A DNA stretch of 64,000 bases from Candidatus Micrarchaeia archaeon (GTDB lineage Archaea > Micrarchaeota > Micrarchaeia > Anstonellales > Anstonellaceae). How positions within the stretch are numbered: the stretch's first letter is position 1; the number at the start of each line of letters is the position of its first letter. The stretch lies in NCBI GenBank assembly GCA_041659465.1, contig JBAZYD010000007.1, forward strand, positions 5,670-69,669, in the 5' to 3' direction. Below the pieces are notes generated by a model. It was not told where the DNA came from and made no database searches. It was given only the letters and a program-made list of their open reading frames with translations. The position numbers and the translations under genes are program-made. Of the stretch, positions 1-64,000 are shown one piece after another.

Positions 1-3000
1 GCATGCGGACAGGCTGCAGTCGACATAATCGTTGTTGCCGTTGTTTTCCACCCCGCAGTTGCCGGTGTAGCCGTCCAGCCTGCACTGCTCAGGGCACTGC
101 TTGCATGAGTCGCGGTAGCTGTACGCGTTGGGGTTCTCGCCGCCGCGGTCGTTTATTTTTGAGTAGGCAACGGTTTGCGTCCATGTGCACGCGCCGGTGC
201 ATGCGCCCTCGGCCAGCCCAGGGCAGCCAGAGCCGTCGCAGTACCCGCCCTCGTCGTTCCAGGCGCAGCCGCTCTGGGCACTGCAATCGCCGGAGTTGGA
301 GTTCACGCTGCATGCCAGGCTGTGGCAGGCTGGACCCCCGTTGCCCAGGTATTCGCTGCAGACAGGCCATGTCTGGGCAGGCGCCACAAAGCACTCCGGG
401 TGGTCAGCGCGGAAAGTCGCGCATGGCGCGCAGAGCACCGGGTCAAGGTATGCCGCGGCAGGCCCGCCCACCCTGCAGCCAAACGGGCAGAGGGTGCATC
501 CCTCATCATAGCAGGCGCCGCCGGTGGGAAGGTCCACCACGATGGGGTCCCTCATGCACGCTGCGCCGCATTTGCCGGAGTCGCAGTTGTACTGGGAAGC
601 GAGCACGAGCGGGATGGAGGGCGGCGGGTTGATGATGGTGGAGATGGGGCTGGCAAGCGGGGCGCTTGCCAATGATGCGTCATAGGCGGTGCAGGTGAGC
701 GTCCATGTGTCCCCCACGGTGAGGGCTGATGCTGGTATTGAGCCTACGTTTACCTCGGTCCCCTGCAGGGCAGGCACAGTGGTGCTGCCGCTTGCATAGA
801 GATACTCTTCGTTGATTTCCCATGTGTAGGAATATGTCAGCATGTCATCCGCGTTCGCATCGCTTGCCTTGCAAAAGCCAGTGATGCCTGTCGAATACGC
901 CGGGGACGATATCCTGGAAGACGCCATGATGGGGGCGGCTGGCACGCCGGAGAGCCGTATTGCGCCTTGCGCGCCCAGGAACAGTATTGCGCTGCCGCCA
1001 GGGGGGGACGCCTGGGCGTTGCCGCAGGTCGCGCTGTACTCGCCAGGCACATAGCGCACCCTGAAGCGCGCAGCCTCGGGGCATGCGCGGCAGAGCTCCT
1101 GCGGCTGGCCGGCGGATACGTCAAGCGTGCGGCACATGAGCGGGGTCGTCGGGTCTGTCCTGCAGCTCGCGTCGCATGCAGGGGGTGCTCCGGTGGTGTC
1201 GCAGTTTATGTCCGGGTTCACCGCCTTGTCGCACACTGCAGGCTTGCTGGTCGAGGGGTCGCGCTCCACATTGGAATCTGCAATGAACATCCCGCCAAAG
1301 CTCGTGCGCCTGCAATAGTCAGGGCACGCCAGGCACATTTGGGGGGCATCGTTGACTATGGGGTAGGAGGAGCAGTTTTCCGGAGGGGGACCGGCAACTA
1401 TCAGGCACTCGGGGTGCGCCTTGCAGATGTCGCAGGCTGCTATGATTTCCGGCGACGAGCTGCATATCTTGGCAAAGTTTGGCGGGTCTATGTCATAAAG
1501 GCCCATCCAGGCAGGGTCGTTGAGGGCCTCGTCCACCCTGCACTCCGCAGGGCAGACTGTGGCCTGCCCGTTGGCATTCTTCACGCTGCATATCGAGTCG
1601 CAGGTTGCCGTAGCCCCTATCCGCGATGTGTAGAAGCACGCCTTGGGGCACGTCAGGTCTGTGTCAAGGTTCTTGCACGCAATGTTGATTTCGTCGCCGC
1701 TGTCGGTTACGGTGTATGGGTATACCAATGAGTAGCTGCCCACTGGCTCCTCCCGCATGAAGCGGCACCATGCTGGGTATTTGCCGCAGCCTCCGCAGCT
1801 CACTGACAGGTTGGCAGGCATCACCCCGCCCTTTTCATCGTTGAAGCATTTGTTCTCCGTCGGGACATTGGTGCGGCAGATGTCCGGGCACTTGCCCTTG
1901 CAGTCCGGGTCGGTCTGGCAGTTGAGCCTCTGGCGCACAATCTTGCATCCCGGGTTGCAGCTTGCGCACTTTGCTATGTCGCATCCGGGCATGCTCGATG
2001 GGAAAGGCACGTCGCGGCAGTAGTCCGGGCATTCTGAGCATGAGTTTGGCGCGATTACCGGGGCAGATGGGTTCTGGGGGTCAGTCTCGCTTCGTATCCC
2101 TATGCTGGTAAGGCTGCGGCATGCCACAAGGCCGGGGAAGTCGGACTTGCCGTCCCCGTTGAGGTCAGGCGCAGTCTGGGAATTCCAGTTGTCCTTGTTG
2201 ATGCCTGCGCGCACAATGGACTGTATGGTCGGGAACTGCACGAGCTGGCCTGTCGACGGGTCGGTGAAAAATGCCGCCGGGTATGTGGCGGTGCATTCGT
2301 TGGGGCAGAACGGGTCTGCCACGGCCAGCGTGCGCTCGCCATACACCGTGACATTGAGGGTGTACCAGGCAAAGGCATACGTGAGGGGGTAGACTATGAA
2401 GAGCGAGACCGCGACTGCGAGCAGCAGGCCGCCCAGCTTGCGCGTGAAGAAGAAGGTGCGGAGCACAATGCCAAGCAAAATGAAAAGCGGCGCGATGCCG
2501 AATGCCACCACGTCTATGAAATACCGCTGGGCGGTGAGGCTTGCAAGTATCTTGCTCGTCTGCGAGAAGAGCGCGCCGTGGCGCTCTGCCACCAGCGACT
2601 CGCCTGCGTTGAAGCGGATGGAAAAGCCGGCGTACGCGAAGTAGATGAGGTTCATGTTGACATTGTAGCCGTATGTTGCGCGCCTCATCTTCTCGATGGA
2701 CTCCTTCAGGTTGTCACGCGAATAGCCCTTGCCTATGTCGATGATGGTGGTGAGGTAGGCCTTTGCCGCTGCGACATAGCATGGCTCTGGGACGTTGCAG
2801 TCCACCGGCAGGTCAGAGGCATGTATTGCATAGGTGGCTGTCTGGTCGAAGAATGCCACCAGCGCGATGAGCGTGGCTATGAGCAGCACCGAAATCACGG
2901 CCTGCTTGATTTCGTTGTTTGCAAACGCCTTTATCTCCGGCAGGTTGAATGCTTTTCCGACCATTGCCGCGATTGCGATGATGGAGCAGACAATGGCAAC

Positions 3001-3693
3001 GCCTATCAGCCCCGCCGCCCTCCAGTCGGAGAACCAGCCCACGTTGTAGACGCCGGATGTGCCGTTGCTTTTCAGCACCGCGTTCCCCGTGCCTGCTTCC
3101 AGGCTGCCAATCGCGCTTACAGGGTTCTCGCTCCCGTATGTGGCTGTGCTTGACGGGGGGGGCATCACATAGGCGGCAGGCGAGTTGGTGCATACGCCGG
3201 GAATCTGGGTGCACTTGTAGGATGGGCTGTTGCCGGCGTCGTCGCATGCCAGGCACCTGGCGCACTGCGCGGTCGAGGCGCAGCCTTCCCCGTAGCCTGA
3301 GAGCCCGTCGTTGGAGCCGCATTCTCCCGGGCCAGGCACGTGCGGGGTCCATTTGCAGTCAGCCCAGGCGCAGCCCACCTGGTTGTTGTCGAACTGGCTG
3401 CAATAGGCAAGCCGCGAGCCGCCGCTGCAGGCCTTGGCGCCGTGCCCCTCCACAGCCTCGCCCCAGTTGCAGCCCATCACGCCGCAGCATCCCGAGTCCG
3501 GCATGTTTTCGCAGGATATCAGCGAAGAGCCGCTGCCATCCGCGGAGGTGCACGTCCCGGTGGGCGTGGCGCTCACTTCGCCGCAGGTGACAGACGCATG
3601 CACCGCTGGCATGCACAGGATGAGGAAGGCGATGCTGAGGGAAAGCGCAATGCCGCGATTGGATTTCCCGCCGTGCTTGGTTGCCATTGCCAT
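1..3693 (-). CDS. Giant Cys-rich secreted/polytopic membrane protein, 3'-partial (>=1231 aa visible); long paralog of the next two genes
   Basis: Not in the supplied ORF track. Checked line by line: plus-strand triplets starting at positions 1,4,7... contain no tta/cta/tca from 1 to 3702. ATG at 3693. Starts MAMATKHGGKSNRGIALSLSIAFLILCMPAVHA (signal-like), then a Cys-rich region, a TM core, and a >750-aa Cys-rich ectodomain. Confidence 0.85.
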   Translation of the reverse strand, partial: MAMATKHGGKSNRGIALSLSIAFLILCMPAVHASVTCGEVSATPTGTCTSADGSGSSLISCENMPDSGCCGVMGCNWGEAVEGHGAKACSGGSRLAYCSQFDNNQVGCAWADCKWTPHVPGPGECGSNDGLSGYGEGCASTAQCARCLACDDAGNSPSYKCTQIPGVCTNSPAAYVMPPPSSTATYGSENPVSAIGSLEAGTGNAVLKSNGTSGVYNVGWFSDWRAAGLIGVAIVCSIIAIAAMVGKAFNLPEIKAFANNEIKQAVISVLLIATLIALVAFFDQTATYAIHASDLPVDCNVPEPCYVAAAKAYLTTIIDIGKGYSRDNLKESIEKMRRATYGYNVNMNLIYFAYAGFSIRFNAGESLVAERHGALFSQTSKILASLTAQRYFIDVVAFGIAPLFILLGIVLRTFFFTRKLGGLLLAVAVSLFIVYPLTYAFAWYTLNVTVYGERTLAVADPFCPNECTATYPAAFFTDPSTGQLVQFPTIQSIVRAGINKDNWNSQTAPDLNGDGKSDFPGLVACRSLTSIGIRSETDPQNPSAPVIAPNSCSECPDYCRDVPFPSSMPGCDIAKCASCNPGCKIVRQRLNCQTDPDCKGKCPDICRTNVPTENKCFNDEKGGVMPANLSVSCGGCGKYPAWCRFMREEPVGSYSLVYPYTVTDSGDEINIACKNLDTDLTCPKACFYTSRIGATATCDSICSVKNANGQATVCPAECRVDEALNDPAWMGLYDIDPPNFAKICSSSPEIIAACDICKAHPECLIVAGPPPENCSSYPIVNDAPQMCLACPDYCRRTSFGGMFIADSNVERDPSTSKPAVCDKAVNPDINCDTTGAPPACDASCRTDPTTPLMCRTLDVSAGQPQELCRACPEAARFRVRYVPGEYSATCGNAQASPPGGSAILFLGAQGAIRLSGVPAAPIMASSRISSPAYSTGITGFCKASDANADDMLTYSYTWEINEEYLYASGSTTVPALQGTEVNVGSIPASALTVGDTWTLTCTAYDASLASAPLASPISTIINPPPSIPLVLASQYNCDSGKCGAACMRDPIVVDLPTGGACYDEGCTLCPFGCRVGGPAAAYLDPVLCAPCATFRADHPECFVAPAQTWPVCSEYLGNGGPACHSLACSVNSNSGDCSAQSGCAWNDEGGYCDGSGCPGLAEGACTGACTWTQTVAYSKINDRGGENPNAYSYRDSCKQCPEQCRLDGYTGNCGVENNGNNDYVDCSLSAC

Positions 3694-3702
3694 ATCATCA
3701 CT

Positions 3703-4710
3703 TCATACCGCGATTGCGCGAAGCGCCTTGGAAAGCGCCATGATGGAAGTCACCGTCACTATTATCACGAGGTTAGGGATGAAGATAGCCTGCGGAAGCA
3801 CCGAGCCTATGCGGTAGAACATCGTGGTCTTGATGTCGGGCGGGTAATACTGGCTGTTGTCAAGCCCGTAGGACTGGAACTTCTGGAGGCCTGTGACCGA
3901 GTATGGCGAGGAGACGTTCTGCACCTGGTCGGCGAACACCTGCGCGCTCATCGCATACATCGTGGGCGCGATTATGTACATCCCGAAGAAAAGCGCGAGC
4001 AGCATGTTGCCGAAATCGCGCGTGGGCGGCACCAGGCGGAGCACGAACGCGAACGGAAGCAATACGGACGCGCCCATCCATGCTATGCCCTGAAGGACGT
4101 ACTTCTGGGCTGTGAGGCTCGCCACGATGGGGAGGTAAAGGTCGATGAGGTATTCGCGCTGCGCGGAATACGCCTTGCGGTTCGCCCTCATCGCAACCCC
4201 GTCGCCCCAGAATGGCGTGAGCCCGAGGTAATAGTACTTGGTGGCGTCCATCTGGTTTCGGAGGCTGTCCGCCGTGAGCTCCTTGAGCACGTTGAGGCCG
4301 TTTGACTGCAGGAGCGAGTCCAGGTACATCTGCGACGCTGTTATCGGGCTTTGGTTGCCCGCGTAGCCCTGCGCAATCACGCAGGCGCCCGAGAAGAACA
4401 GCAGGATGCACGCGAAAAGGATGAGCGAGATTATGAGGTTGTAGGCTTCGTCCTTTGCCCACACGCCGGTTGCAGGGTCCTGCCGCACTTTCGAGTACAT
4501 GTATGCAAGCCCTAGGGCGAACGAGACAATGGCGAACGTGATTGCTATGAACGACACAGCCCCGCCGTTGCCGGCATCGGCAAAGCTTTCCACGCTGCAA
4601 GTCGAGCCCGGGCCCGTGTAGCCTGGCAGCGGGGGCGCTGTGGCAAAGCACGCCGAAACGGCAAGCGCGAAAAGCGCGAACAGAGCCCTTGTTTTTGCAC
4701 CCATGCTCAT
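3703..4710 (-). CDS. Polytopic membrane protein (about 5 TM), minimal paralog of the Cys-rich trio
   Basis: 335-aa ORF with an N-terminal signal-like segment. Shares the core motif ASLTAQKYVLQG...FVLRLVPPTRDFGNMLLALFFGMYIIAP with both neighbours. Its start ATG overlaps the upstream stop (ATGA at 4707-4710). Confidence 0.8.
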   Translation of the reverse strand: MSMGAKTRALFALFALAVSACFATAPPLPGYTGPGSTCSVESFADAGNGGAVSFIAITFAIVSFALGLAYMYSKVRQDPATGVWAKDEAYNLIISLILFACILLFFSGACVIAQGYAGNQSPITASQMYLDSLLQSNGLNVLKELTADSLRNQMDATKYYYLGLTPFWGDGVAMRANRKAYSAQREYLIDLYLPIVASLTAQKYVLQGIAWMGASVLLPFAFVLRLVPPTRDFGNMLLALFFGMYIIAPTMYAMSAQVFADQVQNVSSPYSVTGLQKFQSYGLDNSQYYPPDIKTTMFYRIGSVLPQAIFIPNLVIIVTVTSIMALSKALRAIAV

Positions 4711-6386
4711 ACCAGCTTGGACAGCCCGTAAAGCTGCGGCTCGCCGCCGAAAGAGATGGCAAGCGCGCGCAGCAGCGCGAGCGTGATTATTATCGGTATC
4801 AGGAACGTGAAAAGCGAGATGACCGTGAATTTCGCAACCCCGGGAAGGGCGTAATCCGCAATGGGCGTGTAATACTTGTCAATGAGCGCCCCGGGCTGGG
4901 TGCCCTGGTCCATGGTGGAAAACACCGAGGCATAGATGATTATCGGGAAGACCGCCTTGACTATTGCGAAGATGATTTTGATGACGTATTTGCAGGTGAT
5001 AGAGTAGCATGTCCCGAAGTCAATGGCGCCCAAGGAAGCCGCCGAAAGGATGGCGCACAGCGGCAGGCACACCACGATATGCCAGCCGTTCTCCCCGCCG
5101 ATGAGGGGGATGGGGCTTTGCACAAAATACTTCATGGTCTCGCTGCACACGATGTTTGTCATGGGGGGGTTGCCCACGTCGTCCACCTTCACATTCGCAG
5201 TGCTTGCCACCAGGTCCGGCTGGAATGTCTTGTAGATTTCGCTTGAAAGCTGCACGGACGACGGGTAGACCACCGATGACGCGATGGTTGCCGCAAGCAA
5301 TGTGCCTCCCAGCCTGCGCGTGAAGGAGAACGAGCGCAGGAAAATGCCCACGGGAAGCATCACCACCGAGGCGGTTGCGAAGAACTGCAGGAACGCAGCC
5401 TGCGCCGAGGCGAGCATCATGTAGCCTGCCACCGCGTCAAGCGCAGCGCCCACCTCGGCAACCAGCGGGGAAAGCCCTGCGCCTGGGGATGCCGAATAGG
5501 AGAACGAGACGAACACCAGCATGGACGTGCCGGCGGTGTACGAATAGCCGGCTATCTTTGCGAGGTTGAAATAGACCTTGGCAAGGTTCATGTAAAGGGC
5601 GTGCGCGTCGCCGTAGAGCATCTTCATGGAGTTTTGCGCATTGGCTATCACGTTGGCAGCGCCGCCCTCGCCGGCCAGGAACTGGGATGCCGAGTTGACC
5701 GTTGCAATCAGGGCGATGCAGAAAACCGCAATCACTATGCTTTTCATGAGCTCGCCAAGCTCCACCTTCACCCAGGCCTCCAGCATCTGGAGCTCGAAGA
5801 GCTTGGCTGCCATGTAGGCAAGGCCCAAGAACGAGGCGGCCACCGCCACCGCAAGCGCCAGCCATCCGTAGAGGCTAAAGTCGAACCAGCTCCCCTGCGA
5901 GCCGCCGCCGGAAGCGCCTCCGCAGAAGCCGTTTGTGCAGGAAATGCCGCCGCAGCATGCATTGGGGTTGTCCCCGCACGCGGTTCCGCGGGGGATGCAG
6001 GCAACGCAGTGGGTCCCGCTGCACACCCCGCTGCAGCAATCGGCCCCTGCGCTGCAGGAAATGTCAGGTGAGCAGACGATTTTGCTTGCCGGGACGTCAG
6101 GGCATGTGCATGAGTTGCATTTTCCGTTCAGGCATACCGAGCCCGAGCAGCAGTCGGCGGTGCTTGAGCACCCGAGCACGCCAGGGTCGAGGCAGTCAGT
6201 GCAATACTTCAGGACCTGCTCGCCATGCGCTGCCGGCTCTTCCTGGCAGAGATTGCTGCAGCATTCCCCATTGCCGCTGCACGCAAGCCCGCTTTGGGTG
6301 CATGTGAGTGCGTATGCCGTGCCAGCGAGGGAGAGCGCAAGAAATAAGGTAAGAAAAATATGCCTTGGTGCTAGTGCCCCTCCCAT
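4707..6386 (-). CDS. Polytopic membrane protein with an N-terminal array of four knottin-like Cys modules
   Basis: 559-aa ORF. Signal-like N-terminus, then 26 Cys (my count) in about 130 aa with a repeated C-x6-C-x5-CC-x3/4-C-x4-C spacing. TM core carries the motif FLRSFSFTRRLGGTLLAATIASSVVYP, shared with its paralogs. Confidence 0.85.
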   Translation of the reverse strand: MGGALAPRHIFLTLFLALSLAGTAYALTCTQSGLACSGNGECCSNLCQEEPAAHGEQVLKYCTDCLDPGVLGCSSTADCCSGSVCLNGKCNSCTCPDVPASKIVCSPDISCSAGADCCSGVCSGTHCVACIPRGTACGDNPNACCGGISCTNGFCGGASGGGSQGSWFDFSLYGWLALAVAVAASFLGLAYMAAKLFELQMLEAWVKVELGELMKSIVIAVFCIALIATVNSASQFLAGEGGAANVIANAQNSMKMLYGDAHALYMNLAKVYFNLAKIAGYSYTAGTSMLVFVSFSYSASPGAGLSPLVAEVGAALDAVAGYMMLASAQAAFLQFFATASVVMLPVGIFLRSFSFTRRLGGTLLAATIASSVVYPSSVQLSSEIYKTFQPDLVASTANVKVDDVGNPPMTNIVCSETMKYFVQSPIPLIGGENGWHIVVCLPLCAILSAASLGAIDFGTCYSITCKYVIKIIFAIVKAVFPIIIYASVFSTMDQGTQPGALIDKYYTPIADYALPGVAKFTVISLFTFLIPIIITLALLRALAISFGGEPQLYGLSKLV

Positions 6387-6407
6387 GCAAAAACGTCGCC
6401 AATGAAG

Positions 6408-6415
6408 TTTATAAT
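6408..6415 (-). promoter_or_regulatory. TATA-like box for the 559-aa gene (leaderless geometry)
   Basis: Plus-strand tttataat (minus ATTATAAA) lies 22-29 nt upstream of the ATG at 6386. Confidence 0.5.
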
Positions 6416-6437
6416 GCTTTTCGCAGGGGTGCGCGCA

Positions 6438-6890
6438 TCATTTTCCAAACGAAGGGAAATAGTAGAAGAAGGGGAGCACTGCGATGATGATGGCGCCCAG
6501 GAGCGCGGGCATGAAAAGCCTGAATTCGCCATTCCCGAAATAGAACCCGCCAGCAACGACCAGCACGAAAAACAGCGCCGCCGCAAGCAGGTAATCACGC
6601 ACTTTTTTTTCGAACCTTGCGCGCCTTGCGCTTGCCTCCCCCAAATGCTCGCTGCATGCGACCGTATGCCTTGCAGGCTGGCGGAAAAGCGCGCGAAGCT
6701 TCCTTGCGGCGATGATTGGGAATTCCGGCTTGGCAGGGGCGCCTGCGCGGGCCGAGCCGCAGATTATGCATATCCCTTTTTCCAGAGAGCGCGCGCCTTG
6801 CCCCTGCGGGCGTGCGCCAATTCCCTGCGCCCGCGCGCCTTTTGCCTGCTTATCCGCGCGCTTTCTCCCCTTGGCATGGTTCGTTGCCAT
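6438..6890 (-). CDS. Small basic protein with a CxxC...CxxH motif and two C-terminal TM helices, hypothetical
   Basis: The ORF extends to 6947, but the ATG at 6890 (MATNHAKGRKR) sits about 25 nt downstream of a TATA-like box at 6913-6919. Contains ICIICGS...VACSEHL and a hydrophobic C-terminus. Confidence 0.5.
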   Translation of the reverse strand: MATNHAKGRKRADKQAKGARAQGIGARPQGQGARSLEKGICIICGSARAGAPAKPEFPIIAARKLRALFRQPARHTVACSEHLGEASARRARFEKKVRDYLLAAALFFVLVVAGGFYFGNGEFRLFMPALLGAIIIAVLPFFYYFPSFGK

Positions 6891-7048
6891 GGCGCAATTT
6901 CCCCACTTCCCCTTATAAAGCTGAGGATGCCAATTCATGCGCAACAACTACGGGCTAAATCCCCGTAGATTGCAGGCTGGTGGCTTTAGGCGGATGCGCC
7001 TGGATGGCAAGCAAATGTGCCGCGCACCCGCAGTTGATGGTGATATTT

Positions 7049-8032
7049 ATGGCTGATGATGACATTTCCCAAGACGTGGAAGGGCACGAGGAACATGCCC
7101 ACACCCACGGGCATGACGAGCCAACCGAGGAGGACATCGCGCAGATGTACGCGAATTTCGAGAAAGCCGGGAAAATCGCCGCCTCTGTCCTGAAGGAGGC
7201 GCCCAAGCTCGTGCTCCCCGGCGAGTCCTACTTCGACATTGCCGAGTCGCTTGAAAAGATGATAGTGGACGCAGGCGGGAGGCCTGGCTTCCCTGCAAAC
7301 ATCTCGATAAACGAGATTGCCGCGCACTTCACGCCAGAGGCTGACAATGCCATACTCATTGGCGAGACCGACTTGGTGAAGATAGACATCGGCGCCCAGA
7401 TAGACGGGTGCATCGGCGACACCGCGGTCACGGTTGACCTGTCAGGCGAGCACGGCAAGCTTTGCGAGGCAAGCTTTGCTGCGCTCGACGCCGCGCTTGC
7501 CCTCATAAGGCCGGGCGTATATGTCGGGGACATCGGGGCGGCGATAGAAAAGGAAATCGTGTCGCGCGGCTACAAGCCAATTGAGAACCTGACGGGCCAC
7601 AAGATAGAGCCCTACCTTCTCCACGCGGGGGTGGACATACCGAACATAAGCGGGCACAAGGGGTACATGGTGCAGGAGGGGGACATCTTCGCAATCGAGC
7701 CGTTCGCCTCCACCGGGAGCGGGCATGTTGCGGACACATCGCAAGTGGAGATATTCGCGCTCCAGGCGACTCCTAAGCTTCGCATGAAATACTCGCGCGA
7801 GCTGATGGAATACATCGTGGGCAATTACTTCTCGCTCCCGTTCGCCGAGAGGTGGCTGCGCGGCGTGTTCCAGTCGCGCCTCACGCTCTCCACTGCGCTT
7901 CGCGAGCTCCTGAATTCCGGCGCGCTGCACCCATACCCGGTGCTGCGCGACACGGGCAAGGGCATGGTGTCGCAGTTCGAGCACACCGTGATTGTGGAGC
8001 ACGACTCGGCAAAAGTGACCACGAAGATTTGA
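7049..8032 (+). CDS. map: Methionine aminopeptidase, type 2 (archaeal M24)
   Basis: Translation has the pita-bread fold pattern: HFTPE..., DLVKIDIGAQIDGCIGDTAVTVDL, GHKIEPYLLHAG, FAIEPFAS. Start chosen at MADDDIS. Confidence 0.9.
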   Translation: MADDDISQDVEGHEEHAHTHGHDEPTEEDIAQMYANFEKAGKIAASVLKEAPKLVLPGESYFDIAESLEKMIVDAGGRPGFPANISINEIAAHFTPEADNAILIGETDLVKIDIGAQIDGCIGDTAVTVDLSGEHGKLCEASFAALDAALALIRPGVYVGDIGAAIEKEIVSRGYKPIENLTGHKIEPYLLHAGVDIPNISGHKGYMVQEGDIFAIEPFASTGSGHVADTSQVEIFALQATPKLRMKYSRELMEYIVGNYFSLPFAERWLRGVFQSRLTLSTALRELLNSGALHPYPVLRDTGKGMVSQFEHTVIVEHDSAKVTTKI

Positions 8033-8041
8033 GGCGCCGCC

Positions 8042-8809
8042 ATGCATGCCAAATTGGGGCAGAACTTCCTCGTCGATGAGAACGTCCTTGCCTACGAGGC
8101 GGAATGCGCGGACGTGCGCAGCAATTCCGTCCTGGAAATAGGCGCGGGGGACGGAAGGCTCACGGCAAAGCTCCTCTCCTGCGGCGCCGGGCACATCACC
8201 GCGGTGGAGTTCGACCCCAAGCTTGCAAAGCAGCTCCGCATGAGGTTTGCCACATACAAGCGCGTGAGGGTGCACGAAGGCGACTTTCTCGAGTATGACG
8301 AATCGGCGCGCTTCGGCAGGATTGTGGGGAACATCCCGTATTACATCACCTCGCCCATCCTCATCAAGCTCTCCCGCATGAATTTCGACAAGGCAGTGAT
8401 TTGCATCCAGAAGGAAGTGGCTGCGCGCATGATGGCCGAGCCCGGAAGCCCCGAGTACGGGAGGCTCTCGGTCTTTTCCCAGCTCACGTACAAAACGGAA
8501 ACGCTGGCGCTTGTGGAGAGGACGGCGTTCCTGCCTGTCCCAAAAGTCGATTCGTGCATAATCTCGCTTGAGAAGACGGGCTTTTTGATGACAGGATGCG
8601 AGGAGAAGGCGATAGGCGCGATTTTTTCCCACAAGAAAAAGAGCCTGAGAAACGCCGTGGTGGACGCGCGGGCGAGCCTGTTCGGGGGCAGCGACAAGAA
8701 ATCGGCCGCGCAGGCCGCGCAAACGCTTAAATACAATGGGAGGAAAGTCTTTTCGCTGTCGCCGCCCGAGGCTCTCGAGGTTGCGCGGCAGCTTTGTGCA
8801 GCAAGGTGA
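8042..8809 (+). CDS. rsmA: 16S rRNA (adenine1518/1519-N6)-dimethyltransferase KsgA/Dim1
   Basis: LGQNFLVDENV...VLEIGAGDGRLTAKL (SAM motif), GNIPYYITSPIL. Confidence 0.9.
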   Translation: MHAKLGQNFLVDENVLAYEAECADVRSNSVLEIGAGDGRLTAKLLSCGAGHITAVEFDPKLAKQLRMRFATYKRVRVHEGDFLEYDESARFGRIVGNIPYYITSPILIKLSRMNFDKAVICIQKEVAARMMAEPGSPEYGRLSVFSQLTYKTETLALVERTAFLPVPKVDSCIISLEKTGFLMTGCEEKAIGAIFSHKKKSLRNAVVDARASLFGGSDKKSAAQAAQTLKYNGRKVFSLSPPEALEVARQLCAAR

Positions 8810-8814
8810 CGCCC

Positions 8815-9171
8815 ATGTGCGCAGAATACCATTCCAAAAGGAACGACGCAGCGGACAGCATGCTTGTGGCGATGATAGCCGAAGTGCTGCTAGTGTGCGC
8901 AACCGCGCTCGGCTTTTTCGTGCAGTTCGACCTTCCGGTGTCGGTGGCGACGGGCGGCGCGCTCGCCGTGCTTTTCATAGGCTCAGTCCTCTGCTGGAAA
9001 AGCCAGGCGGCAGCAAGCGCCATAATCGCAATCTCCCTCCTTTCCGTGCAGGCAATGCTCACATTGCGGTTTTCCATACTCCTCCTTCCCTTTGCGCTTG
9101 CCGACGTCATACTTGTGATGGTGGTGGTGGGGGGCTACCGCGCCGGGGAGGAAACCCGCCCGCACGATTAG
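8815..9171 (+). CDS. Small 4-TM membrane protein, hypothetical
   Basis: First ATG after the ksgA stop. The whole sequence is hydrophobic helices. Its 3' end overlaps the convergent gene by 4 nt. Confidence 0.45.
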   Translation: MCAEYHSKRNDAADSMLVAMIAEVLLVCATALGFFVQFDLPVSVATGGALAVLFIGSVLCWKSQAAASAIIAISLLSVQAMLTLRFSILLLPFALADVILVMVVVGGYRAGEETRPHD

Positions 9172-9881
9172 GGATTGCTTTTTGCCAGTTTCCTCGCTTC
9201 GCCCCTGTTTTTCCCGGCCCCCTTTTGCAGGCGCGCGCCGCCCGGGGTTGCGCCTGAAACAAGCGATATTTCCCCTTTTTTGCATTTTGCGGACAAGGCG
9301 GCGCCTTGCAGCGGCCCGCCGTTGCTTTCATATTCCCAGCCCCATTCCTGCCCGGCAGCAAGGTGCGGGATGGAAAGCTCAAGCGGCGCGCCATCCTCCC
9401 CGCCCTGGGGGTCGCTTATCCTTATCCCGTGCAAATCCTCGCCGGCGCGCAGGAAAAGCGACACGCGCCCGCTGCTTTCTGACTTTGAAAACACCGTGCA
9501 GGGCTTTTGGAAAAACCTTGCGGCAAGGCAAAGCGCGGCAATGAATGCGATTGCCGCCCCGGCAGCAATGAAGGTGCTTTCCGCGCCGGAATATGCGCCC
9601 TGGCCGGCAGCGCCAGGAAGCGACACCCTGATTGTGATTGTCTCATTGCCGCACTGGAAGGTATAGGGGCCGGGCATGGCAGGGGAGAATCTTGCCTGCG
9701 AATCTGGGCCAAGGGGCAGCGCCTCAAGCCCGCCGGACGGGAGCGAGACGAATGCAGCGCCCTGCCCTTCGCAGAGTATGGAGATGTCGCCGCCCTGCTC
9801 GGATTGCCCTGCAAGGAACAGCGCATTTGCTGGCAGGGAAAGAAGGAGGCATGCTACCAGGAACGGGCAGGCATTACCCAA
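9168..9881 (-). CDS. Signal peptide + single-TM protein, hypothetical
   Basis: 237-aa ORF with a TTG start at 9881, only 10 nt downstream of the tRNA-Arg 3' end. N-terminus CPFLVACLLLSLPANA is signal-like, with a central TM. Confidence 0.5.
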   Translation of the reverse strand: MGNACPFLVACLLLSLPANALFLAGQSEQGGDISILCEGQGAAFVSLPSGGLEALPLGPDSQARFSPAMPGPYTFQCGNETITIRVSLPGAAGQGAYSGAESTFIAAGAAIAFIAALCLAARFFQKPCTVFSKSESSGRVSLFLRAGEDLHGIRISDPQGGEDGAPLELSIPHLAAGQEWGWEYESNGGPLQGAALSAKCKKGEISLVSGATPGGARLQKGAGKNRGEARKLAKSNP

Positions 9882-9891
9882 ATTTTCACCA

Positions 9892-9991
9892 CGGGCCCGG
9901 AGGGATTCGAACCCTCAACCGTCTGGTGTCTTCCAGGCAAATCAATATGCCAGTTCGAAGCCAGCTACTCTATCCATTGAGCTACGGGCCC
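9892..9991 (-). tRNA. tRNA-Arg (anticodon TCG) with a 27-nt canonical 37/38 intron (9928-9954)
   Basis: Hand-folded cloverleaf: GGGCCCG/CGGGCCC acceptor, GCTC..GAGT D arm, loop CTTCGAA, T arm GAGGG-TTCGAAT-CCCTC, discriminator G. Bulge-helix-bulge motif: CTTC/GAAG helix flanked by 3-nt bulges GAA and ACA. No encoded CCA. Confidence 0.9.
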
Positions 9992-10052
9992 ACTCTGATA
10001 TGCTTGACACTAAACGAATAAAAAATGAGAGTTGCTCGCCGTTGCCGGCTGC

Positions 10053-10616
10053 CTAGAACTCGTCGTAGTGCTTGGAGGGGGGTCGCACGAACAGGTAGTA
10101 TTTCGATGCGCCGCCCAGCTCCTCGTTCACGCGCGAGACTATGAGGTTCGCCGGGTCAGGGAGGAGCGAGACGCGGGACTGGATGTCCTTGAAGCTTTCA
10201 AACGGCTTTTCCTCGCGCGCGGAAAGTATCTCCTGGAGGTGCTTCTTGCCGATGCCGGAGAGGAGCTCGAGCTGGTGCAGCCTCATGGAGATTGGGCCTG
10301 ACTTGTTGAAGAACGCAACGAAATCCGCCTCGCGGTCGGAGATTATGTTCCTCGCCGCGATGGGAAGCTCGCTTCGAGACGTTGCCGACAGGTCCTGGAA
10401 CTCGAGCCTTTTCTTTATCTTCTCCACTTCCACCCTCCCTTCCTTGCCTATGCACAGGCGCTGGCCAAGCGCGCAGGCCGAGCCGCGGATAATGGAGACT
10501 TCCAAAAGCGTGAAGAACTTCTCGCCCACAAGCTGCGCTATCGGCTCGCGCATGCGGTCGGCAGGCCTGCCATCGGGCATGAAGTCGATGACGCGGGCGT
10601 ACAGTTCCATTTCCAT
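10053..10616 (-). CDS. DUF655-family protein (OB + helix-hairpin-helix), conserved archaeal neighbour of rpoF/ksgA
   Basis: MEMELYARVIDFMPDGRP...IGKKHLQEILSAREEKPFESFKDIQSRV (HhH-like). Sits in the classical L21e-RpoF-DUF655 gene order. Confidence 0.8.
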   Translation of the reverse strand: MEMELYARVIDFMPDGRPADRMREPIAQLVGEKFFTLLEVSIIRGSACALGQRLCIGKEGRVEVEKIKKRLEFQDLSATSRSELPIAARNIISDREADFVAFFNKSGPISMRLHQLELLSGIGKKHLQEILSAREEKPFESFKDIQSRVSLLPDPANLIVSRVNEELGGASKYYLFVRPPSKHYDEF

Positions 10617-10624
10617 AAAATCCA

Positions 10625-10722
10625 CTTTTTTGGAAATAGGTTGTCGAAGACAACCGTGTTTCCATATTTCCAATCCCCTAAATATGGAAATAAGCCGCCA
10701 GAGCGGCTGTGTTTCCATATTC
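10625..10722 (-). promoter_or_regulatory. Two tandem nested hairpins in the rpoF-DUF655 spacer (candidate structured leader or operator)
   Basis: Unit A: tggaaa-ta-ggttgtc-gaa-gacaacc-gtg-tttcca (10631-10664). Unit B: aatatggaaa-ta-agccgc-caga-gcggct-gtg-tttccatatt (10681-10721). Outer stem and ta/gtg internal loop are the same in both; the inner stems are unrelated. Confidence 0.5.
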
Positions 10723-10740
10723 ATTACCTACGTTAACGTT

Positions 10741-10767
10741 GATTATATTTAAGGCAATATAAAATGC
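10741..10767 (-). promoter_or_regulatory. A/T-rich TATA-like region just downstream of the rpoF stop (possible internal promoter for the DUF655 gene)
   Basis: Minus strand reads GCATTTTATATTGCCTTAAATATAATC. If used, it gives a 5' leader of at least 100 nt that contains the hairpins. Confidence 0.35.
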
Positions 10768-10773
10768 TATGCG

Positions 10774-11232
10774 TCAGTCTGCCTTTTTCTTTTCCTTCGC
10801 GTCCTCGGCAGGCGCATCGGAGGGTTTGGCCTCGGCTGCAGGCGCATCAGGCAGCACTTCCACTTTCGGCTCGAACTTCCTTGCCTTCTTGGAGTATTCC
10901 GCGATGAGCGCCTCCACCTTCTCCATCTTCTTCTCGGCAAGCTCGACTTTGTCCTTCACCAGTATGAGCATGAGCTGGCTCTTGTTCTTCGGGAGGATGT
11001 CCACGATTTTCACCGCGGTTTCCGTCTTTACCTCGAGCTTCCCAAGCTCGTCGAGCATCTCCTTCGCATCGTTGTACTTCAGGTGGGAAAATCGCTTTGC
11101 GTACTCAAGGGAGGTCTGCTGCTCGAAGCCGAACTCGCCTGCCGTGCCCTGCCTCTTGTCGAGTATCTTCTCCACTTCGGCAAGCATTGCCGGGCGGATT
11201 TCGTTTGCGCCTTTTCCTATCATTTGAACCAC
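10774..11232 (-). CDS. rpoF: DNA-directed RNA polymerase subunit F (Rpo4)
   Basis: MLAEVEKILDKRQ...FGFEQQTSLEYAKRFSHL...AVKIVDILPKN is the HRDC-like Rpo4 pattern. Lies directly downstream of L21e. Confidence 0.85.
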   Translation of the reverse strand: MVQMIGKGANEIRPAMLAEVEKILDKRQGTAGEFGFEQQTSLEYAKRFSHLKYNDAKEMLDELGKLEVKTETAVKIVDILPKNKSQLMLILVKDKVELAEKKMEKVEALIAEYSKKARKFEPKVEVLPDAPAAEAKPSDAPAEDAKEKKKAD

Positions 11233-11235
11233 CGT

Positions 11236-11520
11236 TTATTTCTTCCCCACTGCCTGGAGGTGCACCGGGGGGATGATAAGCCTCTTTGTGGCGTTCATGT
11301 CGGAAATCTCCACCACGTATGACTTGCCGCGCTGCGCCACAATCGTGCCTGTCCTTCCGCGGTAGCGCGGGTGCGGCATCCCGGAGTACTTCGACTGCGA
11401 GTCGATTGCCACGCAGTCGCCGACGGAGTAGCCGCTTATAAGCCCGGGTATCGTGAGCTTGCGCTTGGACATCCCAAGCAGCCTGCTTCTTTTTGACATT
11501 TTTCCAAGTGAGCGCCTCAT
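11236..11520 (-). CDS. rpl21e: 50S ribosomal protein L21e
   Basis: SKRSR...GDCVAIDSQSKYSGMPHPRYRGRTGTIVAQRGKSYVVEI is the L21e signature. The true start may be the internal ATG at 11499. Confidence 0.9.
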   Translation of the reverse strand: MRRSLGKMSKRSRLLGMSKRKLTIPGLISGYSVGDCVAIDSQSKYSGMPHPRYRGRTGTIVAQRGKSYVVEISDMNATKRLIIPPVHLQAVGKK

Positions 11521-11632
11521 GTTTCATCACCTTAATAGCATCCGATGGCGTCTTGCGGCCAAGCGCCGCAGCCAGGGGATGATTACCCTGCGTCTAGTTT
11601 AAATACCTTGCCCTTTTAAATATCTCAGACGG

Positions 11633-11640
11633 TTTAAAAA
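11633..11640 (+). promoter_or_regulatory. TATA box for tbp
   Basis: tttaaaaa lies 24-31 nt upstream of the ATG at 11664. It overlaps the first in-frame ATG at 11640, which argues against that start. Confidence 0.5.
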
Positions 11641-11663
11641 TGTTTGTATGGGGCTGGTTCTAT

Positions 11664-12290
11664 ATGAAAAAGAGCATGAAGAAAAAGAAATCCAGGAAAG
11701 GCAGCATGCCCCAGATTGCCATAAAGCCGACATTCAAGATAGAGAACATCGTCGCCTCGTCCGAGCTTGGCCTCGAACTTGACCTTTACACCATCGCATA
11801 CAAGCTCCACGACGTGGAATACGAGCCGGAGCAGTTCCCCGGCGCCATATTGAAGCTGAAGGAGCCGAAAACCTCGCTGCTGCTTTTCAAGAACGGCAAA
11901 ATCATCTGCGCAGGCGGGAAGAACGAGAGGGACGTGACCGAGGCGATTGCAAAGACCATGCAGATGCTCGAGAAATACTCGAAAATCACGCCCCCGAAGA
12001 ACTTCAAGCCGAAATTCGTCATCCAGAATATTGTAGCATCCGCTGCATTGGGCGTGGAGCTTGACCTGTACGGGATAGCGTCCGAAGTTCCCGACGTGGA
12101 ATACGAGCCTGAGCAGTTCCCCGGAGCAATCCTCAAGTTCCTTGTCCCGAAAACCTCGCTGCTGCTTTTCAAGAACGGGAAAATCATCTGCACAGGAGGA
12201 AGGAGCGAGGCCGACGTGTCAGCCGCGCTCCACCAGGCCGCAAAGCTGCTCGCGCCCTATTCCTCGCCGCTGCCGATAAAGAAGGACTGA
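11664..12290 (+). CDS. tbp: TATA-box binding protein
   Basis: Two direct repeats: IENIVASSELGLELDLYTIA...EYEPEQFPGAILKL...LLLFKNGKIICAGG, and IQNIVASAALGVELDLYGIA...LLLFKNGKIICTGG. Confidence 0.92.
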   Translation: MKKSMKKKKSRKGSMPQIAIKPTFKIENIVASSELGLELDLYTIAYKLHDVEYEPEQFPGAILKLKEPKTSLLLFKNGKIICAGGKNERDVTEAIAKTMQMLEKYSKITPPKNFKPKFVIQNIVASAALGVELDLYGIASEVPDVEYEPEQFPGAILKFLVPKTSLLLFKNGKIICTGGRSEADVSAALHQAAKLLAPYSSPLPIKKD

Positions 12291-12308
12291 GGCTTGCCGC
12301 GCAGGGGC

Positions 12309-12599
12309 ATGAGCATGATGTTTCGCGCTTGTTTCATAGCGTCAGGCCGCGTGCAGGGCGTGGGCTTCAGGGATTTCGTTTGCCGCATAGGCACGTCCAT
12401 TGGCCTCACAGGCTATGCAAAAAATCTTCCCGACGGCACGGTGGAAATCGTCGCAGAAGGCGAGGCTGCGAAAATCGAGGAGCTCGCGCGGCGCGTGTCG
12501 GTGCGCATGCTAAACGGCATACACGTAGACAAAATGGAGGAGAAAGAGAAAATTGAAATCGCGCGCAGGCAATTCGCTTCTTTTGGAGTGCAGTACTAA
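12309..12599 (+). CDS. acyP: Acylphosphatase
   Basis: GRVQGVGFRDFVCRIGTSIGLTGYAKNLPDGTVEIVAEGE is the classical acylphosphatase motif. Confidence 0.85.
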   Translation: MSMMFRACFIASGRVQGVGFRDFVCRIGTSIGLTGYAKNLPDGTVEIVAEGEAAKIEELARRVSVRMLNGIHVDKMEEKEKIEIARRQFASFGVQY

Positions 12600-13232
12600 C
12601 TACAGGAAAGCCAAGCCGCACACCGCGCCGAAGATTGCGCATATCGCGTTCGTGGTCGCCTTGCTGCCGATGCCGCGCTCCTCGAGCACGCCGACAATGC
12701 TGTCCACCATGCTGCCGCCGAACCCGACCAGGCCTATTGCAACGACCTTGCGCAGGTCAAGCCCTGGGATGAGGAACATTGCCGCAAGGCCTATGAGAAG
12801 CGCGCCGTCAAGGGACATCAATGTGCCGAAGATGGTGATTGCGCCGTTCCTTCCCGCCTTTGTCTTCTTGAAGTTCAGAAGCGAAATCGGCTCGCCGCCA
12901 AGCACGCCAAGCTCGGACGCGAACTTGTCAGCTGTGATTGCCGCGATGGAGCCCACATAGGCGCCCCACCCTATCCAGGGGCTTGCAACCGCGCATATTG
13001 TCGGGATGAGCCCGTTTGCCAGCACGTTTTCCCAGCTCCTCTCGTGCTCGTAAAGCCCTAAGTCGCGCTTTTTCTCAAACCCGTAGCGGGTGACAAGCAC
13101 GGAAAGCACGAGGAATATGAGCATTATTGCAAGGAAAACAGGGTTGGCAAGCGCAACGATTATGCCCATTATGGCGGCAAGGCCCAATCCTGCGAAATCC
13201 AAGAGTGCGACGTTTGCCTTCGTTGCCATCAT
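12600..13232 (-). CDS. DUF92/TMEM19-family integral membrane protein
   Basis: Polytopic protein with ADKFASELG, GAITIFGTLMSLDGA and GGSMVDSIVG motifs, recalled from DUF92 proteins. Abuts the acyP stop. Confidence 0.65.
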   Translation of the reverse strand: MMATKANVALLDFAGLGLAAIMGIIVALANPVFLAIMLIFLVLSVLVTRYGFEKKRDLGLYEHERSWENVLANGLIPTICAVASPWIGWGAYVGSIAAITADKFASELGVLGGEPISLLNFKKTKAGRNGAITIFGTLMSLDGALLIGLAAMFLIPGLDLRKVVAIGLVGFGGSMVDSIVGVLEERGIGSKATTNAICAIFGAVCGLAFL

Positions 13233-13238
13233 ACCACC

Positions 13239-14366
13239 TTATCCTTCGACCTTGGCAACCCTGTCACTGCCAAAGGTAATATTCCTTCCTGTCATGGCGC
13301 GCATTACATCGGCGTTTGTCAAAAGATGCGGGGAAAACGCCGGCGTGGAAAACTCCGTTTTCCCCTCCGCGAGCACGGCGTGGATGAGGAGCTGGTCAGC
13401 CAAATGCGAGTCAACCGAGCAGCCCGGCTGCAAAATTGCGCCCTGCCGCGCGCCATCGCCCGCCTGCATCCCGCGCATGAGCTCCGCGCATGCCTCCTGT
13501 GCCACTTTTTCCGCGGGCTTTCCCCTTTCGCCAAGCGCAGATGCGCCGAATGCGCCGCTCCAAACCGTGAGTGCGTTGCCTGCGCATGATGCTTCCACTG
13601 CGCGTGCGCCGCCTGTTGCGCCGGGGAAGAGTTTTTTCACTTCCGCCTCCTCGCGCTGCAGGACGTGCGGGGGAAGCGAGGAGGCGAGGATGGAATACTT
13701 CACCTGCTGCGCCTCGGGCAGGAATTTGCAGCCGCGAAGCTTTGATGGCTCAGCCTTCAGCGAAACGATGCCGCCGCCTTTGGGGTAAAAGCCCGCGCGC
13801 TGCATCTTTGCCTCTGCGCGCACGCCGAACTTGCGGGCAGCAGGCAAAAACACCTCGGAAAAATACTCAAACGATGGCGAGTGCGACACGTGCGTGCCGC
13901 CAATTACCTCAAGGGAGCTCGGGTGCGCTGCGTGCGCAAGCACGGGAAGCGCCGCCTGAAGGAGAAGGGTGCATGAGCCTGCCGTTCCGATGTCGAATTT
14001 GTAGTCCCCGCCGGAAATTTTCCCAGGCAAGAATGTCAGCTCCGTGGAGCCAAGCGTTGCACCATGCATGCGCGCGCCGCAAATTTCGGATAGAAGATTG
14101 CACACCGTAAGATGCTGCGCGGCAAGGCCGGGCTTTGGCCTGCCTGCGCGGATGTTTGTGATGCGCACGGGCGCCTGGAGCACGCAGGAAAGGGAAAGCG
14201 CGGTGCGCAGCACCTGGCCGCCGCCCTCGCCCTGCGAGCCGTCAACTACTCGGGCCTGAAGGCCCGTATGCGCAGCCCAAGCGCCTTCAGCCTCGGCGCG
14301 CCCGGCTTCCGCCGCTCTGCCCGATGAGGGCGGGCGCGCCCGAGTAGTTGAGTCTATTTCAAGCAT
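13239..14366 (-). CDS. rtcA: RNA 3'-terminal phosphate cyclase
   Basis: DGSQGEGGGQVLRTALSLS...ITNIRAGRPKPGL..., GGTHVSHSPSFEY, VDSHLADQLL. Start taken at MLEIDS (ATG 14366); a GTG just before VVDGSQGEGGG is an alternative. Confidence 0.85.
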   Translation of the reverse strand: MLEIDSTTRARPPSSGRAAEAGRAEAEGAWAAHTGLQARVVDGSQGEGGGQVLRTALSLSCVLQAPVRITNIRAGRPKPGLAAQHLTVCNLLSEICGARMHGATLGSTELTFLPGKISGGDYKFDIGTAGSCTLLLQAALPVLAHAAHPSSLEVIGGTHVSHSPSFEYFSEVFLPAARKFGVRAEAKMQRAGFYPKGGGIVSLKAEPSKLRGCKFLPEAQQVKYSILASSLPPHVLQREEAEVKKLFPGATGGARAVEASCAGNALTVWSGAFGASALGERGKPAEKVAQEACAELMRGMQAGDGARQGAILQPGCSVDSHLADQLLIHAVLAEGKTEFSTPAFSPHLLTNADVMRAMTGRNITFGSDRVAKVEG

Positions 14367-14430
14367 GGAAAATGTAGAGGGGAGAAGGAATAAAACGCCC
14401 ACAGCCCGTCCGCGCGCGCAAACTGCAGCA

Positions 14431-15723
14431 TCATAGCCACGCCAGGCGGCGCGCAAGCGCCGCGGCGCCAATGGCAAACGGGAGGGCGAATGCAGCCGCG
14501 ACAATCGAGAAGTCCGGGAACGCCCCCTGCTGCTGCCGCGACGGGTAGGCCGCCGCAGCCACCCCGTCGCTTGCCTGCCTTTTTGCCATTGCGCCAATGC
14601 TGCCGCCTGGTGCGCCAGGCGATGAGAAAGGCGCTGGCTCGCGCACGGAAAATTCGCGCGGGAATTCCTGCTTGCGGGAGAATGCGTCCTCGATGATGAT
14701 TGTGAAGTTCGCCTTGCCTGCTGAGGCGTGCCAGGGGAATTCCAGGTAGAACGGCACATAGGACGCGTTTTTGTCCACAAGCTGATATGGGAAAATTGGC
14801 GCGCCTGCGTTGATGAAAACGCCTGATGCGGCTTGGGGCGGCGGTGAAAATTCCCTGCCCGCGATAGCCTCCCCGCACGGGCCCGTGCCTGCAGAAAACA
14901 AATAGGGCTGCACTGATGCGATTTCCCTGCCGTTGGAAACAAGGGAGATGCTTGCAGGCAGGCGGCGGGCAAACAGCGCCACCCTGCCGGTCCCATTCCC
15001 GCTCAGGCGCGAGGAAAGGGGAGGGTTCAGCCAAAGGACTGAGTCCGGCCCCACTTCCACGGAAAAATTGCGCGCGTCGGAAACGGTGCGATGGAATGCG
15101 CGGATGCCCTGGCTGTAATCAACCTCGCAGCCGCACCCAGTATATCCACCCATGCTGGTGCAGCGGTAGGAGTAGCCGCTTTTTGCAAATGAATAGGAAA
15201 CCGAGATGGTGGCTGAGAGGGAGAGGGAAAGGGGGGCAAAAGGCTGCAGGAAGTCCGCGCCGGCCAGCTTTGCAGAGGATAGGTTCAGGGGCGCGGGGTT
15301 TGGCCCCGAGGAAGAAAGCAAGAGCGCGGTTGTCGAGTTCCCATACCGGTAGGAAAGCTCGCCTGACAGCGATGGGGAGGAGGGCGCAAAATAGCGGATT
15401 TCCCCGGCTGGGCAGCGCATATCGTCCCTGATGGAAAAACGCGCGCTTGGCGGGAAAGATGCCGACCATGACCAGATGGCGGAGGCGTTTTGCAGGTCGG
15501 TTGTCGCATTGCTAACCTGCGGGACAAGGGAGACGATGCGGGCATCCGCCACGGAAAAGATGTCGCCTGCGGAAGGCAGCCGCTCTGGCGCGCCGCATGC
15601 GTTTGCGGCGCCAAGCAGGGAAGGGGCAAGCGCGATGTTTTGGGAGGATGCCTGCCCGACAGCAGCGGCTGCGAAGATGGGCGCGCAGAGCAGGAGCAGT
15701 GAAAAGTAAAGGGCGTTTCCCAT
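14431..15723 (-). CDS. Secreted protein with a C-terminal hydrophobic anchor, hypothetical
   Basis: MGNALYFSLLLLCAPIFAAAA is signal-like. Many N-x-S/T sequons. C-terminus is PDFSIVAAAFALPFAIGAAALARRLAWL. Starts 7 nt after the upstream stop. Confidence 0.6.
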   Translation of the reverse strand: MGNALYFSLLLLCAPIFAAAAVGQASSQNIALAPSLLGAANACGAPERLPSAGDIFSVADARIVSLVPQVSNATTDLQNASAIWSWSASFPPSARFSIRDDMRCPAGEIRYFAPSSPSLSGELSYRYGNSTTALLLSSSGPNPAPLNLSSAKLAGADFLQPFAPLSLSLSATISVSYSFAKSGYSYRCTSMGGYTGCGCEVDYSQGIRAFHRTVSDARNFSVEVGPDSVLWLNPPLSSRLSGNGTGRVALFARRLPASISLVSNGREIASVQPYLFSAGTGPCGEAIAGREFSPPPQAASGVFINAGAPIFPYQLVDKNASYVPFYLEFPWHASAGKANFTIIIEDAFSRKQEFPREFSVREPAPFSSPGAPGGSIGAMAKRQASDGVAAAAYPSRQQQGAFPDFSIVAAAFALPFAIGAAALARRLAWL

Positions 15724-15730
15724 GACACCA

Positions 15731-17734
15731 CTAGGGCAGAATCCCCCCAAGCCCGTTCCTGCTTGCAACCGTGAAAACAAGCTTGTCGTTTTCCAAGGCG
15801 AGCAGCACCTGGCTGTTCTCAAAGCCGGGCACGGCAAGCTCCTCGGTGAACTTCCCGAGCTCTTCGCTGCTTTCAAACACCACCGCGCGGCACGCCTTCC
15901 CAATCCCGGGCAGCAGCTGCTTCTTCCCCCTGAAAAGCGCAAGCTCAAGCTCCCCTTTTTTCACCGTGATTGCCGGCTTCCTTGAAAAGCGCAATCCCCG
16001 CTCAAGCATGCATTCGTGGATGGTGCGGAGCATCATAAGCTCGCGCGCGGAGAACCCGCCCATCCGCGCCCTTGGGATGAACGCCCCATCATGCTCTGCA
16101 AAAAACCCGTCGGATGACAGCTTGCAAAGTATGCGCTGCACGCTGTGCGCGTTCACGGGCAATGCGCCTTGCCCGCCATTTCCCGGCAGGAGCCCTGCTG
16201 CGATTTCATGGGGATGGCAGGGCAGGGAAAAGCCGCCGAGCTTCTTGTCCGCGCGGACGTAGGCCGAGGCGACCTCCCTGGCGCCTACGCAGAGCACCTT
16301 CGGGTCGGAAAGCGCGACTTCCGGGAAGGAGATGGAGTATTTCGTGCGCTTGCCTGCGCGCAGGAGAAGGAAAACCGCGAGGACAAAAATCGCCGCTGGC
16401 ACGCCAAAGCGCAGGTAGGTGTCGATGAGCGCGCCCATGCCCGATTGCTGCGGCACGAACGGGTAATCCGCCCTCGAGCCTGAAAGCCCGAACCCGAAGG
16501 TGTGGTTGCCCGGAGGGGGCGCGGACCAGATGACAAGGCGGCCTTCATGCACGGAATAGTTTTTTGGCGCCCCGCCGTCAAGCCTTGCCGACATGGCGCC
16601 TTCAGCAGGAACATTGTCAAGAAGCGCCAGGAATTCGTACCTGTTGCCGTCCGCGGACACGGGCATGACGGAAAGCATGGGCACGGACACAAAGGCGGAA
16701 GCGTGCACGCGGGCGAACTGGTCCATCACGCGCACCACATACCTGCCGCCCCTAGGAAAGCCCATGGAGAACCTGCTTGCAAAGCCCTGCCTTACCTCCC
16801 CGCCGGCAATTTTGCGGCGGAACGCCTCCCCTTCAGGCAGGAATGCCACTGCGGAAAAGCTGAGGTTCCTGCCCACCTCGCCCCCGCCGAGGAGCGAAAA
16901 TTCGTAAATGCCATCCTGCCCTGCCGCAAGATGCGCAGGCCCGATTAAGCTGCCAGGCGTGGGGGATAGTTTTCCGCTGTCGGAAAACCTGTAATTGCCC
17001 ATGCCTGCCTCGCACACTGCGCGGCAATAGGCGGCGCTTGAGTTTACCGGCACCGCGAGCGTGGCGTTGCCAGGCAAGGATAGGGAGCGCACGGTTTGGG
17101 CGCCTGCCAGGAAAATCGCGCGCCTTGCCGTTTCCGCCATTGCGCCCCCGTCGTTGGAAGGCGGCAGGCGCACCAGCTCGAAATTTCCCGGAAGGCTTCC
17201 GTTCATCTGCGCAAGGTTGCCGTTTTCATCCATTGTTTTCCCTGGCAGCGCCTCAAGCACGATTACGCGGGTATTTTGCGACTCAAGCGCAAGGGCATCT
17301 TGAAGGAGGGGAAGCGGGATTGCGCCTGCCGGGGAGATTATGAGCGTGTTTTCCGAAGAGAGCGCATCCGCAAGGGATGCAGCACGGGAGGAAAGCCCGC
17401 TCTTCATGAGCGCGGCGGATATTTTCAAGGGCAGGCCTGCATCCACGCCGGGCGCGGACGGGAATGCGAGCAGGAGGATGTTGTTTTGCAGGGGGCGGGG
17501 CGAGCAATAGGCGGACAGGTTGCGCGCGGAATCCGAGGCGAGGTAGAGCCGCAGCACTGCAGATTGCGATGCGTTTGCGCCAGCGTCCGCGATTTCCGCC
17601 GAGCGGATGCCGAATGCCGCCTGCGCGCGCTCGCCCGCCTGCGCCTGCTGCGGCGGCGCGCCAGGGAAAGGGATGAGCAAAACGAGGAAAAAGGCGATAA
17701 AGAGAAGCGCGATGGCTCCCACCAGCCTGCGCAT
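15731..17734 (-). CDS. Bitopic envelope protein with a cytoplasmic C-terminal domain, hypothetical
   Basis: Start at MRRLVGAIALLFIAFFLVLLIPF (ATG 17734). About 430-aa external part, a second TM (VPAAIFVLAVFLLLRAG), and an about 190-aa C-terminal domain. No family recognised. Confidence 0.6.
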   Translation of the reverse strand: MRRLVGAIALLFIAFFLVLLIPFPGAPPQQAQAGERAQAAFGIRSAEIADAGANASQSAVLRLYLASDSARNLSAYCSPRPLQNNILLLAFPSAPGVDAGLPLKISAALMKSGLSSRAASLADALSSENTLIISPAGAIPLPLLQDALALESQNTRVIVLEALPGKTMDENGNLAQMNGSLPGNFELVRLPPSNDGGAMAETARRAIFLAGAQTVRSLSLPGNATLAVPVNSSAAYCRAVCEAGMGNYRFSDSGKLSPTPGSLIGPAHLAAGQDGIYEFSLLGGGEVGRNLSFSAVAFLPEGEAFRRKIAGGEVRQGFASRFSMGFPRGGRYVVRVMDQFARVHASAFVSVPMLSVMPVSADGNRYEFLALLDNVPAEGAMSARLDGGAPKNYSVHEGRLVIWSAPPPGNHTFGFGLSGSRADYPFVPQQSGMGALIDTYLRFGVPAAIFVLAVFLLLRAGKRTKYSISFPEVALSDPKVLCVGAREVASAYVRADKKLGGFSLPCHPHEIAAGLLPGNGGQGALPVNAHSVQRILCKLSSDGFFAEHDGAFIPRARMGGFSARELMMLRTIHECMLERGLRFSRKPAITVKKGELELALFRGKKQLLPGIGKACRAVVFESSEELGKFTEELAVPGFENSQVLLALENDKLVFTVASRNGLGGILP

Positions 17735-17836
17735 GGCAAAATGTCGCAGGCAAAACATAAAACCCTGCCTTTCCGCCTGCCTGCAACAGGATGGTTTATA
17801 TACCTTTCTTAACATATCAAACCACAGGTGATATTG

Positions 17837-18304
17837 ATGGCGTTTGCTCAAACTAGAAGTCTGGCGGGTGCAGCACAGGGACAAGCCGCACTATTGACAC
17901 CGGTTGTTCAGCGGACAACTATGAGGGACATAATCCTCAGAGGGCAGAGGAAGGTTGACGAGGTAAGAAAAACTGCGCCTCCGCTGTTCATAGAAAGAGA
18001 TATTTTGAGCCTGATAGCTAGTAATTATCGCTATGAAGACAGGTTACTTAATGATGTTGACGACCGGATACATTACAATGACACTAAGATACTGTTTAAC
18101 CACTCGCCAGAAGGGATTTTTAGAAATTTGCCTGAAAAAAACTATATGAAAAGTATTAATGCGCTCAACGCAGCAAGGCAACACCTCGTGTGTGAAAATA
18201 GCGAAAAGCACGACGAAGCCATAAAAAAGCTCGAGGAAGTTGGTGAGAGACTCAGGACGCTAGAACGGATTTTCGATAACAATCTTTGTTATGCCCTGAG
18301 ATAA
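17837..18304 (+). CDS. Hypothetical protein in a low-GC islet
   Basis: ATG at 17837 follows the TATA-like tttatata at 17795-17802. GC drops to about 33% at 18001-18060. No family recognised. Confidence 0.45.
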   Translation: MAFAQTRSLAGAAQGQAALLTPVVQRTTMRDIILRGQRKVDEVRKTAPPLFIERDILSLIASNYRYEDRLLNDVDDRIHYNDTKILFNHSPEGIFRNLPEKNYMKSINALNAARQHLVCENSEKHDEAIKKLEEVGERLRTLERIFDNNLCYALR

Positions 18305-18717
18305 TCACTACCAATGTTTTAACCAAGGCGAGGGGCAAACGGGTCTCTTCAGGTGCGGGTTTTATATACCCCCAAAACCATATATCCGTGCTGCGCGTGG
18401 ATGGCAGAAGGAGCTTCCAGCTGTGAATTGCCTGTCAACAGCGCGCCGCACACACGAAGCATAGGAAAAATTGACATTAACGCTCCGGGAAAAAAGTTCC
18501 CGGTTTCAAGAAAACAGAAGGAACATCATTGCCCGCGCATGCGCGGGCTGGCATCACAAGGATTTCACGCTCATTTCCCGGCGCACGATTGCGCTGAGGG
18601 GCGGCTTATGGCCGCTGAACAACCGGCGACAGCCGGCTTGAGCAGGCAAATCTTTTCGATGGAATATGTGCCGCATTGCGCGTTTGCGCTGCGCGGCATG
18701 GTTTCGGAGAAAATGCA

Positions 18718-18984
18718 ATGGCAACGGTATTTTCAGTCCGCGCGCACCCTGGCGCCAAGAGGCTTCGCCTCTGCCTGGTGTCGGAGTCGCCACTCGTGCT
18801 GAAAGCAGACATACCCGAAGCGCCCGAGGATGGGCGCGCCAACCGGTTCCTTCTTCTGGAGCTTGAAAAAGCGCTAGCCTGCCGCGTTGAATTGCGGTCA
18901 GGGCACACGAGCAAAAGGAAAACCCTGGCTGCAGAGTGTGACGCAGCCAGAATAATCGAAGCAATCAAAGCACAAGAAAGATGA
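18718..18984 (+). CDS. DUF167 (YggU/UPF0235) family protein
   Basis: FSVRAHPGAKRLRL...LKADIPEAPEDGRANRFLLLELEKAL...VELRSGHTSKRKTL matches the YggU pattern. Start at MATVF. Confidence 0.75.
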   Translation: MATVFSVRAHPGAKRLRLCLVSESPLVLKADIPEAPEDGRANRFLLLELEKALACRVELRSGHTSKRKTLAAECDAARIIEAIKAQER

Positions 18985-19005
18985 ATGCAAAAATAAGGTG
19001 AAATT

Positions 19006-20403
19006 ATGGGAAAGACATACATTGACACGGTAAAGTACCTGGTTTACGCTAATCTTGAGATTGACGGATTGGTGGAAAAGCCCGACGTCGTCGGCGCAAT
19101 CTTCGGGCAGACCGAAGGGCTGCTTGGCGACGAGCTGGACCTCCGCGACCTGCAGAAGAACGGCAGGATTGGCAGGATTGAGGTGGACCTCAACCCGCGC
19201 GGCGGAAGGAGCGTGGGCAAGATAAAGCTGCCCTCCTCGCTTGACATGGTGGAGACCTGCATACTTGCCGCTGCGCTTGAGACGGTGGACCGCGTAGGGC
19301 CATGCGAGGCGAAAATCGGCATCGAGAAGGTGGAGGACACCAGGAATGCCAAGCGCAAGATTCTCGTTGACAGGGCAAAGACGCTGCTCAAGAGCATGCT
19401 CATGCACGAGATACCCGAGAGCAAGGAAATCTCCGAGATGGTGCGCCAGGAAGTCAAGGTCGCGGAAATCTCCGAGTACGGCCCAGAGAAGCTTCCCTGC
19501 GGCCCTGGCATCGAGAAAGTTGATGCCATAGTCATAGTGGAGGGCAGGGCGGACGTGCTCAACCTCCTCAAGAACGACGTGCAGAACGTGGTCGCAGTGG
19601 GAGGCGCAAACGTCACCAATGCGATTGCAAAGCTTGCGCGCGAGAAGGAAGTCACGGTCTTTTTGGACGGCGACCGCGGAGGGGACATCATCCTAAACGA
19701 GCTTGCGCGCGTGGCCGACATCGACTTCGTTGCGCGCGCGCCTGTGGGCAAGGAAGTTGAGGAGCTGTCAAGGAAGGAGCTCATCAAGTGCCTGAGGTCA
19801 AAGGTGCCATACGAAACCAGCCAGCCCATGAGCCAGGTGGGAGAGGACAGGAAGGACAAGTACCCCACATACGGGCGCGAGCGCGACAGGAACCAGCGGG
19901 GGGGCAGGTATGACGACCGCCACCGCCAGAGGCGCGACGACAGGCAGGACGTGATGCCGCCGCTGCCGGAAACGCAGCAGCAGGCAGCGCCGCAGCAATC
20001 GGCGATGGCAACGCAGGCAACCCCGATGGAGCAGCAAAGCATGCCCCAGCAAGCGCCAATGCGCGAGCAGGCGCCTGTTGCGCAGGCCGCGCCAGCAGCT
20101 CCTGTTGCGCAAAAGCCCGCCGAAGTGCCGCCCGCGCTCCTCGCCTCGCTTGACGAGCTTGAGAACACGCTGCGCGCGCGCTTCTACAACGCAGAGCTTG
20201 CAGCGACGAAAGAGATGCCCGTGCGCGAGATGATGAAAAGCCTTGAGGACGAGCGCGACATATACTCCATCGTCTTCGACGGAATCATCACGCAGAGGCT
20301 TGCCGACATGGCCGAGAACAAGAAAATCGGCATACTGGTGGGCATCAAGCTCGGGAACGTGTTCCGCAAGCCCGCAAGCGTGCTGATACACACCAAGACT
20401 TAA
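19006..20403 (+). CDS. dnaG: Archaeal DnaG primase-like protein (TOPRIM, exosome-associated)
   Basis: YLVYANLEIDGLVEKPDVVGAIFGQTEGLLG (archaeal DnaG N-terminus), TOPRIM IVEGRADVLNLL...FLDGDRGGD. Contains a long Q/R/P-rich insert. Confidence 0.9.
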   Translation: MGKTYIDTVKYLVYANLEIDGLVEKPDVVGAIFGQTEGLLGDELDLRDLQKNGRIGRIEVDLNPRGGRSVGKIKLPSSLDMVETCILAAALETVDRVGPCEAKIGIEKVEDTRNAKRKILVDRAKTLLKSMLMHEIPESKEISEMVRQEVKVAEISEYGPEKLPCGPGIEKVDAIVIVEGRADVLNLLKNDVQNVVAVGGANVTNAIAKLAREKEVTVFLDGDRGGDIILNELARVADIDFVARAPVGKEVEELSRKELIKCLRSKVPYETSQPMSQVGEDRKDKYPTYGRERDRNQRGGRYDDRHRQRRDDRQDVMPPLPETQQQAAPQQSAMATQATPMEQQSMPQQAPMREQAPVAQAAPAAPVAQKPAEVPPALLASLDELENTLRARFYNAELAATKEMPVREMMKSLEDERDIYSIVFDGIITQRLADMAENKKIGILVGIKLGNVFRKPASVLIHTKT

Positions 20404-20405
20404 GT

Positions 20406-20450
20406 TGGCGCATTTGCGCCATTCTTTTTCTTTTCTTCTTTTATTTTTTG
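20406..20450 (+). terminator. Hairpin plus T-tract downstream of dnaG
   Basis: ggcgcatttgcgcc hairpin followed by ttctttttcttttcttcttttatttttt. Confidence 0.5.
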
Positions 20451-20471
20451 GGCTAATGTGAATAAGATGAA

Positions 20472-20563
20472 TGGGCCCACGAGGATGGAGCGCGAAGCGC
20501 GACAGATTTTGCGCGCAGCGCAAAACGTGGGCACACGAGCAGCAGCGAGTGGGCCCACGAGGA
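20472..20563. repeat. 14-nt exact direct repeat tgggcccacgagga (20472-20485 and 20550-20563)
   Basis: The second copy is the 3' acceptor strand plus T-stem of tRNA-Val. The first copy lies 64 nt beyond the tRNA 3' end. The spacer contains the perfect hairpin TTTTGCGC-TGC-GCGCAAAA. Confidence 0.8.
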
Positions 20564-20693
20564 ATCGAACCCCGAGTCTTCTGCACGTCAAGCAGACGTC
20601 TTACCATTGTCGAACCCATTTGCACTTTTCCGTTGACGCTTTTGCGAGCGTGCCCATCTGGAGCGAGCAAAAGGGTCATTCGACTATAGGCCC
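20550..20693 (-). tRNA. tRNA-Val (anticodon GAC) with an about 70-72-nt intron in the D-loop (about 20605-20677)
   Basis: Exon 1 is GGGCCTA-TA-GTCG-AAT(G). Exon 2 is (AT)GGTAAGAC-G-TCTGC-TTGACGT-GCAGA-AGACT-CGGGG-TTCGATT-CCTCG-TGGGCCC-A. BHB-like: TCGA/TCGA 4-bp helix flanked by 3-nt bulges ATG and CAA, then an ACCC/GGGT helix. Confidence 0.8.
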
Positions 20694-20751
20694 CTGTAAA
20701 ACTGTTTTCTGCTGCCTAAGCTTTAAGAAGGTTCAGGGAGCAAGGGGGAAT

Positions 20752-21564
20752 ATGGCAGCAACAGCGTCTTGCCCCGCGTACGTGACAGGCTTATTCCTGA
20801 TTGGGGACAAGGACGCGGTTGGCGCTGGTTTCGGGATAGGCAAGCACCTCACCACCATTGTGTCAGAGAAGAAAAGCGGAAGGACTACGATAACGCTGAA
20901 CGGGCAGGAGGGCGCGCTCCCGGTTTCCAAAGCAGTGCTGCGCCGCTACATGGAGAAAGGCTGCAGGCTCGGGCTCCTCGACATACAGCACGCCACAGAG
21001 GTGCCTGTGGGCTTCGGGCTTGGCATGAGCGCGGCTGGCGCGCTTTCGCTTTCCCTTGCCCTAAATGAGCAGCTGGGCGCGGGGCTGCCGCGCGAGGAGT
21101 GCATCAAGATAGCGCATGATGCAGACGTGGAGTGCGGCACGGGCCTGTCAGGGGTGGATGCAGCCGCAATAGGGGGCATGCTTGCGAGGAGGAGCCCGTC
21201 CGAGCAGCCGCTGCAGCTTCCTTTCGAGGAGCGTGCGCTTGAAATCGCATTCTACACGCCCATAAAGACATCAAGCGTGATCAATTCCGCCGAATGGAAA
21301 AAAAGGGTGAACGCCGCCGGGAAAGAGGCGCTTGACCTGCTTTTTGTGAACAGGAACTGGGAAGGGCTGGTGGCATCGTCCCGGCAATTTGCCCAAAAAT
21401 CCGGCCTGGCGGACTGGTGCGCGCACGAGATGGGGTCGAACCCGCGCGCAAGCATGGCAATGCTCGGGCACACCCTTTTCTCCGACATCCCGATGTTCCT
21501 TTCGCGCAAGCCTTTTATGCTCATGAAGGCAAAGACCGCTCAAGACGGGGCAAAATTGCTGTAG
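20752..21564 (+). CDS. Pantoate kinase (archaeal CoA pathway, GHMP family, COG1829)
   Basis: CPAYVTGLF..., GHMP motif PVGFGLGMSAAGALSLSLAL, AHDADVECGTGLSGVDAAAIGG, NPRASMAMLG. Resembles my recollection of T. kodakarensis PoK. Start at MAATAS, after the tRNA. Confidence 0.75.
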   Translation: MAATASCPAYVTGLFLIGDKDAVGAGFGIGKHLTTIVSEKKSGRTTITLNGQEGALPVSKAVLRRYMEKGCRLGLLDIQHATEVPVGFGLGMSAAGALSLSLALNEQLGAGLPREECIKIAHDADVECGTGLSGVDAAAIGGMLARRSPSEQPLQLPFEERALEIAFYTPIKTSSVINSAEWKKRVNAAGKEALDLLFVNRNWEGLVASSRQFAQKSGLADWCAHEMGSNPRASMAMLGHTLFSDIPMFLSRKPFMLMKAKTAQDGAKLL

Positions 21565-21572
21565 GTGCTTTG

Positions 21573-22286
21573 ATGGCGAAAAAAAGAGTTGACATATCGG
21601 TGATAGTCCCTGCTTACAACGAGGAGAAATACATCGGCGCGTGCCTTGCGGCGATAAAGAGGCAGAGGTTCACTGGCACCTACGAGATAGTGGTGGGCGA
21701 CGGCCACAGCACCGACCACACCGGGAGGATCGCCCGCGACTATGGCGCGCGCGTGGTCGAGGAGAAATTCGGGACACCCTCCGGCGGCAGGTACATTGCA
21801 GCCAAGGGCGCCCGCGGCAGGATATTCGCATTCACAAGCTCGGACGTCCAGCCGTGCCAGGACTGGCTCCAGAGCATCTGCGACGCGTTCGAGGACAAGG
21901 ATGTCGCATGGGTGGTGGGGGGAGTAAGGCCTTTCGAGGGCAACCTGCTCGAGTACGCAGGGGCAGGCATCCTCAACTTCCTGGCAGCCACCCTGAACCG
22001 CGTGGGGCTTGCATACGTCAACGGGGACAATGTCGCCGCGAGGGCGGATGCGTACAGGAAATGCGGCGGCTTCAACCCCAGGCTCATGACTTCGGAGGAC
22101 ACCGACCTGGGCATGAAGCTCATGCATTGCGGGAAGTTCCGCTATGCCTGGAGGGCGAGCGTGTTCATCTCGATGCGCCGCGTGCGCAAATGGGGCTACC
22201 TGAACTTCGCGCTCTTCCACACGGGCAATTTCGTTTCCACGCACTTCCTGCGCAGGCCTGCCAGCATGTACGCACCCATAAGATAG
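21573..22286 (+). CDS. Family 2 glycosyltransferase
   Basis: ISVIVPAYNEEKYIGACLAAIKRQ...YEIVVGDGHSTDHT...TSEDTDLGMKL is the GT-A DxD/ED pattern. Confidence 0.85.
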   Translation: MAKKRVDISVIVPAYNEEKYIGACLAAIKRQRFTGTYEIVVGDGHSTDHTGRIARDYGARVVEEKFGTPSGGRYIAAKGARGRIFAFTSSDVQPCQDWLQSICDAFEDKDVAWVVGGVRPFEGNLLEYAGAGILNFLAATLNRVGLAYVNGDNVAARADAYRKCGGFNPRLMTSEDTDLGMKLMHCGKFRYAWRASVFISMRRVRKWGYLNFALFHTGNFVSTHFLRRPASMYAPIR

Positions 22287-22352
22287 CGCATTGTCAACAC
22301 GGGGGGTTTGGGCGGTGCCGGACTAAGGGGGCGCAGCCCCCTTGGGCTGGCA

Positions 22353-23186
22353 TCAGAAGAAAGTGCCCACTTTTTTCCTCATGTTCACTGCAAAGTGCCT
22401 GCCGAGGCCCGACTTGAAAAGGAGTATCTCGCCTTTTGCGCCAAGCACTTCGCCTATTATCGTGTGCGTCTCGTCCGCGCGGGGCACTCGCGGGTAGCGG
22501 GAGGCGAATTCCTGTATGTCCGGCGTGAAATCCGGTACCGCGCCCGAGTGCTGCACGAGCTCGACATGCGCCGTGAAGTTGTCGCGCGCAAAGCCGTGGT
22601 CGAACTCAAGGCGCCTCATTTTCTGCGAAAGCCTCACCGAGTTCGAGAAATTGAAGCGCGACTGGACGGATGATTCAGCCGCATAGATTTTGTCAGGCCC
22701 GGCAAATTGCGCGATGATGCAGCCGAAGTCCGCGCCCTGCTCCAGCATCCTGTGCAGGAAGCGCTCCTTCCTCGTCACCCCGCATTTGACGATGTCGTCT
22801 CCGAAACCTGCCAGGTAAAGCGCGTATTCCTCCTTTTTCGCCTCCTCGTAAAGCAAAGGGTAGCCCGAGAAATCGCCTTTCGTGTATGCACGGGACATGT
22901 CAAGCGCGCTGCATGTGGGGCATTGGCGCGTGTGTATCGCGCTGTTTTTGCATTCGTGGTAGCCGTCGGGCGCCCTGTAGCCTATGCAGGAGAGCCTTTC
23001 GGTGAAGTTGATGTCCTGGCTGCCCTCAAGCTCCAGCGTGCCGATTGCCCCATCCTGCCGGAACAGCAGGGTGGGCTTTGCCTCGCCCGAATAGAAACGC
23101 AGCAGGTGCCTTTGCATAAGGCAGTAAGCCGCGCAAACTGCTTTTAAGCGTTTCCCAAGCTTGGTGCCGGTGCACTTCCAGTGCAC
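22353..23186 (-). CDS. Hypothetical protein with a Cys/His cluster
   Basis: 277-aa ORF containing CIGYRAPDGYHECKN...CPTCS and YALYLAGFGDDIVKCGVTRKERFLHR. No confident family. The start may be an internal Met. Confidence 0.5.
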   Translation of the reverse strand: MHWKCTGTKLGKRLKAVCAAYCLMQRHLLRFYSGEAKPTLLFRQDGAIGTLELEGSQDINFTERLSCIGYRAPDGYHECKNSAIHTRQCPTCSALDMSRAYTKGDFSGYPLLYEEAKKEEYALYLAGFGDDIVKCGVTRKERFLHRMLEQGADFGCIIAQFAGPDKIYAAESSVQSRFNFSNSVRLSQKMRRLEFDHGFARDNFTAHVELVQHSGAVPDFTPDIQEFASRYPRVPRADETHTIIGEVLGAKGEILLFKSGLGRHFAVNMRKKVGTFF

Positions 23187-23230
23187 TGCACGCCAAATTC
23201 ATTGGAATTTGGCTGTGCCGGTGGCAGGGA

Positions 23231-23947
23231 TTATGGGACATGCGGCGGCTTTGCATCGGCTATCGCGTGGTTTCCGCTGGCGCGCTTCCCCTCAAGCGCG
23301 CCTGCCACGGCATCAAGAATTTTCTTCGAGTAGCGCCCTTGCAGGCCCGCCATGCCACGACCTGCGAATATGCGGCTGCCTGCGCCAAACGACGCGCCCA
23401 GGAAGGAGGCTGTCCAGAGAATGAGGACCGCGGCGTTGTTCTCGAAATGTAACTGGAGGAATGTTGCCAGCGCAAGCAGGGGCACAAAAACGGCCATGAT
23501 GATTTTCGGAATGCGGAATTTGGAAACCGCCCTGGACAGGAAGCGCGCATCATCAGACTCGGTTGGCATGCCGCTCATGAGATGGGTTTCATTCCTGTAG
23601 GCCTTTGAAGACGGGAACGCCTTGTATGCCTGCAGGGCGGCAGCGTCCATGTCGCTTGGGAAGCGGATTGGGGAGCCTGCAAGGGCAGTGGCGGAAACCG
23701 CTTTCTCGAATTCTTCCACGCGCCTTTCATAGAGGGCGACTTGGGGGCTATTCGCGCCTTTCCCTTCCGAGGCAGGGTGGAGCGATTCGAAGTAGTGGAG
23801 CGGATCCATGCCTGCCTTTTTTGCAGCCCGGGAAAGCCGGCAGTGCGCAAGCGCAAGCTTGTGGAAACCCTTGCGCGAGAATGGCGCGCCATCTGGCGAA
23901 TTCCCTGCAATGCCCGCCTGTGGCAGGATGTGCTGTAAGTTGCTCAT
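23231..23947 (-). CDS. Hypothetical membrane protein (C-terminal TM pair)
   Basis: Start set at MSNLQH (ATG 23947), because the longer ORF would overlap the kbl start and promoter region. Confidence 0.45.
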   Translation of the reverse strand: MSNLQHILPQAGIAGNSPDGAPFSRKGFHKLALAHCRLSRAAKKAGMDPLHYFESLHPASEGKGANSPQVALYERRVEEFEKAVSATALAGSPIRFPSDMDAAALQAYKAFPSSKAYRNETHLMSGMPTESDDARFLSRAVSKFRIPKIIMAVFVPLLALATFLQLHFENNAAVLILWTASFLGASFGAGSRIFAGRGMAGLQGRYSKKILDAVAGALEGKRASGNHAIADAKPPHVP

Positions 23948-24101
23948 AATCTTGCCCTTGCTCGCATTGTGGTTACATGTGTGTATAAAAGTTTGCCATG
24001 CCAGTTCGATATTAAGCGCACACTCTTGTCGGAGCATCGACAATCGGACAAAACGGTTTATATCATGTGCGGCTGCAAGCGTTAGGATAAGAGGTGGAGA
24101 C

Positions 24102-25292
24102 ATGTCATTGGACGCGTTTTTGGCATCGGAAGTGAAGGCAATCCGCGACAAGAACCTGGACTGGAAGCTGCGCGAGCTCCAGGGGCCCTCAGTCCCGCGT
24201 GCGCGCGTGAACGGGAAGGACGTAATCATGTTCTGCTCGAACAATTACCTCGGGCTTTCCAACCGGCCGGAACTCAAGAAAGCCGCCATCGAGGCTGTTG
24301 AAAAATACGGCGCAGGTTCAGGCTCGGTGCGCGCGATTGCAGGCTCGCAGGATTTGCACTTCAAGCTTGAGCGCGCGATTGCGCATTTCAAGCACACAGA
24401 GGCAGCGATTTACTTCCAGACCGGCTTTGCCGCAAATGCAGGCGCCTTGCCGCAGCTTGTGGTGGAGGGCGACCTTGCGATTTCGGACGCGCTCAACCAT
24501 GGCAGCATAATTGACGGCGTGCGGCTTTCAAAATGCGAGCGCGCGATTTTCAAGCACAAGGACATGGCCGACCTTGAGAGAGTGCTGAAGGAGGCGAAGG
24601 CAAAGACGCCTGCCTACAACAAGATATTCATCATCACCGACGGCGTGTTTTCCATGGACGGGGACATTGCACCGCTGGACAAGATACATGAATTGGCGCA
24701 GCAATACGGCGCATACGTGTATGTGGACGACGCGCACGGCGACGGGGTGCTGGGCGACCACGGCAGGGGCATTGTGTCGCACTTCAAGCTTGAGAAGAAA
24801 ATAGAGTGCGACATGGGCACGTTCTCGAAAGGGTTTGGAGTGGTGGGCGGCTCCATTGCGGGCTCGCAGCACCTCTATGATTTCCTGCAGAACAAGGCGC
24901 GCACATGGCTGCTGTCAGGCTCAGCCCCGCCGGCAACCGTTGCGGCATGCACCGCGGCGCTGGAATTGCTGGAGCGCGACGACACGCTTGTGCGCCAGCT
25001 CTGGGACAACACAAAATACTTCAAGAAGGAAATGCAGGCGCTTGGCTTCAACACCGGCGAGTCGGAGACGCCAATCACGCCCATCATGCTTGGAGAGAGC
25101 AAGCTCGCGCAGGACTTTGCGGCGGAGATTTTCAACGAGGGCGTGTTCGCGCTGCCAATCGTTTTCCCCATGGTGGCAAAGGACAAGGCAAGGATACGCG
25201 TGATGGTGACTGCCGCGCACACGAGGGAAGACCTCAACGACGCGCTCGCGATTTTCGAGAAGGTCGGGAAGAAATTGTCAGTTCTGAAGTGA
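24102..25292 (+). CDS. kbl: 2-amino-3-ketobutyrate CoA ligase / 8-amino-7-oxononanoate synthase family (PLP)
   Basis: FCSNNYLGLS, DALNHGSIIDG, ITDGVFSMDGDIAPL, VDDAHGDGVLG, GTFSKGFG (PLP lysine). Confidence 0.85.
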   Translation: MSLDAFLASEVKAIRDKNLDWKLRELQGPSVPRARVNGKDVIMFCSNNYLGLSNRPELKKAAIEAVEKYGAGSGSVRAIAGSQDLHFKLERAIAHFKHTEAAIYFQTGFAANAGALPQLVVEGDLAISDALNHGSIIDGVRLSKCERAIFKHKDMADLERVLKEAKAKTPAYNKIFIITDGVFSMDGDIAPLDKIHELAQQYGAYVYVDDAHGDGVLGDHGRGIVSHFKLEKKIECDMGTFSKGFGVVGGSIAGSQHLYDFLQNKARTWLLSGSAPPATVAACTAALELLERDDTLVRQLWDNTKYFKKEMQALGFNTGESETPITPIMLGESKLAQDFAAEIFNEGVFALPIVFPMVAKDKARIRVMVTAAHTREDLNDALAIFEKVGKKLSVLK

Positions 25293-25296
25293 ACTT

Positions 25297-26064
25297 ATGG
25301 CTGCAACCACCAGGCAGGAAAAGGAAAGGATTTCAGCCGAGGCGCAGAGGCACATCGACGCCGAGCAGGGAAAGGGCAAAGGCGCGCTCCTGTCTGACGT
25401 GATACTGGGCGGGCAGGACGGGCTTGTCAATGTGCTTGGCATTGTGCTTGGCGTGGCATCGGCAACGAATGACAGGTTCATTGTCCTTATCGCAGGGCTC
25501 GTTGCCACTTTTGCGGAATCCGTTTCCATGGCTGCGGTTGCCTATGCCTCGGTGCGCGCAGACGAAGACCACTACAACCGCGAGCTTGCGAACGAAAGGT
25601 GGGAAATGAAGCATTTGCCAGAGGTGGAACGCGAGGAGATACGCCTCATCTACATGAAAAAGGGCTACCGCGGGAAAAAGCTCGAGCAGATGGTGGACAA
25701 CACCTGCTCCAACGACGAGATGTGGCTGCACATGATGATGACTGATGAGCTGGGGCTCACCCCGCCAGAGGCGGCAGCCCCGCTTCGCGCTGCGACCATA
25801 GTGGGCGTTTCCGCGCTTGTGGGCTCGTTTGTGCCCCTTATCCCTTTTGTTTTCCTATCCGTGTCGGACGCGCTCATTCCTTCCCTCATCCTTTCCACGC
25901 TCGTGCTTTTCGGCGTTGGGGTGTACAAAGCGCGCATAACTGTGGGCAGCTGGTGGAAGTCAGGCATTGAGATGGCGGCTGTCGGCATGATTGCCGCGCT
26001 TGTGGGCTATTTTGTAGGGAAAGTGCTTGGCGACTGGTTCGGCTTGAAAAATCTCCCGGCCTGA
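25297..26064 (+). CDS. VIT1/CCC1-family iron/manganese transporter
   Basis: GGQDGLVNVLGIVLGVASAT plus C-terminal TM helices, typical of the VIT family. Confidence 0.8.
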   Translation: MAATTRQEKERISAEAQRHIDAEQGKGKGALLSDVILGGQDGLVNVLGIVLGVASATNDRFIVLIAGLVATFAESVSMAAVAYASVRADEDHYNRELANERWEMKHLPEVEREEIRLIYMKKGYRGKKLEQMVDNTCSNDEMWLHMMMTDELGLTPPEAAAPLRAATIVGVSALVGSFVPLIPFVFLSVSDALIPSLILSTLVLFGVGVYKARITVGSWWKSGIEMAAVGMIAALVGYFVGKVLGDWFGLKNLPA

Positions 26065-26140
26065 GATTTTTCAGGATTTGAATGAGGGCGGGCCCGAATT
26101 CAGATAAGATGAAGAATGTGCCAGCCTAGATAAAACGAAA

Positions 26141-26479
26141 TTAAGCGAGCTTTGCGCCGTTTTTCACTTTCCTTTCAGGCATTGCAAGCACGATTTCCCC
26201 GTTCTCCTCCACAAAGCCGCAGGTGAGGCACTCCGAGGTGAAGTTTGCAACCTGCTTGGGAGGGAAGTTGATGCAGCAGAGCACCTGCTTCCCAAGAAGC
26301 TCCTCTTTTCTGTAAAGCTTGGTGTACTGGCCGCTTGACTTTTTGGTGCCGATTTCCGGGCCGAAGTCTATCCAAAATTTGTAAGCCGGCTTTTTTGCCT
26401 CCGGAAAATCCTCGACCTTGATTATCGTGCCGATTCTCAGCTCGACTTTCTCAAAATCCCCCCATGTGATTTGTTCCAT
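26141..26479 (-). CDS. csaA: tRNA-binding protein CsaA/Trbp111 (EMAP-type OB fold)
   Basis: DFEKVELRIGTIIKVEDFPEAKKPAYKFWIDFG...QVLCCINFPPKQVANFTSE. Confidence 0.85.
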   Translation of the reverse strand: MEQITWGDFEKVELRIGTIIKVEDFPEAKKPAYKFWIDFGPEIGTKKSSGQYTKLYRKEELLGKQVLCCINFPPKQVANFTSECLTCGFVEENGEIVLAMPERKVKNGAKLA

Positions 26480-26489
26480 GGAGTTTCAC

Positions 26490-28136
26490 CTAATTTCTCT
26501 TCTTGTCCAGCTGCGCAAGCTTCTTGTCGATTTTCTTCTCGGATTCCAGCCTTTCAAGCGCGTAAGAAGAATAATCCACGAACTTCATTCCCGATGCAAG
26601 GAGAGGGTGCGTTTCCTTGAGAAGCTTGTGCATGTCCTGCGCCACGCGCCTGTAGTCGATGTGCCCCTGGCGCATGGAGCGCAGCTCGCAGAAGTGGTAT
26701 GCCTCGCGCAGGTTCATCTTCATGTACCAGCGCATGCGGAAGCCAAGCGGAACGACGTACTGCGCTTCATAGGGCATTTCCTTTTCCATCTCGCGGAAAA
26801 GCGCGTCTGCAGGCGCAAGAGCGTCCTGGATTTGCCTGCCAAAGCCCGCATCAAGAAGCTCTTGCGGCATGTCAAATCCGTGGCGTGTGGTGAGAAGCTG
26901 GCGCTCCTGCGTGAGTATCCTGTGCCTGTGCAGGTCGCGGTACATGCCGAAGTTCCCTGTGACGCAGAAAGTATAGAAGGCGTTCTCGAACGCCCTGCCT
27001 GGCTTTTGCCTCCTGTTTGCGCGATTGCCGATGTAGGCGCGGATGATTTCCTCGCGCTCTGCTTGCGGCAGGCGCTTGGCGATTGATTGCGCTTCTTTGT
27101 ATGAGCAGTGGAGCTGAGGGAAGATTATGGCTGCGAGAACCTTGTCCTCGGCGTCCGAGTCAAAGTCGACAAGTGTGGTGTGCGAAACGTCATCCTTTGC
27201 CTCGCTTGCATGCTTTGCGGCGATTGCCGCTATTCTGTTGCGGTTTTCCATCATGTAGCCCTGCATTTCCTTGCCGTATTTGTCGTTTGCGCGTTTCACG
27301 AACGACGGGATGACTTTTGAGAGCTCGGACTGCGCCTGAGGCGCGATTGCGCGCGTTTCAGAGAGGGGGGAAGAGTACATTTTTGCAAGCAGGTACTCAA
27401 ACGCCCTGCCGTTGCCGTAAAAGCCGGCGTTTGTGAGCGTTGCTGCGGGGAGTATGCCGCGCAGCAAATCGCACACCTTTGCGCGTATGGTGGATGCATA
27501 TGCCCTCTCGCTCACGTCGGAGGCGCGCGGGTTTTTTTCCTCTTCTATTTTTGTGAGCTTTGGGATGAGGGATGCATAAGTGTCAAACAGGAGGTCCGAG
27601 GCTGCGATGTACTTTTCTGCAAAGCGGGAGGACATTATCTTCTCTTCGCGCAAGTACCTGTACTTGCCGTCCTCTTTCTGGTCAAAGTACACATAGCGGG
27701 TGGACTTTTCCAAAGGCGAGATGCCAATCCTCGCGTCCTGCATGAATTTTGTCGCCAGATTGGAGATGTTCTCCGCAGCCAGGTGCGCGCCGCCCAATTC
27801 AGCCACGGAATCGTCGCCGTAGCCGACAAGCACCCTGTCATAGAAGTCCTCGGCTTTCTTGGTGGCGACGATTTGCGACTCGCCGCGGTTTTTCATCTCG
27901 CCCACAATGGCATCAAAGCCGGATTCAGGGTTCAGTATGAATTCGTCCAAAAGCACGCGGCGAAGCGATTTGCTTGAGCGAGAGTAGCGTGAGAAAAGCG
28001 CGCCCTTGACCGCCTCGGGAAGGTTCATGAGGCAGAAGACGTCGGACGTGGTGCTGGTGCAGAACTGCGAGAGTATGCCCTGTTCGCTTGGAGTAAAAGT
28101 TTCCACGCACCCACCGCTTGAAAGATGACGTACCAT
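26490..28136 (-). CDS. thyX: FAD-dependent thymidylate synthase ThyX, long form
   Basis: YRDLHRHRILTQERQ (a variant of the ThyX RHR motif), plus a second ThyX-like N-terminal half (FSRYSRS). Confidence 0.7.
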   Translation of the reverse strand: MVRHLSSGGCVETFTPSEQGILSQFCTSTTSDVFCLMNLPEAVKGALFSRYSRSSKSLRRVLLDEFILNPESGFDAIVGEMKNRGESQIVATKKAEDFYDRVLVGYGDDSVAELGGAHLAAENISNLATKFMQDARIGISPLEKSTRYVYFDQKEDGKYRYLREEKIMSSRFAEKYIAASDLLFDTYASLIPKLTKIEEEKNPRASDVSERAYASTIRAKVCDLLRGILPAATLTNAGFYGNGRAFEYLLAKMYSSPLSETRAIAPQAQSELSKVIPSFVKRANDKYGKEMQGYMMENRNRIAAIAAKHASEAKDDVSHTTLVDFDSDAEDKVLAAIIFPQLHCSYKEAQSIAKRLPQAEREEIIRAYIGNRANRRQKPGRAFENAFYTFCVTGNFGMYRDLHRHRILTQERQLLTTRHGFDMPQELLDAGFGRQIQDALAPADALFREMEKEMPYEAQYVVPLGFRMRWYMKMNLREAYHFCELRSMRQGHIDYRRVAQDMHKLLKETHPLLASGMKFVDYSSYALERLESEKKIDKKLAQLDKKRN

Positions 28137-28197
28137 GTTTAAAACGTTTACATACCGAAAAAAGCCACCCTATTTAATTTTTATGGAGGTGGGGTTC

Positions 28198-28422
28198 ATG
28201 ACAGAGAAAAGGCCGTTTGACATATTGAATGCAGCGCTCAACAACAACGTGGTCGTGGGGCTGAAAGGAGGGCGGGACATCCGCGGGCTCATGGTCTCAT
28301 ACGACGTGCACATGAACATCGTGCTTGAGAAGGCGGAAGAGCTTGCCAATGGCGAGGTGAAGCGCGGGATAGGGACAGTGCTCCTGCGCGGCGACTCGGT
28401 TGTGTACATTTCGCCTGCTTAG
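28198..28422 (+). CDS. Sm-like protein (archaeal LSm/SmAP)
   Basis: PFDILNAALNNNVVVGLKGGRDIRGLMVSYDVHMNIVLEKAEE...GTVLLRGDSVVYIS contains the Sm1 and Sm2 motifs. Confidence 0.9.
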   Translation: MTEKRPFDILNAALNNNVVVGLKGGRDIRGLMVSYDVHMNIVLEKAEELANGEVKRGIGTVLLRGDSVVYISPA

Positions 28423-28438
28423 TTTGTTTTTTTTTTCC
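28423..28438 (+). terminator. T-tract after the Sm gene
   Basis: tttgtttttttttttcc immediately after the stop. Confidence 0.4.
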
Positions 28439-28443
28439 AATCG

Positions 28444-28547
28444 GTGTCGTGCTTGCGCACGACATCTACCGAAAACCTGCGGGTTTTCGCTATCAGTGCC
28501 GTGCTCGTGCACGGCATCTGGCAAAAATCCTCTGGGATTTTTACCAT
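28444..28547 (+). repeat. Two tandem 52-nt units, each with two 8-bp hairpins, ending at tRNA-Ala position +1
   Basis: Unit 1 (28444-28495): TGTCGTGC-ttgc-GCACGACA, atct, CGAAAACC-tgcg-GGTTTTCG. Unit 2 (28496-28547): TGCCGTGC-tcgt-GCACGGCA, atct, AAAAATCC-tctg-GGATTTTT. Four base pairs differ between the units and all four changes are compensatory. Confidence 0.75.
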
Positions 28548-28658
28548 GGGCTTGTGGCGCAACGGTAGCGCGCCTGCATGGCATGCAGGAGGCTGGGGGT
28601 TCGAAAGCTTTCGTCGGCGAAAATTTGCCGGCTATCGCCGTCAATCCCCCCGAGTCCA
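28548..28658 (+). tRNA. tRNA-Ala (anticodon GGC) with an about 39-nt intron in the T-loop (about 28606-28644)
   Basis: GGGCTTG/CGAGTCC acceptor with G3:U70, GCGC-AACGGTA-GCGC, CCTGC-ATGGCAT-GCAGG, GGGGG-TTCGAA[intron]T-CCCCC, discriminator A. T-tract follows. Confidence 0.85.
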
Positions 28659-28733
28659 TTTTTTCTTTTCAACCTCTACTTCCGGGAAGGCGCGCAAAGG
28701 CAGGCTTTTAACCCTTAACTGGAAAATCGCCAC

Positions 28734-28934
28734 ATGGCATCGGACAAGATGAGGGCGCTTGTAAGCTTCGCCAAGGTGCTAGTGGCGCTCGGCGTGGGCT
28801 ATGCGATTGCGTACGTGTGGAACGACACGCGCGGCGCAATCGACGACATCTGGGTCCCTTACGCCGCAGGCCTGGTCTCGGCGGTCATGGTCTTTGTGCT
28901 GCTTTCCAGGCTCAACAAGGGAAGCGGCGACTGA
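28734..28934 (+). CDS. Possible small 2-TM protein
   Basis: 66-aa ORF with two hydrophobic helices. Its stop codon overlaps the predicted 5' end of RNase P RNA. Could be spurious. Confidence 0.3.
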   Translation: MASDKMRALVSFAKVLVALGVGYAIAYVWNDTRGAIDDIWVPYAAGLVSAVMVFVLLSRLNKGSGD

Positions 28935-29242
28935 GGGCAGGCAGAAGGGGAAGCTTTTTAATCAGGCTCAACAGGAACGTTAGCGGGAGCGGCGGAAGGA
29001 CGGCCAACCAAGGCGCGAGACGCGCCGACGGAGGAAGCTCTGCCCACCGCAAGAGTCCTATCCCCTTAAGGGGGAATCGGGAACAGAAACGAAACTTTTC
29101 CGCGCGGATGAGGATGACGAAAGGAGACGCGCGAGAATTGGTGAAACGGCCCGTGTATGGATGCCATGCGCGGTGCAAGGCCTTTGTGCCGCTTAGTCCA
29201 ATGCCGTCTGAAACAGAAGGCAGGCTACTACCTGCCGCTCCC
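28933..29242 (+). ncRNA. rnpB: RNase P RNA (archaeal type A-like)
   Basis: P4 strands GGAGGAAGCUCUGCCC and AACAGAAGGCAGGCUA, GGUGAAACGGCCCGUG element, terminal P1 pairing GAGGGCAGG / CCUGCCGCUC. The overlapping ORFs are Arg/Gly-rich junk. Confidence 0.8.
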
Positions 29243-29308
29243 AACTAATTTCCCCCAGCCCGAAGGCTGCCCCCCGTTTTTAATCCTTCCTCATCAAATT
29301 AGCCTCGT

Positions 29309-29529
29309 GCCAAGGTAACTCAGAGGCTGCGATGTGCGCATCCAGCCGAGGAATTTGGTTAGAGTGCCAGACTCATAGAACCCAACTGCGCATTGCAGGC
29401 GGGAAACCGATGAGTGATGAGTGCGCGCCCGCGCACGATGATATACAAAGGCAATCTGAGGGAAAATGTTCCCTGAAACCAGCATCCGGAGAAATCTGGA
29501 AGTCGTGTGTTCAAATCCCACCCTTGGCA
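29309..29529 (+). tRNA. tRNA-Met or tRNA-Ile2 (anticodon CAT) with two introns: D-loop (about 29324-29353) and 37/38 (29378-29493, 116 nt)
   Basis: GCCAAGG/CCTTGGC acceptor, ACTC-AG[intron]TTTGGTTA-GAGT, CCAGA-CTCATA[intron]A-TCTGG, AAGTC, GTGTG-TTCAAAT-CCCAC (one U.C mismatch), discriminator A. Not initiator-like. Confidence 0.85.
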
Positions 29530-29620
29530 CATCTTACAAATGGCTAGCCTTGCCAATGAGCCGTGCATTAGCACGCATTAAAGCACTTTCTGACAATAAT
29601 GTGCGCTTGGGAGAAGCGGT

Positions 29621-29887
29621 ATGGCGCAAACGGCATTGCTGGGAGGGTTCTATTCCAGGGGGCTCAAGGCCGGCGCTGAAAAATCGCTGAAAGGCCTTTC
29701 CGAGAAGCTGGAAGCCGTGAAAGGGGGCGGGAAAGGGCTGGAAAAAATAAGGCTGGAGCTTGGCGCCATTCGCACGGAGCTTTCCAGGGCAACCAGGTGC
29801 AATGAGCTTTGCTACCTCATTGCGCGGCTCGGCACAGCAGAGCGCGACCTTGCGCTGCTTGAGTTTGGCGGGCAGAAAAAGGATTAG
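29621..29887 (+). CDS. Hypothetical small protein
   Basis: 88-aa ORF with a coiled-coil-like composition. No family recognised. Confidence 0.35.
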   Translation: MAQTALLGGFYSRGLKAGAEKSLKGLSEKLEAVKGGGKGLEKIRLELGAIRTELSRATRCNELCYLIARLGTAERDLALLEFGGQKKD

Positions 29888-29943
29888 CGCACCGTTTTCG
29901 CAGGTTTTTCCATATTCTTATAAGAATAATTCTCTCAGGCTTA

Positions 29944-29955
29944 TTTATATATAAA
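29944..29955 (+). promoter_or_regulatory. TATA box for the 29974 gene
   Basis: tttatatataaa lies 19-30 nt upstream of the ATG at 29974. Confidence 0.5.
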
Positions 29956-29973
29956 GAATAATGCAACACTGCC

Positions 29974-30342
29974 ATGCAAACACGCAGCGCAACGCCCAAG
30001 GGCAAGGCAGAGCGGCTTTCGGCAATAGCCAGCTCGTATTTTTTCCTGGCCCTTGAGCACAGGAGAAATGGCAAATTCGTGCATTTCCTGGAGCGCGCCG
30101 AGGCGCTCCACGGCCTTGCGGCGAAGGAGGAGCCGTCCTCGCCGGTGCACCTTAACAACCGCGCGCTTGTGCGCGAGGCAAGGGAAGACTTCGAGGGGGC
30201 ATTCCTGGATTTCAAGGCTGCAGAGAAGCTCTGCAACGGCAATGACCGCCTCCGCGCGGCAGTGGAGAATAATGCCTTGAAGACGGAGACGAGGCTTGGC
30301 ATTGAAAAACAGGGGCCCATTGCCGAGCCGAGGCTCCAATGA
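29974..30342 (+). CDS. Hypothetical protein (possibly TPR-like helical)
   Basis: 122-aa ORF with a consistent promoter geometry. No confident family. Confidence 0.45.
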   Translation: MQTRSATPKGKAERLSAIASSYFFLALEHRRNGKFVHFLERAEALHGLAAKEEPSSPVHLNNRALVREAREDFEGAFLDFKAAEKLCNGNDRLRAAVENNALKTETRLGIEKQGPIAEPRLQ

Positions 30343-30425
30343 GGGGAAAATGCCGCGGGCGGGCTTTCCAGGATTGGAGCTGGAATTCCGATAAGAATAT
30401 ATAGTGATTCTCATTATTCCTAGCC

Positions 30426-30968
30426 ATGGAAGAGGCAAAATTCATAGGGGAGCAGAGGAGGAAGCTTGGCATGACGCAGCACGCCCTTGCGCGCGCGGCA
30501 GGGGTATCGCAATCGCTTGTGGCAAAGGTGGAGGCTGGAAGCGTGGATGCCGCGTATTCCAAGATAAAGGCGATAATGGAGGCGTTGGAGCGCGCGTCGC
30601 TTTCAGGCGAGAGGACTGCGCGCGACATCATGCACACCGGCATAAAGTCGGTGCTGCCCTCGGATACGCTGCACGCCGCATCCGCTGCGATGAGGAAGCT
30701 CTCCATTTCCCAGCTTCCCGTGATGGAAGGCGGGCGCGTGGTGGGGAGTCTCACCGAGGCGTCCATACTTGCCTGCTTTTCGGACAAGAAGGACATCGCA
30801 AAGGTGCGCGTCTCCGAGGTGATGGACGAGGCGTTCCCCAACGTGCTCCCATCCACCCCGATATCGTCGGTCGCGTCGCTCCTGCGCCACCACCCCGCCG
30901 TGCTTGTCCTGGAAAGGGGGGAGGTGGCAGGCATCATCACCAAGGCGGACATCCTGCGCGCAATCTGA
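30426..30968 (+). CDS. Transcriptional regulator, XRE-type HTH fused to a CBS domain pair
   Basis: IGEQRRKLGMTQHALARAAGVSQSLVAKVE (HTH), followed by ARDIMHTGIKSV...LPVMEGGRVVGSLTE and VSEVMDEAF...GIITKADILRA (CBS). Confidence 0.85.
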   Translation: MEEAKFIGEQRRKLGMTQHALARAAGVSQSLVAKVEAGSVDAAYSKIKAIMEALERASLSGERTARDIMHTGIKSVLPSDTLHAASAAMRKLSISQLPVMEGGRVVGSLTEASILACFSDKKDIAKVRVSEVMDEAFPNVLPSTPISSVASLLRHHPAVLVLERGEVAGIITKADILRAI

Positions 30969-31065
30969 GTCGAAACCGGCAAATGCGCGGATGGCAATCC
31001 TGGCGCAGGCGGCATCGCGTGGCTATGAAGGCAGGAATAAAAATGCTCGCGGCTTATTTTCCGCC

Positions 31066-31740
31066 ATGGCTGACAAATCAAAGCTTGCATGCGCAAGGAT
31101 GGCGCTCTCTTTCGTGAAGCAGGGCATGTCAGTGGGGCTCGGCACAGGAAGCACTGCTGAGATTTTCATAGACCTGCTTGGGAAGAAGAACATGGAGGAC
31201 GACCTTGACCTCACGTGCGTGGCGACCTCGCGCGCCTCTGACGGGCAGGCAAGGAAGCTGGGGCTGAAAGTCGTGGAATTCCCGAAGATAGATTCCCTTG
31301 ATGCGGCGTTTGACGGGGCAGACCAGGTTGACCCGAAGCTCAACCTCATAAAGGGGCTGGGGGGCGCGCTGGTGCGCGAAAAGATTGTTGACTACCGCGC
31401 GCGCAGGTTTTACGTGATGGTCGGCGAGAACAAGCTGGTCAAGGCATTGTCAGGCATCGTGCCGGTGGAGACAATCCCCATGTCGGAGGAGCACGTGAGG
31501 CGCGAGCTTGTGGGCATGGGGGCCGCATCTGCGCAGACCAGGATGGACGGGGCGGAAAAATTCGTGTCGGACAACGGCAACCTGATACTTCACGCAGCCT
31601 TCCAGAAGATTCCCGACCCGGAGTGGCTGGACGCCCAGATAACCAGGCTCCCCGGCGTGCTTGAAAGCGGGATTTTCACTTCCAGAAACGTCACCGCCGT
31701 GGTGGGAAAGCCGGATGGCACCGGCAGGCTGCTGGAGTGA
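31066..31740 (+). CDS. rpiA: Ribose-5-phosphate isomerase A
   Basis: VGLGTGSTAEIFIDLLG, FDGADQVDPKLNLIKGLGGALVREKIV, PVET. Confidence 0.9.
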   Translation: MADKSKLACARMALSFVKQGMSVGLGTGSTAEIFIDLLGKKNMEDDLDLTCVATSRASDGQARKLGLKVVEFPKIDSLDAAFDGADQVDPKLNLIKGLGGALVREKIVDYRARRFYVMVGENKLVKALSGIVPVETIPMSEEHVRRELVGMGAASAQTRMDGAEKFVSDNGNLILHAAFQKIPDPEWLDAQITRLPGVLESGIFTSRNVTAVVGKPDGTGRLLE

Positions 31741-31744
31741 GCCC

Positions 31745-32248
31745 ATGCTTGCCCTACCCGAGAAGATGCGAGAGGATGTGAGGAAGCCCTTCGGCAGGGT
31801 GTTTTCAGGGAGCGCATCGCTTGCGGCCTGCAGGAAGGGGAAGCGCCCGCTCATCAGCGTGGGCGACCAGTGCGCATCGGACCTCATCGACGCCGGGCTG
31901 GCGCCGGACATACTCATTTTCGACTTCAAGATAAAGCGCGTGGAAATCCCCCTGGGCATGAAGAAAAAGCTCGCCCCGCATGCCGCATCCGCGTTCGTGG
32001 TGCTTTCGGCTGCAGGCGTGATAAGCGACGAGCTTGAGATTGCCGTACTGCGCGTGCTTGGGGAAGGGAAGGGCGCGGTGATGGTGGTGGGCGAGGACGA
32101 CCTGTCGTCGCTTTTGGTGATGGCGCACGCAAAGCAGGGCACGCTCGTTTACGGCCAGCCTGGCGAGGGCGCGGTCGTGGTGCCATTGGGCGGGAAGAAA
32201 ATAATGGAAACTGCGCGCGCTTTCCTTTCGAGAATGGAAAAACGATGA
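31745..32248 (+). CDS. GTP-dependent dephospho-CoA kinase (DUF359/COG1909, archaeal)
   Basis: LISVGDQCASDLIDAGLAPDILIFDFKIKR...VVGEDDLSSL matches the UPF0218/DUF359 pattern. Confidence 0.75.
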   Translation: MLALPEKMREDVRKPFGRVFSGSASLAACRKGKRPLISVGDQCASDLIDAGLAPDILIFDFKIKRVEIPLGMKKKLAPHAASAFVVLSAAGVISDELEIAVLRVLGEGKGAVMVVGEDDLSSLLVMAHAKQGTLVYGQPGEGAVVVPLGGKKIMETARAFLSRMEKR

Positions 32249-32260
32249 AGCGCCAGGCGC

Positions 32261-34981
32261 TCAATACTGCGTCGTCTTCGGAAGGAACTTCTTCTTCATT
32301 TCCTCGACGGCTATGAGAAGCGCCGCGGAGCCTGCGATGATGGCAAGGTCCTGCGCCTCGAGGGGCACTGTCTTGAAGATGCCCTCAAGGGGCACCAGGT
32401 AGACGATGGCAAGCTGCAGCGCGGCCGAGATTATTATGGCTGACAGCAGGTAGGAGTTGCCGAAAAAGCGCGTGAATATCGAATGCTTGCCGGAGCGGCA
32501 GTTGAGGGAGTTTGCAAGCTGGAGGAAGACGAACAGCGTGAACACCGCGGTGAACGACTTTTCAGGCTCGAACGACTGGTAGTAGGAGAACACCGTGAGG
32601 GATATCGCCGCCATCATGGCGCCAAGGAAGAGTATGGACACCACCAGGTTCCTGCTCAGGAACCGCTCCTTGGAGTCGCGCGGGAGCACCTCCATTTCGG
32701 TGTGCTTGGGCGGCTCCGCGCCAAGCGCGAGCGCCGGCGGGCCGTCCACCATGATGTTTATCCAGAGTATCTGGAGGGGGAGGAGGGGTATGGGGAGCCC
32801 GAGCACCGGCGTGCCGAACATGAGGAGGAGCGCCGCGACGTTCGTGGATATCTGGTAGCGCACGAAAGACTTTATGTTGTTGAAGGTGGTCCTGCCATAG
32901 CGCACCGCGTGCATGATGGAGGCGAAGTTGTCGTCGGTAAGGACGATGTCGGACACCTCTTTTGTGACGTCTGTGCCAGATATGCCCATGGCAATGCCTA
33001 TGTCCGCCTTGCGCATGGCAGGCGCGTCGTTCACGCCGTCCCCGGTGACCGCCACCACCTCGCCGCATTTCATGAACATTTCCACTATCCTGTACTTCTG
33101 CTCCGGCGTGACCCGCGCAAACACCGCAGCGGAATAGATTGCCTTGCGGAGCTCCTCGTCGGTCATGCCCTCGATTTCGGAGCTGTCGTATGCCTTCTGC
33201 CCGGGGGAGAGGAGCCCGATGTCGGACGCGATTGCGCGCGCGGTGGAAATCGAGTCGCCCGTGAGCATCACCACGCGTATTCCCGCGGACTTGCAAAGCT
33301 CGATTGCATGGGGCACCTCGGGGCGCGGCGGGTCGTGCATTGCCACGAGGCCCACAAGCACCAATTCGCGCTCGGTGTTCTGCGGCGTGTACTTTTTCTT
33401 CGCCCCTATCGGCCGGTAGGCAAGCGCAAGCACGCGCATGCCGTCGTTGCCCAGGGCCTGCGCCTCGTCGGCCATTTTCTTGCGATGCTTGAGCGAGTAA
33501 GGCACCTCGCCCCCCTGGAGCAATATCCTCTTGCAGTGCCTGAACATCTGCTCGGGCGCGCCCTTCACGAACGCCATCCTTATCTTCCCGTAGCTCCGCA
33601 CCGAGCTCATCATCTTGCGGTCAGAATCGAACGAAAGCTCCGCCACCTGGTCGTATGACGACCTGGCGGGCCTGTCGTCCCCGCAGCAGGTAAATACCGC
33701 GGACAGGAGCGCGGTTTCCGTCGGGTCGCCCGAGGGTATCTCCTTCCCGTCCTCCTCCACGACAATCGCGTCGTTGCACAAAGACATTATCTCCATGGCC
33801 CTGCGGAAGACACAGTCATTGTTGAATGTGGAATACGGGGGCTTGCCCCATCCGATGCTGTATGCCTTCTCGGCAAGCACTATTTCCCGCACCACCATCC
33901 TGTTCTGCGTGATGGTGCCCGTCTTGTCGGTGCAGATGACCGTCGCCGAGCCCAGTGTCTCGACGGAAGGCATCTTCCGCACTATGGCGTTTTTCTTGGC
34001 CATTTTCTGGACGCCGATTGCAAGCGTGATTGCAAGCACTGTCGGAAGCCCCTCGGGAATCACAGCCACTGCGAGAGTGACCGCCACCACGAACATGTCC
34101 ACCGCGGTCTCGCCGCGCATCATCCCGATGATGAAGAACGCCGCGGCAAGCGCGATGCCGGCATACCCCAGGGTCTTCGAAAGCGAGGACAGGCTCTTCT
34201 GGAGGGCGGTCTCCTTGTCCTCGGGCTGCGCCACGAAGCCCACAATCTTTCCGAACTCGGTGCGCATGCCCGTCTCCACCACTATGCCGCGGCAATGCCC
34301 GCGCACCAGGGTGGTGCCTGAAAACAATAGGTTAACCCTCTCCGAAAGCACTGTTGATTGCAAAAGCGCGCAGGGCTCCTTGTCGCTGTGGTGCGACTCG
34401 CCGGTGAGCATGGACTGGTCCGCTGCGAGGTTGGTGGACTCTATGATGCGAATGTCCGCAGGCACGCGGCTGCCTTCCTTGAGCACCACCACGTCGCCCG
34501 GCACCAGCATGGTGGAGTCTATCATCACGTCCTTGCCCGCGCGCACCGCCACGCACCGCTGCACCACCATCCTTTTCAGCGCCTCCATTGCCCTCTCGGC
34601 CTTGTACTCCTGGAAAAAGCCGAAGAATGCCGCGATGAGTATGGCGACCGTGATTGCCGTGCCGTCGATGAGCTTTCGCGGGTCCACGGTGAGGCCTATC
34701 GAAAACGAGATTGCCGCCGCGGCAAATAGCATGATTATAGGGAGGGAATTGAACTGCCGCAGGAGCATGGTGTACCAGGGGTCGCGCCTCAGCTCGACTA
34801 GCTTGTTCTGGCCCGTCTTTGCGAGCCTCTCCCTCACAACGCCCTCATCCAGCCCCGCATGCCCGGAGCCCAGCTTGAGAAAAACGTCGTCGAGCTTGAG
34901 GGAATGCCATTTTTGCTGGTCCATGGAGGAGAAAGGCAAAGCAGAATTAAAAGGCATGGGGGCGGCAACGGAATTGGACAT
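32261..34981 (-). CDS. P-type cation-transporting ATPase (P2, Ca2+/SERCA-PMCA-like)
   Basis: ICTDKTGTITQNRM (phosphorylation site), MLTGDSISTA, VTGDGVNDAPAMRKADIGIAMG, TGES. About 10 TM. Confidence 0.95.
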   Translation of the reverse strand: MSNSVAAPMPFNSALPFSSMDQQKWHSLKLDDVFLKLGSGHAGLDEGVVRERLAKTGQNKLVELRRDPWYTMLLRQFNSLPIIMLFAAAAISFSIGLTVDPRKLIDGTAITVAILIAAFFGFFQEYKAERAMEALKRMVVQRCVAVRAGKDVMIDSTMLVPGDVVVLKEGSRVPADIRIIESTNLAADQSMLTGESHHSDKEPCALLQSTVLSERVNLLFSGTTLVRGHCRGIVVETGMRTEFGKIVGFVAQPEDKETALQKSLSSLSKTLGYAGIALAAAFFIIGMMRGETAVDMFVVAVTLAVAVIPEGLPTVLAITLAIGVQKMAKKNAIVRKMPSVETLGSATVICTDKTGTITQNRMVVREIVLAEKAYSIGWGKPPYSTFNNDCVFRRAMEIMSLCNDAIVVEEDGKEIPSGDPTETALLSAVFTCCGDDRPARSSYDQVAELSFDSDRKMMSSVRSYGKIRMAFVKGAPEQMFRHCKRILLQGGEVPYSLKHRKKMADEAQALGNDGMRVLALAYRPIGAKKKYTPQNTERELVLVGLVAMHDPPRPEVPHAIELCKSAGIRVVMLTGDSISTARAIASDIGLLSPGQKAYDSSEIEGMTDEELRKAIYSAAVFARVTPEQKYRIVEMFMKCGEVVAVTGDGVNDAPAMRKADIGIAMGISGTDVTKEVSDIVLTDDNFASIMHAVRYGRTTFNNIKSFVRYQISTNVAALLLMFGTPVLGLPIPLLPLQILWINIMVDGPPALALGAEPPKHTEMEVLPRDSKERFLSRNLVVSILFLGAMMAAISLTVFSYYQSFEPEKSFTAVFTLFVFLQLANSLNCRSGKHSIFTRFFGNSYLLSAIIISAALQLAIVYLVPLEGIFKTVPLEAQDLAIIAGSAALLIAVEEMKKKFLPKTTQY

Positions 34982-35048
34982 GCAGTCAGCCAGCCCATTC
35001 TGAGGTCAAAGTAGTATTTTTATTCCTTCTGGAAGCATCATCTATACT

Positions 35049-35435
35049 ATGGTTCCCTGGTTTAAAAAATTCGGCTCAAAGTGGTGGAATAGAAAGATAT
35101 CCGGAGAACCGTTAGCCATCTGGATCGCTATCTTAAGTTTTTTAGTTGCTCTGGGCAGTCTATATATCCAATATGATAAAATTGGTGGTGGCATTCAAAG
35201 TGCCAATATGACTCTTACTGCTGGTATCTCAGATATCAATGCTAATCTCAAAAGTATTAGCTTCACGCTCCACAACACTACTATAATTCAAAAAAATGGC
35301 ACTGGGACTAGTTTTTACGACACCAATTCGACCTGTGCGTGGTGGTGTTTTAATGATACAATAAATCGCTATTGTATCAGACAAGGTCCTTGCTGTGGAA
35401 ATAGCTCGCCCTGTAACGATACAGTTCCTGCTTAG
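35049..35435 (+). CDS. Small membrane-anchored, sequon- and Cys-rich protein in a low-GC islet, hypothetical
   Basis: N-terminal TM (LAIWIAILSFLVALGSLYI), 7 N-x-S/T sequons, C-terminal CAWWCFNDTINRYCIRQGPCCGNSSPC. GC about 38-48% in the sampled lines. Confidence 0.5.
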   Translation: MVPWFKKFGSKWWNRKISGEPLAIWIAILSFLVALGSLYIQYDKIGGGIQSANMTLTAGISDINANLKSISFTLHNTTIIQKNGTGTSFYDTNSTCAWWCFNDTINRYCIRQGPCCGNSSPCNDTVPA

Positions 35436-35490
35436 GTGTTGGTTACTTATCGGCTTGTTTATGGTTATTTTGTAGCTCTATTAATCACAA

Positions 35491-37065
35491 CTAGAAGTCG
35501 GTGATTTTCTTCTGTTCCTCCTTTGCTTTCCTTCTTTTCCTTTCCCTTGATGCGCCGGATGCAGGCGCGCCGCCTGAAGCTGCAAGACTCCCATCCGCCG
35601 CAGCAGGCGCAGATGCTTGGGAATGCGCAAACTGCCGCTTCATCCTGCCAACAATCTTTTTCATGTTCTCCTCCTTCTTCCTAGACGAGTGCAAATGCCC
35701 CTCGTCGCGCGTGCCTTCGGCGACCAGCACCACCACTTTCCCGGCGCGCAGCCTGCCGGCCCTGCCGCGGCGCTGTATGGAGCGGATTTCGGAAGGGATG
35801 GGCTCGAAGAAGACCACGGTGTCCACTGACGGGATGTCGAGGCCTTCCTCACCTATGGAAGTTGCCGCCATCACGGAGAATTCCCCGTGCGCAAAGCGCT
35901 CAATTGTTTTCCTCTGCTCCTCCGCAGTGACGCCTTCCTTCTTGCCTACGAAGCGCTCCGTGGAGAACCCTTTTGCGCGGAGGTACTCCACAATCGCCTT
36001 CACGGTGTCGCGGTATTGCGCGAACACGAGCGTTTTCTCATCCTTCGCAGAAGGGGCGGACAAAAGCTCGCACAGCTTCTCAAGCTTGGGGTGCGCCTCG
36101 GCGGCCCCGCAAATCCTCACGGCTTCCATAAAGCGCCTGTCTGCGAATATCCTGTGCCTTGCCTTGGTGTCCTCGCGCGCCTCCATTTTTTTCACATAGG
36201 AAAGGAACGGCGCAGGCCCCTGCGTCTCGATGAGCTCCAGCATGTGGGACAGGTTGAACACGGTTGCATAGAAGGAAAGCGCGGTGTAGCGGCTTTTCTC
36301 GCTCATGCGCAGTATCCTGCCGCGGAGCTCGACGAGCGCGCGCTTGGAGCGGAAAGGCACGTGCATGCCGAAAGAGGACAGGCGGTCTGCGGCCTCGTGG
36401 AGCATTTCCTCGAGGAGCAATCGCGCGGACGTGAAGCTCTTCCCCAATGGCACGCGGATGTAGGTGACGTCGAGGGGCATCATATAGGGCAGCACGTCGG
36501 GGTCTTCCGCCGTCCGGATTTCTATGTTCTTTATGCCCAGGATTTCCACTATCTCCTCAATACGCGCCTTGTTGCCCCCAGGCGAGGCAGTGAGCCCGAG
36601 CACGAGCGCGCCGGCTTTTGCGCACTCGGTTGCGACATAGGTGTAGGCGTAGCTGCCCACGGCGCGGTGCGCCTCGTCCACTACCACAAGCGCAATGCCT
36701 GCGTTCGCCCTGCCTTTTTTCAGGTCGTTCTGAAGCGTCTGCGGGGTGGAAAAGCACGCTTTTCTTTTCCACATCCCCTCGCGCTTTTTCGGGGCGACTT
36801 CGCCCGTTATCAGCGCGGTGCCTTCCTCGGGAAAATTTGTCATCTCAAGAAAAGTTTTATGGTGCTGGCGCACCAATGGCTTTGTCGGGGCAAGGAACAC
36901 CACGCGCCCTGCTTTCAGCCGCTCTTCCATCACCAGGAATGCGACAAGCGTCTTTCCAAGGCCGGTTGGAAGCACCACTAATGTGTTGCCGCGCGCAAGC
37001 GCGGATGCTGCGATTGCAGACTGGTAGGCGCGGGGGATTATGCCCTCGCGCAGGAATGGCGCCAT
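35491..37065 (-). CDS. hef: Hef/FANCM-like SF2 helicase (COG1111) without an ERCC4 nuclease domain
   Basis: PRAYQ...VVLPTGLGKT (motif I), VVDEAHRAVGSYAY (DEAH), GLTASPG, ATSIGEEGLDIP, QRRGRAGR. K/R-rich tail. Confidence 0.85.
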   Translation of the reverse strand: MAPFLREGIIPRAYQSAIAASALARGNTLVVLPTGLGKTLVAFLVMEERLKAGRVVFLAPTKPLVRQHHKTFLEMTNFPEEGTALITGEVAPKKREGMWKRKACFSTPQTLQNDLKKGRANAGIALVVVDEAHRAVGSYAYTYVATECAKAGALVLGLTASPGGNKARIEEIVEILGIKNIEIRTAEDPDVLPYMMPLDVTYIRVPLGKSFTSARLLLEEMLHEAADRLSSFGMHVPFRSKRALVELRGRILRMSEKSRYTALSFYATVFNLSHMLELIETQGPAPFLSYVKKMEAREDTKARHRIFADRRFMEAVRICGAAEAHPKLEKLCELLSAPSAKDEKTLVFAQYRDTVKAIVEYLRAKGFSTERFVGKKEGVTAEEQRKTIERFAHGEFSVMAATSIGEEGLDIPSVDTVVFFEPIPSEIRSIQRRGRAGRLRAGKVVVLVAEGTRDEGHLHSSRKKEENMKKIVGRMKRQFAHSQASAPAAADGSLAASGGAPASGASRERKRRKAKEEQKKITDF

Positions 37066-37177
37066 GGAAGGAAGATAGGGCGCAGGGTTTAATTACTTGA
37101 CGCGAGTAGTATGCCAGTGGTGCGGCAGGCGATGCTGCCCAGGAAAAATTGATGCCTGTGGCGCAGGATGCCTTGCA

Positions 37178-37390
37178 TTGAACGGTGATTGTGTGATTCT
37201 TCCAAAAGCCCCTGTCGAGAAGCTGATACGCGAGGCCGGCGCGCGCAGGGTGAGCGACGGCGCGGCAGTGGAGCTTGCGGAAGTGCTTGAGAAGATAGGC
37301 ACTGACATTTCGGTGCGCGCGCTTCGGCTTGCCAAGCACGCAGGAAGGAAGACCATTACCGCGGCGGACATCAAGCTTGCCAAGCCCTGA
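37178..37390 (+). CDS. Archaeal histone (HMf-type histone fold)
   Basis: LPKAPVEKLIREAGARRVSDGAAVELAEVLEKIGTDISVRALRLAKHAGRKTITAADIKLA. The ORF opens at TTG 37097, inside the divergent hef TATA region. Shorter starts at TTG 37178 or GTG 37193 fit a 66-71-aa histone. Confidence 0.85.
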   Translation: MNGDCVILPKAPVEKLIREAGARRVSDGAAVELAEVLEKIGTDISVRALRLAKHAGRKTITAADIKLAKP

Positions 37391-37432
37391 TTTTCTTCGT
37401 CGCCTGGTTTGTGACCGAACGATAACCAAACG

Positions 37433-37441
37433 ATTTATAAT
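37433..37441 (+). promoter_or_regulatory. TATA box for the 37464 gene
   Basis: atttataat lies 23-31 nt upstream of the ATG. Confidence 0.5.
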
Positions 37442-37463
37442 CACATTTTCCACAGGTTAAACC

Positions 37464-38294
37464 ATGAAAAAAATGCTATCGTTCGCGCTATTGCTCATGC
37501 TCGCGCTTCCGCTTGCCTTTGCAACAAGCTCTGCCTCGTTTTCCACAGGCTCGGCCAGCCTGCCGGAGAATATCGAGATGGCAGGGCATTTCGGCAACTA
37601 CACGCTTGTTGCATTCTCATCGGGCGGGAAAGTGACGGTGGCAATTTTCGGCGAAAACGAGAGCCAATCTTCCCTTGCCTCGGAAATAAATTGGCTGGTG
37701 CAGAACGGGAAATTCTACACTATTTGCGATATTGGCGCAATGCCTGCGCCTGCCAGGGAGCAGGAGGCATATTGCAACATGAATGGGATGTGGGCGGAGG
37801 AGAGCGCAATCGCGCCAACCCAAGCGCCTGCGCCCACAGGCAGCGCGGCCACGCAGGACAACGGGGCCGGAAGGACTGCAATGTCAGCAGCAGGCGCACC
37901 CCAGGAAAAGTCATTGCAGGCGCCAGCCGCGCAGACAGCGCCTTCGGGAATCGGCTTCGAGCAGACGCTTCAGCTCCTTGGCGCATTCCTTGCGGTCCTT
38001 GTGGCATCCTACCTGATATTGCAAAGCAGGCACGAGCCAGTGCTTGATGCCGCGACTGAAAAGCTGCTGGACAACCCCACGCGCGCAGGCATAATGGAGG
38101 AATTGTCCTCTGCGGACAAGATACCGACAGACATCTCCAACAAGCTTGGCAAGAGCAAGGCCGCCGTGGTGGAGCATTTGGCGGCATTGTCCGAGGCAGG
38201 GCTTGTGGAGCGCATTGCCACGCCTGGCAAGAAGTTCGTTTTCTACAAGCTCACGCAGAAAGGCAGGCAGGCTCTTTTGAGAAGGGCTGGCTAG
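37464..38294 (+). CDS. Membrane-tethered ArsR-like winged-helix protein
   Basis: Signal-like N-terminus, about 150-aa external part, TM (LLGAFLAVLVASYLIL), then LLDNPTRAGIMEELS...IPTDISNKLGKSKAAVVEHLAALSEAGLVERI...FYKLTQKG (wHTH). Confidence 0.7.
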   Translation: MKKMLSFALLLMLALPLAFATSSASFSTGSASLPENIEMAGHFGNYTLVAFSSGGKVTVAIFGENESQSSLASEINWLVQNGKFYTICDIGAMPAPAREQEAYCNMNGMWAEESAIAPTQAPAPTGSAATQDNGAGRTAMSAAGAPQEKSLQAPAAQTAPSGIGFEQTLQLLGAFLAVLVASYLILQSRHEPVLDAATEKLLDNPTRAGIMEELSSADKIPTDISNKLGKSKAAVVEHLAALSEAGLVERIATPGKKFVFYKLTQKGRQALLRRAG

Positions 38295-39079
38295 GCGTTC
38301 CTTGTCCGCCGCTTTTTCGCTTCCCTCATCACTGCGTGCGCCGCGCGGAGGAAAAGTCGCCTTGCCTTTGCTTTCCTAAGCACGCGCAGCCCGTGGAACG
38401 TTATCCCGTTCTTCGTTGCCACCATTTTTTCCAATTCAGGCGGCCGTATCCCCTTTTCCAGTATGAGCGCGCCTGCGCCTTCAGCCGCTTTTGCGGATAG
38501 AGTGAGCGCCTGCCCATAGGAAAGCCCGTGGCGCTCCCCTGCCTTTGCCATCCCTTCGATTGCAGCGAGGAAAAACGCTATGCCTGAGCTGTGCAGGAAT
38601 GCGGTGTCCATGTCGCTTTCCCTCCTCGCCCTGATGACCGCGCCCGTGGGCGCCAACAGCGCCTCTACCTCGTTGGCATCCATGCGCGACTCGGCAAAAT
38701 ACATCGTGGCGCCCTTGCCTATCTGCACGGCAAGGTTGGGCATGATGAGCGCCACGCGGCAGCTTCTTGGCACGCGCTTCTTGAAGTATGAGAAGGGGAG
38801 GCCTGCGACAACGGAGATTATCAGCGTTTCGCCCAGCTCCTTTTGTATTTCCTCCAAAAGCGCAGGCGTGGCATCTGGCTTGACCGCGATTATTATGGCG
38901 TCCGCACCTTCCACAGCCTCCTTTGCGGTCCTTGCAACCCCTGCGCCTGTTTTTCTTGCAAGCGCTGCGGCTTTTGCGTGCGAGTGGTCGCACAGGACAA
39001 GCTTTGCCCCTTTGCCGCGCGCGATGCCGATTGCAAGCGCGCCGCCCATCTTTCCAGCGCCTAAAATGCACACTTTCAT
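38291..39079 (-). CDS. proC: Pyrroline-5-carboxylate reductase family oxidoreductase
   Basis: MKVCILGAGKMGGALAIG (Rossmann), AVKPDATPALLEEI, and a ProC-like C-terminal dimerisation region. TATA-like element at 39102-39109. Confidence 0.75.
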   Translation of the reverse strand: MKVCILGAGKMGGALAIGIARGKGAKLVLCDHSHAKAAALARKTGAGVARTAKEAVEGADAIIIAVKPDATPALLEEIQKELGETLIISVVAGLPFSYFKKRVPRSCRVALIMPNLAVQIGKGATMYFAESRMDANEVEALLAPTGAVIRARRESDMDTAFLHSSGIAFFLAAIEGMAKAGERHGLSYGQALTLSAKAAEGAGALILEKGIRPPELEKMVATKNGITFHGLRVLRKAKARRLFLRAAHAVMREAKKRRTRNA

Positions 39080-39254
39080 GTGCCTTATTTTTCCCTAGGG
39101 GTATATAATGGCTTTCCAGGCGTTTTCAGCCATTTCCAGCGCAAAAGCAACGAAAAACGCCCACCCTTGCCGAAAAACACCAGCCGCGCGCCATGGTTTG
39201 ACAGGGCAAACCATTAAAAATCACGCACGTCATAACTACTGACGAAGACCAGAA

Positions 39255-40298
39255 ATGAGCAAGGAAGTTATGCACATGGGTACGCAAGGGCATCTAAAAC
39301 AGAAAACAAGGAAGCAATCCGACAGTCCAACTACTACCAAAAGGCCAGGAAAATTCGGCAGGTTTGCCCGCCGGGCCGTGCTGTTTGCCGGACTCGCGGC
39401 AGGAATCATCGCTCCTTCCCTTTCAAGCGCGCAGGGAAAAGACATTGCCAAGGCGTTCCCTTCGCAGGATGGCGACAAGAACAAGATTGCGCTCACAACG
39501 GCAGGCGAAAAGCTCCTTCCGAAAAACACGCTTGTGCTTCCCGACACCGCGCCCGTGCCGTCATACACGCGCAATGTGACGCCTGTCGGCGGGGTTCCGG
39601 AGAATGCCACGGCAGATGGCAAGGATGCAAAGAAGATAGAGCCCGACCCGAACGGACCATTCAAAGTTGAAGGTGGATGGGCAGAGAGCGTGGAGATAAG
39701 GAATGATAGTTTGATTTTTAATAAAGTTGAAGTGAATGGAAAAAAGGCTACTTATGGTGGTGCACCGATCGGAGAATTTCTAATGTCAAGGGGGATTGTT
39801 CCTGAGAACCGTTCGATAAAAAGTAGCGAACTAAGAGAGATTAATGCAGATAACCGATGTGGTGCAATAGTATTTGTATCGAATGGAAAAAGCCTGCTCT
39901 ATTATTTGACAACAAATTTGACTAAAAATGATTTTGGAGCCGTAGCTGTAAGCGCATCAGACGGTTCAGTTCCATTCGAGCACAAAGAAGCATTGATAGT
40001 GAGTCTCGACGGATCGGCATTTACATTGACACCAACTACATTCCTTGGCTTAATACCAGTGAAAGACAAATTCCTAAAGATAGATATGACATTTAGCGAG
40101 ATTGTTGGACAGACAATCCCCCCATTTGAAAAGCCAGTTATTGACATTAAAAATGGGAAAGTAAGAATCCGAGATAGAACAATAAGTGATGAAGCTGGAA
40201 AGAAATATGATCTGCTCATTAATCCATTTACTATCATGTTAAATCCAAAGGGAAGCATTGAGCTTGTTGAAAGTGGCGAACCATTGACAAAAAATTAA
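39255..40298 (+). CDS. Secreted hypothetical protein (possible twin-arginine signal), compositionally chimeric
   Basis: GRFARRAVLFAGLAAGIIAPSLSSAQG. GC is high up to about 39680, then falls to about 35%. Confidence 0.6.
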   Translation: MSKEVMHMGTQGHLKQKTRKQSDSPTTTKRPGKFGRFARRAVLFAGLAAGIIAPSLSSAQGKDIAKAFPSQDGDKNKIALTTAGEKLLPKNTLVLPDTAPVPSYTRNVTPVGGVPENATADGKDAKKIEPDPNGPFKVEGGWAESVEIRNDSLIFNKVEVNGKKATYGGAPIGEFLMSRGIVPENRSIKSSELREINADNRCGAIVFVSNGKSLLYYLTTNLTKNDFGAVAVSASDGSVPFEHKEALIVSLDGSAFTLTPTTFLGLIPVKDKFLKIDMTFSEIVGQTIPPFEKPVIDIKNGKVRIRDRTISDEAGKKYDLLINPFTIMLNPKGSIELVESGEPLTKN

Positions 40299-40313
40299 TT
40301 TCAAGGTGAATAA

Positions 40314-41129
40314 ATGTTCTTATTCCAGGGGACAGGATCAGTTTGGGGAAAAGCGACAATTGAAAAGGTCAGTAAACAACAAATCCAAGCAGAAACGATT
40401 GTTTCTGATGCAGTGGCAAAAGGCAAATCAAACAACGAAATAGTACAAGGCCTAAAGAAGAACGGATTTGAAGTTGAAGTCAAGGATAAAGCAGGCGTAG
40501 TATTGTATCCGCCGGGATTTGTACCTAAACAAGAAGAGTTCAATAAAAACAAAGAACTTTCTCTGAATGTAATCCAGAATGAAAAGAAAATAGCAATGTT
40601 AGAAATTGATAAAGAAAAAGGGACAATAAATGGCAAACAAGCTGAAAAAATAGAGGCAGTCGAGGAGAGACTGAATGGGGCTTTGGCAGTTGTTAATGAT
40701 CTTTTTACGGGTAAATATGGAAAAATTGAAGAACTTGCAGAGTTTATATCCGCAAATGCTAATGATCCAACTTTGGCAAAAGTAGTAATAGAAATTAAAC
40801 AGACAGATAAGATGGCAATGGGATTCATGCAGCAGCCAAACTCGCAAGAGATACTGAACCAACCAGAAAATGCAGAGACAAAGAAACTATATGAAACTAA
40901 CCAAATATCTGCAACAGAAGTGGTCAGACGATTGGGCTTGGAAAAGGATTTCAAGAACTGGCTCCAGGAACAGCTTGACGCGATTGGGGGCATTAAGGAC
41001 GCAGGAACCACTTCAGCACCGATGGGGCGAATAATTTCATATCAGTGGCAAGGCATCATAAACCGAAAGGATGAAGATAACATGGCTGAAGTTCAGAAAA
41101 GGGACGAGGACGCCATCAAGAAGGGTTAA
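40314..41129 (+). CDS. Hypothetical K/E-rich protein in a low-GC islet
   Basis: 271-aa ORF at about 33-38% GC. No signal peptide and no family recognised. Confidence 0.55.
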   Translation: MFLFQGTGSVWGKATIEKVSKQQIQAETIVSDAVAKGKSNNEIVQGLKKNGFEVEVKDKAGVVLYPPGFVPKQEEFNKNKELSLNVIQNEKKIAMLEIDKEKGTINGKQAEKIEAVEERLNGALAVVNDLFTGKYGKIEELAEFISANANDPTLAKVVIEIKQTDKMAMGFMQQPNSQEILNQPENAETKKLYETNQISATEVVRRLGLEKDFKNWLQEQLDAIGGIKDAGTTSAPMGRIISYQWQGIINRKDEDNMAEVQKRDEDAIKKG

Positions 41130-41151
41130 TGCTGGAACTTCTTTTTCATCC

Positions 41152-41751
41152 TTATTGCATCGCAAAGTAGAGGAACCTCTGCCCGAATGTTATCGCCGCC
41201 AGCACTGCCCCTGCGAAGAGCAGGAAGGATGCGCAGCTTAGGCAGAAGGGGACAAGCGCGAGCGCGATGAAGAGAAGGATGAGGCGCTCTGCGCGCGGGA
41301 AGATGCCGGGCTGTGATGCGAGCTTGCGCGCGTTAGCGACCTTTCTGTGGTCTGCGTACGCGGTGGCAAAGCTTGTCATGCACGAGCCGAAGAAAAGGAA
41401 TGCGATTATCCATGCCGCAGCCGGAAGGATGAATGGAGGGAGCGCGTAGAAGAAAAACGAGCAGGCGAACAGGAATTCCACCAGCCTGTCTATCATGCCG
41501 TCTATGTAGGCGCCGCGCGTGGAAACCTCCTTCCTTGCGCGCGCAACCGCGCCGTCGATTGCGTCGGTGGCGCCTGAAAGGATGAAAAAGAGCAGGGAAA
41601 GGAGAGGCTGCTGCGCGTAGGCGAAATAGAAGCCCACAAGCGCGAGAAGGAGCGCGCACACAGTAATCTGATTCGCCGAGAGGGGAAGGCAGGAGAAAAG
41701 CCTTCCTGCCTCTTGCTGGAAGCGCACGCCAATGCTTGTTTTTTTGAGCAT
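41152..41751 (-). CDS. CDP-alcohol phosphatidyltransferase, probable archaetidylinositol-phosphate synthase
   Basis: DAIDGAVARARKEVSTRGAYIDGMIDRL is the D-G-x2-A-R-x8-G-x3-D-x3-D motif. Lies immediately downstream of MIPS. Start at MLKKTS. Confidence 0.75.
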   Translation of the reverse strand: MLKKTSIGVRFQQEAGRLFSCLPLSANQITVCALLLALVGFYFAYAQQPLLSLLFFILSGATDAIDGAVARARKEVSTRGAYIDGMIDRLVEFLFACSFFFYALPPFILPAAAWIIAFLFFGSCMTSFATAYADHRKVANARKLASQPGIFPRAERLILLFIALALVPFCLSCASFLLFAGAVLAAITFGQRFLYFAMQ

Positions 41752-41753
41752 GG

Positions 41754-43085
41754 TTACACCTTGCCTGTCCCCCAGTAGTCGTAATACTCTATTCCAAGGT
41801 GCGTTATCAGCTCCTCGCCCATGAGGTAGCGCAGCGTGTTTTTCAGCTTCATGTGCTGGATGAACAGGTCGTGCTCGGGATGCACCGAAGGGGCGTGCAT
41901 GGGCGCCTTGAAGTAAAAGGACAGCCACTCCTGCATGCCGGACATGTGTGCGCGCGCAGCAAGGTCCATGAAAAGCGCAAGGTCAAGCACAATGGGCGCG
42001 GCCAAAATGCTGTCCTTGCACAGGAAATTTATCTTCAGCTGCATGGGGTATCCCATCCAGCCGAATATGTCTATGTTGTCCCAGCCCTCCTTGTCGTCGT
42101 TTTTCGGGGGATAGTACTCGATGCGCACCTTGTGGTACATGTCCTTGTACAATTCAGGGTACATGTCCGGCTGGAAGATGAACTCCAGCGAGGATTTCTT
42201 GCTCATTTCCTTGCTCTTGAAAGAGCCTGCGTCGTCAAGCACCAATCCGTCTCGGTTTCCCAATATGTTTGTGGAAAACCATCCGCGCACGCCAAGCATC
42301 CTTGCCTTGAACATGGGAGCAATGGCGGTTTTCACCAATGTTTGCCCTGTCTTGAAGTCCTTGCCAGCTATCGGGATGCCTTTTTTTCTTGCAAGGTCTG
42401 TAAGCGCAGGTATGTCAAGCGTGAGCTGCGGGGAGCCGTTGGTATAGGGGACGCCTTCCATTATGGCGGCGTAGGCGTAAATCATCGAGGGGGAAATTGA
42501 GGGGTTGCTTTCAACAAGACCCTTTTCAAACGCCTCGAGGCTTTCGTGCACAGGCTGGAGCGTCATGTAGGATTCAGTGCTTGCGCACCAGACGACAACC
42601 ATCCGAGAGAGGTTTTTCTCTTTTTTGAAGTTTTTGATGTCCTCGCGCAATTGATTTGCCAAGTCAAGCTTGTTTTTCCCTTTTTTCACGTTCGGGCCGT
42701 CTATGTTCTTGATGAAATTATGGTCAAACACCGCCTTCATGGGCTTGATTTTCTCGAGCTCGTCTTTTACGATGTCAATGTGCTCGCGCGTCAGCACGCC
42801 TGCTTTTACCGCAGCCTCGTAGGCGTTGTCTGGGAAAATGTCCCATGCGGCGAATTCAAGGTCGTTCAATGAAGCGAGCGGCACAAAGTCCTTGATGAGC
42901 GGCGCCTTTTTCGCATCGCGCTTGCCAAGCCGTATTGTCTGCATCTGGGTGAGGCTGCCGACGGGAAGCAGTTTTTTCCTGCGCGCAAGCATCACGCCCG
43001 CGATGAACGTGGTGGACACCGCGCCCAGGCCGGGAAGCAGTATGCCGAGCTTGCCTTTTGCTGGCTCTATTTTCACGTTTGCCAT
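41754..43085 (-). CDS. myo-inositol-1-phosphate synthase
   Basis: GILLPGLGAVSTTFIAG, VVWCASTE, NGSPQ, SKEMSKKSSLE..., typical archaeal/bacterial MIPS. Start at MANVKIE. Confidence 0.9.
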   Translation of the reverse strand: MANVKIEPAKGKLGILLPGLGAVSTTFIAGVMLARRKKLLPVGSLTQMQTIRLGKRDAKKAPLIKDFVPLASLNDLEFAAWDIFPDNAYEAAVKAGVLTREHIDIVKDELEKIKPMKAVFDHNFIKNIDGPNVKKGKNKLDLANQLREDIKNFKKEKNLSRMVVVWCASTESYMTLQPVHESLEAFEKGLVESNPSISPSMIYAYAAIMEGVPYTNGSPQLTLDIPALTDLARKKGIPIAGKDFKTGQTLVKTAIAPMFKARMLGVRGWFSTNILGNRDGLVLDDAGSFKSKEMSKKSSLEFIFQPDMYPELYKDMYHKVRIEYYPPKNDDKEGWDNIDIFGWMGYPMQLKINFLCKDSILAAPIVLDLALFMDLAARAHMSGMQEWLSFYFKAPMHAPSVHPEHDLFIQHMKLKNTLRYLMGEELITHLGIEYYDYWGTGKV

Positions 43086-43182
43086 ATTAAGCACCTCGAT
43101 GACTATTATATGAAATCTATAATAGTATAGGATTATAAGAATAGCGCTTGCCGGCAGCCACGCCACGAGGTTAACCTACTGC

Positions 43183-43190
43183 TTTTAAAC
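43183..43190 (+). promoter_or_regulatory. TATA box for tRNA-Leu
   Basis: ttttaaac lies 23-30 nt upstream of tRNA position +1. Confidence 0.45.
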
Positions 43191-43212
43191 CTCAATTTTC
43201 AGAAATTGACCC

Positions 43213-43369
43213 GCAGGGGTGGCGGAGCCCGGTTTAACGCGCCAGACTCAAGATCTCCGCGCTTCGGCGCGGCATGCGTTATCTGGTGACTTAGGTCTTC
43301 GGGAGTTCGAACGCCGTTGTTTGGCAACAACGTGTTGCCAGCCTTCGGCTGACAATCTCCCCCCCTGCA
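43213..43369 (+). tRNA. tRNA-Leu (anticodon CAA) with two introns: anticodon loop (28 nt, about 43253-43281) and T-loop (about 43 nt, about 43312-43354)
   Basis: GCAGGGG/CCCCTGC acceptor, 3-bp D stem GCG/CGC with a 13-nt loop, CCAGA-CTCAAGA[intron]-TCTGG, long variable arm TGACTTAGGTCTTC, GGGAG-TTCGAA[intron]T-CTCCC, discriminator A. Confidence 0.85.
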
Positions 43370-43410
43370 CTCCTATTTCTAAAGAAGACTTGCCACAGTC
43401 AAAGCAGGCA

Positions 43411-44241
43411 TCACTTTATGCGCAGCTTGCCGTGGCTTATGACGACTTTTTGCCCGGGAGAAAGGAGCCTGGCCATGTTCCTGAGCGTGAGCGGAACCGG
43501 CTTGTCGGTTGCAGCGCCCATCTTTTCCAGGGTTTTTTCGATTTTTGCCCTGAAGTCGGAGTACTTGGCGGCGTCCAGCTTCAAGTATGCCTCCAGCGGC
43601 TTGCGCATGGAATTCTCATAGCATTGCTCAATTATGGAATGGACAAAAAGCCGGGATGTGACGGCTTCCGAGTTGGAATGCTCCTTCAGTATGTCAAGTA
43701 TCAAACCTGCGTTCCCAGCCTTGAGCGCTGCGCTTACCTTGACCTGGTCCGTGTTCACAAGCCATTGGACGATGCAGTCTTTGAGCTCGTTCGAAGAAAG
43801 GAGGCGCTTGTCTGCCAATGCGAGGCGAAGGGGCTCGGCCCATCTCTCCTCAAAGCAGCCATATATCGCCATCATGGATAGCATTACCGGATAGTAAGCA
43901 GTCTCATATATCCCTTGCAATTCTCTTGCTTCTTCAGCCGCTTCCTTTATACATGGTGATTTCGAGCTTCTGCCCGACTTTAGCTCTTCAAAGCGTTTCA
44001 GGCCAGCGAGTGCGCCAAGGATGATATTCAGCACGCCGAAGGTATTCCTGGCCCCGACTGCTTTGTCAAGATGTGAGAGCTGGCTTCTCAGGCCAGGGTA
44101 TTGGTCAGGGCCTGTTTGTTCAATTTCATTCCGCCATTGCCCAAGGTCAGAGGGGCTAAGGAACGAGGTTCTGACAACCATCACCTGCCCGGGAGTGTAT
44201 GGGTTAATCTCATGCTCTATGCCGATATCAAAAAGGAACAT
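43411..44241 (-). CDS. Hypothetical protein next to tRNA-Leu
   Basis: ORF with start at MFLFDIGIEHE. GC looks lower than its neighbours by eye. No family recognised. Confidence 0.5.
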   Translation of the reverse strand: MFLFDIGIEHEINPYTPGQVMVVRTSFLSPSDLGQWRNEIEQTGPDQYPGLRSQLSHLDKAVGARNTFGVLNIILGALAGLKRFEELKSGRSSKSPCIKEAAEEARELQGIYETAYYPVMLSMMAIYGCFEERWAEPLRLALADKRLLSSNELKDCIVQWLVNTDQVKVSAALKAGNAGLILDILKEHSNSEAVTSRLFVHSIIEQCYENSMRKPLEAYLKLDAAKYSDFRAKIEKTLEKMGAATDKPVPLTLRNMARLLSPGQKVVISHGKLRIK

Positions 44242-44316
44242 TCTGCCACCTCTCCAGCCGTTTTCTGCCACAACGTGGTTATAAATGTTTCTTTGCCCTC
44301 GGCGATGCACGGTGTG

Positions 44317-45180
44317 CTAAAGCAGGCTCGCCGCATACCCCGCCAGCCCAACGCCAAGCGCGAGAAGGGACGCCTTGCGCAGCGAGATGAGGGTGGCTTG
44401 GTCTTTGCCGGATGCGCGCGCTGCCATGAATGCCATTGCAGCAAATGAGAATGCGGTGAGAAGCACTAAGCCCAGTGAGAGTATGTTTGCGCGAAGCCCG
44501 AAAGCAAAAGGCGCGAGCGAGAGGGGCACGAGCGCGGCGTAGAGGGCAGATGCGAGGAGAATTGCGTTTCTCTTGCCTATGACGACCGGAAGCGTGCGCG
44601 CGTTCCGGTGTTTCACGTCGCCTTCCATGTCCTCGGCGGACTTGATTATCTCGCGCCCAAGCCCAGCGACAAATGCCACGAGCGCGATTGCCAATATGTG
44701 CGGGTAGAGGATGGGCGCGACCACGAGGTTGCCGAAAAGGAAGGGGATTGCCATGGAGGCAGCGATGTACTTGTTGCCCACGAGGGGAAGCTCTTTCAGC
44801 TTGAAGTTGTAGGCGATTGAGAGCGCTGCGAATATGAGCGTGATGAAAAGCGCGGCTGGAGGGAGAGGGAGCGCGGCTGCGATGCCTATTATGTAGCAGG
44901 CTGCCGATGCCAGGAGCGCGCGCGAGGGGGAGATTTCACCTGATGCGATGGGCCTGTCTGCGCGTTTGTTCGCCTTGTCTGCCTTCACGTCAAAGTAGTC
45001 GTTGAGGGCGAATGAGCCCATTTCTATGAACACGGGAACTGCAAGGGAGCATAGAAGCAGTGGAAGCGCCGGAAGCGCGCCTGAGAGAAGCTCACCCAGA
45101 AGCACTGCCACGGCTAGCAGGAGCGCGTGCTCTATGCGAAAGAGGCGCGCGTATGATGAAATGGAAGGCATGGCAATCAC
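44317..45180 (-). CDS. UbiA-family prenyltransferase, probable DGGGP synthase
   Basis: NDYFDVKADKANKRADRPIASGEIS (NDxxDxxxD), about 8 TM, and a second Asp-rich region in GREIIKSAEDMEGD. Confidence 0.7.
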   Translation of the reverse strand: MIAMPSISSYARLFRIEHALLLAVAVLLGELLSGALPALPLLLCSLAVPVFIEMGSFALNDYFDVKADKANKRADRPIASGEISPSRALLASAACYIIGIAAALPLPPAALFITLIFAALSIAYNFKLKELPLVGNKYIAASMAIPFLFGNLVVAPILYPHILAIALVAFVAGLGREIIKSAEDMEGDVKHRNARTLPVVIGKRNAILLASALYAALVPLSLAPFAFGLRANILSLGLVLLTAFSFAAMAFMAARASGKDQATLISLRKASLLALGVGLAGYAASLL

Positions 45181-46757
45181 TTGCAGCCGATGCTATATAT
45201 GCTTAACTTCAGGCTTTTCTTCTCTTCAAGCTGCTTGGAGATGCGCGCGAGGAGCGCTTTTTTCACCTCGAGGTATTCTTCCTTGGGAAGCTCGCGGTTG
45301 CCCACGGCGTACTTCAGGTTCTTGGCATTGAAGCAGAAAAGGCAGTCGTGGCAGTTCTCGCAGTTGTGGCAGAAATAGCAGTCTGAGCAGGAAAGAGAGG
45401 CACTCACCTCGAGGCAGCGCGCGAGGTAGTTTGAGCTGTAGCATTTGAGGCAGAATTTCGAGTAGAACACGAGGTCCGAGCCGAAAATGCACTCCCCGTC
45501 GCGTATCCAAAAGTCATATGCGCAATTCTTCGAGGTCCAGTAAACCGAGCCTGCCCAGCAGTTCATGGTGCTTCCGTAGTCCACTGATTCGCCCACATTG
45601 AAGTTGTCCCCGCTTTTCGTTTCAGGCGTGAGGAAGGCAAGAGGCTCCAGGAGCTTTCCCATGTTGCCGATGCATAGCTTTTCCAGCTGCTCCTCGGAAA
45701 GCGACAGCTTGCCTGCCTCTTCGCATTCCTCAAGCAGTATGGAGCGGTGCGAGAGCTTGGGGGAGAAGAAAAGCGGGACAAGGTAAAGCGGCTTTCCGCT
45801 TGCTGCAGATGCAAAGCGCGAAGGCATGCGCACGTTCCTGGCAAGCCAGCTTTCGTAATCCGCGAGGTTGGAGAGCCTCCTGCCAAGGAGCAGTTGCGTG
45901 GTGGAGGAGAATGCCTCCTCTATCTGGCGCGGGAAGGGATGGTGCGCGAGGTCGAAGATGCTGTTGCCTTGCTTTGCCTGCGCCTGCTTTGGGGGCGCCT
46001 GCCTTGCAGGAAGGGAGGAAAAAAGCCCTATAATGCCCGGGATTTTCTTCTTTGAGGAAAGCTCGTCCCTTATCTGCGCAACGAGGCTGCTGCGGAGGGA
46101 GGCGTATTTTTCCTTTGAAAGCTGGCAGTTGCCTATGCAGAAGTTCCTGTTTTTCAGGTTGAATGAGAACATGCAGCTGGTGCAGCCCTCCAGGCTGGCG
46201 CAATAATAGCAGTCAGAGGAGTACATGGTGCGGATGCACTCAAAGCACCGCACAGGGCGGAATGCGTAAAAGGTCTTTATCAGGTGCGACGCCTCGCCCA
46301 GGAAGCCCGAGCCGAAGATGTGGTCGCAGCTGCGGGTGAGGAAGGAATATGCGACATACTTGCTGCCTGATACGTTGTGCGAGCGCTCCACAAAGTGCAC
46401 GTCGGAGCACTGGTCGCACTTGGCGCAGGCGGAGGAATTGCCAAGCACGATGTTGCCAGCATAGCATGCCTGCTCGGAAACAGCCTCCAATATGGAGTCC
46501 AGGTCGCGCATCTGCTTTTCTTCCAGCTTGAATGCGCCGGACGCATCCTTGCCCAAAAGCTCGTCGCAGGAGGCGAACCGCGCAGCCTTGCAGGCGCCGC
46601 GCATTGAAGTGTATACGTCAGAGCCTGAGAGGCACGAGGTTTTTTTCTCGGATAGCTCGCCGTGCCCGGACAAATAGCCTGAGCAGTCGGAAAGCTTCCC
46701 GATTTCGCCGCCCAAGAGCACCTTGCATGTGCTGCGCCATGCACCGTCAATGTCCAT
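45177..46757 (-). CDS. Internally duplicated Cys-rich protein, unknown function
   Basis: 526 aa. Two modules end in CYYCASLEGCTSCMFSFNLKNRNFCIGNCQLSKEKYASL and CYFCHNCENCHDCLFCFNAKNLKYAVGNRELPKEEYLEV. Overlaps the downstream prenyltransferase start by 4 nt. Confidence 0.7.
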   Translation of the reverse strand: MDIDGAWRSTCKVLLGGEIGKLSDCSGYLSGHGELSEKKTSCLSGSDVYTSMRGACKAARFASCDELLGKDASGAFKLEEKQMRDLDSILEAVSEQACYAGNIVLGNSSACAKCDQCSDVHFVERSHNVSGSKYVAYSFLTRSCDHIFGSGFLGEASHLIKTFYAFRPVRCFECIRTMYSSDCYYCASLEGCTSCMFSFNLKNRNFCIGNCQLSKEKYASLRSSLVAQIRDELSSKKKIPGIIGLFSSLPARQAPPKQAQAKQGNSIFDLAHHPFPRQIEEAFSSTTQLLLGRRLSNLADYESWLARNVRMPSRFASAASGKPLYLVPLFFSPKLSHRSILLEECEEAGKLSLSEEQLEKLCIGNMGKLLEPLAFLTPETKSGDNFNVGESVDYGSTMNCWAGSVYWTSKNCAYDFWIRDGECIFGSDLVFYSKFCLKCYSSNYLARCLEVSASLSCSDCYFCHNCENCHDCLFCFNAKNLKYAVGNRELPKEEYLEVKKALLARISKQLEEKKSLKLSIYSIGCK

Positions 46758-46927
46758 ATCCTCGCACCATAAAATGCTTGTGAATGGGGAGGTTTAAAAG
46801 GTGTATTTGCCTCTAATTCGCGGGAGAAAATATGGATATATTTCACATAGGTTTGCCCAGGACGTTCCTTGGGGTGAAAAATTCCGACAGGAATTTTTCA
46901 GAAGTGGAGCCCAGAGGCTCCACTAAG

Positions 46928-47755
46928 ATGCCGAATGACGAAAAAAGCGCGAGATACGTCGTGCTTTCCTCGCCCTACGAGGGAACGGTGTCATACGGCA
47001 CCGGCACAAAGAAAGGCCCTGCGGCGATAATAGAGGCATCGCGCCAGATCGAAACGTACGACATCGAGCTTGCGCGCGATTTTGCCGAATGCGGAATCTA
47101 CACCGCAGACGAGCTGGAAGTGAGCCATTCCTCGCCTGAGAAGAACTGCGGATACGTGCAGGAAGCTGTGAGCGCGGTGCTGGCTGAGGGAAAAGTGCCT
47201 GTATTGCTTGGCGGGGAACACTCAGTCTCTGTTGGCGCTTTCAATGCCATTGCCGCAAGGAAAGGCGCGGAAAACGTGTCGGTGCTTCATTTGGATGCGC
47301 ACGCGGACATGCGCCAGGAATACGAGGGAACTGCTTGCAACCATGCCTGCGCAATGAGAAGGTGCCGCGAGAAGCTGCATGCTGTTTCCGTCGGAGTGCG
47401 TAGCTATTCCGCGGAAGAGGCTGAGGAAATAAAGAAGAAAAAATGCGACATTTTCGGCGTGGAGTTTGACGAGGCGGCTGTGGTGAAGAAGCTCCGAAAG
47501 GATGTTTACATTACAATTGACCTGGATGCATTTGACCCGTCCGAATGCCCGGGCGTGGGAACGCCAGAGCCTGGCGGCATGAGGTGGAAGCAGGCACTTT
47601 CGCTTTTGAAGAAAGTGTGCGAGACGCGGCGCGTGGTTGGGTTTGACGTGGTGGAGCTTGCGCCTGTGCCAGGGCAGATTGTGTCTGACTTCCTGGCGGC
47701 AAGGCTGGTTTACAAGTTGATTTGTTACATCGAGGCGAGCAGGAAAGGGCAGTGA
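46928..47755 (+). CDS. speB: Agmatinase (arginase/ureohydrolase family)
   Basis: LGGEHSVS, LHLDAHADM, ITIDLDAFDPSECPGVGTPEPGG, DVVELAP (Mn ligand motifs). Confidence 0.85.
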   Translation: MPNDEKSARYVVLSSPYEGTVSYGTGTKKGPAAIIEASRQIETYDIELARDFAECGIYTADELEVSHSSPEKNCGYVQEAVSAVLAEGKVPVLLGGEHSVSVGAFNAIAARKGAENVSVLHLDAHADMRQEYEGTACNHACAMRRCREKLHAVSVGVRSYSAEEAEEIKKKKCDIFGVEFDEAAVVKKLRKDVYITIDLDAFDPSECPGVGTPEPGGMRWKQALSLLKKVCETRRVVGFDVVELAPVPGQIVSDFLAARLVYKLICYIEASRKGQ

Positions 47756-47760
47756 TTGGC

Positions 47761-49041
47761 ATGGCAGAAGAAGGGAAAACATCCGCAATATCAGGCTTTT
47801 ACAAGCTGTCGCGCAGTGAAAGGATTGCAAAGGTGGCGGAGATGGCAGGCTTGTCCGGCGAGCAGAAGAAGCAGCTTGCCTCGGACTCGCCGCTTGGCTT
47901 TGAAGTGGCGGGGCGGATGGCAGAGAACGCGCTTGGCTTGCACTCGCTTCCGCTTTGCGTGGCAACGAACTTTTTGGTGAACGGCCGCGAATTGCTGGTG
48001 CCCATGGCGATAGAGGAGCCATCTGTAGTTGCAGCCGCCAGCAATGGCGCCAAGCTTTGCAGGGACACTGGCGGGTTTTTCGCGGTTGCGGATGCGCCCG
48101 TCATGGTGGGGCAGGTCCAGATTGTTGCTTTGAAAGACGCTGGAAAGGCGGTGCGCGAGCTCAACTCCAAGAAAGCCGAGATAATCAGGGCGGCGGAGCC
48201 ATATGCTGCAGGCATTGCAAAATACGGCGGCGGCATAAGGGGATTTTCCGCGCGCACGCTGCCGACTGAGCGCGGCGAGATGGCGATTGCGGAGTTCGAC
48301 GTTGACGTGCGTGACTCCATGGGCGCAAACACCATAAACACCATACTTGAGGGCGTGGCGCCGAAGATAGAAGAGGTCTCCGGAGGGAAAGTGAGGCTTC
48401 GGATACTTTCCAACCTGGCCGTGAAGAGGCTGGTGAGGGCAAAAGCGGTGTGGAAGCGCGACACCATTGGCGCAGACGCGGTGGATGGCGTGCTGGACGG
48501 ATGGGCTTTTGCTGATGTTGACATTTTCAGGGCGTGCACGCACAACAAGGGCATAATGAACGGCATTGACGCGGTTGCAGTGGCAACTGGCAATGACTGG
48601 CGCGCGGTCGAGGCAGGGGCGCATGCATTTGCAGCTACAGGGGGAAGGTACCGCTCTCTCACGCGCTTTCGGAAGCTTCCGAACGGGGATTTGGAAGGGG
48701 AGATTGAGCTTCCAATGGCTGTTGGAACTGTGGGCGGCGCAACGCGCTCGCTTCCCTCGGCGCAGGCTGCGCTTGCAATATTGGGCGTGAAGACGTCGCA
48801 GGAGCTCGCATGCATAATTGCCGCTGTGGGCCTGGCGCAGAATTTTGCGGCGCTGCGCGCGCTTTCAGGAGAGGGAATACAGAAGGGGCACATGGCGCTC
48901 CATGCGAAAAATCTGGCGATTGCATCAGGCGCAACGGGAGAGGAGGCGGACAAGGTTGCATCGCTCATGATTTCTGAGAATGACATTTCTGCGAAAAAAG
49001 CGGCAGAGCTGCTATCAGGCATGAAGAAAGGGAAGAAGTAG
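47761..49041 (+). CDS. hmgA: HMG-CoA reductase (class II-like)
   Basis: SGFYKLSRSERI, MAIEEPSVVAAASNGAK, DSMGANTINT, THNKGIMNGIDAV, GTVGGAT. Confidence 0.9.
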   Translation: MAEEGKTSAISGFYKLSRSERIAKVAEMAGLSGEQKKQLASDSPLGFEVAGRMAENALGLHSLPLCVATNFLVNGRELLVPMAIEEPSVVAAASNGAKLCRDTGGFFAVADAPVMVGQVQIVALKDAGKAVRELNSKKAEIIRAAEPYAAGIAKYGGGIRGFSARTLPTERGEMAIAEFDVDVRDSMGANTINTILEGVAPKIEEVSGGKVRLRILSNLAVKRLVRAKAVWKRDTIGADAVDGVLDGWAFADVDIFRACTHNKGIMNGIDAVAVATGNDWRAVEAGAHAFAATGGRYRSLTRFRKLPNGDLEGEIELPMAVGTVGGATRSLPSAQAALAILGVKTSQELACIIAAVGLAQNFAALRALSGEGIQKGHMALHAKNLAIASGATGEEADKVASLMISENDISAKKAAELLSGMKKGKK

Positions 49042-49050
49042 GTGCTTTTG

Positions 49051-50844
49051 ATGAAATTTGATACCAAGGAAATTATCGCAATCCTGATTGTTTTTCTCCT
49101 GCCGCTGGGCTTGGGGCAGTTCGTGGCAAAGTCCACGCTTCCGGAATATGGCACGGCGGTGGCGATGATGCAGGCCGCATCGGGCGCAGCAGGCGGCGCG
49201 CCTTTGCATATTGCAGTGGCAGCTTCGCTTGAGAAAGCTTATGCGCCGCTCCTGGGAATGCCAGCCGCATCCGCACCTGCGATTGCCGGCTTCCTGCTCA
49301 TTTTCCCCCCGCTGCTCCTTGCATTAAGCTCGGTGCTGCTTTACCTTGCCTGCAGGCAGATGGCGTACAAGAAGACGCAGTCTGTGTTTGCAGTGGCGCT
49401 CTTTGCCCTTTGCGCAACAGTGGCGCTTCCCAACATGCCAGGCGTTTACGGGAGCGCACAGCTTGCCATGTTCCTTTTTGCCGCGTTTGCCGTGCCGTTT
49501 GCAGCGTTTGTCCATAAGCCTGGCAGGATGGAAATGCTTGGCGCAGCGGCGCTGACTGGCTTTTCCGCAGGCTATGTGAATGCTGCGTTTGCGCTTGCCG
49601 GCGTGGCGATGGTTGCGGCGTTTGCCTTTGCCCACCATGGCAAATTTCGCAGAAATTTGGCAGCGGTTGAGGGCGAAGCCCACAACACCGCTAAGAAAAG
49701 GGAGGAGAAGAACTATTTGGCGCTACTTGGCGCCCTCGCGCTCGTTTTCGCAGCGGCGGGCTTTTTGTCGCCGGACAAAACCCTGCTCGCTTTCTCCGCA
49801 GGCAGCCTGTCGCAGGTTGCCAGCGGCATGCCGTTCCTTTTTGCAGGGGCGGCAGTCTGCCTCGGGCTTTTCTTCTTCGGCACGCGCGATTCGGAGTATT
49901 TTGCGCTGATATTGCTCGCGCTGGCGCTTTCTGGCTTTTCGCCGCTTGCCGCCGCCATCCTCCTTGCCTTCCCGGTTGCAGAGGGCGCCACCAGGATGAT
50001 GGAGGACATTCCAAAGGGGGCAAAGCTCGCGGCGGTGTTCGCCTGCGCGTTCTTCGTGGTGTTCGGGCTCATGTACGGCGGCCTGGAAATCTACCCTGCG
50101 CTTGGCGCTGCTGCGATGCTTGGCGTGCTTGCGCCGCTCGTGCTCCATTTCTACGACTACAATGCGCGCGCGGTTTTCACGGTCATGGGCGCCTCGCTTT
50201 TGCTTTTCTCGCTTTTCTTCGCAGTGTTCATCCAGATGCCGCCGGCAAAGGCAGGCTACCCCGACTACACCGACCCTGCGCTGGTGCAGGCGCTGTCCTA
50301 CCTTTCGGAAAGCCATGCGCAGAAGCTGTCCACGCTTGAGAGGGTGGATGCGCTGGCGTTCTACCTGCCAGGGGTGTCGCGCACGCCCCCTGCTGATGTT
50401 GAGGGGATGCTGCTTTCCGGCAATGCAAGCGCGGAATCCGGCAGCTACCTCCTGCTTTCATTGCCCTCGCTTCAGGCGCTTTCGCAGAAAGGCGGGTTTG
50501 ACGTCTATTACTATGCGCAGAACTACACCAGCAACGGCGCCACCTATGCGCTCTTTGTCTCGCAGCAGGGAAGGCTGGTTTCGCGCGAGCTTGCAAGCAA
50601 CGGGAAATTCGCCCTCAAGGACGGCGCTGCGCTTGACGGCTACGGAAGGTATTATGCGCCGATTTCGCTTCCGCGCATGGTGATGCTCTCGGATTCAAAG
50701 CCCATAGGCAGCAAGTCGAACAGGATGCTCCTGCTGCCCGACGGCGGCGTGCCCCCGCGCGTGGCAGCCATATATTCGGGCAAGGATTCCGGCCTTGCGC
50801 TTGTGAAGGAAATCGGGGACGTTTCCCTCTACAAGGTGAACTGA
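49051..50844 (+). CDS. Large polytopic membrane protein with a C-terminal soluble domain, possible GT-C-type glycosyltransferase
   Basis: About 13 predicted TM then an about 190-aa soluble tail. First gene of the glycosylation cluster. GTG at 49042 is an alternative start. No WWDYG motif seen. Confidence 0.65.
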   Translation: MKFDTKEIIAILIVFLLPLGLGQFVAKSTLPEYGTAVAMMQAASGAAGGAPLHIAVAASLEKAYAPLLGMPAASAPAIAGFLLIFPPLLLALSSVLLYLACRQMAYKKTQSVFAVALFALCATVALPNMPGVYGSAQLAMFLFAAFAVPFAAFVHKPGRMEMLGAAALTGFSAGYVNAAFALAGVAMVAAFAFAHHGKFRRNLAAVEGEAHNTAKKREEKNYLALLGALALVFAAAGFLSPDKTLLAFSAGSLSQVASGMPFLFAGAAVCLGLFFFGTRDSEYFALILLALALSGFSPLAAAILLAFPVAEGATRMMEDIPKGAKLAAVFACAFFVVFGLMYGGLEIYPALGAAAMLGVLAPLVLHFYDYNARAVFTVMGASLLLFSLFFAVFIQMPPAKAGYPDYTDPALVQALSYLSESHAQKLSTLERVDALAFYLPGVSRTPPADVEGMLLSGNASAESGSYLLLSLPSLQALSQKGGFDVYYYAQNYTSNGATYALFVSQQGRLVSRELASNGKFALKDGAALDGYGRYYAPISLPRMVMLSDSKPIGSKSNRMLLLPDGGVPPRVAAIYSGKDSGLALVKEIGDVSLYKVN

Positions 50845-51836
50845 TGGCTGACCTTGCATTCCTTGCCGCGATACTTGCGACAGCTTTCTGCCTCACCTCA
50901 TTTGCCATGCCGGCAGTGGTCAGGAAGATGAAGGCTGCGGGGATTGTGGGGAACGACGTCAACAAGCCAGGGCGGCCTGAAGTTGCGGAAATGGGGGGGT
51001 TGGGCATCGTGATGGGCGTGATAGGCGCGCTCCTGCTTGCGATTGCAATGAACACGTTCCTTGGCTACTCGCTCAACCTCAACGAGATAATGGCCGCCAT
51101 GCTCACCATGGCGATAATAGCGCTCATCGGCATCTTCGACGACCTGTTCGACATGAGGAAGGACGTGAAGGCGCTGCTGCCCATGGTGGCAGCCCTGCCG
51201 CTCGTGGCATTGGCGGCTGCGGGAAGCACCTCGGTGGCGCTCCCGTTCATAGGCCCGTTCGACTTCGGCATATTCTACATCATCGTGCTCATCCCGCTTG
51301 GCGTGACGGTCGCAGCAAACCTGACGAACATGCTTGCTGGCTTCAACGGCATGGAAGCCGGCATGGGAAGCGTGATGTTTGCGTGCGTGGCGCTCCTTGC
51401 TGTGGCAAACGGCTCGACTGAGATGGGCCTGATTTCGGTTGCGATGCTTGGCGCGCTTCTTGCCTTCCTGCGCTTCAACTGGTACCCGGCAAAGGTGTTC
51501 ATAGGCGACATCGGCACGCTTCTTATCGGCGGCGCGCTTGCTGTCGCGGTGATACTGGGCAACCTGGAGTCGGCAGGCGCGATACTGGTGGTTCCCTACC
51601 TTCTTGACTTTGTGATAAAGGCGGCGAACCGCTTCCCAAGCAGGGAATGGTGGGGCGAGTGCGGCAAGGACGGCAAGCTCCGCCCGCTTGGCGGCCAGGT
51701 GCGCGGGCTTTGCCAGCTTGTGATGAAGCAGGCTGGTGGCATAAGCGAGAGGAGGCTGGTGCTGCTGTTCATCGCAGCGGAAGTGTTATTTGCCTTGCTT
51801 GCGATTTTCCTGTATGGAAGGGGCCTTTTCCCCTGA
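50844..51836 (+). CDS. aglH: UDP-GlcNAc:dolichyl-phosphate GlcNAc-1-P transferase (GT4, MraY/WecA/AglH family)
   Basis: GIFDDLFDMR, NLTNMLAGFNGMEAG, IGDIGTLLIGGALA. Confidence 0.85.
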   Translation: MADLAFLAAILATAFCLTSFAMPAVVRKMKAAGIVGNDVNKPGRPEVAEMGGLGIVMGVIGALLLAIAMNTFLGYSLNLNEIMAAMLTMAIIALIGIFDDLFDMRKDVKALLPMVAALPLVALAAAGSTSVALPFIGPFDFGIFYIIVLIPLGVTVAANLTNMLAGFNGMEAGMGSVMFACVALLAVANGSTEMGLISVAMLGALLAFLRFNWYPAKVFIGDIGTLLIGGALAVAVILGNLESAGAILVVPYLLDFVIKAANRFPSREWWGECGKDGKLRPLGGQVRGLCQLVMKQAGGISERRLVLLFIAAEVLFALLAIFLYGRGLFP

Positions 51837-51845
51837 GGCGATTAT

Positions 51846-52769
51846 GTGATTGTGGTGACCGGCGGCTCTGGCTTCATAGGCACGCACCTGTGCGGCAGGC
51901 TGCAGGAGGGCGGGTATGATGTAAGGATATTGGACATCTCCCCGCCAAAGGCAGGCGTCAAGGCCGAGTTCGTGCGCGCATCCGTGCTTGATGCCGCGCG
52001 CCTCACGAAGATGCTGGAGGGCGCGGAGGGGGTGGTGCACCTTGCGGCGCTTATCGACGTTGCGGCATCGGTTTCCGACCCGTTTTCCGACTTTTCGGTG
52101 AATGCAACGGGGACCATGAACGTGCTTGAGGCTGCAAGGCATGCGTGCGTGAAAAAAGTGGCATTTGCCTCCTCAGCGGCGGTGTATGGCGAGCCTGAGA
52201 GGCTGCCTGTGGACGAGGAGCACCCGACAAGGCCGCTCTCGCCTTATGGCGCATCAAAGCTTGCCGCAGAGAGGTATGTGCTCCTGTACGGCTCGCTTTA
52301 CGGCATGGAAACCACTGCGCTTAGGCTCTTCAACGTCTACGGGGAAGGGCAGAATGCTTCCAGCCCGTATTCCGGCGTGATAACGAAGTTCGCGGATGCC
52401 ATTTCCGAGGGCAGGCAGCCCATCATTTTCGGCGACGGCGAGCAGACGCGCGACTTCGTGCACGTGGACGACGTGTGCGAGGCGTTCGTGCGCGCCATCG
52501 ACGGCCAGGGGTGCGAAACGCCCCTGAACATCGCATCCGGCGTGGAGACCTCGGTGGCTGAGCTCCTTGAGACCATGTGCGGGATATGCGGCGCTGACTT
52601 CTCGCCCACCTACATGCCTGAGAGGCAGGGGGAGATAGCGCGCTCTGTTGCGGACATAAAGCTTGCGAGGAAGAGGATAGGCTACTCGCCGCGCATGGCG
52701 CTGTCGCAGGGGCTGCGCGAGATGCTTGAGGCAAAGACGGGGCCAAAGTCCATTTTTTCGCCCAAGTAG
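51846..52769 (+). CDS. NAD-dependent nucleotide-sugar epimerase (GalE-like SDR)
   Basis: VVTGGSGFIGTHL, ASSAAVYG, YGASKLAAE (YxxxK). GTG start. Confidence 0.85.
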   Translation: MIVVTGGSGFIGTHLCGRLQEGGYDVRILDISPPKAGVKAEFVRASVLDAARLTKMLEGAEGVVHLAALIDVAASVSDPFSDFSVNATGTMNVLEAARHACVKKVAFASSAAVYGEPERLPVDEEHPTRPLSPYGASKLAAERYVLLYGSLYGMETTALRLFNVYGEGQNASSPYSGVITKFADAISEGRQPIIFGDGEQTRDFVHVDDVCEAFVRAIDGQGCETPLNIASGVETSVAELLETMCGICGADFSPTYMPERQGEIARSVADIKLARKRIGYSPRMALSQGLREMLEAKTGPKSIFSPK

Positions 52770-52773
52770 GCAT

Positions 52774-53760
52774 TCACTCTTTCTTTTCCGAGTCCCGGAT
52801 CGCCATGCCGATTATCTTGGCTGCCAGCTCGGTGTTGTGGAAAAAGCTGTCCACTGCCCTGCTGAAGAATCTTTCCGACTGGATGGAGGCCCCATTCGGC
52901 ATGGAGCACTCGCGCATCAGGGATGCGTCGCGCCTGAAATACGCCTCAACGTCATGTATGCTGTTTTTCGCGCCCACTTCGCCTGTTTTGAAATTCAGAT
53001 AGCCCTCCTCTATGCCTGCAATGACTGAGTTGTAAAGGTGGATGGAAAATGCGTGCAGGTTGTGCCTTGCCACCATATCGGCAGCGCCCAGCTTTTCCTG
53101 CTCTGAGAACTTCTGCCTCTGCGCGTAATAATCCCTCGCAGCTTGCGCCACCACTTCGCCTGCAAAGCCTGAGTCTCGGAAGAACTGGAGGATGATCATC
53201 TTGAAGCCAAATCCGTTTTTCATCTGCTTTCCGCCCATGGTTTGGAAGAGATGTGTATTGAGGCCTGTGACGCCGGCGCAGAGCCCATGAATGAGCGAAA
53301 GGCCGCGGTTGGAGGCAATGCACGTCCTGTCAAGCGGCAGGTAAACGCCGTCCTTGATTGCAGACTGCACCAAATGCCTGACTGCCAAAACCATGGTCTC
53401 GAGATTCTTGCCGTGCCGCAGCGACCTTTCCTGGGCATAGCCCCTGGCTTCCACGTGGGCGCGCGAGTAGGCGTGACCTTCCACTGCAACCGAGATTGTG
53501 GGAATCTCTTTGCGCTCCTTGACCACCAGGATTGATTTGCGCCAGGCTTCAAGCTTGAGGCGCCTACCCCTTTTCTTATGCGTCAATCTTATGCGCCTCC
53601 CGGTTTCTTCATAGTTGACCTGAAGGTCGAATTCCTTGTTTTTCCCCCTTGGAACCTTGATGAGAATGCTTTCGCTCTGGACAGGCGCCACATCGGGGAT
53701 TTCCATCCGCTTGCCATCTTTTTTGATTTGCTTCCTTATTGCCATCATTTCAATCACCAT
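52774..53760 (-). CDS. Hypothetical protein downstream of the repeat protein
   Basis: 328-aa ORF with a basic N-terminus. No family recognised. Confidence 0.5.
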   Translation of the reverse strand: MVIEMMAIRKQIKKDGKRMEIPDVAPVQSESILIKVPRGKNKEFDLQVNYEETGRRIRLTHKKRGRRLKLEAWRKSILVVKERKEIPTISVAVEGHAYSRAHVEARGYAQERSLRHGKNLETMVLAVRHLVQSAIKDGVYLPLDRTCIASNRGLSLIHGLCAGVTGLNTHLFQTMGGKQMKNGFGFKMIILQFFRDSGFAGEVVAQAARDYYAQRQKFSEQEKLGAADMVARHNLHAFSIHLYNSVIAGIEEGYLNFKTGEVGAKNSIHDVEAYFRRDASLMRECSMPNGASIQSERFFSRAVDSFFHNTELAAKIIGMAIRDSEKKE

Positions 53761-53817
53761 TTTCCTGAATTGCCAAACCTATAAGCATTTGCCATGTCCG
53801 CACCTAGAACGGAATCT

Positions 53818-55539
53818 TCATCTGGTTGGCATCGATCTTCCGATTGGGCTCTCTATTGCCCCTGTCTTGATGTCATATTCAATTGCCTGTTTTCTTGCCT
53901 CGGAAACATGCTGCCTGAACTGCTCGAATGTGAGGGCCTCATAGTATGGAGGGAGCTTGCTCTTGATTTGAGGAAGCATGAGGAATTTCTCGAAGAGCTG
54001 CTCCACCTTCCAGATGTGTACGAATGGAAGCCCGGTGTAATCGGGGTTGGTTATTGACTGGCGCTTGCGCTCACCGGATTGCTGCACAGTCAGGCTGTCC
54101 CGGATGTCGAGTATTGATAATGGATGATACTCAAGAAAAGTGCCGTTAATAAGAAAATCAATGGAGTGCCGCCTTTGCCCGTTCACGCGGACATGGAGGT
54201 TGAGATCCTCCCTGAATGAATTGGCCAGTCCGTATTTGTTCAAAAGGATGGCGATTGCCCTTTCAGATGCTGAATCGAATTTTACTAGCTCGTTTCCGAA
54301 GGAAAACAGAGATGTACCTTTCTTGGGAGGGAAAACAGTGTATGTGTAGGCAACAGAGTGCTCCCTGTTTTCTGGTCTCTTCCTCCATTTAACAAAGGCA
54401 TGGTAAAAGGAAGATGCTCCGCTTTTTTTATCAGACCTGAAATCAGATATTGCGTAGTTGCGCCATTCTTCGTGGGATCTCTTTTCAAGAACCCAGTCGC
54501 CGATTGTGAGCAAGTTTGAGTGATTCTTGTATTGGGGGGGAAAGACCGCGTCAGTGTATGCTTTCAAGAAAATTTTGTTCTTTGGCCGCCCCACCCATTT
54601 GCGGAAAGTGTAATAGAACGACCTGGCTTTGCCATTGTTTGCATTGTCGAAATCAGTCACAGTATAGCTGTCCCATTCCCCGTGGTTGTTTCGCTCGCGA
54701 ACCCAGTCATCAATAGTAACTAGGTGGGAGTAATCGCAGTACTTCGAAGGGAATAGTGTTTTATGGTATTCTTCCTGTTTACCGATGTTTTCTATCCTGT
54801 GCGCCCACTCATAAAAAGCATTGTAAAATTGTCTGGCATATAGGTCTTGACCAGATTGGAAATCGGTTGTAGAAAAGTCTGCCCATTCTTTGTGGGCGTT
54901 TTTCTCGCAGACCCAATCAGCAAACGAAACAAGATGGGAATAGCTTTTACGCGCGCAGGACAGGACGGCGTCTGCATAAGCCTTCTTGTACCCGATATTC
55001 TCAGGCTTGTTAAGCCATTTGTAAAAAGCCTTGTAAAAAGATTGGGCGGGGAGAAACTCTTTGAAATTCTTTGGCGTAAAACCGTCCCATTCTTTGTGTT
55101 TCTTGCGCTCAGCAACCCAGTCGCTGATTGTAATAATATGAGAATAAGAAATGAACCTAGGAGGGAACAGCTGTTCTGTAAGGGTTTTTTGCCCTCTCTT
55201 ATCGTTTGTTTGCTTTGCCCGCCATGTCTCGAATTGCCTATAGAACGATTTGGCGCCGTTTTCAGCGTTTTTAACGAAATCTTTTGTGCTGTAGTCATTC
55301 CATTCTTTGTGCCGGTTGCGTTCTGCGACCCAATCCCCGATTTGAGTATCCATTAGATGCGGCCATAGGCCCAAACGCCCTCTTTTTGGTGAATCGCGCA
55401 GAGCAGGAACAAGGGAAATGCCACTGGCATTGGAAATGGCAAGACTGCCTTGCTTGCCGCTTTGCATATGGACTATGCGCATGCAGGGGGAAATGCCAGG
55501 TGACCTGCTAACATTAGTGGTAATTGCTGCATTAATCAT
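53818..55539 (-). CDS. Low-GC protein with five tandem about 68-aa repeats and a possible PD-(D/E)xK-like C-terminal domain
   Basis: Repeats share DWV-E---H-EW--(Y/F)---DF...(S)FY--F--W. Tail has FDSASERAIAILLNKYGL...HSIDFLINGTFLEYHP. TATA-like tttataaa at 55562-55569. Confidence 0.7.
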   Translation of the reverse strand: MINAAITTNVSRSPGISPCMRIVHMQSGKQGSLAISNASGISLVPALRDSPKRGRLGLWPHLMDTQIGDWVAERNRHKEWNDYSTKDFVKNAENGAKSFYRQFETWRAKQTNDKRGQKTLTEQLFPPRFISYSHIITISDWVAERKKHKEWDGFTPKNFKEFLPAQSFYKAFYKWLNKPENIGYKKAYADAVLSCARKSYSHLVSFADWVCEKNAHKEWADFSTTDFQSGQDLYARQFYNAFYEWAHRIENIGKQEEYHKTLFPSKYCDYSHLVTIDDWVRERNNHGEWDSYTVTDFDNANNGKARSFYYTFRKWVGRPKNKIFLKAYTDAVFPPQYKNHSNLLTIGDWVLEKRSHEEWRNYAISDFRSDKKSGASSFYHAFVKWRKRPENREHSVAYTYTVFPPKKGTSLFSFGNELVKFDSASERAIAILLNKYGLANSFREDLNLHVRVNGQRRHSIDFLINGTFLEYHPLSILDIRDSLTVQQSGERKRQSITNPDYTGLPFVHIWKVEQLFEKFLMLPQIKSKLPPYYEALTFEQFRQHVSEARKQAIEYDIKTGAIESPIGRSMPTR

Positions 55540-55670
55540 GGTATTAATTGGCGCCTAAGGGTTTATAAAGATTGTGGCTAACTTTGGATAAAAATGTAGA
55601 AAAGAAAGGATTGGCATGCAAGCGGCGAGCGCGCACCTGCGCGAGATGCTTGGGCAAAGGGCGGTGCGCT

Positions 55671-56378
55671 TCACTTCATGCCAAGCGCGAGGTCTATCAC
55701 GGATATGAACTGGTTTATGTGCTCATAGTCCGTCGTCCTGCCGATGTCAAGCCAGTAGTCGGTGAAGACGTAGCCCCCTATCCTCTGCTTCGCCTCCAAC
55801 AGGCGCGGGAAGACGTGGTTCGCAAAATCCTCGTTCGGGCGGATGAAGTCGAATATCTCAGGCTCGAAAACGTACACGCCGGTGTTGACATAATTCTCAA
55901 CGATGGGCTTTTCGCGGAAGCGGATGACATTGCCGCCTGCATCAAGGTCTGCGACGCCGTATTCCAGCGGCACGCCCTTCTTGTTGAGCGCAATGGTGGC
56001 GATGTTGCCGCTCTTCCTGTGCGCGTCGACCACAGCTGCAATGTCGAGGTTGGACAAGTGGTCGCCCATCATCACCACGAACGTGCCGTCCATTTTCCCC
56101 ATGAGCGGGATTATGGAGCCGGCAGTGCCAAGCACGGACGTTTCCACCGAGTAGTGGAGCTTGAGCCCGAATTTGCTGCCGTCGCCGAAATACGCCTCTA
56201 TCTGCTCGTGCAGGTAGCCAACCGTGAGGTATGCGTCGGTGATGCCGGCGCGCGACAGCGAGGAGAGCACGTACTGCAGTATGGGCTTCTTGCCAAGCGG
56301 CAGCATGGGCTTTGGTATGGTGTAGGTGTAGGGGCGCAATCTTGTGCCCTTTCCGCCGCAAAGTACGATTGCCTTCAT
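55671..56378 (-). CDS. Sugar-1-phosphate nucleotidylyltransferase
   Basis: MKAIVLCGGKGTRLRPYTYTIPKPMLPLG is the nucleotidyltransferase signature. Sugar specificity is not assignable. Confidence 0.85.
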   Translation of the reverse strand: MKAIVLCGGKGTRLRPYTYTIPKPMLPLGKKPILQYVLSSLSRAGITDAYLTVGYLHEQIEAYFGDGSKFGLKLHYSVETSVLGTAGSIIPLMGKMDGTFVVMMGDHLSNLDIAAVVDAHRKSGNIATIALNKKGVPLEYGVADLDAGGNVIRFREKPIVENYVNTGVYVFEPEIFDFIRPNEDFANHVFPRLLEAKQRIGGYVFTDYWLDIGRTTDYEHINQFISVIDLALGMK

Positions 56379-56407
56379 GTCATCACACTGTTTTTTTGCC
56401 TGCCAAA

Positions 56408-56923
56408 TCATTTAAATGAAATTGCCTGTACGTCAAGCGAGCGAAGCTCCTCCACCGCCTTCCTCGGGAGCCTGCCCTGGACGACCACCATCATCTTGGG
56501 CTCGGGGTAGAGGTCCGGATCGTCGGTGATTATCTGGCGTATGCCCACCTTGTGGCGCGCAAGCACGGACGCCACCTTGGCGGTGAGCCCCACGGTGTTG
56601 GGGTCTGCGTCAATCTCTATTACGTCGTGCCCGAAGTGCTTTGCCGCGCGGCTTACGTTCGAGATGGGGAAAAGCGAGGAGAATATCTCGAACAGCTTGG
56701 GGTCTGCGGCGATTTCCCGCGCGGTCTCGATGACCACTCGCCTGTCCACGCCCAGCGCCCTGCCTATCTTTGCAGGCGCAAGCCCTATCTGGTCGCAGTA
56801 GAGGTTGCCTTTCTCATCGACGCGCACGCCAATCCTAAGCATGGTGGAGACCACGCGCAGCTTGGCGCGCTGCCCGGCGAAGCGTTCCTCAAGGTATTGG
56901 AGCATATGTACAATATTGAACAA
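56408..56923 (-). CDS. ACT-domain regulator (COG2150-like, archaeal)
   Basis: N-terminal HTH-like region (IGLAPAKIGRALGVDRRVV) plus a C-terminal ACT-like domain (DVIEIDADPNTVGLTAKVASVLA). Confidence 0.7.
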   Translation of the reverse strand: MFNIVHMLQYLEERFAGQRAKLRVVSTMLRIGVRVDEKGNLYCDQIGLAPAKIGRALGVDRRVVIETAREIAADPKLFEIFSSLFPISNVSRAAKHFGHDVIEIDADPNTVGLTAKVASVLARHKVGIRQIITDDPDLYPEPKMMVVVQGRLPRKAVEELRSLDVQAISFK

Positions 56924-56970
56924 AAATGTTTAAAAAGGGACACCATCATAAGAAAATACAGGTGATACTC

Positions 56971-57246
56971 ATGAAGAACTCAACAATTGCAATTAAGGGA
57001 GAGCCATTGGAGAAGCCCCCTGTGCTCACTGTTTTGAAGGGGGGCGGCGGCAAGCGGAAGAAGTTCAGGGACAGCCCCCCGCTGCTGGCTGCGCCTGGAA
57101 ATGATGGCAAGCGGGAAAAAGCGGTGGCTAAAAAGGACGAGCCCCAGGCAAACGGCCAGCAATATCCGAGCATGGTCGGCCCAACCCAGGATGGCCCTAG
57201 GGCGAGATTTGAGGATTTCACGCCTTTCACAAGCGGCCTTTGCTGA
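56971..57246 (+). CDS. Possible small disordered protein
   Basis: ORF from MKNSTIAIKG. K/G/P-rich. Weak support. Confidence 0.2.
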   Translation: MKNSTIAIKGEPLEKPPVLTVLKGGGGKRKKFRDSPPLLAAPGNDGKREKAVAKKDEPQANGQQYPSMVGPTQDGPRARFEDFTPFTSGLC

Positions 57247-57253
57247 CCTTTTG

Positions 57254-58618
57254 CTAGCTTGAAACCGCAGCGCGCACGATTTCCCCGTATTCATTCATCA
57301 GCGAGTCCGCGCGCTTTTTCGTCTTTCCCTCGGCAAACACGCGCATGCAGTCCTCGGTGCCTGATGCGCGCGCGATGACCCAGCCGTCGTCAAAATCGCA
57401 GCGCACGCCGTCTATGAGGGTAAGCCGCGCGCCGCTCCCCTTTGCATGCGCCTTTGCTGCATTGAGCCCCGCGGCCTTTGCCTGGCTGCCTCTTGCCTCT
57501 ATTTTCGCCTTGCTGTTGAAGTATTCGGGCAATCCGCCCACCAGCCCGGAAAGCGGCGAATCGCACAGCATTTCGCATATTTTGGCCGTGGCGAAAATGC
57601 CGTCCTTGGCAGGTGAGAAGCGCGGCCATATTATCCCGCCCACCTCCTCGCCGCCTGACACCGCGCGGCTGCCCAATGATGCCATCTTTTCAGAGAGGTA
57701 AGGCGCGCCAACCGCGGTGTAAACAGTTTTTGCGCCAAGGGAAGCGCATGCCTCCTCCACGCACCTGCTGGTCGCCACCGTGGTGACAATGAGCTTGCCC
57801 TTCTGCTTCCTCGCCTCGCGGCATGCCTGAGCTGCGGATATTGCGAATCCCTTGTCGCCCACAATCCAGTTCCCTTTTTCATCCGCAAAGACCACGCGGT
57901 CCGAGTCGCCGTCCCAGGCAACGCCCAGGTCGCACCCCTTGCTTTTCACTGTTTTGAGAAGCAGCTGCACGTTTGCCTCGGACGGCTCTGACGGGCGGCC
58001 GGGGAAATTGCCGTCGATGTTTTCATTGAGCGCGATGACCTCGCAGCCAAGCGAGGCAAAGACGGCGCGCGAGAGTGCGGACGTGCCGTTGCCAAAGTCC
58101 AATGCGATGCGAAGCTTGCGCTTGCGTATTTTCGCCGCGGAAACTCCGGCAAGCACTGCCTTTGCATGCACGCCTGTCGCATCCGGGAGCGGGATGCTTT
58201 TCCCGACAGACTGCCAGCCTGCGCACGCATATGTCATTGCAAGCGCGGATTGCTCGATAAGAAGGCCGCGCTCGCGAGAAACCGCCACGCCTTTTTCATC
58301 CACGAACTTCAGAGCGTTCCATTCTGGCGCATTGTGCGAGGCGGTCACTATCACCAGCCCGCCTGCCTGCTGCTGCGCGAGGGTGAATTCCGCGACAGGG
58401 GAGGAGGCAAGCCCAATGTCGATAACGTCCTTGCCAGCAGCCATGATGCCTGCCGCGGCTGCTGAATGGAGCATGGGGGAGGTGAGGCGCATGTCGCGCG
58501 CAAGCACGATGGATTGCCCCCTGCTCCAGCTGGCAAAGGATGCGCACAGGCCGAATGCAAGATTGGGCGTGAGCACGTCCAGCCTTGCGCGCACGCCATT
58601 GGTACCGAATAATGCCAT
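57254..58618 (-). CDS. Phosphoglucosamine/phosphomannomutase family enzyme
   Basis: MALFGTNGVRA, TASHNAPEWNALKF (active-site Ser), GVAWDGDSDR (Mg site), GGEEVGG. Confidence 0.85.
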   Translation of the reverse strand: MALFGTNGVRARLDVLTPNLAFGLCASFASWSRGQSIVLARDMRLTSPMLHSAAAAGIMAAGKDVIDIGLASSPVAEFTLAQQQAGGLVIVTASHNAPEWNALKFVDEKGVAVSRERGLLIEQSALAMTYACAGWQSVGKSIPLPDATGVHAKAVLAGVSAAKIRKRKLRIALDFGNGTSALSRAVFASLGCEVIALNENIDGNFPGRPSEPSEANVQLLLKTVKSKGCDLGVAWDGDSDRVVFADEKGNWIVGDKGFAISAAQACREARKQKGKLIVTTVATSRCVEEACASLGAKTVYTAVGAPYLSEKMASLGSRAVSGGEEVGGIIWPRFSPAKDGIFATAKICEMLCDSPLSGLVGGLPEYFNSKAKIEARGSQAKAAGLNAAKAHAKGSGARLTLIDGVRCDFDDGWVIARASGTEDCMRVFAEGKTKKRADSLMNEYGEIVRAAVSS

Positions 58619-58765
58619 GCAAAACACCTTGAACACTTTTTCCTCAGACGCTATTGCCACCCGTCTGCAATGCCATGGGAACACCCATTCATTTCATGCC
58701 GGTTCATTGGCTTGCCTTTGCCTCGCTTTCCACGCCCATCTTCCAGCCATGCAGCAAGCCTGCGC

Positions 58766-60418
58766 CTAATCCTTCTTTCCCTCGGCCTCGACGCCCAGCC
58801 TGGCGATTTTCTCCGCGATGGAGACCAGCTGCAGAGGGAGGTTGGCCTTTTTCGCTGCATTGTGCAGCAGGTCTATGTCCTCGTGCTTGAAGGTGCGAAG
58901 CAAAAGCGCCACCGCGCCGAATATCGCCATCCCGATGCATCCCATCACGCAAAGCACCGCCAGGTATGCGAATTTCGACGAATAGACCGCAAGCTCGCCT
59001 GCCCCTATGGGCGGGATGAGGGGCACTGCGAATGCGGCAAGGGGCTTGAGGAGGATTATCGCGGCAAATGCGACCGCGCCTGCAGCGAACAGCTTGTAGA
59101 TGCCGCTGGGCGTGCGGTAGCCCAGGTATTGCCTGCCATAGCGCTCGAACATCCATGCCGAGAGGAGGAATGCGACGGCTGAAGCCGCAGATGCGCCTTC
59201 CATGCCGAACTGCGGTATGAGAAGCACGTTGAGCGCCGTGTTTGCGGCAGCGCACACGATTGCCACATAAAGCTCAAGGCGCACCAGGCGCATGCCTGCA
59301 AGCGCAAGCGAGATGGGATAGGCTATGGTGGAGAACAGGAGGCCGAGTATGAATATGGACATTGCATTGGCGCCTGAGCGGTACGAGCTTCCGTAGAAGA
59401 CGGAGAGCATCTCGCCTGCGAATGCCATGGTGGCAAGCGCAATGGGGATTGTCACGAAAAGTATCCAGCGCTGGGAGGTCTGGATGACGCTCCGCATGGC
59501 GCCGTGCTCGTCCTTGCCTGCGAGCTTCGAAATCACAGGAAGGAAAATGCCGCCGAACGCGCCTGGGAAGACCATGATGGTGAGCGCGAGCTGCGACGCG
59601 ATGGAATAGACCGCCACCACCTCGATGGAAGTGGCCGGGTCCCCGAAATACCCCAAAAGCGCGCGGTCGGTGGAGGAAATCAGTATCCAGAATGACTGGA
59701 CTATGGTGAGCGTGACGCCGAACGGGAGTATCTCGCGCAGGACCTCGCGGGTGGAGACCTCCCCGCCGGATCTGGGCACGTCCTTCACCCTGCGCGAAAG
59801 GAAAGGAAGCGTCATTAGGAACACCGCGATGTACGAGAGTATGAACGCCGCGGAAAGCGTGAAGAGGGTGGCGCCGAACAGCGTGAAGAAGAGCACGGTG
59901 ACCGCCAGTTTCACGACGTTTTGCGCATTGTTCAGGAACTGGCACACCTTTATGTCCCGCCTGCCAAGCAAATAGCCGTTTGCCGCGCTGTAGAGGTTGT
60001 CGAAAAGCACGTACACCGCAAGCAGCCGTATGCCGTCGGAAAGCCCGGGGCTTTGGTAAAGCGCGCCTATGGGGTCTGCAAGGAGGAACAGGATGGCTAT
60101 CAGGAGAACCCCCAGGAGCACGCTTGCCGCAAAGCCTATCTTCAAAAGCGAGACGCCCTTCCCGTCCTGCTTTTTCGCCTCGAAATACGGGACATAGCGC
60201 TGGAGGGAGGCGGGCAGCCCCAGGTTGCGCCAGAAGCCCACCAGCGCTATCACCGAGATTGAGAGGTAGAAAAGCCCGACGTTTTCCTGGGAGAACGCGC
60301 GGGCTACGTAGATTGCGTATGCGAACGAAACGAGCTTGAGGGCGAACGTGCCGACAAGCCCCCAGAAGCTGCCCCACGCCACCTCGTGGGAATGCTCCGA
60401 TGCGTCTTCTCCTGCCAT
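58766..60418 (-). CDS. Oligosaccharide/polysaccharide flippase (MOP superfamily, Wzx-like)
   Basis: About 14 TM and typical Wzx/RfbX composition. TATA-like element at 60441-60448. Confidence 0.75.
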   Translation of the reverse strand: MAGEDASEHSHEVAWGSFWGLVGTFALKLVSFAYAIYVARAFSQENVGLFYLSISVIALVGFWRNLGLPASLQRYVPYFEAKKQDGKGVSLLKIGFAASVLLGVLLIAILFLLADPIGALYQSPGLSDGIRLLAVYVLFDNLYSAANGYLLGRRDIKVCQFLNNAQNVVKLAVTVLFFTLFGATLFTLSAAFILSYIAVFLMTLPFLSRRVKDVPRSGGEVSTREVLREILPFGVTLTIVQSFWILISSTDRALLGYFGDPATSIEVVAVYSIASQLALTIMVFPGAFGGIFLPVISKLAGKDEHGAMRSVIQTSQRWILFVTIPIALATMAFAGEMLSVFYGSSYRSGANAMSIFILGLLFSTIAYPISLALAGMRLVRLELYVAIVCAAANTALNVLLIPQFGMEGASAASAVAFLLSAWMFERYGRQYLGYRTPSGIYKLFAAGAVAFAAIILLKPLAAFAVPLIPPIGAGELAVYSSKFAYLAVLCVMGCIGMAIFGAVALLLRTFKHEDIDLLHNAAKKANLPLQLVSIAEKIARLGVEAEGKKD

Positions 60419-60532
60419 GTCTTGGGGATAGGCATGATAGTAATAAAATGGTATTCAGGCGCGGCAGGGCGTGTTTTGCCACCCTGGCTTGCCGCGCCTG
60501 CCAATCGTAGGCGGCATGATAGGTGCGTTTTA

Positions 60533-61111
60533 TCAATCAAACTTTTCGCATTCCTTGAACGTGGGCCATTTCGAGTCCTTTTCGGAAAGCGTCACCTTTC
60601 CGGCTGATGGCCATTTGATGCCAAGCGCAGGGTCGCTGAATATTATGCCGCGCTCGTTTTGGGGCGAGTGGGCATTGTCGGCCTGGTAGACCATGGTGGC
60701 ATTGGCTGAAAGCGCCATGAAGCCGTGCGCAAACCCGCGCGGCACGTACAATGCGTGCATGTTCCTGCCCGAAAGCACGGCGGACGCGCATTTGCCGTAA
60801 GTCTCCGAGCTTTTGCGCAGGTCCACGATGACGTCGAACACCTTGCCAGATGGGCACCAGACAAGCCGCGCCTGGGAGAATTCCGCGCGCTGGTAGTGGA
60901 GCCCGCGCACCACGCCTTTTTTCGAGACGGACAGGAACTGCTCGGAAAAGAAAGGGGATACCCCCTTGCCGGAAAGCAGCTTTTCGGTGAAGATTTTGCG
61001 GAATGCCCCGCGCTCGTCATCAAACGCGTACGGCTTTATGAGGAATGCCCCGGCAAGGGGCAGGTCGACTGCTTCGTTTTGCTGCGTTGTCATATCATGC
61101 CTCCATCCCAT
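60533..61111 (-). CDS. rfbC: NDP-4-dehydro-6-deoxyhexose 3,5-epimerase (RmlC-like cupin)
   Basis: FDDERGAFRKIF, RGLHYQ, KVFDVIVDLR, YVPRGFAHGF, IKWP. Confidence 0.8.
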   Translation of the reverse strand: MGWRHDMTTQQNEAVDLPLAGAFLIKPYAFDDERGAFRKIFTEKLLSGKGVSPFFSEQFLSVSKKGVVRGLHYQRAEFSQARLVWCPSGKVFDVIVDLRKSSETYGKCASAVLSGRNMHALYVPRGFAHGFMALSANATMVYQADNAHSPQNERGIIFSDPALGIKWPSAGKVTLSEKDSKWPTFKECEKFD

Positions 61112-61130
61112 GCTTCAGTGCACGCCCGTT

Positions 61131-61997
61131 TCATGCCCCGGCTTGCACCTCGGTTTCCTCCTTAAGCCCCTTAATCTGTTCGGCAAGGCTTTTCACCTCG
61201 CACACTTTTCCCAGCTTGCTTATGTCAAGCTTCAGGTGCATGGGCACCTTTATTTTCCTGTCGGACGAGTGCACGCGCCTGATGATGCCTGCGTGCCCGA
61301 ATGAGGCGGCGAACAGGAGCGCGAGGCCATGCCTGGAAACATAGTCTGGCCCCACTGCGTTGTAGGTGCCGCTGCAGCCAGCCCCAGCAAGCTGCGCGGC
61401 AATGCGCGCAAGCTCGCCGGCGTAAATCGGCTGGGAGAACTGGTCGTCTGCTGCCGGGAAGGCGGCGCCTGACTTTGCTGCAGACATGAAACGGCTGAAG
61501 AAATCCATTTTGCGCGGGTCAAGCCCGAACACGCCGGTTGTGCGGAGTATCAGGTGCCTTGGGGCGAATGCGCGCACCTTTTCCTCGGCCACTGCCTTGG
61601 TGTGCGCGTAGAAGTTGAGCGGGCGCATGGGAGATTCCTCGGTGTAAGCCACGCCTTCCTTGCCTTCATACACCCAGTCCGAGCTTATGTGCACAAGGAG
61701 AAAGCCGTGCTCTTGCCCGAGCCGCGCCAGATTCTCAGGGGCGGAGACATTGGAGGACCAGGTGGAAAGCCTGCTGGTTTCCGACATGTCGGTTGACAGG
61801 CTGCTTTTGATGGCATTGAAAACAATGTCCGGCTTGGCAGCGGCAACATGTTTTGAGAGAGCGGAAAAATCCGATGCGTCCATCCCGCCTGGCGAAGAAG
61901 GCCCCAGCACCTTTGACACTGAATGGCCATTTGCCTTAAATGCGCGGCACGCATAGCTTCCCACCAGCCCGCCTGCCCCGAAAACAACAACCTTCAT
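61131..61997 (-). CDS. NDP-4-dehydro-6-deoxyhexose reductase (RmlD-like SDR)
   Basis: MKVVVFGAGGLVGS, ISSDWVYEG, YAHTKAVAE. Confidence 0.75.
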   Translation of the reverse strand: MKVVVFGAGGLVGSYACRAFKANGHSVSKVLGPSSPGGMDASDFSALSKHVAAAKPDIVFNAIKSSLSTDMSETSRLSTWSSNVSAPENLARLGQEHGFLLVHISSDWVYEGKEGVAYTEESPMRPLNFYAHTKAVAEEKVRAFAPRHLILRTTGVFGLDPRKMDFFSRFMSAAKSGAAFPAADDQFSQPIYAGELARIAAQLAGAGCSGTYNAVGPDYVSRHGLALLFAASFGHAGIIRRVHSSDRKIKVPMHLKLDISKLGKVCEVKSLAEQIKGLKEETEVQAGA

Positions 61998-62131
61998 CAA
62001 ATCAAGCCTTCGCCGCCGCATCGGCTATCTGCACTGCATGCCCGAAAATCATTGCGTTCCGGCCCTCGCTGCCATCCGCGCTGCCTGCCCAGAAAACCAT
62101 TGGCTGTAGGAGTATCCCCGAAAATCCCCTA

Positions 62132-63196
62132 CTAGCGCGCATGCCCGCTTATCTGGCGCAGCGTAAGCTCGGCGCAATCCTTGCCCGAGTAGTGCGCGCC
62201 GTACCATTCGAATGTCATCTCAAGCGCTTGTTTTATCCGAATCTTCTGCTCCCAGCCGAGCGAGGATATCGCCTTGCCTGCGTCCAGGCTCAGTATCTTT
62301 GTCTCTGGCTTGGAGGCGTCGGGCACGACATCGTAGCTTGCCTTGCCGATGATGGAGTCTGCAATGGAGAGGATTTGCCTCACGCTCACCATGTCCTTTG
62401 CCTGCGGGGCAAAGTTCCACGCGCCAGCGAACTCGGATTTTCCCTCGTAAAGCCCCTTGGAAAGGAGGAGATAGCCCGTGAGGGGGTCGAGCACATGCTG
62501 CCAGGGGCGAACCGCATCCGGGTTGCGGATGGTGAGCTTGCCTGCCTTGCCAAACCTGCTCCTGACAATGTCAGGCACCAGCCGGTCTTCCGACCAGTCG
62601 CCCCCGCCCACTACGTTCCCTGCGCGCGCAGAGGCAAAAAGCTGTCCGCGCTTTCCCGCGCCTTGGAAGAATGATTTCCTGTACGAGTGTATGGCAAGCT
62701 CGCAGCATGCCTTGGATGCGCTGTAGGGGTCGTCCCCGCCAAGCTCGTCGCCTTCCATGTGAGGCTTTGCGCCGCTAGAGGGCTTGTACACCTTGTCGGT
62801 TGTCACAAGCACTGCCGACTTCACGCCATTTTGCTGCCGCATGCATTCCAGCACATTCACCGTGCCCATGAGGTTGGCATCAAACGTGTAGCGGGGCTCG
62901 CTGTAGCTTTGGCGCACAAGCGGCTGCGCGGCAAGGTGGAAAACAATCTCGGGCCTGTGCTCGCGGAATGCGGACAGGAGGGAGTCAAGGTCGCGGATGT
63001 CTGAAAAGCGAGTGGCCATCTTCTTGTCCAGCCCTGTTTCGGAAAACATGTTGGGCTTTGTGTCAGGCCACAGCGAGTAGCCAAGCACGTCCGCGCCCAT
63101 GCCAAGAAGCATGTGGGAAAGCCAGCTGCCCTTGAAGCCCGTGTTGCCAGTCACCAGCACGCGCTTTCCCTTGAAAAAACCGCCCAAGCTTGCCAT
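62132..63196 (-). CDS. rfbG: CDP-glucose 4,6-dehydratase
   Basis: FFKGKRVLVTGNTGFKGSWLS is characteristic of RfbG; also YSASKACCE. Start at MASLGG. Confidence 0.85.
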   Translation of the reverse strand: MASLGGFFKGKRVLVTGNTGFKGSWLSHMLLGMGADVLGYSLWPDTKPNMFSETGLDKKMATRFSDIRDLDSLLSAFREHRPEIVFHLAAQPLVRQSYSEPRYTFDANLMGTVNVLECMRQQNGVKSAVLVTTDKVYKPSSGAKPHMEGDELGGDDPYSASKACCELAIHSYRKSFFQGAGKRGQLFASARAGNVVGGGDWSEDRLVPDIVRSRFGKAGKLTIRNPDAVRPWQHVLDPLTGYLLLSKGLYEGKSEFAGAWNFAPQAKDMVSVRQILSIADSIIGKASYDVVPDASKPETKILSLDAGKAISSLGWEQKIRIKQALEMTFEWYGAHYSGKDCAELTLRQISGHAR

Positions 63197-63198
63197 AA

Positions 63199-63987
63199 TC
63201 AAACCTTCCAGAATGCCTTGCCGGCCGACCAAAGGGAGTTGAGCTCCACAAAGTCGGCATAGGAGTCCATTGCGCAAAACTCGCCAGGGTGGCAATACGC
63301 GCTTATTTTCCCGTCAGCCGTGATTTTCGGGTAGATGTCCCTCTCCAGCATGTCGCCTTCCTTCACATTGGACAGGTAAGCGAAAAGCTCGGGCTCCAAT
63401 ACCATGTAGCCTATGTTTATCCATTCATGCACCACTGGCTTTTCCATGAAGCGCAGCACCTTGCCGCCACCGTCGATGTCCACCACGCCGAACTTGGAGC
63501 GCGGCTGCACTGCGCTTATGGTCACCACGGTATTGTGCTTTTTCCTGGAGGCCTCGTGCGTGGAAAGAAGCCTGGCAAGGTCGATGTCCGCAAGCCCGTC
63601 GCCGTACGTAAGTATGAAGCGGCGGCTGCCAATCTCATGCTCCACTTTTTTCACGCGCGCCGCAATGCCTGTCTTTTCGCCTGTGTCGATGAGGTGCACC
63701 GTGCAGCCCAGCTTGCCCTTGCGCTCGCCCTTTATTTCAAGGTCGGATACCGAGATTTTCCCGCTCCCCGAATAGCCCTTGTGCAGGAAATAGCGCTCCA
63801 CCTCCTCGTGCAAGTAGCCTGTGAGTATGTAGAATTCCCGGAAGCCCGCCTTCATAAACCACTTCATGATGTGCCAGATGATAGGCTCGTCTCCGATTTT
63901 CACCATGGGCTTGGGGGTGACGCCCGTAAGCTCGCCCAATCGCGTGCCCCTGCCGCCTGCGAGGATGACCACTGGAACGCCCTGCAT
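63199..63987 (-). CDS. rfbF: Glucose-1-phosphate cytidylyltransferase
   Basis: VVILAGGRGTRLGELTGVTPKPMVKIGDEPIIWHIMK..., WINIGYMVLEPE, FCAMDSY. Confidence 0.9.
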   Translation of the reverse strand: MQGVPVVILAGGRGTRLGELTGVTPKPMVKIGDEPIIWHIMKWFMKAGFREFYILTGYLHEEVERYFLHKGYSGSGKISVSDLEIKGERKGKLGCTVHLIDTGEKTGIAARVKKVEHEIGSRRFILTYGDGLADIDLARLLSTHEASRKKHNTVVTISAVQPRSKFGVVDIDGGGKVLRFMEKPVVHEWINIGYMVLEPELFAYLSNVKEGDMLERDIYPKITADGKISAYCHPGEFCAMDSYADFVELNSLWSAGKAFWKV

Positions 63988-64000
63988 TGCATCATCTCCC

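Follow-up and report, generated by a model that had tools for sequence, protein, structure and literature searches.

A D-loop intron with a predicted relaxed BHB-type splice motif in a tRNA-Val(GAC) gene of a Micrarchaeota archaeon, and signs of intron turnover among its relatives

In ARMAN-2 (Candidatus Micrarchaeum acidiphilum), tRNA genes have been described that are disrupted at non-canonical positions and whose BHB motifs are relaxed (Fujishima et al., 2011, PMC3239211); the epsilon2 splicing endonuclease of this organism (PDB 4FZ2) is known to accept relaxed motifs as substrates (Fujishima et al., 2011, PMC3239211; Hirata et al., 2012, PMC3488258). The account of splicing motifs in PMC3239211 presents HBh′ motifs as a substrate class of broad-specificity splicing enzymes. 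In the Thermoproteales, similar introns have been reported to recur as families across different tRNA genes (Fujishima, 2010, Mol Biol Evol 27:2233, as related in PMC4090602 and PMC3239211), and snapshots of intron insertion events are expressly called for in a review of the field (PMC4033280). The genome under study (G000) resembles ARMAN-2 in belonging to the phylum Micrarchaeota, in possessing a three-unit epsilon2 EndA, in carrying non-canonical relaxed-BHB introns, and in having many of its tRNA genes interrupted; it differs in origin, ARMAN-2 coming from an acid mine and the G000 lineage being represented by a neutral-water MAG. An interrupted-tRNA layout is not new for Micrarchaeota, and the added value of the locus described here is a clear snapshot of turnover at one site. 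With the Thermoproteales, G000 shares near-identical introns in unrelated tRNA genes, at canonical as well as non-canonical positions, which implies recent gain at the DNA level. However, Thermoproteales are Crenarchaeota with an (alpha-beta)2 endonuclease, whereas G000 belongs to the DPANN and has an epsilon2 enzyme. In contrast to the Thermoproteales introns as portrayed in the sources cited above, copies of the G000 family also stand free of any tRNA gene and occur nested in older introns.

The window, which is the whole 64,000-nt stretch of DNA that was analyzed, holds on its minus strand, between two plus-strand genes, what is very probably a real, working tRNA-Val(GAC) gene of this Micrarchaeota (DPANN) archaeon, with a D-loop intron that would be removed by relaxed BHB-type splicing (Table 1). 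All of the tRNA-Val elements quoted in the original prediction were found on the minus strand, where exon 1 reads GGGCCTATAGTCGAA(T) from 20693 and exon 2 reads (T)GGTAAGACG...GGGCCCA, with its 3′ end at 20550. The prediction had also held that the locus contains no continuous cloverleaf and that standard tRNA finders may miss the gene, both of which were borne out. ARAGORN, run over the whole window, found no tRNA and therefore missed the interrupted Val(GAC) gene, while the Rfam tRNA model (RF00005) aligned only to positions 20550-20617 (32.5 bits) with a forced 5′ half, in which the intron-derived GGGTTC was placed in the role of the acceptor 5′ strand. When positions 20400-20850 were searched at a permissive threshold, no Rfam family other than tRNA reached even E = 1, which argues against any known RNA, C/D box type included, within the intron. 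ARAGORN with the -i option, applied to the genome, reported only anticodon-loop introns and mis-called the Val(UAC) paralogue as Cys. The window also contains an archaeal RNase P RNA (28988-29239, plus strand; 93.7 bits) and a further tRNA (9892-9991, minus strand; 56.6 bits), which has an intron of ~28 nt at the canonical position and was called Ser(cga) by ARAGORN -i.

Once joined, the two exons make up 72 nt and were called tRNA-Val(gac) by ARAGORN. The joined sequence possesses U8, G10, A14, G18G19, and A21, together with a 7-bp acceptor containing a single G.U pair (U6.G67), all as originally predicted. The discriminator, A73, lies at 20550, and CCA is not encoded. Since ARAGORN accepted almost any of the trial junctions presented to it, the splice site was fixed by means of orthologues instead. 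Upstream of the gene, the promoter-like box AACCTTCTTAAAGCTT is kept at an equal distance from Val(GAC) orthologues, whether or not they contain an intron, and would correspond to the archaeal TATA/BRE region.

Table 1. Features of the interrupted tRNA-Val(GAC) gene, in window coordinates (a slash marks the predicted cut).
Feature	Position	Strand	Description
tRNA-Val(GAC) gene, both exons and intron	20550..20693	-	
Promoter-like box	20718..20733	-	AACCTTCTTAAAGCTT; A/T core ~28-33 nt upstream of tRNA nt 1
Exon 1, nt 1-15	20679..20693	-	15 nt, GGGCCTATAGTCGAA, 5′ end at 20693; acceptor 5′ strand, U8, A9, D-stem 5′ strand G10-G13, A14, A15
Central helix H, 5′ strand	20681..20684	-	G10 U11 C12 G13; pairs with CGAC at 20612-20609
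5′ bulge	20680-20678	-	A14 A15 / U; cut after A15
Intron	20607..20678	-	72 nt, at tRNA position 15/16; bounds from intronless orthologues and the cut-after-second-bulge-base rule
Inner helix h′, 5′ strand	20673..20677	-	GACCC; pairs with GGGUU at 20617-20613
Inner helix h′, 3′ strand	20613..20617	-	GGGUU
Central helix H, 3′ strand	20609..20612	-	CGAC, intron-encoded
3′ bulge	20608-20606	-	A A / U16
Exon 2	20550..20606	-	57 nt, TGGTAAGACG...TGGGCCCA; Rfam tRNA match and orthologue identity; U16, G18G19, remaining D-arm, anticodon arm, variable loop, T-arm, acceptor 3′ strand, A73
Anticodon	20587..20589	-	GAC, reads GUC and GUU; ARAGORN call on joined exons

Relatives were sampled by a DNA search of 40 related genomes, and the loci obtained were then read. 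In six congeners, the syntenic locus was occupied by an uninterrupted Val(GAC) gene equal to the joined exons at 72 of 72 positions (L004 in G017, L008 in G011, L010 in G007, L011 in G010, L012 in G022, and L022 in G003). The first of these scored 66.9 bits on RF00005 with zero mismatched pairs flagged and was called Val(gac) by ARAGORN. Across nine relatives, the 1.5-kb flank on the 5′ side was 65-82% identical, as opposed to 97-100% for the exons. Judged by alignment of these flanks, the Val(GAC) loci are orthologous. Since the joined exons reproduce the intronless orthologous gene of six relatives in its entirety, their agreement goes far beyond what chance would produce. The claim that the joined exons form a complete tRNA-Val(GAC) is borne out by both the ARAGORN call and this identity. 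The D-loop location of the intron likewise stood, and its length, originally put at about 70 nt, could be refined to exactly 72 nt, with the insertion lying between positions 15 and 16.

Cleavage was placed, on each strand, after the second base of the 3-nt bulge found on the 3′ side of the central 4-bp helix, a rule that was calibrated on the canonical 37/38 intron of the G000 tRNA-Ala(TGC). When GUCG is paired with CGAC and AAU forms the bulge on both strands, this rule yields the D-loop AAUGGUA, which is that of the intronless orthologues. The Val(GAC) intron is thereby bounded by a central helix of 4 bp that separates a 3-nt bulge on one strand from another on the opposite strand, and the splice sites fall inside the bulges. 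An outer helix (h) is absent, as pairing between U8-A9 and G18-G19 is impossible, and this makes the motif a relaxed HBh′ rather than a strict hBHBh′. Its cleavage would rely on a broad enzyme specificity. The original prediction of a BHB at a non-canonical position consequently holds with respect to the type of motif, in its relaxed form, but not with respect to the register, which had been given as TCGA/TCGA with ATG and CAA bulges; the relatives support GUCG/CGAC with AAU/AAU.

Pairing at the junctions of other Val genes was counted directly, the introns at 15/16 not being homologous to one another. Relatives possess 22 intron-bearing Val(GAC/UAC/CAC) genes, all interrupted at 15/16, with introns of 19-128 nt that represent at least eight unrelated sequences. 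Helix H (GUCG/CG(A/G)C) was fully paired in 20 of the 22, and the bulges were AAN/AAU. The inner helix varies in sequence, with its pairing kept in at least eight unrelated introns at this site (variants include GCUCU/AGAGC, GGCCGC/GCGGCU, AGCC/GGCU, ACUUC/GGAGU, and GGCAUUU/AGGUGCC).

Several other kinds of interruption were considered and rejected. A guide-RNA intron of the C/D box type, as found in tRNA-Trp, was set aside on the grounds that the 72 nt contain no RUGAUGA or CUGA box and produced no Rfam match, and a self-splicing group I or group II intron was discarded given a length of only 72 nt and no Rfam intron match. An integration scar or att site does not fit an insert of 72 nt that is bounded by a splice motif and located in the D-loop rather than at the 3′ end. 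Likewise, the exons are collinear and 72 nt apart, in disagreement with a split or permuted tRNA.

The enzymes needed for splicing of this kind are encoded in G000. The three-unit epsilon2 endonuclease EndA (contig C8; 424 aa), with two catalytic-type domains per chain, aligned over its full length with the ARMAN-2 epsilon2 enzyme (PDB 4FZ2; E = 1.8e-125), and the Tyr, His, and Lys motif regions were conserved. Its relatives at 74-95% identity are from Candidatus Micrarchaeota / Micrarchaeia. An RtcB ligase was found on contig C2 (568.9 bits). In the ARMAN-2 reports cited above, the broad specificity is described for substrates interrupted at 37/38 and 59/60, whereas cleavage of a 15/16 HBh′ motif in G000 is predicted. 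A second full-length copy of the epsilon2 EndA gene occurs on a small contig (C36:451-972, minus strand, vs. C8:67971-68492, plus strand), each of the two with an open frame of 425 aa; the double copy may be a true duplication or may reflect strain heterogeneity in the MAG.

The exon identity with the orthologues, the splice motif, the two enzymes, and the intron family with its polymorphism are observed in the sequences; we infer transcription of the gene and the cleavage and ligation of its precursor. The gene would be transcribed as a precursor body of 144 nt, in which the D-stem strand G10-G13 would pair with CGAC near the 3′ end of the intron to leave AAU bulged out on both strands. GACCC and GGGUU, at the two ends of the intron, would form the inner helix and complete the relaxed HBh′ motif. 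The epsilon2 endonuclease would then cleave each bulge on the 3′ side of its second base, between positions 15 and 16, and RtcB would join the exons (...GUCGAA to UGGUAAGAC...) into a 72-nt tRNA, probably circularizing the intron as well. CCA would be added post-transcriptionally.

The original prediction had asked for a check that no other tRNA-Val(GAC) exists in the genome. Pattern searching and blastn over the whole assembly, which is 84.5% complete, found no other tRNA with a GAC anticodon. The Val(CAC) gene on contig C14 is intronless. In long ORFs, GUC and GUU together account for ~37% of valine codons. The Val(GAC) gene is the sole tRNA gene in the assembly able to read GUC/GUU, yet standard finders miss it, and genomes of this lineage will therefore seem to be without a valine tRNA unless the models used to find tRNAs allow for D-loop introns.

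The 72-nt Val(GAC) intron proved to be a copy of a ~70-nt repeat family with the core CCCTTTTGCTCGCTCCAGATGGGCACGCTCGCAAAAGCG..CGGAAAA..GCAAA, as determined by blastn and nhmmer. In G000, at least 13 matches were obtained with nhmmer, distributed among at least 10 tRNA genes and two free-standing sites. Hosts with the element at 37/38 are Ala TGC, Lys TTT, Gln TTG, Leu TAA, Leu CAG, Pro TGG, Glu TTC, and Glu CTC; Val GAC carries it at 15/16, and a further copy resides in a tRNA on contig C4. Several copies lie at contig ends, as would be expected of a repeat. All of the in-tRNA copies that were checked (9/9) have the same orientation as the host gene and begin immediately behind the 5′ bulge. 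At the other end, the final 6-10 bases are particular to each host and provide the 3′ strand of helix H. By blastn, the family occurs in 16 of 22 congeners, and outside the genus no match was found at E < 1e-3 among the 40 related genomes. As in the spread of Thermoproteales introns, the family occupies different tRNA genes and different positions, and its presence varies at orthologous genes.

Of the two free-standing sites, C1:11443-11521 (plus strand) lies ~140 nt upstream of tRNA-Asp(GTC) and is bracketed by the inverted repeat GTGTGTTCAAG ... TTGAACAAATCACAC. The copy is conserved, together with its flanks, at the equivalent place in G010 (L091) and may be the intron of an unrecognised RNA or of a pre-tRNA leader. 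The other, C1:35418-35488 (minus strand), is a family core in an intergenic, A-rich region and is without the 3′ GCAAA..GGGT end.

Membership in a repeat family of which free-standing copies exist (C1:35418-35488 and C1:11443-11521) raises the question of whether the Val(GAC) gene is dead, having been interrupted by a small mobile hairpin repeat, in which case GUY codons would be decoded either by a different valine tRNA or by a second Val(GAC) located in the 15% of the genome that is unassembled. The incompleteness of the MAG (84.5% complete) leaves room for such a second gene, and decayed Val gene fragments do occur in G003, where one of them contains an intron of the 72-nt family (L005). 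We nevertheless consider a dead gene to be very unlikely. The exons show zero substitutions relative to six intronless orthologues despite 18-35% divergence in the flanks, the insert sits exactly at the site of spliceable introns in 22 other Val genes with helix H, both bulges, and the inner helix intact, and the promoter-like box is conserved. In addition, the search of the assembly turned up no other tRNA with a GAC anticodon.

Granting a functional tRNA-Val(GAC) gene, splicing might instead proceed in the originally predicted register, TCGA/TCGA with AUG and CAA bulges, to give a 74-nt tRNA with the 9-nt D-loop AAUAUGGUA when cleavage follows the second base of the bulge. Pairings of TCGA/TCGA and of ACCC/GGGT do exist, and both were seen in the minimum-free-energy fold, which contains a 5-bp GUCGA/UCGAC helix, an AUG bulge, and ACCC/GGGU. 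That fold was only moderately better than those of shuffled sequence (z = -1.9). Because it prefers the 5-bp helix, the register was assigned by comparison with relatives. The 74-nt product would be two bases off the intronless orthologues, and the 3′ partner in most relatives, as in the Val(UAC) paralogue, reads CCGAC, CGGC, or similar, with which TCGA/TCGA is impossible but GUCG/CG(A/G)C is possible. Splicing in the TCGA/TCGA register is therefore, in our judgment, scarcely credible, and the GUCG/CGAC register with cleavage between positions 15 and 16 is preferred.

The Val(GAC) genes of relatives differ widely in their intron content. Twenty such genes were read, half of which (10) are intronless. 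The full 72-nt element was present in G000 only, G014 has a related form of 52 nt, and the remaining eight genes contain unrelated introns of 19-96 nt. At the syntenic locus, the intron measures 72 nt in G000, 41 nt in G020, 96 nt in G021, and 0 nt in G017, G022, G011, and others, and the states found across orthologous Val(GAC) genes are 0, 19, 31, 33, 41-43, 52, 72, and 96 nt. In G020 (L006), whose flank is the most similar among the relatives (82%), the intron is unrelated and 41 nt long, and that of G021 consists of this 41-nt type plus a nested insertion of 55 nt. The G000 intron is identical at 65 of 72 positions (90%) to the one in another isoacceptor, the Val(TAC/UAC) gene of G019.

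Within G000 itself, the Val(UAC) gene on contig C8 is interrupted at the same 15/16 D-loop site by a 41-nt intron of the GCTCTTGCC type. It resembles Val(GAC) in its GUCG/CGAC helix, its AAU bulges, and a nearly equal exon 1, but its intron is unrelated in sequence and shorter (41 vs. 72 nt). The 41-nt type was found in GAC, UAC, and CAC Val genes of different species. Since the intron of Val(UAC) on C8 is of the same type as that of Val(GAC) in G020, intron types appear to have been exchanged between isoacceptors across species.

Taken as a whole, these comparisons of aligned loci point to recent gain, loss, and exchange of introns at Val genes. This D-loop site tolerates introns, and the 72-nt intron has probably arrived there, or replaced another, recently. 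Of the manner in which it moved, we infer that exchange may possibly have taken the form of conversion among Val paralogues, which have exon 1 and the D-arm in common. A broader proposal is that position 15/16 of the Val genes in this genus is a live hot spot of turnover, where gain, loss, swaps among GAC, UAC, and CAC genes, and nested enlargement take place within the divergence of sister species, and that the 72-nt element is a currently mobile, BHB-bounded intron; we regard the case for this as evenly balanced. If true, the genus would offer a second natural system, beyond the Thermoproteales, for dissecting archaeal intron gain. The Val(GAC) locus, with its conserved splice motif and unrelated intron content, is in any event a compact example of intron gain and replacement.

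Variation of a comparable kind was seen at other tRNA genes. In Arg(CCT) and Gly(UCC), the family element is present in G019, G010, or G017, and only short introns occur in G000. The G000 tRNA-Arg(CCT) (C12:31475-31574) has a 25-nt intron, and the same intron at L089, L090, L097, and L099 (G019, G010, and G017) carries a family element of ~55 nt at its 5′ end. As read from these sequences, the Arg(CCT) loci are a filled/empty pair, with a nested insertion into an existing intron.

Two Val remnants were found in tandem in G003 (L005; C52, ~1490-1700), upstream of a working Val(UAC). One is a decayed Val-like copy with an intron of the 72-nt family and the other a 5′ fragment without an intron. 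Finally, the 3′-terminal 14 nt of the tRNA in G000 (TCCTCGTGGGCCCA, minus strand; 20551-20564) recur 64 nt downstream of the gene (20473-20486; plus-strand coordinates). Within the spacer between the tRNA 3′ end and its repeat are a TTTTGCGC...GCGCAAAA hairpin and the sequence GTGCCCACG, complementary to the 3′ strand of the acceptor. Cassettes with a terminal copy of the tRNA 3′ end also occur 3′ of Val(GAC) in L006 and L024, and probably in L004.

Follow-up and report, generated by a model that had tools for sequence, protein, structure and literature searches.

Hairpin units in front of a Micrarchaeota tRNA-Ala gene are probably tandem copies of a dispersed miniature palindromic element

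The stretch of DNA analysed here (the window, 64,000 nucleotides of a Candidatus Micrarchaeia archaeon; GenBank assembly GCA_041659465.1, contig JBAZYD010000007.1) contains a locus with the gene order ThyX, an LSM-domain (Sm) protein, a T-rich tract, a hairpin array, tRNA-Ala(GGC), a small ORF and RNase P RNA. The array spans approximately 28438-28547 and consists of two units of 52-54 nt, both of which follow the same layout: a GC-rich hairpin of 8 bp (A) is followed by UCU and then by an A/U-rich hairpin of 8-11 bp (B). The units were scored with two covariance models, one built from spacer units alone (R1) and a broader one (R2). The features of the locus are as follows.

26490-28136, minus strand: ThyX gene, double-length
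28198-28422, plus strand: Sm/LSm protein gene, 5' of the array (Pfam LSM domain, E = 3.7e-21)
28423-28436, plus strand: T-rich tract TTTGTTTTTTTTTT, from the Sm stop codon to the array
28438-28491, plus strand: unit 1, composed of the linker CAATCGG, hairpin A1, TCT, hairpin B1 and CT (R1 74.3 bits, R2 69.2 bits)
28445-52 paired with 28457-64: hairpin A1, perfect 8 bp, loop TTGC
28470-77 paired with 28482-89: hairpin B1, perfect 8 bp, loop TGCG
28492-28547, plus strand: unit 2, composed of the linker ATCAG, hairpin A2, TCT, hairpin B2 and a final T (R1 36.4 bits, R2 44 bits)
28497-504 paired with 28509-16: hairpin A2, perfect 8 bp, loop TCGT
28523-30 paired with 28535-42: hairpin B2, perfect 8 bp, loop TCTG, extending to 28520-30/28535-46 with one C.A mismatch
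28548-28658, plus strand: tRNA-Ala(GGC), 3' of the array, with a G3:U70 pair and a T-loop intron of ~39 nt (~28606-28644)
28988-29239, plus strand: RNase P RNA (Rfam RF00373, 93.7 bits)

The tRNA-Ala gene was called with ARAGORN after removal of the intron, which placed its start at 28548, with intron-free orthologues as support. On the raw window ARAGORN made zero tRNA calls, as the T-loop intron masks this gene, and Rfam returned a partial tRNA match of 28.4 bits. An earlier reading of the letters alone (the original prediction) had described an array of paired hairpins between the Sm gene and this tRNA, ending exactly at the first tRNA nucleotide. This placement holds: the 3' arm ACCA of unit 2 and the final T form ACCAT immediately 5' of tRNA +1 (28548), the end of the array being given as 28545-28547.

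The tandem two-hairpin units are also real. The segment 28432-28475 is repeated directly at 28484-28527 with a spacing of 52 nt and an identity of 75%, and all four loops of the array are 4 nt long. The region 28423-28547 has a minimum free energy of -55.1 kcal/mol, compared with -29 +/- 3.3 for shuffled sequences (z = -7.9), and none of 200 shuffles was as stable. Since the entire window yielded 22 calls of perfect hairpins of at least 8 bp (18 of them distinct) against 5.5 in mononucleotide shuffles, four perfect 8-bp hairpins within ~100 nt are far beyond chance. Rfam at a permissive threshold gave no known RNA family for the array, only a spurious mir-5882 match at 23 bits against a gathering score of 95. 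Two candidate identities were rejected. A CRISPR array would be expected to have identical repeats and unique, non-palindromic spacers, whereas here both alternating parts are palindromic and variable and it is the linkers that are conserved. The idea that hairpin A derives from the acceptor stem and D-arm of tRNA-Ala, its 5' part, was dismissed after a local alignment no better than that of shuffled sequences. As a separate observation, B1 plus its linker is 71% identical over 31 nt to the T-loop intron of the tRNA.

For comparison, a search with the Sm protein collected 160 loci, 80 from a genome collection and 80 from metagenome contigs, labelled L001 and so on; the 80 genome-collection loci all belong to Micrarchaeota-type or unclassified archaeal MAGs. 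Loci L004 and L161 come from the MAG GCA_026396415.1. The order of Sm followed by tRNA-Ala is conserved over much of the phylum, and the orthologous spacers hold 0, 1.5, 2, 2.5 or 3.5 units. Where the Sm protein is 99-100% identical, the spacers of the relatives are organised as follows.

No unit, T-rich spacer of 16-28 nt only: L002, L003, L082-85, L088, L089, L091/92
No unit, spacer filled by a small ORF: L086
B-A-B: L001, L090
A-B-A-B: this window
B-A-B-A-B: L004
B-A-B-A-B-B: L087
B-A-B-A-B-A-B: L081

These relatives are not near-identical strains, their flanking DNA being 72-88% and their Sm coding sequence 88-94% identical to those of the window. The order of the modules varies from genome to genome, and the array is missing from many relatives despite a 100% identical Sm protein. 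The hairpins of the spacers are joined by the linkers TCT(G) and ATCTT/CTCTT/ATCAG. In L087 the last B hairpin has been duplicated along with the first bases of the tRNA, which indicates that the arrays grow through local tandem duplication; in the more distant L067 (Sm ~75% identical) the spacer reads B-A-B-A-B and its two copies of the A-B unit are identical. The tRNA-Ala genes of the same genomes also contain numerous hairpin-rich introns, located in the anticodon loop, in the T-loop and near the 3' end.

The original prediction had counted four compensatory base-pair changes between the two units. The exchange of U-A for C-G between A1 and A2 is exactly as described. For hairpin B, the distance from B1 to B2 is 53 nt rather than 52, the relatives reveal B1 and B2 to be two distinct B types, and the three changes claimed depend on a loop-anchored alignment of the stems. 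Anchored instead on the outer G-N-C bases, the two hairpins differ by one G-C to A-U change and one whole inserted U-A pair, so that both strands are indeed altered, but by two events and not three. The broader claim, that pairing is maintained through two-sided changes, becomes much stronger when the relatives are included, as the following values show.

Hairpin A, 11 units: 98.9% of cells paired, 4 of 8 pairs changed on both sides
Hairpin B, 15 copies: 95% of cells paired, 4 of 8 pairs changed on both sides
15 family members fitted to the model (11 spacer units and 4 agmatinase copies): 97.1% of cells paired, 9 of 16 pairs changed on both sides

In each of these three sets, none of 500 shuffles reached the covariation score. 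In the family alignment, sliding the 3' partner columns by 1-3 positions reduces pairing to ~40-50%; this drop, together with the high pairing in register, argues that the hairpins are genuinely constrained. The loop sequences are free to vary. Copies that have been inherited vertically at orthologous sites also stay paired, as in the agmatinase copy of L165, where A-U has become G-C, and in the copies upstream of Sm in L086 and L003, where U-A has become C-G.

Covariation of this strength favours a dedicated structured RNA, in which the hairpins would be selected at the RNA level as the 5' leader of pre-tRNA-Ala, as the 3' UTR of Sm or as a separate small RNA, with roles such as shielding the Sm message at its 3' end once RNase P has cut, insulating the tRNA fold or binding the Sm protein. 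The position of the array speaks for the same reading. The proximal B hairpin always stops 2-3 nt 5' of tRNA +1 (ATG/GGGC, with the slash at the tRNA start; AT/GGGC in L090 and GT/GGGC in L067), and other Micrarchaeota lineages (L009, L012, L022, L024, L025, L108, L110 and L111) have unrelated stable hairpins 2-5 nt 5' of tRNA-Ala +1, with z of -5 to -10. In L020, L021 and L028 the tRNA starts 0-1 nt past the Sm stop codon, which implies co-transcription, and the interval from the array to the tRNA contains no convincing TATA-like box or promoter. Judging from these sequence features, the array is probably co-transcribed, forming the end of the Sm message, a 5' leader on pre-tRNA-Ala or both, and RNase P would cut it off at 28547/28548. 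Nevertheless, a dedicated RNA is difficult to reconcile with the free variation of the loops and with the many relatives that have an identical Sm protein and no array. The wobble pairs show no clear strand bias, with 3 cells of G.U and no fewer than 4 of C.A when hairpins A and B are read on the plus strand. Further evidence on this point comes from copies of the unit at other sites.

A regular expression for A-type hairpins, run over 806 kb of loci, matched solely in the Sm-to-tRNA spacer and had suggested a locus-specific element. This view was overturned by the covariance-model searches, which had been put forward with the original prediction as a check and which found further copies in addition to the orthologous arrays. 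Counting the two units of the array, five units are present in the window, at four loci. The copies outside the array and their host genes are as follows.

46877-46930, minus strand: agmatinase copy (R1 42.5 bits, E = 5e-11, for a match at 46876-46931 with linkers included; R2 68.5 bits)
46832-47755, plus strand: agmatinase gene (Pfam Arginase)
49639-49692, minus strand: membrane-protein copy, 54-nt in-frame insertion GKFRRNLAAVEGEAHNTA (R2 18.8 bits)
49042-50844, plus strand: membrane-protein gene of 600 aa, host of the 54-nt copy
26047-26112, minus strand: probable copy at the 3' end of VIT1 (R2 18.6 bits, E = 0.002)
25297-26064, plus strand: VIT1 gene

In the agmatinase gene, the copy adds 18 codons, KNSDRNFSEVEPRGSTKM, as an in-frame insertion of 54 nt close to the 5' end. 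Read on the minus strand, it comprises CATCTT, a GC hairpin with the arms AGTGGAGCC and GGCTCCACT, TCTGA and an AT hairpin with the arms AAAATTCC and GGAATTTT. The 18 additional residues lie between FLGV and PNDEK in 4 of 18 aligned agmatinases, all of them close homologues and the window protein among them, and are absent from all of the distant agmatinases of the same alignment. At the DNA level the boundaries of this site (site 1) are exact, the empty site reading GGCGTY/CMRAAT, with the slash at the junction, in L167, L168 and L163. At a second agmatinase site, L163 and L164 carry a 60-nt copy in the same orientation and frame as at site 1. The membrane-protein insertion occurs in the window only, and the orthologues in L161, L162 and L163 are without it. 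The VIT1 copy reads on the plus strand GAAAAATCTC..GAGATTTTTC, AGG, ATTTGAAT..ATTCAGAT and AAGATGA, with the VIT1 stop codon in the loop of the AT (B) hairpin. The model scores of the VIT1 and membrane-protein copies are weak (~19 bits).

The coding copies compared with relatives are 54, 54 and 60 nt long, all multiples of 3, and add 18-20 residues to the protein. These three and the VIT1 copy, which was not compared with relatives, share one orientation and reading frame. The lengths, the shared orientation and the shared frame indicate that the coding copies are constrained by translation. The peptides encoded by the in-frame insertions are similar, with the form K-N-x..F[SP]EVE..TK.

Two further kinds of site were found in relatives. 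In L003, L083, L085, L086 and L090 a copy of ~52 nt lies upstream of Sm, between a TATA-like box and the start codon; the corresponding site is unoccupied in the window. L004 and L081 carry, in their RNase P RNA, a 61-nt two-hairpin insertion of equal layout and different sequence at the equivalent of ~29075, where it occupies the place in which helix P9 normally lies. Its AT hairpin, CATTTTGCC..GGCAAAATG, matches the hairpins of tRNA-Ala introns and trailers. All sites checked against relatives, VIT1 not being among them, have empty alleles, and across the sites the copies face both directions relative to transcription. The A hairpins of different sites have a common position, common flanks and some common bases, and do not share their whole sequences. 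Homology among all the sites is supported chiefly by hairpin B, by the linkers and by the general architecture.

These copies weigh heavily on the functions that had been proposed for the array. The original prediction had taken it for a tRNA-Ala leader or a separate small RNA and had pointed to possible binding by the adjacent Sm protein. The data do not favour a locus-specific leader or small RNA, as the unit is present at five or more other kinds of site and absent from many relatives with an identical Sm protein. Nor do they favour an Sm-binding structure, as the same unit and linkers occur in unrelated contexts, including in-frame in two genes of the window. A dedicated RNA in general would not be expected to have copies within coding sequence, 5' of Sm and at the VIT1 3' end, nor a differently sequenced insertion of equal layout in RNase P RNA, nor an orientation relative to transcription that varies by site. 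We therefore regard a dedicated structured RNA as unlikely, despite its covariation and its constant distance from the tRNA.

The copies upstream of Sm bear on another explanation, namely that the array is a duplicated promoter or terminator module. On this view the B palindromes would function as TATA boxes, as oligo-T terminators or as both, and the array as a whole would repeat the promoter region of tRNA-Ala. Oligo-T is an archaeal termination signal, and the B hairpins contain T4-T5 tracts. In the Sm-upstream copies, moreover, the B loop and 3' arm end the copy in CTTTTAGGAATTTTTC, which stands in for the original A/T box TATTTAATTTTT at an equal distance from the Sm start codon, which suggests that B hairpins may serve in place of promoter sequence. 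In the window, the proximal B hairpin has its A-run at -26 to -22 relative to tRNA +1, near the usual archaeal TATA position, and the original prediction had accordingly suggested the second A/U-rich stem as the TATA box of the tRNA. This suggestion finds little support: the position is marginal in the window, and in L001 and L004 the A-run lies at -23 to -20, too near to +1. B-family hairpins are also found within coding sequence, a setting that should need neither a promoter nor a terminator, and in relatives that lack the array, expression of the same tRNA relies on a 16-28-nt T-rich spacer. In addition, a TATA function leaves the pairing-preserving compensatory changes unexplained. A promoter or terminator module is thus a very improbable account of the array.

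We consider it probable that the array represents two tandem copies of a dispersed miniature palindromic element of ~50-60 nt that belongs to a clade of Candidatus Micrarchaeota. The element consists of the GC-rich hairpin A, a short linker UCUG-A/G, the A-run/T-run hairpin B and short semi-conserved ends; read from the opposite strand, the order is B, (C)AGA, A and NNGAT. Dispersal, filled and empty alleles, a single open frame in the coding copies, insertion in both orientations and variable tandem arrays together form the signature of a selfish palindromic repeat. The best reading is therefore a selfish miniature palindromic repeat, the closest analogues of which would be the REP/BIME repeats and the palindromic elements of Rickettsia. 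Because the constraint on the hairpins holds in either transcriptional orientation, it is most simply a property of the element DNA, and transcription of both orientations argues against one specific functional RNA.

The hairpins would accordingly belong to the element itself. Formation of hairpins in DNA is most likely needed for copying or moving the element, in a manner resembling the single-strand transposition of IS200/IS605 and REP/RAYT; alternatively, intrastrand templated repair may keep the palindromes perfect. Copies would then persist wherever the host tolerates them, that is, in open reading frames, at a permissive helix position of RNase P RNA and in untranslated spacers. Any effect of the array at its locus, such as 3'-end protection or insulation of the tRNA fold, would be secondary. 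Selection for mobility alone, however, poorly explains why pairing is kept in vertically inherited copies, and a structural constraint acting in place may also exist. No transposase, integrase or reverse transcriptase was found among the 51 ORFs of the window scanned against Pfam, the window covering ~6% of the ~1-Mb genome. No terminal inverted repeats were detected, the ends (for example CATCTTAGTGG... and ...GGAATTTTT) not being inverted copies of each other, and no clear target-site duplication, with at most a 2-nt ambiguity at the junctions; a preference for insertion beside AT or ATGG is suspected.

Movement could instead take place at the RNA level. The element would in that case be kin to the bulge-helix-bulge (BHB) introns, which are plentiful in tRNA genes of this clade, and would spread by reverse splicing or ligation. 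The splicing endonuclease and the RNA ligase would carry out this step, and reverse transcription or recombination would complete it. The richness of the same genomes in hairpin-bearing tRNA-Ala introns is consistent with this route, as is the match of the AT hairpin of the RNase P insertion to tRNA-Ala intron and trailer hairpins, and every site found lies in a transcribed or likely transcribed region. However, the coding copies keep an open frame and have lengths divisible by 3, and are thus tolerated as translated sequence rather than obligatorily spliced. Moreover, a BHB motif was not identified at the boundaries of the element, copies occur in both orientations relative to transcription, and a reverse transcriptase is not seen in the window. 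This route appears to us highly unlikely, and the DNA-based selfish repeat is preferred.

Several known systems resemble the Micrarchaeota element, and each differs from it in distinct respects. Repetitive extragenic palindromes (REP) of enterobacteria, short imperfect palindromes of 20-40 nt, are clustered as bacterial interspersed mosaic elements (BIME). As in REP/BIME, short palindromic units of two types alternate and are joined by short conserved linkers; the units are grouped in tandem clusters that vary in copy number and lie in spacers behind genes, and they are dispersed genome-wide, and compensatory changes maintain the palindromes (here with 95-99% of stem cells paired). REP sequences are, however, strictly extragenic, whereas the Micrarchaeota element is also present in coding sequence and in an RNA gene. 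Its two hairpin types point one way and do not alternate in orientation, its hairpins are shorter (20-26 nt), no GTAG-like conserved head is evident, no RAYT (Y1/HUH) transposase was found among the 51 ORFs of the window, and its host is a DPANN archaeon.

The second analogue is the Rickettsia palindromic element (RPE), a class of palindromic selfish repeats (PMC10969869). The likeness lies in the in-frame insertion into unrelated protein-coding genes, by which a similar peptide is added, here with empty alleles in relatives, and in the additional presence in RNA genes and intergenic DNA. The differences are in size and form, RPEs measuring ~100-150 bp and the Micrarchaeota element ~54 nt with two separate short hairpins, and in tandem arrays, which are atypical for RPEs. 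There is also no sequence relationship, and the host is archaeal. The element is thus an analogue of RPE and a member of neither RPE nor REP/BIME.

Hairpin-ended derivatives of IS200/IS605 are transposable elements associated with palindromes. The Micrarchaeota element shares with them and with archaeal MITEs a non-autonomous nature, a very short length and a hairpin at or near each end, and with the IS200/IS605 derivatives also the lack of terminal inverted repeats and of a clear target-site duplication. It is far smaller than either, and neither a parent insertion sequence nor a Y1/HUH transposase was found. A classical MITE, which is defined by terminal inverted repeats and target-site duplication, was rejected, as the element has neither. 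Archaeal BHB tRNA introns are similar in being hairpin-rich insertions in tRNA genes, here also in RNase P RNA, the presence of which varies among close relatives; the copies of the element differ in lying outside the mature tRNA or being translated in-frame, and in that no BHB motif was recognised at their boundaries. The literature on Micrarchaeota tRNA introns and repeats and on RPE-like elements in archaea yielded no description of this family. What is new is a very small archaeal variant, palindromic mobile repeats as a kind of element being known already. A bolder proposal, that we are dealing with a previously undescribed class of ultra-short (~54-nt) archaeal mobile element whose hairpins are the substrate of a putative hairpin-specific enzyme, is conceivable, and we put it forward only tentatively.

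To our knowledge, this element ranks with the smallest dispersed palindromic repeats on record, and its host has a reduced DPANN genome. It provides a caution for structure-based RNA discovery, since textbook-like covariation within a local duplication can stem from a selfish palindromic repeat. The element is tolerated in-frame within enzymes, in RNase P RNA at the P9 region, in the gap that separates a promoter from its gene, and as expandable arrays ahead of a tRNA. It may help to explain the abundance of hairpin insertions in the structural-RNA genes of Micrarchaeota. It also offers a tractable system for studying how elements of this sort are mobilised in archaea and how frequently proteins or RNAs recruit them as parts. 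If it does represent a new mobile class, it would supply DPANN archaea with raw material for 18-residue protein insertions, with a source of extra RNase P RNA helices and possibly of tRNA introns, and with new 5' and 3' untranslated structures, including the promoter-proximal ones upstream of Sm.

The Sm gene, tRNA-Ala and the RNase P RNA lie within about 1–2 kb of one another in several Micrarchaeota lineages; the arrangement is found in the window and in the related loci L002, L086, L020, L028 and L067, and in L020, L021 and L028 the Sm stop codon and the tRNA start are separated by 0–1 nt.

Features of the cluster and its RNase P RNA
Window 28198–29239: Sm gene, tRNA-Ala and RNase P RNA
Window 28548–28658: tRNA-Ala(GGC), with a T-loop intron of roughly 39 nt at about 28606–28644
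L004 3849–3911 and L081 about 2195–2257 (equivalent position in the window, about 29075): 61-nt two-hairpin insertion in the RNase P RNA

The RNase P RNA insertion of L004 and L081 occupies the P9 position and is laid out as ACATTTTGCC..GGCAAAATGT, CTCAGA, CATCGAGCGG..CCGCTCGATG and CTGAT. The P9 helix is entirely missing from the RNase P RNA of the window. The intron-bearing tRNA-Ala was not called by ARAGORN, and among its orthologues the set of introns differs: these are rich in hairpins and sit in the anticodon loop, the T-loop or near the 3' acceptor end, and some orthologues lack introns altogether.

Hairpins also precede tRNA-Ala in other lineages, where the spacer from the Sm gene holds one long polypyrimidine/polypurine hairpin of 12–18 bp, for example TTTTTCTTTTCTCTTT..AAAGAGAAAAGAAAAA (loci L009, L012, L022, L024, L025, L108, L110, L111 and L132). 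These hairpins have folding z values of −3 to −10, stop 2–5 nt upstream of tRNA position +1 and show no sequence relation to the A-B unit, the two-hairpin element of the window.

Two further features lie on the minus strand of the window.

Window 20550–20617, minus strand: tRNA (Rfam 32.5 bits), within the region 20450–20700
Window 13239–14996, minus strand: 585-residue ORF with an RNA 3'-terminal phosphate cyclase (RtcA) domain

The tRNA has GAC in its anticodon loop and seems to hold an insertion in its D region. Its 3' end, TCCTCGTGGGCCCA, recurs about 85 nt downstream (start to start), and the hairpins between the two copies include TTTTGCGC TGC GCGCAAAA; L001, L018 and L019 show comparable duplications of a tRNA 3' end after tRNA-Ala. 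In the ORF, the RtcA domain is restricted to residues 256–574, and the N-terminal roughly 250 residues had no match in Pfam.

One other site holds a hairpin pair, and another a palindrome-like insertion.

Window 23170–23213: GC hairpin GTGCACT tcc AGTGCAC with an adjoining AT hairpin, GCCAAATTC ATTG GAATTTGGC
L161 12211–13992 (also L162): membrane-protein orthologue with a different, 15-residue insertion, QLECAGTQAECIAKS

The hairpin pair, which lies around the start of the DUF2797 ORF and a neighbouring spacer, was not scored as a member of the A-B family by the covariance models. Neither the window nor L163 has the QLECAGTQAECIAKS insertion, a palindrome-like peptide that lies at another site than the in-frame element copy of the window's membrane protein; it may represent a further small palindromic insertion.

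Follow-up and report, generated by a model that had tools for sequence, protein, structure and literature searches.

What does a tRNA(CAU) gene of 221 nt yield when two introns interrupt it, and why should such introns persist? The question is raised by a locus in the genome of a Micrarchaeota archaeon (29309-29529, + strand; all coordinates refer to the window, the whole stretch of 64,000 nucleotides that was analysed). A two-intron gene alone would be one more example from a lineage known for heavily interrupted tRNA genes. Beyond the earlier reading of the sequence, we find a conserved module of a kink-turn and an antisense element in the long intron, and this module offers a reason for the persistence of the tRNA-Met intron in otherwise minimal genomes. 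The parts of the gene are the following.

29277-29284, + strand: TATA-like promoter box TTTTTAAT, 25 nt 5′ of tRNA position 1, by sequence reading
29309-29323, + strand: exon 1, tRNA positions 1-15 (acceptor 5′ strand, U8 A9, D-stem 5′ strand, A14 G15), based on the ARAGORN cloverleaf, with the junction set by orthologs that lack the D-loop intron
29324-29353, + strand: intron 1, 30 nt, position 15/16, relaxed BHB
29354-29377, + strand: exon 2, tRNA positions 16-37 (remainder of the D loop, D-stem 3′ strand, anticodon-stem 5′ strand)
29378-29493, + strand: intron 2, 116 nt, canonical position 37/38
29494-29529, + strand: exon 3, tRNA positions 38-73 (A38, anticodon-stem 3′ strand, variable loop, T arm, acceptor 3′ strand and discriminator A; CCA is not encoded)
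29518, + strand: C62, opposite T52 (29508), the U52.C62 mismatch of the T stem

Once 29324-29353 (30 nt, at 15/16) and 29378-29493 (116 nt, at 37/38) are taken out, a 75-nt cloverleaf is left, which ARAGORN calls as tRNA-Met(cat) with stems of 7/4/5/5 bp and one T-stem mismatch. The preliminary description had proposed both introns with these lengths, the 75-nt product of their removal, the GGCTG/CAGCC and CTC/GAG helices and AGA bulge of the D-loop intron, an acceptor strand GCCAAGG unlike that of initiators, and the U52.C62 mismatch; all of these were borne out, the introns and helices at their coordinates, the product by the ARAGORN call, the acceptor by G1:C72 and the mismatch by T52 and C62 at 29508 and 29518. 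In the acceptor stem, GCCAAGG (29309-15) pairs with CCTTGGC (29522-28), followed by the discriminator A (29529); the D stem is ACTC/GAGT and the anticodon arm CCAGA-CTCATA...A-TCTGG. Exon 2, whose loop CUCAUA holds the anticodon CAU with C34 at 29374, is invariant across the order. On the unspliced locus, ARAGORN returned no tRNA with or without its intron mode, and Rfam called neither a tRNA nor an sRNA family at the gathering threshold or at E up to 10; as a rule for annotation, the elongator tRNA-Met of these genomes escapes both ARAGORN and Rfam until the two introns are removed.

Matches to the tRNA-Met gene were found in 36 of 41 related genomes. Five orthologs of the same genus lack the D-loop insert exactly (their D loop reads AG[C/T]TTGGTTA), and the spliced product differs from these orthologs at 2 of 75 positions. 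Because of these matches, the insert-free orthologs and the small number of differences, the gene model is beyond chance, and we regard it as virtually certain that the gene and its introns are real. The TATA-like box is likely to be the promoter of the tRNA-Met gene, judging by sequence: a CTTTTAAT(C) box also stands at a similar distance 5′ of tRNA-Met orthologs, as well as 5′ of a small ORF and of the RNase P RNA gene, which lies 70 nt upstream of the tRNA-Met gene.

The U52.C62 mismatch appears from the aligned sequences to be a private A-to-C change, as all orthologs have A62 or a compensated pair (CACAC or CACGC), and C62 is one of only two differences between the spliced product and the spliced orthologs. 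Contigs of the probable source sample confirm the sequence of the locus with the exception of position 29518. Such a change might weaken this copy, and one could suppose that a gene carrying two introns and a T-stem mismatch, and called in its raw form by neither ARAGORN nor Rfam, is decaying. We consider this very improbable, for the genome yielded no other elongator tRNA-Met gene, the exons of this one have diverged so little from those of its orthologs, and no damage is seen in either BHB motif, the promoter box or the intron module; in addition, many tRNAs tolerate a single T-stem mismatch. One source-sample contig joins 29377 to 29491 with undetermined letters between them; this joint probably comes from a related organism with a different intron. 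A search of public runs listed no RNA run that contains the locus.

Whether the product is elongator tRNA-Met or tRNA-Ile2 had been left open, with tiaS as the gene to look for. A search for TiaS_FLD (PF08489) in 31 genomes of the family, of which 13 have a completeness of at least 90%, gave no match, with four archaeal controls positive. ARMAN lineages have been described as lacking tRNA-Ile(CAU) and TiaS and as using tRNA-Ile(UAU) (Fujishima 2011, PMC3239211). The initiator tRNA of this genome is a separate gene (contig C8, 43440-43514) that carries the initiator marks and is the sole other CAU tRNA found in the genome; a loose scan for a third returned noise. Those marks, A1:U72 and three G:C pairs at 29-31/39-41, are replaced here by G1:C72 and CCAGA/UCUGG. 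A tRNA-Ile2(CAU) in which C34 becomes agmatidine and reads AUA would be compatible with the anticodon CAT, and no gene for tRNA-Ile(UAU) turned up in the assembly; the assembly is 84.5% complete, so that missing tRNA hits carry no weight for true absence. Against it stand the lack of TiaS_FLD in the family with controls positive, the published ARMAN gene content and the consequence that the genome would be left without any elongator tRNA-Met, and we hold the Ile2 identity to be most unlikely. We conclude with high confidence, from the TiaS result, the ARMAN literature and the separate initiator, that the gene encodes a single-copy elongator tRNA-Met. A second paralog hinted at by 3′-half matches in relatives proved to be tRNA-Arg(TCT) and tRNA-Thr.

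The H helix of the D-loop intron joins 29318-21 with 29348-51 over four positions, 3 bp of CTC/GAG (29319-21/29348-50) and an A.G pair, and is accompanied by the bulges AGA (29322-24) and AAU (29352-54); the h′ helix is GGCTG/CAGCC (29325-29/29343-47), continued by GATG/CATC (29331-34/29339-42). In alignment A1, the intron 1 helices were paired in 91.4% of cells, compared with 31-55% in slid controls, and 7 of the 10 h′ pairs vary on both sides. The junction predicted from the BHB motif coincides with the junction in the insert-free orthologs. No second copy of this intron was found elsewhere in the genome, so the intron is not one of a repeated family in this organism.

EndA is encoded by a frame of 424 aa that has two tRNA_int_endo matches and aligns along its entire length with 4FZ2, the epsilon2 enzyme of ARMAN-2 (E 1.8e-125); by this likeness, the genome is predicted to encode an epsilon2-type splicing endonuclease of the kind that cuts relaxed BHB motifs. 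Further two-intron tRNA genes in this genome are those for Ile-GAT, Gln-CTG, Val-GAC, Val-TAC and Leu-CAA. Given this enzyme type and the several other two-intron genes, the layout is ordinary here, and multi-intron tRNAs are the norm in this lineage. tRNA genes with multiple or non-canonical introns, processed by epsilon2 or (alpha-beta)2 EndA, have been described from ARMAN-2 (Ca. Micrarchaeum), which shares both lineage and enzyme type with the present case, and from Thermoproteales (Fujishima 2011, PMC3239211). That paper presents introns at 59/60 and 53/54 as well as a canonical one in tRNA-Ile(UAU), and box C/D and a tRNA-Met intron go unmentioned ('box c' occurs 0 times).

The long intron contains more than splicing signals.

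29381-29403, + strand: P1, a nested hairpin with CCC/GGG outer and CUGC/GCAG inner pairs
29408-29416, + strand: antisense (guide-like) element, in which AUGAGU (29410-15) pairs with A31-U36 (29371-76)
29417-29443, + strand: box C′/D′-type kink-turn, consisting of AUGA (29417-20), the P2 hairpin (29421-36) and GAU bulge, GA and U (29437-43)
29443-29455, + strand: single-stranded segment AUACAAAGGCAAU, conserved within the genus
29456-29459, + strand: CUGA, exactly 12 nt 3′ of the C′-like box and private to this genome
29459-29474, + strand: P3 hairpin, AGGGAA-AAUG-UUCCCU

For splicing, CUCA (29372-75) pairs with GGAG (29488-91) as the H helix, with the bulges UAG (29376-78) and AAA (29492-94); because no h′ helix adjoins the 5′ bulge, the motif is of the relaxed hBH type. 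Across the 20 order-level orthologs the H helix is retained as CUCA with NGRG (3-4 bp), together with the bulges UA^N and AA^A, and for some 37/38 introns at class level a convincing splicing H helix could not be drawn. P1 forms in every genus-level ortholog from differing sequences (for example CGC/GCG, GGG/CCC or UCGCC/GGCGA) and is missing from the minimal tRNA-Met introns of other families; a hairpin at the site of P3 likewise forms in all genus-level orthologs from different sequences.

Within the antisense element, the base that faces C34 is G29412, which precedes the AUGA box by five nt, and a further pair joins C29408 to G29378, the base at which the intron starts. The pairing UGAGU:ACUCA is invariant, with C34 at N+5, in 20 of 20 order-level orthologs. 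One unpaired base separates UGAGU from NUGA in the same 20 orthologs and in 45 of 45 extracted introns, in which the UGAGU core is also invariant, this set being one whose extraction itself demanded the UGAGU/NUGA spacing motif. The spacing is constant despite many indels elsewhere in the introns, and when five more class genomes were read by eye, four proved to keep it, with either a variant box or a single altered guide base. Guide pairing spans 5-10 bp across the introns compared; here the continuous part is only 6 bp (n2-n7), joined by a single isolated pair, a short pairing by the standard of guides. The extension of the guide helix covaries with the intron bases i1/i2 (G:C 6, U:A 9, A:U 18, G:U 3), a value reached by 0 of 2000 permutations, and the guide helix is present in both the MFE and the centroid fold.

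All elements of a kink-turn signature are there, namely a C-G closing pair, a 3-nt bulge ending in U, tandem G.A pairs and then U.U. Of 45 introns, 42 show the order NUGA-hairpin-NNUGAU; P2 occurs in them in 38 distinct sequences, has 3-7 closing pairs and covaries, while shuffled P2 sequences gave at least 3 pairs in 9.6% of trials. A model of the module (R1) found a single match in its own genome, at 63 bits, with the runner-up at 14.7; across the class it matched in 47 of 151 genomes, and 25 of 26 inspected matches at this level lie inside 37/38 introns of tRNA-Met(CAU). A generic scan of the genome for NUGA-hairpin-NNUGAU gave only chance-like matches.

These features resemble those of box C/D methylation guides. 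The target C34 pairs with n5 of an antisense that lies directly upstream of a box D/D′-like NUGA, and the fifth nucleotide upstream of the box is the position that L7Ae-Nop5-fibrillarin particles 2′-O-methylate. The genome has genes for fibrillarin, Nop5 and L7Ae and also encodes a bona fide C/D sRNA aimed at C34 of tRNA-Leu(CAA); this sRNA uses the register seen in intron 2, and its D′ and C′ boxes are likewise separated by a hairpin. In archaeal elongator tRNA-Met, Cm34 is a product of C/D RNPs (PMC6601510; PMC7994747). The intron has a single kink-turn motif (AUGA-P2-GAUGAU), and neither a box C upstream of the guide nor a conserved box D downstream was found in it, so that it is not classed as a canonical C/D sRNA. 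A candidate box C 5′ of the guide and a candidate terminal C/D stem built on the CUGA at 29473-76 were both dismissed because of their spacing and their lack of conservation.

Natural C/D sRNAs possess two kink-turn motifs, and the lone motif here admits another explanation, in which kink-turn and antisense are structural and not catalytic: L7Ae would lock the anticodon loop in a helix and C34 would stay unmethylated, and the module may serve as a folding chaperone for the long intron, as a timer or checkpoint of splicing, or as a shield for the anticodon. The missing boxes agree with this, as do the mutually exclusive guide and splicing helices, which behave as in a switch, and the fact that L7Ae binds the kink-turns of many non-guide RNAs. 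It does not require the invariant one-nt spacing that places C34 at N+5 from NUGA, and it leaves the U.U pair typical of C/D kink-turns unaccounted for; moreover, C/D guidance of Cm34 on the intron-containing precursor is known for archaeal tRNA-Met. We consider a purely structural role possible but doubtful.

We incline instead, by a narrow preference over an even chance, to the interpretation that intron 2 is a cut-down, self-targeting box C/D guide for Cm34, as its sequence suggests. The pre-tRNA would first take the guide fold, which is thermodynamically favoured and sets C34 against the nucleotide five positions before the NUGA box, and its kink-turn would be bound by L7Ae. Nop5-fibrillarin would then form Cm34, acting in cis or across a pair of pre-tRNAs or introns, an alternative proposed because one kink-turn is half of a normal C/D RNA. 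The anticodon loop would next switch its pairing to the intron's 3′ end (CUCA with GGAG), forming the splicing motif, EndA and ligase would remove the intron, and ligation of the three exons would give the 75-nt tRNA. An elongator tRNA-Met with two introns and a self-targeting C34 guide intron is the joint explanation that we favour with fair, somewhat better than even, confidence. The general form of the proposal, that the Micrarchaeia tRNA-Met intron is a natural half-size C/D guide that methylates C34 of its own precursor, with a switch that orders modification before splicing, seems to us evenly balanced between right and wrong.

Engineered half-mers reportedly need only a single kink-turn for guided methylation, and to our knowledge they are so far the only case. 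If the proposal is true, the intron has a selected function and is the first natural single-kink-turn methylation guide; confirmation would mean that a single kink-turn suffices for guided methylation in vivo.

We also considered whether intron 2 is, in this genome, a complete two-guide C/D RNA, acting in trans as an excised and possibly circular intron, with the C′-like box, a 12-nt UACAAAGGCAAU and CUGA (29456-59) as a second guide for another target. The spacing of exactly 12 nt and the conservation of the segment within the genus would suit this, and stable, circular forms are known of archaeal tRNA introns and of C/D sRNAs (Randau 2012; PMC7994747). Yet this CUGA is no conserved box D, since relatives carry CGCG, CGCA, CUGC or CGGA in its place; a box C to pair with it is absent, and in other families, whose introns are minimal, the segment is missing altogether. 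As rRNA targets, 16S and 23S rRNA of a relative (G003) were compared with AUACAAAGGCAAU, the rRNA genes being absent from this assembly, and the best complementarity was no better than that of shuffled versions. Complements of the segment in the own genome were scattered matches, unmapped to genes, among which no non-coding RNA target was recognised, and pairing with the 5′ leader was no better for the own leader than for other leaders and showed no covariation. A second guide is thus improbable in our judgement.

Among known systems, one counterpart of the self-targeting guide proposed here is the box C/D guide in the euryarchaeal pre-tRNA-Trp intron, known from Haloferax volcanii and as Pyrococcus sR50 (Clouet d'Orval 2001; Singh 2004; cited through PMC4033218 and PMC7994747). 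A 37/38 intron there guides 2′-O-methylation of C34 of its own tRNA, and guide and BHB folds are alternatives. That intron is a full C/D RNA, having all four boxes (C, D′, C′ and D) and a guide each for Cm34 and Um39, whereas the present one has one kink-turn and one guide and resides in tRNA-Met. By eye, the module motif was not seen in the 37-nt tRNA-Trp intron of this genome. Elongator tRNA-Met Cm34 is elsewhere the work of trans-acting C/D sRNAs, namely haloarchaeal sR-tMet (Joardar 2011), a Pyrococcus sRNA and human SNORD97/SCARNA97. Target nucleotide and enzyme family are identical to those proposed here, and in Haloferax the intron-containing precursor is reported to be the substrate, which fits the pairing with intron bases in our case; these sRNAs are, however, separate genes with two box motifs, while here the guide lies inside the intron of its own substrate. 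Bipartite guides have also been described (PMC9670817).

The closest precedent is a stable C/D-box-like RNA that arises from the 66-nt elongator tRNA-Met intron of Nanoarchaeum equitans; box C and box D were assigned to it and its target was given as 'no prediction' (Randau 2012, Genome Biol 13:R63, PMC3491384). Host gene and 37/38 position are common to both introns, and both organisms are DPANN archaea. Inspection of the published sequence by eye shows NUGA, a short hairpin and GAUGA as in the present intron; the full order there is antisense UAUGAGCU, CUGA, short hairpin, GAUGAU and GC hairpin, with the parts ordered alike here. The present intron differs in being nearly twice as long, in its extra P1, in its genus-conserved single-stranded segment and in having AUGA for CUGA; expression has been demonstrated for the N. 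equitans intron RNA. C34 appears to fall at N+5 in N. equitans too, and self-targeting there is our own inference. The module would thereby supply a target for this class of RNA, none having been predicted for its founding member, and, if the half-size guide proposed for Micrarchaeia is real, it would, by analogy with that published sequence, probably occur in the tRNA-Met intron of other DPANN archaea too.

The tRNA gene at 29309-29529 (+) is laid out as the preliminary description had it, with two introns and with the acceptor, D stem, anticodon arm and T arm all found in the sequence:

29309-29529, + strand: acceptor stem GCCAAGG/CCTTGGC, discriminator A
29309-29529, + strand: D stem ACTC/GAGT, enclosing a 40-nt 'D loop'
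29309-29529, + strand: anticodon arm CCAGA-CTCATA ... A-TCTGG, interrupted by 116 nt
+ strand: T arm GTGTG-TTCAAAT-CCCAC, T52 (29508) opposite C62 (29518)

ARAGORN called no tRNA on the window, and the Rfam tRNA model gave no match at 29309-29529 even with E values up to 10. Once 29324-29353 (intron 1) and 29378-29493 (intron 2) were taken out, ARAGORN called a 75-nt tRNA-Met(cat), which bears out the product proposed for excision of both introns. Matches to the gene were found in 36 of 41 related genomes. After splicing, the product is identical to the orthologs of two relatives (G020 and G010, likewise spliced) except at U16 and C62. The U52.C62 mismatch described in the T stem is present (T52 versus C62); because in every ortholog position 62 is A or belongs to a compensated pair, we regard it as a private A-to-C change. 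A CTTTTAA(T/C)C box precedes each of three neighbors, a 66-codon ORF, the RNase P RNA gene and tRNA-Met (28706-28716, 28954-28966 and 29276-29286), so each may have its own promoter. Words resembling TTGCCTTTGTAT (≤2 mismatches) occur 13 times in the window versus 4.9 expected (e.g., at 37513, 38362, 58156 and 58712), and are similar to the AATGCCTTT stretch that in relatives directly follows TTTTAAT promoter boxes.

Sequence inspection had left the identity as elongator Met or Ile2 and had argued against an initiator. The assembly yielded just two genuine CAU tRNAs, and the one besides our gene (contig C8, 43440-43514) is marked as the initiator by its A1:U72 pair and a GGG/CCC anticodon stem. 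When we looked for tiaS, the TiaS_FLD domain was matched in none of 31 family genomes (our own and 30 more, 13 of the 31 at least 90% complete), with four of four archaeal controls positive. ARMAN lineages have been reported to be without tRNA-Ile(CAU) and TiaS and to use tRNA-Ile(UAU) instead (Fujishima et al. 2011, PMC3239211). Given the initiator elsewhere, the TiaS_FLD result and the published ARMAN result, we conclude that the gene is elongator tRNA-Met; the original observation is confirmed, and its interpretation supported and narrowed to one of its two options.

The assembly containing the window is archaeal (1.36 Mb, 36 contigs, 84.5% complete). Its placement in the Micrarchaeota is consistent with an archaeal RNase P RNA 70 nt upstream of the tRNA-Met gene and with a 424-aa splicing endonuclease that matches the ARMAN-2 epsilon2 enzyme over its full length (PDB 4FZ2, E 1.8e-125). 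Two epsilon2-type frames (425 aa) lie on different contigs (G000:C8:67971-68492 and C36:451-972), which might reflect duplication, strain variation or contamination. Introns interrupt 56% of ARMAN-2 tRNA genes and frequently lie at non-canonical positions, and relaxed bulge-helix-bulge (BHB) motifs are cut by the epsilon2 enzyme (Fujishima et al. 2011, PMC3239211). By hand, we identified further two-intron tRNA genes in the same genome (Ile-GAT, Gln-CTG, Val-GAC, Val-TAC and Leu-CAA), and therefore conclude that two introns per tRNA gene are ordinary in Micrarchaeota. The ∼60-nt D-loop intron of tRNA-Val(GAC) (20550-20693, -), of the type CCCTTTTGC...GCAAAAGCG...GGAAAAGTGCAAA, has look-alikes in tRNA-Leu(TAA) (C5:51457-51666), in another tRNA (C5:30593-30740), within the tRNA-Met intron of a relative (G015, locus L012) and in relatives' T-loop introns; these look like members of a mobile family of introns or hairpins. 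Within tRNA-Ala(GGC) (28548-28660, +) there is a ∼37-nt T-loop insert, and the Rfam score is 28.4 bits, below threshold.

Among 20 orthologous loci retrieved from the order, 18 of them from the same genus, an insert of 30-34 nt at the intron 1 site (15/16) is present in 10 and missing from 10, which points to fast intron turnover inside one genus. Five aligned same-genus copies without intron 1 read ...CTC AG[C/T] TTGGTTA GAGT, and copies of this kind set the junction between A14 G15 and U16, the same junction that is predicted by the BHB rule, under which each 3-nt bulge is cut behind its second nucleotide. The intron 1 motif consists of helix H (ACUC with GAGG) and bulges AG^A and AA^U and, having no outer helix h, is of the relaxed HBh' type. 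In the intron 1 alignment 91.4% of cells were paired, versus 31-55% in slid controls, and 7 of 10 pairs in h' had both sides changed; a search of the own genome for a second copy of intron 1 found none. In 8 of the 20 relatives (L007, L008, L010, L013-L015, L017 and L019) the T loop of the tRNA-Met gene holds a third intron, and two class-level genomes (L047 and L055) have an additional one near 30/31, so that this gene spans one to several introns.

Intron 2 (37/38) is conserved far beyond the requirements of splicing. Within the genus its parts are, in order:

Intron 2, part 1: P1, a nested, covarying hairpin
Intron 2, part 2: linker of 12-14 nt, its 3' end an invariant UGAGU
Intron 2, part 3: a single unpaired base
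Intron 2, part 4: [A/U]UGA box
Intron 2, part 5: hairpin P2
Intron 2, part 6: NNU-GA-U
Intron 2, part 7: segment AUA.AAAGGCAAU
Intron 2, part 8: hairpin P3
Intron 2, part 9: AAACC..., the 3' strand of H, and AA

The NUGA-P2-NNUGAU portion has all the marks of a kink-turn in a box C'/D' arrangement: a C-G closing pair of P2, a 3-nt bulge ending in U, tandem G.A pairs and a U.U pair. A hairpin closes directly between both boxes in 42 of 45 introns compared, and P2, in 38 distinct sequences, has 3-7 closing pairs (shuffled P2 reached at least 3 pairs in 9.6% of trials). UGAGU is complementary to A31-A35 of the anticodon loop, with C34 always opposite the fifth nucleotide counted from the NUGA box (N+5). 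The guide helix extends with covariation into the first intron bases: the first intron base and the ninth guide base (i1:n9) pair as G:C 6, U:A 9, A:U 18 and G:U 3 times, and four of the 40 distinct combinations are mismatched. When guides were permuted among genomes, 0 of 2000 permutations reached the observed complementarity. In our own precursor the minimum-free-energy fold contains the guide helix, as does the centroid (fold z-scores: whole gene −3.6, anticodon arm with intron −2.5), and its continuous pairing is 6 bp only. CUGA at 29456-59 has perfect spacing for a second guide but is private to this genome, and the genus-conserved segment 29443-29455 had no target among those searched.

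The splicing elements of intron 2 are likewise kept across 20 order orthologs: CUCA (32-35), able to form 3-4 bp with NGRG near the intron 3' end, the 5' bulge U36 A37 ^ N and the 3' bulge A A ^ A38. With no helix directly behind the 5' bulge, this is a relaxed hBH motif. Because both use CUCA, the guide helix excludes splicing helix H.

Genes for fibrillarin, Nop5 and L7Ae are present in the genome, as is a canonical sRNA:

G000:C4, about 70752-70822, - strand: canonical box C/D sRNA, comprising GUGAUGA, a 13-nt guide, CUGA, hairpin, UGAUGA, AGAUCUUGAGUU (12 nt) and CUGA

The D guide of this sRNA pairs with the tRNA-Leu(CAA) anticodon loop, placing C34 in the same N+5 register as in the tRNA-Met intron, and its hairpin lies between D' and C', again as in that intron. 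After the sRNA, its D guide and CUGA recur twice as partial repeats (whole stretch about 70488-70822, -), and a second canonical C/D sRNA lies on C15 (about 6460-6524, -). The tRNA-Leu(CAA) gene (43213-43369, +) itself has two introns, one of ∼28 nt at 37/38 and a T-loop intron of ∼41 nt.

Beyond these observed sequence elements, their conservation and covariation, and the enzyme genes, we infer a series of events. The pre-tRNA would adopt the guide fold first, L7Ae would then bind the kink-turn, and Nop5-fibrillarin would next methylate C34. Since a single kink-turn is half of the usual RNA, methylation might occur between two molecules, or else in cis. The precursor would afterwards refold to the BHB and be cut by epsilon2 EndA, with ligation as the last step. 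Counting against the guide model are the presence of one kink-turn only, the shortness of the 6-bp continuous pairing in this genome, the failure to find a target for segment 29443-29455 and the restriction of the well-spaced CUGA at 29456-59 to this genome.

According to published work, C/D RNPs make the 2'-O-methylated C34 (Cm34) of archaeal elongator tRNA-Met, and in Haloferax a separate sRNA works on the intron-containing tRNA-Met precursor (PMC6601510; PMC4033218). Pyrococcus has separate sRNAs aimed at the wobble position of four tRNAs, namely Leu(CAA), Leu(UAA), Met and Trp, and the Trp guide alone is an intron (PMC7994747). The elongator tRNA-Met of N. equitans contains a 66-nt intron that is a stable, abundant RNA (31,500 reads) and was termed a potential C/D sRNA, its target given as 'no prediction' (Randau 2012, PMC3491384). 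Its published sequence has the same layout as here, ...UAUGAGCU-CUGA-CCCGAAAGGG-GAUGAU-hairpin, and, as we read it, the same N+5 register. For the module we propose C34 as the target and a guide that would work with a single kink-turn. On account of this layout the module belongs to an already published kind, and it is this intron-borne kink-turn and antisense module, rather than the two-intron layout, that gives the gene its interest.

A covariance model of the guide and kink-turn core (R1, from alignment A3) had one match in the own genome, at 63 bits, the next best scoring 14.7. R1 matches were found in 47 of 151 class genomes, a lower bound because in all five genomes lacking a match whose gene was read by eye a variant of the module was recognisable. 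All but one of the 26 matches inspected (25 of 26) lay in the tRNA-Met(CAU) 37/38 intron. In other families the intron is often minimal (45-60 nt), with antisense, kink-turn, 3' splicing strand and little more, so that P1, P3 and the further conserved segment are additions at genus level.
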